In this document: one piece after another, positions 1 through 10,418 of the stretch
Position numbering within the stretch: the stretch's first letter is position 1
Layout of the letters: each line of letters starts with the position of its first letter
Source of the DNA: an uncultured archaeon
Lineage (GTDB): Archaea; Asgardarchaeota; Lokiarchaeia; Sigyniarchaeales; Promethearchaeaceae
Assembly (NCBI GenBank): GCA_964426185.1
Contig: CAYRPF010000081.1
Span: forward strand, 2,743-13,160
Direction of reading: 5' to 3'
Length of the DNA: 10,418 bases
Notes under the pieces: model-generated
What the model was told of the DNA's origin: nothing
The model's input: the letters and a program-made list of their open reading frames with translations, nothing else
Database searches by the model: none
Position numbers and translations under genes: made by a program

Positions 1-43
1 TAAATTTCAACTCATTTAAATAGATAGATTTTTTAGAGTGAAG

Positions 44-57
44 CGAAAAGCTATAAT
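44..57 (+). promoter_or_regulatory. Putative archaeal promoter (BRE + TATA-like box) of gene 1
   Basis: CGAAAAG immediately followed by CTATAAT, about 50 nt upstream of ATG 108; resembles a purine-rich BRE next to a TATA box. Confidence 0.45.
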
Positions 58-95
58 TCAATAGAAGATATGAATGACGTATAACATATTGATAG

Positions 96-101
96 AAGGA
101 G
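96..101 (+). promoter_or_regulatory. Shine-Dalgarno site
   Basis: AAGGAG 6 nt upstream of ATG 108. Confidence 0.7.
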
Positions 102-107
102 AATAAT

Positions 108-3100
108 ATGTCTCTAAAAGAACAAGTCCCTAAAATATACGAACATTATGGTTTGACGGAAGAAGATTTAGATGTATATGTTGTTTTTCTGAAATATACT
201 CAATCGACTGTTTCAGAAGTGGCAGGAATTTTAAATAAATCCGATCCATCGAAAATTCAACCCATTGTTGATAAATTAGAACAGTTAAAATTTATTCATA
301 AAATTCCTGGTATTGTAGATCGCTATATTCCTCTGGAACCATACTTAAAATTGTTTGAAAAAGAAAATCTTCATTTTCGCGATGAAGTATCGGAAATTAA
401 AGATAATGTTTTGAGTGATCAAGCCTCTCGTTTCGAAAATTTAGAATCGAGCGAAAATTCAACTTCAGAACAAGTGAAATCATTTGTAGAAACACAAATT
501 TCGGAAATATTTCGGGAAAGCGATGATCAAGATGTTGAAAAGAAAAATTTGCTGGAAAATGCCACTAAAAGATTTACAGAAACGAGTAAAGTGGTAGAAC
601 AACAAATTGAACAATTTACCTTTAAAGCTCGTGATGATTTTGAGAATACTCGCCTAGCATATACCGAAAAAGTTCGTAAAACCACTGAAAATGCCAGGGA
701 TCGATTAAAAGACAGCTGCATTAGTTTGGAAAATGAAATTCAAACAGATGTATTCCACGCGCGTGATCGATTTCAAGATACCACCACACAAGTGGAAGGT
801 GAGATTCAGGCCATCTTGTTTGCCAGTAGAGATAGATATGAACAAACTTCACTTGATTTAGAAAAAGATTTGCACGAACACATAGATCATAATTATGAAC
901 AATTCAAATCTGCTGTTAATTCTCATGACACGCAGGTGAATGAAACCATTGATGGACATATCGGGAAGTTTAAAGCCGACAAAGAAATTTTTAATAATCA
1001 AATTGAAGAGTTCACTTCCACTCACAAAAATACCTATCAACAATTTGAAACCGATATCCACGCCATGATTGATACTCTCAACTCGGATTTAAAAAATATC
1101 GCGGAGGATTTCAAAAAAACTTATGATAACACAACTGTTGAGCACAAGAATATTTGGAATCAAATCGTTGATGATCTTTTAAAGGATTACGGATCACGGG
1201 TTCTAAACTTGGAAACTGAATGTAAGAAACAGTTAGATGAACACGTAGAACTTCATAAAGAAAATGTGTCCGAATTGCATCCGAAATTGCAAGAAACTTT
1301 GGAAAACTACTTGCTACGTATGAAAAATGTAGTTGATTCCTTAAAAGTCGAGTTTTCAGAACTATTGAAGAATCAAATTCAGAACAATCAAAATTTTACC
1401 TCCAAAATCCAAACTGACATTAAAGAAAAGATCGAAACTCGACACAGTGAATTAGCTGGGCAAGTACTCGCTTTTAAAAATTCTGCTGTGGAATTAATTG
1501 ACAATCTTAAAGATACCAGTGATAGATATGAAGGTTTGGCTAAAGATTTGGCTAAACGCGGCAGTGCATGGAAAGCCTTGTTATTTGGGAAGCATAAAAA
1601 ATTCTTGGATAATTATAATGAAATTCAAGAGCGAATTGGCAAGATATCAGGATCAATGAAAGCCACCTTTGAAGAAAGCACAGCTAATTATATTCAGCGA
1701 ACAGGAGAAACCACTTCTCAAATTAAAAAAGATGTAGATTCTATTGTGGCCAATGAAACCCAAAAGATGACCACCGATATTAACAACCTTGATGCAAAAC
1801 AAAATGAAACATTGGGTTTAGAATTGAACGATCTTGCTCATGATTTAAATGAAGAGACCACGTCACTCTTTCAACGTAATGTAGAACACTGTCAAACAAC
1901 TACCACTCAACTAAAAGATAAATTGGAATCGTCATTACATACTCATCACGATGATTTTGAACTGGCTTTTAATAAACATCGCCAGAATGTATTACAATTC
2001 AGTGATGAAACGAATTCTACTGCTAATTCCAAAATTGAGAAATGGTATAGTTCGATGGATTCTCGACATAATTCCGGTAAACAAAAAACTTCCGAAATAG
2101 TTCAAAATCATGATCAAAATGTTTTAGCCTATAAACAGCAAGTAACTGCCAATAACGATGAACATATCAGACTTTTAGCCACTGAAATGAGTGAATTTAA
2201 AAATCAACAAAGGAAAATCTTTGATAATCAACTCGGTATCATCCGTTCTGATTTTGATGGAACCAAGCAAACAATTTCCAAGAGTATTCATACTCAAATC
2301 GATTTAATCAAAAATGAAATTCAAAACTTGGATAACATGCAGCACCAGAAACTTGATGAGCAAATGGCTCTAGTCAAACAAGAATTTGAACATTTGGACA
2401 AACTGCAACATGAAAAGTTAGATCAGGAAATTGAAAAATTTACCAATGAAGTGGCTCAAATTAATAAAGTTCAGCAAGAGCAAATCGACCAACATATTGT
2501 CAAATTCAAAGAGATTATTGCCATTTTGGATTCCCAGCAAAAAGATGAGATCGATGGGCAAATTTCACTGGTGACGAATGAATTTCAACAACTGGAAAAT
2601 GATCTTCATGTGTTGTTGGAAAAGCGTAAGGCCGATTATCAAGAGAAACTAAACAATCTAAAAGCCGATCTCATTAACACTATGCATGAGAATATTCAAG
2701 ATACTAAAGATGCGATCGCAGACTTTACTTTAAATTTCATGAATTCGATTGATGAAGCCATTGAAATTGCCGAGGAAAATGTTAATGAACTTGCAGCTAT
2801 CAGCGATGCTTCTAATCAGATTATACCGTTGGGGCACAGTGCGACCTGGCATGTTTTTGGGACTCAATCTCTAATTGAATCTATTATTTCAGCTCTAAAA
2901 CGCACTAAAAGTACTATTACAATTATTACTCCCACAGTAGAACCAAAAGTACTGGAAGCTCTCTCACAAGTAGCTTATGAGAAAAAATCTGCCCGCTTTT
3001 TATATACCACAAATTGGGATTTAGGTAAATACGGACCGATTGTGGAGAAGATGAAAGTATTTGGAAACATTCAGTTTCGTAATTTGAAGAGTGCGAATGA

Positions 3101-3260
3101 TTTTTGGGCACTGAATAGAGACGGTGAGGAAATTGTTTTATGCCCTAAGGCAAATGATGAAAAAGACTTGATTGCGATTGTTTCAATTCAAGAGGGATAC
3201 GCCCAAATCTTTGGAAGTTTCATATATCCCATTTTTCAAGCCAATTCTCGCCCTATTTAA
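108..3260 (+). CDS. TrmB-like protein with giant coiled-coil insertion (wHTH, ~830-aa hendecad coiled coil, non-catalytic PLD-like effector domain)
   Basis: The N-terminus YGLTEEDLDVYVVFL..TVSEVAGIL..IVDKLEQLKFI..RYIPLEP fits the TrmB wHTH pattern. Residues 79-906 are helix-forming and E/Q/K/D-rich with a single Pro (P392). The C-terminus TWHVFG..IISALKRTKSTITIIT..RDGEEIVL fits the PLD-like TrmB middle domain and lacks HxKxxxxD. SD site present. Confidence 0.8.
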   Translation: MSLKEQVPKIYEHYGLTEEDLDVYVVFLKYTQSTVSEVAGILNKSDPSKIQPIVDKLEQLKFIHKIPGIVDRYIPLEPYLKLFEKENLHFRDEVSEIKDNVLSDQASRFENLESSENSTSEQVKSFVETQISEIFRESDDQDVEKKNLLENATKRFTETSKVVEQQIEQFTFKARDDFENTRLAYTEKVRKTTENARDRLKDSCISLENEIQTDVFHARDRFQDTTTQVEGEIQAILFASRDRYEQTSLDLEKDLHEHIDHNYEQFKSAVNSHDTQVNETIDGHIGKFKADKEIFNNQIEEFTSTHKNTYQQFETDIHAMIDTLNSDLKNIAEDFKKTYDNTTVEHKNIWNQIVDDLLKDYGSRVLNLETECKKQLDEHVELHKENVSELHPKLQETLENYLLRMKNVVDSLKVEFSELLKNQIQNNQNFTSKIQTDIKEKIETRHSELAGQVLAFKNSAVELIDNLKDTSDRYEGLAKDLAKRGSAWKALLFGKHKKFLDNYNEIQERIGKISGSMKATFEESTANYIQRTGETTSQIKKDVDSIVANETQKMTTDINNLDAKQNETLGLELNDLAHDLNEETTSLFQRNVEHCQTTTTQLKDKLESSLHTHHDDFELAFNKHRQNVLQFSDETNSTANSKIEKWYSSMDSRHNSGKQKTSEIVQNHDQNVLAYKQQVTANNDEHIRLLATEMSEFKNQQRKIFDNQLGIIRSDFDGTKQTISKSIHTQIDLIKNEIQNLDNMQHQKLDEQMALVKQEFEHLDKLQHEKLDQEIEKFTNEVAQINKVQQEQIDQHIVKFKEIIAILDSQQKDEIDGQISLVTNEFQQLENDLHVLLEKRKADYQEKLNNLKADLINTMHENIQDTKDAIADFTLNFMNSIDEAIEIAEENVNELAAISDASNQIIPLGHSATWHVFGTQSLIESIISALKRTKSTITIITPTVEPKVLEALSQVAYEKKSARFLYTTNWDLGKYGPIVEKMKVFGNIQFRNLKSANDFWALNRDGEEIVLCPKANDEKDLIAIVSIQEGYAQIFGSFIYPIFQANSRPI
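561..890 (+). repeat. Five in-frame 22-aa (66-nt) degenerate repeats, N-terminal arm (aa 152-261)
   Basis: ATKRFTETSKVVEQQIEQFTFK / ARDDFENTRLAYTEKVRKTTEN / ARDRLKDSCISLENEIQTDVFH / ARDRFQDTTTQVEGEIQAILFA / SRDRYEQTSLDLEKDLHEHIDH, starting at 561, 627, 693, 759, 825. Confidence 0.85.
2208..2603 (+). repeat. Five to six in-frame 22-aa degenerate repeats, C-terminal arm (aa 701-832)
   Basis: QRKIFDNQLGIIRSDFDGTKQT / ISKSIHTQIDLIKNEIQNLDNM / QHQKLDEQMALVKQEFEHLDKL / QHEKLDQEIEKFTNEVAQINKV / QQEQIDQHIVKFKEIIAILDSQ / QKDEIDGQISLVTNEFQQLEND. Confidence 0.85.
2915..3066 (+). repeat. 152-bp direct repeat, copy 1 (inside gene 1)
   Basis: Identical to 6043-6194 except C3036/T6164; offset 3128 bp. Confidence 0.95.
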
Positions 3261-3344
3261 GTATAAGTTAAGGACTTTGGGGTAAAATTGGAAGAAATAA
3301 ATCAATAAATCTAAGCATTACTGAAATAACCATGAAAAAAATTT

Positions 3345-3498
3345 TTTTCCTTCTATAGTTCTCTTCGAGCATTTTCCAGTGAAGTTCTCTAATTTTCCTT
3401 CTAAGATCGGCGATCTTCACAATGATTGGTTCACATTGAGAAAAATCGTCAAAAATCTTTACAATTAATTTCTTCAATTCCGTTCCAATTTTTTCATT
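3345..3498 (-). pseudogene. Probable remnant of the C-terminal half of a DUF47 (PhoU-like) phosphate transport regulator
   Basis: The frame reads NEKIGTELKKLIVKIFDDFSQCEPIIVKIADLRRKIRELHWKMLEENY, resembling the second helical repeat of DUF47 and complementing the N-terminal remnants at 6565-6821 and 8626-8771. Assigned by pattern only; boundaries approximate. Confidence 0.5.
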
Positions 3499-5489
3499 AT
3501 AAATAATTCTTTCAATAAATTTTCAAGATTTGGCACATCACGTGATTTTAGTACACTTCCTGTTTTCATTGAAAAGTTTAATTTATCTATAGTAGAATGT
3601 GTTTTTTGAACTTCATCAATGAACTTTGTAAATCTCTTTTTTGCTAAATATGATTGCCCTAAAAAGATATAACAAGCCATAAAAGGTGAAATATGCTTCA
3701 TCAAAATAGAGTAATCTCCAAAAACAGCTCGATCAAAGCCTTTAGAGAAAATTTCATCACTAAAACTGTTAAAAGCAGATAAAAATCCGCTAAACAAATT
3801 TTCATTTACATTCCATTGATCATCAAAAGTTTTTTTATAAAGTGGTAATCCATTTTCTGTTAGTATCATGATAAAAACTGGATCTTCCTCATGGATTTTT
3901 GGTTCTTCTTCAAATCCATTTCTGTATAACATAGAATTTATTTGCTTATCGATTTTAATTTTGTTTAATCTTTCTTCAATTGGGGCATTATCTGATCGCA
4001 ATTTTTTCCAAGCAGCTAAATTACTAACAAGTTCATCATTTTCATTTGAAATTTTTATGTTTAATTTTTTTAATCCATAGGTTTCTGCGATATTTTGCCC
4101 TTGGCTAAGAAATTTTCTTGCGGAATCAATATCTAAAGATAATAAAGCCAATTTAGATTTCAATAGTAATGTATCTCCCATAACCCAATAAGAGCCTTGA
4201 TTATCAGCAATTTTGAATAATCGATCAATAAGAAGATTTAATTCATTCAAAATTTCAGAATTCTTTGATGTTTTAAATTCAAGAACCAGCATTTCACATA
4301 GATTTACCATTGCACGAATTGTTATTTCTACAATAATAAACTCTTCTTCTGAAATTTCCTTTAAAATTCTCTGAGCTTCTCCCAAATCGCGAGTCCTTGA
4401 GCTTTTTCTTAGAAAAAGAGCTTTGATAAACCTATAAATTAAATTTATCTTTTTGTTATTTTCCTTTAAATTTATCTGTTCAATACGATCTAAACATTCT
4501 TTAGCAGACTTTAAATCACTTTTATTAAGATATGCATGGAATAATCCTTCTATTAAATTTGCAATTTCCGTTTGATTTCCCATTTTTTCTGCAATTATCA
4601 AACATTCCTTAAAACAGTTAATTGCTTTATCCCATTCTGCGAGATTAATGTAGTTGCATCCTAGGTTATTCAAAGCCATATAATAAACCATTTTTCGATT
4701 GTTTTCTTTGGCAAGTTTTATTGCATATTTTATATTATCTACTGCTTTGATGAGTTCTCCTTTTAGTGTGTAGATCATACCATATATGATAAAAACACTG
4801 ATCTTCCAATCTATAAATTGATATGGAACTTTAATTTCTGAGAATATTTTGTCTGCTCTTTTTAAAAGAACTAAAGCTTTATCATATTCTCCTAAAAAGG
4901 AATAAGGGCTAGCAGATAATATACAAGCTCCACCTAATCTCAATTTATCCCCAATTTCTTCATATATAGTAATCATTTCACTTGTAATGCTAATAAGTTC
5001 AGATATTTTTCCAAAATTATAATCAATCCATGCTTTTATTCTTAGGTATTGCCCACGTAATTCCATTTTTACAATGCGATCTTCTTTTGGGAGATTTTCT
5101 ATTAACTTTTTGATATTTTCTAATATTTCTGAACTTTTTTCTAAATTCCCTGTTTTTTGTAATAATTCGGTAAAAAGAAAGTATGAATTAATTTTATCTA
5201 TAGAATTCTCAATTTTATTAGCAATTTGATAAGATTTTTCTGCCGAAATTAATGCATCTTGGAATTTATCCTTTATCATTAGAATTTTGCCTATTAAATA
5301 ATAATATATCAATTGTGACTTAATGGATAATTCTTCAATTTGCTCTTGTGTTAATGAATTTAATGAATTTAAAGCAGAATCGAATTTTTCTTCTTTAAAA
5401 TATTGCTTAGCATCAATGATTTCTTTCGGAAATTTATTTCTTTTTTGCAGAAGTTTTTTCAAAAAAATCTTAAAAGATTTTTTAACCAT
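3474..5489 (-). CDS. TPR-repeat protein with C-terminal longin-like domain
   Basis: TPR-like motifs (ALNNLGCNYINLAEWDKAINCFKECLIIAEK; GMIYTLKGELIKAVDNIKYAIKLA). The C-terminal PVFIMILTENGLPLYKKTF..LFSGFLSAFNSFSDEIF..DRAVFGDYSILMK..ACYIF..LAKKRFTKFIDEV has the beta-beta-alpha-beta-beta-beta-alpha order of longin domains. ATG 5489 preferred over TTG 5504. Confidence 0.85.
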   Translation of the reverse strand: MVKKSFKIFLKKLLQKRNKFPKEIIDAKQYFKEEKFDSALNSLNSLTQEQIEELSIKSQLIYYYLIGKILMIKDKFQDALISAEKSYQIANKIENSIDKINSYFLFTELLQKTGNLEKSSEILENIKKLIENLPKEDRIVKMELRGQYLRIKAWIDYNFGKISELISITSEMITIYEEIGDKLRLGGACILSASPYSFLGEYDKALVLLKRADKIFSEIKVPYQFIDWKISVFIIYGMIYTLKGELIKAVDNIKYAIKLAKENNRKMVYYMALNNLGCNYINLAEWDKAINCFKECLIIAEKMGNQTEIANLIEGLFHAYLNKSDLKSAKECLDRIEQINLKENNKKINLIYRFIKALFLRKSSRTRDLGEAQRILKEISEEEFIIVEITIRAMVNLCEMLVLEFKTSKNSEILNELNLLIDRLFKIADNQGSYWVMGDTLLLKSKLALLSLDIDSARKFLSQGQNIAETYGLKKLNIKISNENDELVSNLAAWKKLRSDNAPIEERLNKIKIDKQINSMLYRNGFEEEPKIHEEDPVFIMILTENGLPLYKKTFDDQWNVNENLFSGFLSAFNSFSDEIFSKGFDRAVFGDYSILMKHISPFMACYIFLGQSYLAKKRFTKFIDEVQKTHSTIDKLNFSMKTGSVLKSRDVPNLENLLKELFIMKKLERN

Positions 5490-5971
5490 AATTTTTTTTC
5501 TCAATTAGAATATTTATATCTAATTAAAAATACCGATGAATTTTAAAATTCAAGGATCAATTTGGATACTCCTTTTTTTTATTCTATTTTCTTAATTTTC
5601 ATTTAATTTATGTATTTGAAGAGTGCTATCTGTTAAAACGAAGAAAAAGTTGTCTTTTTACATAAGAATCTTCTTTTGGATATTTTCTACAAAGTTTTCA
5701 TTCCTAAATACCCAAATTCTAAATTCTCCTTTGTTGGATATACTGGTGTGTTAAAATGTGAGATGAAAAAAGAAAAATGAGAAATCTTCTAATTTATCCT
5801 TCGACTTGAAAATTCATCAAAATACCTTTTTTTTCCTACTTATCGGTTAGTCTTTTAACAATTATTCCTTTTACTCATTCCGCTTAATGTCTGAGAAAAT
5901 GCCATGCGATGACATAGTTAAACGATTACTATGATTAAGTTCGTTAATTATCATCACGTTAAACCGTTAGT

Positions 5972-6004
5972 GCTTGATTGAGAAGAAATTTGATAGAGAA
6001 CTTG
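5972..6004 (-). repeat. 33-bp copy of the histidine kinase 3' end
   Basis: GCTTGATTGAGAAGAAATTTGATAGAGAACTTG matches 8799-8831 at 31/33 positions. Confidence 0.85.
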
Positions 6005-6251
6005 GGACACAGTGCGACTTGGCATGTTTTTAGAACTCAAGTTATTACAATTATTACTCCCACAGTAGAACCAAAAGTACTGGAAGCTCTCTCACAAGTA
6101 GCTTATGAGAAAAAATCTGCCCGCTTTTTATATACCACAAATTGGGATTTAGGTAAATACGGATCGATTGTGGAGAAGATGAAAGTATTTGGAACACATC
6201 TTTAGAAGTATTATATATCCCATCTTTCAAGCAAATTCACTTCTGATATAA
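6002..6251 (+). pseudogene. Internally deleted copy of the 3' end of gene 1
   Basis: 6002-6040 matches 2829-2867 (35/39); 6043-6194 matches 2915-3066 (151/152); 6195-6251 matches 3204-3260 (45/57, including the TAA). Net deletions of 45 and 137 nt. Confidence 0.93.
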
Positions 6252-6254
6252 ATT

Positions 6255-6287
6255 AAGTTCTCTGGAGAACTTTTTTCCTTCTTTTTT
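6255..6287 (+). terminator. Inverted repeat plus T-tract between the convergent gene 1 copy and pit remnant
   Basis: AAGTTCTC-TG-GAGAACTT (6255-6272) followed by TTTTCCTTCTTTTTT, 3 nt after the remnant stop codon. Confidence 0.6.
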
Positions 6288-6314
6288 AATACAATAAATG
6301 GATTAAAGAATATT

Positions 6315-6566
6315 TTATATGATAATCACTCCAATGATCCAATAGCACAGCATAGCCAACAATGCGGCTACTGGAAAAGTTATTATCCAACTTAACACCA
6401 TTTTCCTGAAGGATTTTTTATCTGGTCTTTCATCTTTTACCCTTCCCGCTCCAATTACCGTAAAGATTAAGATATGGCTACCAGAAACAGGTAGTCCTAA
6501 GATAATGGCTAAGAAAATGACAATGCTGGTAGAAATTTGAATGCTAAAGGCATCACTCGGGTGCAT
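6315..6566 (-). pseudogene. pit: 3' remnant of a PiT/PHO4-family inorganic phosphate transporter
   Basis: PSDAFSIQISTSIVIFLAIILGLPVSGSHILIFTVIGAG..MVLSWIITFPVAALL matches the PHO4 C-terminal signature (GxPVSxxH, WIITxP). Only ~83 aa of a normally >300-aa protein remain, joined directly to DUF47 sequence. Confidence 0.85.
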
Positions 6567-6821
6567 TTTCGAACTACAATCTCACACTCATCTACAATTT
6601 TATCCATCTTTTCTTTGGTAAATAACCTTTTAATAATTTGCGATCGGAGCTTATCTTGTTCTTTTTCAATTTTGATGGTTTTTTGAGATTCTTCTTTCTT
6701 TTTAGCGCCATCTTCGACTAAATATGCTTGAATTGCAGCGCTCATGGAATGAAATGCTTTTTCAGTTAAAATTGCATCTTCATTATACAAAGATTGCAAA
6801 CTTGGGATATTTTTTTTTCAT
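6565..6821 (-). pseudogene. 5' remnant of DUF47 (PhoU-like) phosphate transport regulator, copy A
   Basis: ATG at 6821 followed by a frameshift. TIKIEKEQDKLRSQIIKRLF..KMDKIVDECE matches DUF47 motifs (ExExD..I..L; DxIxD), but the segment usually between them appears deleted. Lies upstream of pit as in standard DUF47-pit operons. Confidence 0.8.
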
Positions 6822-6894
6822 CAATCTCTTTACCCTCTAAATTTACCTAAATTTTTATTTCATAAATGGTAGTATTTATAGTTATCTCGAAATA

Positions 6895-6950
6895 TTATAA
6901 ATTTTCGCTTGAGTGAGAAGATTCCTTGGAAGGTGAGATCTGTTATAACT
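6895..6950 (-). pseudogene. Deleted remnant of the histidine kinase 3' end (receiver domain)
   Basis: 6895-6921 matches 8787-8813 (25/27, including the stop codon); 6932-6950 equals 9003-9021 (19/19); about 180 nt missing between them. Confidence 0.85.
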
Positions 6951-6996
6951 TGATAAAAATTTTATAAAAAAACGTCGTTATTTTGTATATTTTTTA

Positions 6997-7048
6997 TTTT
7001 TATTTTCAAAAAAGTAAAAGTTTTTATTTTCAAAAAAGTAAAAGTTTT
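6997..7048. repeat. Perfect 24-bp tandem duplication upstream of gdhA
   Basis: TTTTTATTTTCAAAAAAGTAAAAG at 6997-7020 and 7021-7044, followed by TTTT. Confidence 0.9.
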
Positions 7049-7185
7049 ACTACAAGCAATTTTTTAAAAGTGTTGCCCACGTTTGACCCATTTCTGTCAT
7101 AACATCCTCAAATTCTTGTATTTATAGGTTAGACATAGGCAAAATTTTCTCAAATAAGCGTGAACAAGGAACTACAAAATCTTGA

Positions 7186-8556
<1,371 letters not shown>

Positions 8557-8585
8557 AATTTAGTATTCTTAACAAACTGATAAGA

Positions 8586-8602
8586 TTCTTTTTTCTTTCT
8601 TT
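8586..8602 (+). terminator. Possible oligo-T terminator of gdhA
   Basis: TTCTTTTTTCTTTCTTT about 30 nt after the gdhA stop; T-tracts terminate archaeal transcription, but the region is AT-rich. Confidence 0.35.
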
Positions 8603-8625
8603 AGATTCTCATTGATATCGCGTGT

Positions 8626-8771
8626 GATCAGAGCTTATCTTGTTCTTTTTCCATTTTAATGGTTTTTTGGGCTTCTTCGTTCTTTTTTTTCATTTTCAAG
8701 TAGGTATGCTTGAACCGTAGCACTCATGAAGTGAAATGCTTGTTCAGTTAAACTTGGGATTTTTTTTTCAT
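8626..8771 (-). pseudogene. 5' remnant of DUF47, copy B
   Basis: Roughly 80-85% identical by eye to 6642-6821. Reads LTEQAFHFMSATVQAYLLEN..NEEAQKTIKMEKEQDKL*, with a 30-nt deletion, a frameshift in an A-run and a CGA->TGA nonsense change. Confidence 0.85.
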
Positions 8772-8786
8772 CATTCTTCTTCAGCT

Positions 8787-10418
8787 TTATAAATTTTCGC
8801 CTGATTGAGAAGAGATTTGATAGAGAACTTGTTTTAATTGTTTAAGAGTATAGGGTTTTTTAAGAAATCCGTCGAATCCGTATTGACGAAAATTCGCTAT
8901 GATTGGATCTGTTGAGTATCCACTAGAGACAATAACAGGAATTTTGGAATCAATTTTTTTCACCATTTTCAGAATTGATTCTCCTCCTAAATCTCCAGGA
9001 ATGGTGAGATCTGTTATAACTACATCAAACGGTTTTGAGCTGTTTTGTTGTTTCTGAAAAATTTCTTTAACTTCTTGGCTAGTATAAGCTGATTTGATCT
9101 TGATATCCAAATAATTGCAAAATCGCTGCATAATTGTGTGAATTGCCTCATCATCATCATAAAATAAGATATATTCAATTTTTGGCGAGCCGATTGCAGA
9201 TTTTTCTTTTTTTGAAGATTGGCTGGAAGATTGAATTATCGGAAGAAGAATTATAAACGTGGTACCTTTATTTTTGACTGTGCGGAATGTAATTAATCCT
9301 TCATGATTTTGAATGATAGAATAAGAAGTTGCTAGCCCTAAACCTGATCCAGTGGGTTTTGTGGAAAAATAAGGCTCGAAAATGTGTTTTTGAAATTCAA
9401 AGGGAATACCTGGACCCGTATCTTCGATTTCAATTTGAATATAATTGCCTGGAGATAAAGGAATAACATCATCTTTAGAAATTTGGATATTCGCCGCTCG
9501 AACATAAAGATTTCCTCCATCGGGCATGGCTTGAAGAGCGTTAATCACCAAATTATTTATTACTTGAGAGATCTGGCTTTCATCGACCTTAGTATCCGGT
9601 AAATCTTCTGGAATTTCAAAATGATATTTAATTTTTGAACCTCTGAGCACAAATTTCGTGGTATCATATAGAATTTCTTTTATCGATGCCAATTTCTTTA
9701 TCGGTGCACCACCTTTTGAAAAAGTTAAAAGTTGGTTGGTTAAATCACGCGCCCGAAAAGTAGCTTTTTCTAAATCAGAGAGATATTCCTGGTTTTCTTT
9801 ATCTGTGATATTTATTTGGAGCAGGTTAATTGTTCCTAAAATACTTGTAAGGATATTGTTAAAATCATGAGCAATTCCACCAGCGAGAATCCCTATACTT
9901 TGAAGCTTTTCTCGGTGAAGCTGCTCTTCTATCCGTTTTTTTCGTTGTGAAATATCTCTAATAAATGTTGTGGCATACTGAAGTTTTTCGTCTTGATAAA
10001 TAAAGCGAGAACTTATTTCCACAAAAATTCGAGTCTTATCCTTTTTGATCATCTCTATTTCGTATGTTGTTTGGTTCGTTTCCTTACTTAATTTTTTATC
10101 TCCCATCCGATCCATGCGGTCCCAATAATTGGTATCTACGAACTCGCGAAAATCATGGTTTATCATCTCTTCTTTGGAAAAACCCAATATTTCTTCGCAA
10201 GCAGGATTTACCCCCACAATAATCCTATTCGGATCTATTTGAATAATCATATCACTGGCTTGTTCAATGATTTTCTGGTATTCATAAGTTTTGTCACGTG
10301 CAATTGATTCAGCTTGTTTTTGAGCAGTAATATCTTTAAAAGTAGTAATATCTTCTCCGTTACCAATTTTTATTTCTTCTATTATTGCCCACTTTTTCGT
10401 ACCATCTTTACATACGAT
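8787..10418 (-). CDS. Multi-PAS hybrid sensor histidine kinase/response regulator (CckA/NtrB-like), 5' end outside the window
   Basis: H-box GIAHDFNNIL, N-box NNLVINALQAM, G1 DTGPGI, F FEPYFSTK, G2 GSGLGL; receiver YDDD..TDLTIP..SSGY..KKP; PAS/PAC ending RDISQRK. The frame stays open for 56 codons upstream of the track's ATG, to the window edge (IVCKDGTKKW..KDITAQKQAE, the end of another PAC). Confidence 0.95.
   Translation of the reverse strand: MVCKDGTKKWAIIEEIKIGNGEDITTFKDITAQKQAESIARDKTYEYQKIIEQASDMIIQIDPNRIIVGVNPACEEILGFSKEEMINHDFREFVDTNYWDRMDRMGDKKLSKETNQTTYEIEMIKKDKTRIFVEISSRFIYQDEKLQYATTFIRDISQRKKRIEEQLHREKLQSIGILAGGIAHDFNNILTSILGTINLLQINITDKENQEYLSDLEKATFRARDLTNQLLTFSKGGAPIKKLASIKEILYDTTKFVLRGSKIKYHFEIPEDLPDTKVDESQISQVINNLVINALQAMPDGGNLYVRAANIQISKDDVIPLSPGNYIQIEIEDTGPGIPFEFQKHIFEPYFSTKPTGSGLGLATSYSIIQNHEGLITFRTVKNKGTTFIILLPIIQSSSQSSKKEKSAIGSPKIEYILFYDDDEAIHTIMQRFCNYLDIKIKSAYTSQEVKEIFQKQQNSSKPFDVVITDLTIPGDLGGESILKMVKKIDSKIPVIVSSGYSTDPIIANFRQYGFDGFLKKPYTLKQLKQVLYQISSQSGENL

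What the first reader, a model, noticed from the sequence alone, without database searches (positions are those of the whole stretch)
108..3260. TrmB chassis stretched into a mirror-symmetric ~60-nm hairpin rod: candidate DNA-to-membrane tether
Established: TrmB regulators join a wHTH to a PLD-like effector domain through one short helix. Seen: here the linker is ~830 aa, bounded by P78 and P907 (midpoint 492.5). A distinctly non-coiled-coil motif, KRGSAWKALLFGKHKKF (aa 483-499), sits exactly at that midpoint. Inference: the chain folds back into an antiparallel hairpin, as in Rad50 or chemoreceptor arms, putting the wHTH and effector domain together at one end and the motif at the tip. About 410 residues x 0.15 nm gives ~60 nm. 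It could act as a chromosome-membrane tether, molecular ruler, nucleoid scaffold or long-range sensing transcription factor. It has no Walker motifs, so it is not SMC, although pipelines may label it that way. I do not know of a characterised protein with this architecture.
Basis: partly seen in the sequence, partly recalled or inferred. Interest (0 to 1): 0.85.

Follow-up and report, generated by a model that had tools for sequence, protein, structure and literature searches.

The report
TrmB-headed 60-nm Asgard fold-back rod
This Asgard-archaeal gene encodes a relative of a DNA-binding regulator whose short connecting helix has grown into a stiff, mirror-symmetric rod about 60 nm long with a greasy, positively charged tip; it is conserved and appears to be expressed in a cultured species, and it looks like an undescribed structural strut, although its head lacks the usual DNA-reading residues.

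Summary
ORF 108-3260 (1050 aa, Lokiarchaeia) joins a TrmB winged helix to a TrmBL2-type, catalytically dead PLD-fold domain through an 829-aa helix with 11-residue periodicity.

Antiparallel pairing about the central motif is well supported. Arm lengths match across 114 homologues (r=0.9997), indels are mirror-paired, covariation peaks on the tip anti-diagonal, and the AlphaFold model is a hairpin turning at 484-495.

Orthologues occur in 107 of 121 class genomes searched. The Promethearchaeum syntrophicum orthologue is very probably the TrmB protein ranked 10th of 732 by identification score (0.15% abundance) in a published proteome.

Two cautions. (1) The recognition-helix R-x-Y motif of TrmB and TrmBL2 is absent in 117/117 orthologues, so DNA binding is doubtful. 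(2) The symmetry equally fits an extended, domain-swapped 120-nm dimer, the ancestral TrmB geometry, which tip-less paralogues probably use.

Best reading: a fixed-length strut with a membrane-seeking tip and a scaffolding head. The full DNA-to-membrane tether is about 20% likely. I found no paper describing the family. This scan found it before in several other Asgard genomes.

The parts
108..3260 (+). CDS, 1050 aa: winged helix, hendecad arm 1, tip, hendecad arm 2, PLD-fold domain
97..101 (+). Shine-Dalgarno-like AGGAG, 6 nt before the ATG; homologues begin with the same N-terminus
129..341 (+). TrmB-type winged helix (aa 8-78) with an acidic, variable recognition helix lacking R-x-Y
   Evidence: Pfam PF01978; family profile hits 3qph E 2e-9 and 5bpd E 3e-8
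342..1553 (+). Arm 1 (aa 79-482), hendecad amphipathic helix
   Evidence: period 3.66; helical in the AlphaFold model apart from 256-277
591..872 (+). Arm-1 expansion zone (about aa 162-255), 22-residue repeats
   Evidence: paired indels; lag-22 self-identity 0.23-0.24
1140..1382 (+). Conserved mid-rod block of arm 1 (about aa 345-425), His-containing, mirrored by the block at 1785-1997
1554..1604 (+). Tip (aa 483-499): Gly-flanked, basic and aromatic; the turn of the hairpin; candidate membrane-binding helix
1605..2825 (+). Arm 2 (aa 500-906), hendecad amphipathic helix, antiparallel partner of arm 1
   Evidence: period 3.67; covariation; helical in the model apart from 696-720
1785..1997 (+). 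Conserved mid-rod block of arm 2 (about aa 560-630; invariant C595 and H613)
2280..2597 (+). Arm-2 expansion zone (about aa 725-830), mirror of the arm-1 zone
   Evidence: lag-22 self-identity 0.29-0.32
2826..3257 (+). TrmBL2-type PLD-fold C-terminal domain (aa 907-1050); no HKD motif, no sugar-binding barrel

Best explanation
A conserved structural protein of Lokiarchaeia built from a TrmBL2-like chassis. Well supported: the ancestral dimerisation helix has been extended by 11- and 22-residue repeats into two arms of equal length that pack antiparallel, giving a stiff rod of about 414 residues per arm (about 61 nm; about 39-62 nm across the family). Inferred (about 70%): in this subfamily one chain folds back at the Gly-flanked tip, so the winged helix and the PLD-fold domain form one head, and rods pair through the heads or side by side as four-helix bundles. 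Inferred (about 50%): the tip, the most basic and aromatic patch on a strongly acidic rod, inserts into or sticks to the inner face of the membrane. Inferred: the head is mainly an oligomerisation or partner-binding module rather than a sequence-specific DNA reader. The protein therefore acts as a fixed-length strut that holds its head, and whatever binds it (a protein scaffold, or chromatin indirectly), about 60 nm from the membrane, or that spans about 120 nm as a head-to-head pair with a tip at each end.
For: Geometry: arm lengths co-vary in 114 homologues, r=0.9997, with a constant offset of 8 aa in the closest subfamily and steps mostly of 11 or 22 aa. Indels are equal in size and mirrored about the tip, for example 11 aa at -51/+48, 11 aa at -157/+160 and 44 aa at -260/+264. 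Mutual information peaks on i+j of about 682 (tip at 339-343 in a 751-aa reference) in three separate arm segments, and charge anti-correlation peaks at i+j=680, z -3.5. The AlphaFold model (pLDDT 74.7) turns at 484-495 and superposes on hairpins centred at 487-489: chemoreceptor 2ch7 over 318-658 and the 11-mer hairpin 4ke2 over 385-589. The hydrophobic phase jumps about 95-120 degrees at the tip in most members. Tip: net +2 to +7 with at least 2 aromatics in all 117, on arms averaging -34; top lipid-binding discriminant of the rod, 2.27. Structural role: found in 107 of 121 class genomes searched, beside aIF5B/eS6 or Fae-like housekeeping genes. [quoted passage not shown]
Against: There is no direct evidence of membrane binding. 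The tip discriminant is driven by charge (hydrophobic moment only 0.31), and a basic-aromatic patch could bind nucleic acid or protein instead. The fixed tip window is strictly the most basic 18-mer of the rod in only 28% of members. Many Asgard paralogues have no such tip. Tip pLDDT is only 51-57 and pTM 0.32, and a monomer prediction must fold back whatever the true state, as it also did for a tip-less paralogue. No partner gene is co-conserved. The proteome result is a single replicate and the locus-tag match is by interpolation.
Confidence: 0.5

Rival explanations
1. Direct chromosome-to-membrane tether: the winged helix binds DNA non-specifically, the tip binds the membrane, and the rod fixes the gap between nucleoid and membrane.
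For: The winged-helix fold and wing are intact. TrmBL2, the closest structural relative, coats DNA non-specifically (PMC4877046). Loki and Heimdall cells show condensed DNA separated from the ribosome signal by 50-280 nm (PMC8776820). The tip composition fits membrane binding.
Against: TrmB Tyr50 is important for DNA binding and is conserved in TrmB, TrmBL1, TrmBL2 and TrmBL3 (PMC4158304). The R-x-Y motif is present in 3qph, 5bpd and all six short TrmBs checked from this genome and MK-D1 but in 0 of 117 orthologues and 0 of 69 other rods. The turn plus recognition helix is never net positive in orthologues (mean -3.9), and it tolerates insertions.
Confidence: 0.2
2. Extended, domain-swapped antiparallel dimer: two chains run past each other with a two-fold axis at the central motif, giving a rod of about 120 nm with a head at each end and the two basic motifs in the middle. 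Head-to-head PLD-domain dimerisation could chain such units into filaments. A switch between closed hairpin and open dimer is possible.
For: It predicts the same arm symmetry and i+j covariation as the hairpin. It is the ancestral geometry: the TrmB helix pairs F81/I91' and F84/L88' and is described as a domain-swapped dimer (PMC4158304). Tip-less paralogues look built this way: their length changes are single central indels (gaps confined to columns 450-550), the hendecad phase runs through the midpoint in most, and AlphaFold must melt 75 residues (466-540, pLDDT 22-49) to fold one back.
Against: In this subfamily the turn is short (12 residues), flanked by G485 and G494 (at least 90% conserved), shifts the helical phase, and varies like a loop across sister lineages, with Pro-rich versions.
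Confidence: 0.2
3. Long-range sensing transcription factor: the tip senses a membrane state or partner and signals along the rod, as in a chemoreceptor, to switch DNA binding at the head.
For: TrmB ancestry, a chemoreceptor-like hairpin shape, and conserved mid-rod blocks with His and Cys that could be regulatory sites.
Against: The recognition motif is lost and there is no sugar-binding subdomain (only 2f5t 110-241 aligns). Rod length varies freely from about 39 to 62 nm, and no regulon-like neighbourhood is conserved. The apparent abundance is of the same order as metabolic enzymes.
Confidence: 0.08
4. SMC/Rad50-like ATPase motor, or an active PLD-family nuclease on a long arm.
For: Foldseek and VIA give coiled-coil matches to MukB and Rad50, and PLD-fold matches to Nuc and Zucchini.
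Against: No Walker A motif, the heads are not ABC-type, the repeat is hendecad rather than heptad, and HxKxxxxD is absent in 0/117 and 0/34 sequences.
Confidence: 0.02

Closest known systems
TrmBL2 (PF0496/TK0471; PDB 5bpd, 5box, 5bpi, 5bqt), Thermococcales chromatin protein
   Same: Same domain order: winged helix, amphipathic helix, single PLD-fold C-terminal domain without a sugar-binding barrel (Foldseek top hit E 1e-6, VIA Z 15.1).
   Different: The linker is 829 aa rather than one short dimerisation helix, it has a basic-aromatic tip, the R-x-Y recognition motif is absent, and DNA coating is not shown.
TrmB (PF1743; PDB 3qph, 2f5t), sugar-sensing regulator
   Same: Winged helix and the first effector subdomain (Z 17.4, rmsd 1.9 over 130 aa); antiparallel, two-fold symmetric pairing of the linker helix.
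   Different: No second subdomain, which carries the sugar contacts Asn305-Glu326; no Tyr50 equivalent; giant rod.
Chemoreceptor cytoplasmic hairpin (2ch7, 3g67, 1qu7) and Rad50/SMC arms
   Same: Long antiparallel helical hairpin with a specialised tip; lengths change by paired symmetric indels, as known for chemoreceptor classes (own knowledge).
   Different: No sequence homology found; 11-residue rather than 7-residue repeat; no transmembrane, HAMP or ATPase parts; different head and tip.
Bacterial DNA-envelope anchors RacA and Noc (own knowledge, not tested by search)
   Same: Functional analogy only: a helix-turn-helix module combined with a coiled coil or an amphipathic membrane helix.
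   Different: No homology shown; those proteins bind defined DNA sites and lack a fold-back rod.

Membership tests
TrmB family (PF01978) | N-terminal TrmB-type winged helix | tested here: met
   PF01978 30 bits, cut-off 25.6; family profile hits 3qph at E 2e-9
TrmB family (PF01978) | C-terminal PLD-fold domain (PF11495-like) | tested here: met
   VIA Z 17.4, 16.5 and 15.1 to 2f5t, 3qph and 5bpd; PF11495 hits 11 of 34 family members, best E 3e-5, but not the query itself
TrmB/TrmBL1 sugar sensors | Second effector subdomain carrying the sugar-binding residues | tested here: not met
   The protein ends after the first subdomain; only 2f5t 110-241 aligns; contacts listed in PMC4158304
TrmB/TrmBL2 DNA binders | Recognition-helix Tyr50 (R-x-Y motif) | tested here: not met
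   0 of 117 orthologues and 0 of 69 other rods; present in 3qph, 5bpd and six short Loki TrmBs
TrmBL2 | Short dimerisation helix and about 264 aa total length | tested here: not met
   829-aa linker, 1050 aa in all
TrmBL2 | Tetramer that coats DNA non-specifically | not testable with these tools
   Needs biochemistry
SMC/Rad50/MukB | Split ABC ATPase head with Walker A and B motifs | tested here: not met
   No GxxxxGK[ST]; termini are a winged helix and a PLD fold
Active PLD-superfamily enzymes (Nuc, Zucchini) | HxKxxxxD catalytic motif | tested here: not met
   0/117 and 0/34
Methyl-accepting chemoreceptors | MCP signalling-domain sequence signature and heptad repeat | tested here: not met
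   No Pfam or NCBIfam MCP hit; period 3.67, not 3.5
Membrane-targeting amphipathic helices | Lipid binding by a basic-aromatic helix | tested here: inconclusive
   Composition fits (discriminant 2.27, top of the rod) but the hydrophobic moment is low, 0.31; binding needs an assay

The most novel reading that the evidence does not exclude
Asgard archaea have turned a TrmB-type regulator into a family of length-calibrated struts. Tipped hairpins, like this one, hold chromatin or a scaffold at a set distance from the membrane, while tip-less two-headed paralogues polymerise end to end. [quoted passage not shown]
Probability: 0.12. Interest if true: 0.92.

Novelty: new variant of a known kind. Interest (0 to 1): 0.64.

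Why it matters
How Asgard cells organise their interior without an S-layer, and why their DNA looks condensed and set apart from the ribosomes, is an open question in eukaryogenesis. This family is widespread in the phylum, near-universal in the Loki order, has a clearly predicted geometry and length, and has orthologues in the cultured or enriched Loki strains (QEE17539.1, UYP44989.1, MCF2139977.1). Localisation, EM and liposome tests are therefore feasible now. It is also a clean case of a transcription-factor chassis apparently becoming a structural rod by symmetric repeat expansion.

Tried and rejected
- Complex prediction of two copies of aa 335-650 gave no verdict (score 0.25, mark 0.42) and is not used as evidence either way.
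- The one RNA run holding the MK-D1 orthologue is a single 36-kb contig at flat depth, so it says nothing about transcription.
- Single-sequence PDB search with the C-terminal domain found nothing. The N-terminal search gave only chance-level hits, including a neurotoxin light chain at E 0.06, rejected as noise.
- Pfam Apolipoprotein (41 bits, cut-off 90) and NCBIfam MCR-10 (19 bits, cut-off 1250) reflect repeat or composition bias.
- Atlas search of the tip region gave leads under 0.9 only. The promoter scan was at chance level.
- Covariation within the 751-aa subfamily alone (effective n 16) and in the tip-less family (effective n 22) was weak, though centred near the expected diagonal.
- The careful tree did not finish; the quick tree is used descriptively only, with no root or order of events claimed.
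- Literature searches (Asgard+TrmB, Asgard+hendecad, hendecad+archaea and others) found no description. A hendecad survey I recall (J Struct Biol 2023) was not held under the DOI I tried, so prior mention there is not excluded.
- An idea that rod length matches protrusion width could not be checked; the review gave no diameters.
Full report
Observation. The window encodes one 1050-aa ORF at 108-3260 with an AGGAG box upstream. P78, P907, the motif at aa 483-499 and the lack of a Walker A motif are as described, and there is no transmembrane segment. Pfam TrmB covers aa 13-78. The last 145 residues match the PLD-fold domain of TrmB and TrmBL2: weakly by profile (2f5t E 0.04; PF11495 in 11 of 34 relatives) and clearly by fold (TrmBL2 top Foldseek hit; VIA Z 17.4 to 2f5t and 15.1 to 5bpd). 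Only the first effector subdomain is present, as in TrmBL2; the sugar contacts of TrmB lie in the missing second subdomain (PMC4158304). The HxKxxxxD motif is absent throughout. The linker has an 11-residue hydrophobic repeat (period 3.66/3.67).

Source and spread. A protein search gave 236 homologues; the named ones among the 120 listed are almost all Promethearchaeota/Loki. Orthologues lie in Ca. Harpocratesius repetitus (79%), Ca. Lokiarchaeum ossiferum (54%) and Promethearchaeum syntrophicum (45%). A family profile finds 107 of 121 class genomes searched, and 37 of 40 high-quality ones; it missed the five genomes from other orders at that strict cut-off. The C-terminal domain hits 205 of 301 genomes across the phylum, mostly at the end of 550-1800-aa frames; 36 of 40 fetched examples also carry the N-terminal winged helix, and nearly all have the 3.66 period. 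Complete genomes carry one to three long members. The gene sits divergent from aIF5B near eS6 in the closest relatives and next to an Fae-like gene in others; no dedicated partner is co-conserved.

Test of symmetry. With anchors at P78, the tip and W914, arm lengths in 114 homologues correlate at r=0.9997; in the closest subfamily the offset is always 8 while arms range from 264 to 414 aa, mostly in steps of 11 or 22. Across 19 length classes the SD of the difference is 1.8, against at least 20 in 100,000 permutations; the classes are kin, so this is descriptive. Pairwise alignments place equal-sized indels at mirrored distances from the tip, in zones that keep 22-residue self-similarity. Mutual information summed along anti-diagonals peaks at i+j = 678-689 in a 751-aa reference whose tip is at 339-343, and three separate arm segments each peak at 681-684. 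Charge anti-correlation peaks at 680. The AlphaFold model turns at 484-495 and superposes on known hairpins centred at 487-489; alignments that span both termini suggest the two end domains sit together in the model. Antiparallel pairing of arm 1 with arm 2 is therefore well supported (about 95%). At 0.1485 nm per residue the rod is about 61 nm here and about 39-62 nm in the family.

Hairpin or extended dimer. None of those tests separates an intramolecular hairpin from two chains running antiparallel with a two-fold axis at the midpoint. The latter is the geometry of TrmB itself (F81/I91', F84/L88'; PMC4158304). The paralogues are informative. Many, including a 943-aa one in this genome, have no break at the midpoint, keep hendecad phase through it, and change length by one central indel. 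AlphaFold pairs the halves of such a paralogue antiparallel only by melting 75 residues at pLDDT 22-49, as expected if interchain contacts are being satisfied within one chain. By contrast this subfamily has a 12-residue turn between conserved glycines, a phase jump of about 95-120 degrees in most members, and loop-like variation across sister lineages. I put the hairpin at about 70% for this protein and the extended form at about 25%. In a quick tree of the end domains, the query falls in a group of 600-1050-aa members (SH 96) holding most of the basic-aromatic tips, apart from most tip-less members.

The tip. It carries net +2 to +7 and at least two aromatics in all 117 orthologues, on arms averaging -34. 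It has the highest lipid-binding discriminant of the rod (2.27; 1.6% of windows exceed 1.34), driven mostly by charge. This fits membrane binding by analogy with known amphipathic anchors (own knowledge), but nucleic-acid or protein binding is not excluded.

The head. TrmB Tyr50 matters for DNA binding and is conserved across TrmB, TrmBL1, TrmBL2 and TrmBL3. The R-x-Y motif is seen in 3qph, 5bpd and all six short TrmBs checked from this genome and MK-D1, but in none of 117 orthologues or 69 other rods. The turn plus recognition helix is never net positive and tolerates insertions. What is conserved is the wing, the hinge into arm 1, the head-proximal arm ends and the PLD domain, a pattern that suits a packing or oligomerisation module. 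Direct DNA binding is possible but doubtful (about 35%).

Expression. The MK-D1 orthologue is QEE17539.1, named 'TrmB family transcriptional regulator'. Flanking accession-to-tag offsets (QEE17318 = DSAG12_03151; QEE17964, the pyruvate phosphate dikinase, taken as 03802) place it at DSAG12_03372-03377, and no other TrmB domain lies near it. DSAG12_03376, with that same name, ranks 10th of 732 proteins by identification score with NSAF 0.15%, against 0.24% for the dikinase (PMC11284389, single replicate). The score favours long proteins, and 0.15% is near the mean for 732 proteins. Another study gives all 'TrmBL' proteins under 0.1% of Loki proteomes against 8-21% for histones in three of four datasets (bioRxiv 10.64898/2026.07.02.735847); whether it counted this protein is unknown, but it argues against a bulk chromatin coat.

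Verdict. The architecture is real, conserved and, in the literature I could search, undescribed. It works most probably as a fixed-length strut with a membrane-seeking tip and a scaffolding head (0.5). The direct DNA-to-membrane tether is a minority reading (0.2), as is the extended two-headed dimer (0.2). It is homologous to TrmBL2 and TrmB but fails their defining features (short helix, Tyr50, sugar site), and it is not an SMC protein, an active PLD enzyme or a chemoreceptor. This scan noted the family in several other Asgard genomes; those notes are unchecked and were not counted as support.

Noticed in passing
window 6002-6251 (+), ORF 5978-6205: Decayed copy of the 3' end of the rod gene in blocks matching 2829-2865, 2915-3066 (99% over 152 nt) and 3204-3260, with internal deletions. 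With remnants of a PiT transporter (6315-6566), DUF47 (6509-6799, 8623-8786) and kinase 3' ends, it marks a local duplication or rearrangement; Harpocratesius repetitus has an intact rod-PiT-DUF47-like-large ORF block instead.
   Followed up: partly
window 3474-5504 (-): 676-aa TPR protein lying between the rod gene and its 3' duplicate; its C-terminal region looks longin-like by eye. It is not beside the orthologue in H. repetitus.
   Followed up: no
L073:5032-7863 (G000:C55): Second rod paralogue in this genome, 943 aa, no central tip, continuous hendecad phase; found in only 7 of 121 order genomes with this query, also present in Loki-B35 and H. repetitus but not found in MK-D1.
   Followed up: partly
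G000:C76:5088-7454; L257:2020-4272 (MK-D1 DSAG12_03151): Third paralogue type: winged helix, helical linker of about 250 aa, internal PLD-fold domain and a long Pro/Lys-rich tail; the MK-D1 copy also has a small N-terminal Cys-containing domain.
   Followed up: no
G000:C30:151-2385 and G000:C3:76913-77605: Further PLD-fold domains of this type without a detected winged helix, including a tandem gene pair conserved in MK-D1 and H. repetitus.
   Followed up: no
window 1140-1382 and 1785-1997: Mirror-image conserved mid-rod blocks with invariant His, Cys and Pro (H318, P392, C595, H613): a possible partner-binding, metal-binding or kink site.
   Followed up: partly
window 873-938 and 2193-2267 (aa 256-277 and 696-720): Two mirrored non-helical stretches in the AlphaFold model: either a real elbow or an artefact of alignment gaps beside the expansion zones.
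   Followed up: no
L035, L037, L038, L048, L058, L034 (other Asgard families): Rod members whose midpoint is a Pro/Gly-rich low-complexity loop, a third tip type. Lengths in the family reach 1907 aa.
   Followed up: partly
ESM Atlas cluster, row 5: 687-aa TrmB proteins, commonest in Bathyarchaeota: long TrmBs may exist outside Asgard; architecture not examined.
   Followed up: no
window 6997-7044: Exact 24-nt tandem duplication upstream of the glutamate dehydrogenase gene.
   Followed up: no

Follow-up and report, generated by a model that had tools for sequence, protein, structure and literature searches.

TrmB and TrmBL2 (PDB 3qph, 2f5t, 5box) are archaeal winged helix-turn-helix (wHTH) regulators, and TrmBL2 is a chromatin protein of the Thermococcales; proteins of the TrmB family function as dimers. 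A long hendecad coiled coil is known in archaea from tetrabrachion of Staphylothermus marinus, a parallel, four-stranded, extracellular S-layer stalk. That indels in the two strands of an antiparallel coiled coil compensate each other is already known from chemoreceptors, where they come in heptad steps, and from the arms of SMC proteins, where they come in ~100-aa modes. Chemoreceptor heptad length classes were reportedly described by Alexander and Zhulin in 2007. The cytoplasmic hairpin of chemoreceptors (MCPs) falls into heptad length classes from 24H to 64H (MiST 3.0, PMC6943060), and SMC arms, which are also heptad-based, have length modes ~100 aa apart that follow the superhelical period (Burmann et al. 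2017, PMC5344682).

We analyzed a window of 10,418 nt from a Lokiarchaeial genome (contig CAYRPF010000081.1) that carries a gene annotated only as encoding a hypothetical protein. In the literature on Asgard and Lokiarchaeota TrmB, coiled-coil, apolipoprotein and winged-helix proteins we found no account of this family, and in one Asgard chromatin preprint TrmBL appears only as a category of the proteome. We propose, with a probability of roughly 0.85, that the gene encodes a TrmB/TrmBL2-like, predicted DNA-binding protein in which the short helix linking the wHTH to the PLD-like domain is replaced by a length-matched hairpin of ~800 aa. The segment singled out in a sequence-only reading of this DNA, positions 561-2603 of the window, corresponds exactly to aa 152-832 of the ORF at 108-3260 (+ strand). 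The gene is present as a single copy in its own genome, save for one copy of a 3' fragment, and is laid out as follows:

108..3260, + strand: whole gene, 1050 aa plus stop
108..341, + strand: predicted TrmB-type winged helix-turn-helix, N-terminal, aa 1-78 (Pfam PF01978, AlphaFold, VIA-align)
342..1553, + strand: N arm of the rod, aa 79-482, a continuous hendecad helix (periodicity, constant phase, AlphaFold)
561..890, + strand: N-arm array of five 22-aa units (ARDRF type), aa 152-261, variable zone 1
867..1136, + strand: N-arm variable zone 2, ~aa 254-343 (paired 11-, 18-, 22- and 62-aa indels in relatives)
1554..1592, + strand: tip loop, aa 483-495 (between the near-invariant G485 and G494; AlphaFold)
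1593..2816, + strand: C arm of the rod, aa 496-903, a hendecad helix antiparallel to the N arm (periodicity, covariation, superposition)
2010..2285, + strand: C-arm variable zone 2, ~aa 635-726, partner of N-arm zone 2
2208..2603, + strand: C-arm array of the QHxKLD type, 22-aa units at aa 723-832 plus a weaker sixth at 701-722, variable zone 1
2841..3248, + strand: PLD-like alpha/beta domain of TrmB/TrmBL2 type, C-terminal, aa 912-1047 (VIA-align, Foldseek)

Both ends of the protein resemble TrmB and TrmBL2, with a TrmB wHTH above the Pfam cut-off at the N terminus and a PLD-like domain (Z = 14.5-16.6) at the C terminus. The Pfam TrmB family (PF01978) matched aa 13-78 with 30.0 bits against a cut-off of 25.6, and with 34.4 bits when the N-terminal 151 aa were scanned alone; residues 1-94 of the AlphaFold model superposed on the wHTH protein 2d1h_A (VIA-align, Z = 10.8). 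The C-terminal domain superposed on residues 110-238 of TrmB (2f5t_X; Z = 16.6, rmsd 2.1, 127 aligned residues), on 3qph_A (Z = 15.4) and on TrmBL2 (5box_A; Z = 14.5), the last match including the helix that precedes the domain, which aligns with the linker helix of TrmBL2. Foldseek also backed this assignment. The likeness of the C-terminal domain to TrmB is at the level of the fold only: Pfam matched nothing in aa 895-1050, with E values up to 10 allowed, and, in contrast to TrmB, its TrmB C-terminal model did not detect the domain. The HxK motif is absent from the PLD-like domain when its sequence is read directly, and a catalytic PLD was rejected on that ground. The sugar-binding beta-barrel C-subdomain of TrmB proper is missing here, as it is in TrmBL2: the chain stops at aa 1050, immediately past the PLD-like domain. 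Where TrmB and TrmBL2 have a linker of ~40 aa, we found no single short linker or dimerisation helix between the wHTH and the C-terminal domain; the two are instead separated by ~800-825 aa of helix (aa 79-903), a predicted hendecad hairpin with a conserved tip.

Hydrophobic residues in the rod recurred with a period of 3.667 (11/3) in both arms (N arm, z = 29.7; C arm, z = 33.9), with no signal at a period of 3.5 in either. The peak lay at 3.66-3.68 in all 352 arms of 176 relatives, bearing out the hendecad coil proposed in the sequence-only reading. The periodicity spans the entire rod (aa 80-903), beyond the repeat arrays, and its phase is near constant along each arm. Of every 11 residues, ~3 are large hydrophobic ones that line a narrow face, the pattern that a two-stranded coil should show. 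Because the arms consist of uninterrupted hendecads (11 residues per three turns), the rod should be nearly straight.

An 11/3 periodicity is also typical of lipid-binding amphipathic helices, and under one alternative the helices would bind lipid surfaces through apolipoprotein-like 11/22-mers, the matched arms forming a belt or hairpin around lipid. The rod shares with apolipoproteins A-I and A-IV its 22-residue units of two 11-mers and a weak profile similarity: the Pfam Apolipoprotein model matched with E = 1.9e-10, and the family profile matched ApoA-IV and ApoA-I chains with E = 1.5e-7 to 1e-4. However, the Pfam score (PF01442, 41.2 bits) is far under the cut-off of 90, and the rod lacks proline punctuation, P392 being its sole proline on reading the sequence; membership in the Apolipoprotein A1/A4/E family was rejected for the low score and for the want of proline-punctuated 22-mers. 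A PDB sequence search with the single protein returned ApoA-I only, at chance level (E = 0.63). This archaeal, cytoplasmic protein differs further from the apolipoproteins in its narrow hydrophobic face (~3/11 positions) and its head of predicted DNA-binding type, and the pairing of its arms scored in complex prediction (see below) without any lipid, leaving the lipid-binding alternative highly improbable.

Each arm of the rod carries an array of 22-residue repeats. The five N-arm units start at aa 152, 174, 196, 218 and 240, and 4/5 open with ARD or SRD followed by an aromatic residue or Leu, while the five C-arm units, starting at aa 723-811, are of the type Q(H/Q/K)x(K/Q/E)(L/I)D, with a weaker sixth at 701-722. 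Self-similarity was scored as the mean BLOSUM62 value at an offset of 22 and compared both with full shuffles and with shuffles that keep the hendecad position. For the N array the mean score was 1.17 at 25% identity (z = 9.0 against full and 3.8 against register-preserving shuffles), and for the C array it was 1.28-1.47 at 26-30% identity (z = 7.9-9.0 and 4.7-4.8, respectively). The arrays claimed earlier at aa 152-261 and 701/723-832 are thus real, with units that read as stated. Offsets of 11 and 33 were negative against the register-preserving shuffle, which indicates that the true unit is 22 residues and not 11. At the DNA level the 66-nt units were just 36-61% identical, so that the duplications are old; this low identity also explains why neither Tandem Repeats Finder nor a second DNA repeat search detected a 66-nt repeat.

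Among relatives, the lengths of the two arms changed in lockstep. The N-arm and C-arm length changes were identical in 174/174 full-length homologues in an L-INS-i alignment, where they formed eleven classes (0, -22, -44, -55, -66, -77, -88, -99, -106, -110 and -150 aa), and a first, separate alignment gave matched arms in 116/116 full-length homologues. Not one of the 174 had an unpaired indel in one arm, the pattern that the sequence-only reading had named as contrary to its proposal of length-matched hairpin arms, and the proposal as a whole is supported by this agreement. Without any alignment, two spacings, one between the IPLEP motif and the first tip Gly and one between the second tip Gly and the ADFT motif, differed by a constant 34 residues in 97/98 scorable sequences, across ten length classes; the sole exception (1/98) was a sequence with an aberrant ADFT-motif match. 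The even split of length differences in multiples of 44 aa, which had been predicted for orthologues, was found as a ladder of 874, 918, 962, 1006 and 1050 aa. Its rungs correspond to 1/1 to 5/5 repeat units that rise together, each 44-aa step being 22 + 22 with one half per arm, so that the earlier claim of matched repeat numbers in the two arms also holds. Differences within sister pairs were likewise matched (0 vs -22 in P0011/P0012; 0 vs -44 in P0013/P0019), and the gap pairs had their mirror point at ~residues 480-489.

A second variable zone (aa 254-343 with 635-726) showed paired changes of 11, 18/19 (11+7), 22 and 62 (5x11+7) aa. The 22-residue length step suggested earlier therefore stands for the ARDRF and QHxKLD arrays of the long-rod clade, whereas family-wide the step is 11 aa. 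Such gain and loss of 11 or 22 residues in both arms at once suggests that the rod acts like a ruler adjustable in fixed steps. All 174 matched homologues are from Asgard archaea. They include those of both cultured Asgard archaea, whose rods are of unequal length (Lokiarchaeum ossiferum, 1050 aa; Promethearchaeum syntrophicum MK-D1, 963 aa), and of 27 further genomes sampled from the order to which the window belongs (families f1 and f2), 26 encode the protein.

Nothing was found in favor of the view that repeats and symmetry are products of chance, composition or alignment artefact, beyond the fact that similarity scores may be inflated by low-complexity helical sequence. Against it, z was still 3.8-4.8 under register-preserving shuffles, and two alignment methods and the alignment-free test were concordant, with matched arms in 174/174 homologues; a chance or compositional repeat was rejected on these grounds, and we consider the likelihood of an artefact negligible.

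On a tree built from the conserved head and tip columns only, parsimony requires the length state to have changed at least 22 times in each arm. We infer that each length step arose as two separate duplications. It could also be that the hairpin is real and that most of the 22 paired changes were not independent, whole-rod recombination having spread a few length classes: the count rests on those head and tip columns, crossovers in the conserved flanks would carry both arrays together, and the DNA units are old (36-61% identical). We regard this as improbable, because at least eight types of paired indel occur at distinct sites (zone 1, 22-aa steps; zone 2, +11, -11, -18/19, -22 and -62; an inner zone, -11), each needing its own paired origin, and because two homologues of 918 aa, L011 and P0020, reached that length through different combinations.

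Several observations bear on the pairing of the arms. APC-corrected mutual information between N-arm and C-arm column pairs peaked at i+j = 976-982 (z = 3.5), a modest signal from an effective sequence number of ~83 that includes the head-proximal pair 137/839. It emerged once the analysis was limited to N x C pairs, near-diagonal background dominating the covariation over all column pairs. Hydrophobic cross-correlation peaked at i+j = 978 and 982, and G485 and G494, near invariant in relatives, flank the tip. These three lines of evidence place the mirror center at 489-491 and not at 492, as had been claimed.

AlphaFold returned a fold-back hairpin of two long helices with a loop at 483-495 in both runs, at low pTM (0.32 and 0.27). 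The N-arm helices spanned 79-212, 248-385 and 387-482 in one run, and 79-211 and 213-482 in the second, which used long-class sequences only and made the N arm an all but continuous helix. The pLDDT was lowest in mid-array (37-55 over aa 190-240 and 730-790), and in the second run it was still ~50 in the arrays. Residues 323-653 of the model superposed as a hairpin on the chemoreceptor 2ch7_B (VIA-align, Z = 12.0, rmsd 8.9, 303 aligned), although a Z of ~12 between long helical pairs may reflect a common arrangement only, and the model superposed also on Smc5/6 arms and on PrgA. Complex prediction of aa 130-330 against 650-850 gave weak support for pairing, with a score of 0.53 against 0.00 for the best control, contact agreement of at least 94% between runs and partner pLDDT of at least 83. 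The mark was reached by 58/80 solved complexes and 2/110 mismatched pairs, and scores of 0.60 or below were seen for 7/80 solved complexes and both passing mismatches, counts that hold only roughly here since our own alignment was supplied. The pairing of aa 152-261 with 723-832 put forward earlier is accordingly upheld in part: indel symmetry, covariation in the flanks and the complex prediction argue for it, whereas contacts within the arrays are weak and mid-array pLDDT is below 50.

Taken together, these observations point to a fold-back within one chain. Matched indels and anti-diagonal covariation would be demanded equally by the geometry of an antiparallel homodimer without fold-back, in which two extended ~120-nm chains pair N arm to C arm, and each end would hold the wHTH of one chain and the PLD-like domain of its partner, as a DNA bridge; TrmB-family proteins act as dimers. 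This arrangement seems to us distinctly improbable. Both AlphaFold runs predict a loop for the short segment between the near-invariant G485 and G494, and the monomer model folds back. In addition, the hydrophobic phase on the two sides of the tip differs by ~120 degrees, which makes a single continuous seam through the tip unlikely, and the tip loop, basic and hydrophobic in character, is 7, 8 or 11 aa long among relatives, lengths that would dephase a continuous helix.

In the fold-back architecture, the N arm (aa 79-482) would run outward to the Gly-flanked loop (483-495), and the C arm (496-903) would return antiparallel to it, reuniting both head domains. Residue i would pack against ~978-982 minus i, so that an insertion in one arm needs an equal insertion opposite; an unmatched insertion would be expected to cost head, tip or register. 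Eleven extra residues add whole turns without rotating the tip, so that length could be adjusted in steps of 1.6 nm. The units of the two arrays would face each other in pairs, each pair making up a 44-residue module (22 + 22, ~3.3 nm) that occurs in 1 to 5 copies, varying by Lokiarchaeial lineage. By arithmetic (~0.15 nm per residue), the rod would be ~60 nm long here and ~37 nm long in relatives of 751 aa.

This arrangement resembles that of chemoreceptors, which also have an antiparallel helical hairpin with length classes that differ by symmetric indels in both arms. Their step, however, is 7 residues, as compared with 11 here; the protein described here is soluble, has a predicted DNA-binding head and lacks a methylation or kinase-control region, and its lean core suggests two strands rather than a four-helix bundle. 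Membership in the MCP family was rejected, as there was no Pfam match to MCPsignal (PF00015) at E <= 0.01 and the heptad period of 3.5 was also without power. Like SMC, Rad50 and MukB, the protein is predicted to fold back on itself as an antiparallel coiled coil of tens of nm, which reunites N- and C-terminal parts of a head on DNA, and its natural lengths fall into discrete classes as in SMC. Foldseek and VIA-align gave whole-arm matches to SMC-type arms, limited to the arms. No ATPase family was found in Pfam or NCBIfam, and neither an ABC ATPase head nor a hinge or CxxC zinc hook is present, the tip (aa 483-495) being without Cys, and SMC/Rad50 membership was rejected for these absences. 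The sole NCBIfam match, to MCR-10, was below threshold and was discarded as spurious. In contrast to SMC arms, the untwisted hendecad permits steps of 11 aa. With tetrabrachion, compared by architecture and not by sequence, the protein shares a long, nearly straight archaeal rod of 11-residue repeats, but here the rod is an antiparallel hairpin within a cytoplasmic, predicted DNA-binding protein.

What is new here is the hendecad step on a non-supercoiled rod, and a rule that held without exception in 174 natural sequences. The rod could gain or lose 1.6-3.3 nm at a time while tip and head keep their relative orientation, and coiled-coil design gains a natural series of length-graded straight hairpins. 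These features, together with the presence of the protein in both cultured Asgard archaea and across the window's own order and the resemblance of its head to a chromatin protein, offer a testable handle on DNA arrangement in the closest prokaryotic relatives of eukaryotes.

The gene neighborhood at related loci revealed no operon partner and gave no clue to function. The conserved neighbors lie on the opposite strand and are either housekeeping genes or unrelated ones; they encode Fae-Hps, an HVO_0163-type HTH protein, a nitroreductase and ribosomal protein S6e, and include a 232-aa ORF that has no Pfam family. From the architecture we infer that the rod is a fixed-length spacer between head-bound DNA and a binding partner of the conserved tip. 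A more specific version, which we consider unlikely but worth stating, is that this protein is the first example of a so far undescribed class of Asgard molecular rulers, with a TrmBL2-like chromatin-binding head on a straight ~37-60 nm hendecad hairpin whose tip docks on the membrane, the cytoskeleton or another rod, fixing a lineage-specific, stepwise distance of DNA. If so, prokaryotes would have in these proteins an equivalent of chromatin-envelope tethers. The periodicity is shared by distant relatives as long as 1792 aa, whose rods could, on the same reading, exceed 100 nm.

The ORF at 108-3260 on the forward strand encodes a 1050-aa protein composed of a TrmB winged helix (aa 13-78; Pfam, 30.0 bits, cut-off 25.6), a helical rod with an N arm (aa 79-482), a tip loop and a C arm (aa 496-903), and a C-terminal domain (aa 912-1047). 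The helical middle has a sub-threshold match to the Pfam Apolipoprotein family (41 bits, cut-off 90). Upon superposition of the structural model, the C domain resembled the PLD-like N-subdomain of TrmB (2f5t_X; Z = 16.6, rmsd 2.1) and, together with the helix preceding it, matched TrmBL2 with its own preceding helix (5box_A; Z = 14.5). Direct reading of aa 912-1047 revealed no HxK motif, and a catalytic PLD was therefore rejected for this domain. Judged from the model, the architecture is that of TrmBL2 with the linker helix stretched into a hairpin.

Window positions 561-2603, corresponding to aa 152-832, span an array of 22-residue repeats in each arm: five units at aa 152-261, four of which start with ARD or SRD followed by an aromatic residue or Leu, and five units of QHxKLD type at aa 723-832, with a sixth, weaker one at aa 701-722. 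Both arrays, noted earlier in the sequence-only reading, were recovered by cutting into 22-mers and by self-similarity at offset 22, where the mean BLOSUM62 score was 1.17 in the N array and 1.28-1.47 in the C array. This similarity exceeded that of full shuffles (z = 7.9-9.0 across both arrays) and of shuffles in which every residue kept its hendecad position (z = 3.8-4.8). Offsets 11 and 33 scored negative against the register-preserving shuffle, and the repeat unit is therefore 22 residues. The duplications are old, because the 66-nt units share just 36-61% DNA identity, their third codon positions are saturated, and DNA repeat finders did not detect the 66-nt repeats.

The lengths of the two arms were found to be strictly matched among homologues, which cluster at 751, 830, 848, 853, 874, 897, 918, 939, 962, 981, 1006 and 1050 aa. 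Gaps in the MAFFT alignment fall into two mirrored zone pairs (aa 153-242/727-814 and aa 254-343/635-726). With each arm measured between conserved anchors, the N-arm deficit equalled the C-arm deficit in 116/116 full-length homologues, and in 174/174 in an independent L-INS-i alignment extended by proteins taken from genome loci; an anchor inside a paired 11-aa gap and a truncated entry account for the two cases that at first seemed to deviate. The deficits common to both arms were 0, -22, -44, -55, -66, -77, -88, -99, -106, -110 and -150 aa. In an alignment-free check, the distance from the IPLEP motif to the first tip glycine and that from the second tip glycine to the ADFT motif differed by a constant 34 for 97 of the 98 sequences that could be scored. 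A tree restricted to conserved columns requires a minimum of 22 changes in length state, the same for either arm, and close sisters differ by equal amounts in both (e.g., 0 vs -22, 0 vs -44). The ladder of 874, 918, 962, 1006 and 1050 aa corresponds to 1/1 up to 5/5 N/C unit copies, with one 918-aa protein reaching its length via the second zone instead. Thus, the proposal that repeat numbers are matched in both arms held, as did, along this ladder, the expectation that orthologue lengths would differ by multiples of 44 aa split evenly between them. All step sizes are whole helical turns (11 = 3, 18 = 5, 22 = 6 and 62 = 17).

A Fourier scan of hydrophobicity produced a single sharp peak at 3.667 residues (z = 29.7 in the N arm, 33.9 in the C arm) and no signal at 3.5 in either arm, confirming the hendecad coil that had been suggested. 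This periodicity (3.66-3.68) was present in 352/352 arms of 176 relatives. About three large hydrophobic residues per 11 occupy four adjacent wheel positions, and by its sequence the core appears lean, of the two-stranded type. The local hydrophobic phase changes little within either arm and shifts abruptly, by ~120 degrees, over aa 476-519.

When columns of the N arm were compared with those of the C arm, APC-corrected mutual information peaked coherently along the anti-diagonal i+j = 976-982 (the summed numbers of paired residues; z = 3.5), with some of the contributing pairs lying between the head and the variable zones, and hydrophobic cross-correlation between the arms gave comb peaks at 978 and 982. 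An i+j of ~978-982 places aa 152-261 opposite aa 717-830, within 2-6 residues of the partner originally predicted (aa 723-832). AlphaFold2 (mean pLDDT 74.7 with 121 aligned sequences, 71.7 with 28) modeled a helix at 79-482 and a second one up to 903, joined by a loop at 483-495 or 483-488, with low confidence at the center of each array. Almost no variation is seen at G485 and G494. As a hairpin, the model could be superposed on chemoreceptor 2ch7_B (model residues 323-653; Z = 12.0, a value only suggestive for long helices), as well as on Smc5/6 arms and PrgA. A complex prediction of aa 130-330 with aa 650-850 lent weak support (score 0.53, best control 0.00; the mark is reached by 58/80 solved complexes and 2/110 mismatches, and scores of 0.60 or less by only 7 of those 80 and both passing mismatches); with our own alignment as input, the runs shared at least 94% of their contacts, and pLDDT of the partners was at least 83. 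Separately, L390 and P392 (window 1275-1283, aa 390-392), the latter the sole proline in the rod, are invariant among 121 homologues, and one AlphaFold run broke the N-arm helix at 386; the rod may have a conserved kink, or elbow, at this site.

We conclude that the protein forms an antiparallel hendecad rod whose arms co-vary strictly, and infer that the fold-back occurs within one chain, which is favored by the phase jump, the glycine-flanked variable loop and the monomer model. Each length step probably came from two separate duplications ~1.7 kb apart, unmatched intermediates presumably being eliminated by selection, and the rod could act as a rigid spacer, holding DNA at the head at a distance from a partner at the conserved basic-hydrophobic tip. 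Hendecads have no appreciable supercoil, and 11 additional residues should therefore extend the rod by 1.6 nm with the tip unrotated. In SMC arms, by contrast, functional lengths follow a ~91-99 aa period set by the superhelix (PMC5344682). The principle of matched arms is already known: chemoreceptor length classes 24H-64H obey the same symmetry rule, in steps of heptads rather than hendecads (PMC6943060). In the literature searchable here we found no description of the hendecad step, the exceptionless record or the protein family.

Relatives were gathered by a word-seeded search (236 matches), an exhaustive representative search (187) and a species-genome scan (160 loci). All organism-named matches were Asgard, bar one short contig binned as Bathyarchaeota, and included homologues in Ca. 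Harpocratesius repetitus (1050 aa, 79% identical), Ca. Lokiarchaeum ossiferum B35 (1050 aa) and Promethearchaeum syntrophicum MK-D1 (963 aa). Within a 151-genome sample of the phylum, strong full-length matches occurred in 26 of the 27 other genomes of the order from which the window comes (families f1 and f2); elsewhere the matches were distant and confined to the C-terminal part. Every Atlas cluster is named "hypothetical protein". The 3.66-3.68 peak is likewise found in nearly all of the more distant relatives (700-1800 aa). Almost all of the relatives P0138-P0265 (20-25% identity, 700-1792 aa) have a 3.66-3.69 periodicity in both halves, which suggests, from sequence, a wider superfamily of hendecad rods sharing the C-terminal domain.

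The rod gene is single copy in its own 3.26-Mb genome, except for a duplicated 3' fragment. Its neighbors in the window include:

3474-5504, reverse strand: TPR protein, 676 aa
6315-6566, reverse strand: 83-aa ORF matching the Pfam PHO4 phosphate-transporter model over its final 73 positions only
8787-10418, reverse strand, extending past the window end: PAS-HisKA-HATPase-receiver hybrid histidine kinase

The 83-aa ORF looks like a gene remnant. The TPR gene is flanked by a 152-nt direct repeat (2915-3066 and 6043-6194, also 5987-6196; 99% identical) that duplicates part of the rod gene 3' end; the downstream copy encodes a 75-aa fragment sharing 90% identity with aa 903-987. Upstream of the rod gene, 44 of 79 loci carry a divergent 232-aa ORF on the opposite strand that belongs to no Pfam family (e.g., 7047-7742, reverse strand, in relative locus L018), and in 25 the two genes are direct neighbors; the window starts too late to include this position. 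A 65-nt direct repeat (6639-6703 and 8623-8687, 89% identical) encloses gdhA, and a perfect 24-nt tandem repeat (2.2 copies, 6997-7048) precedes the NADP-glutamate dehydrogenase gene (7201-8556) by ~150 nt.
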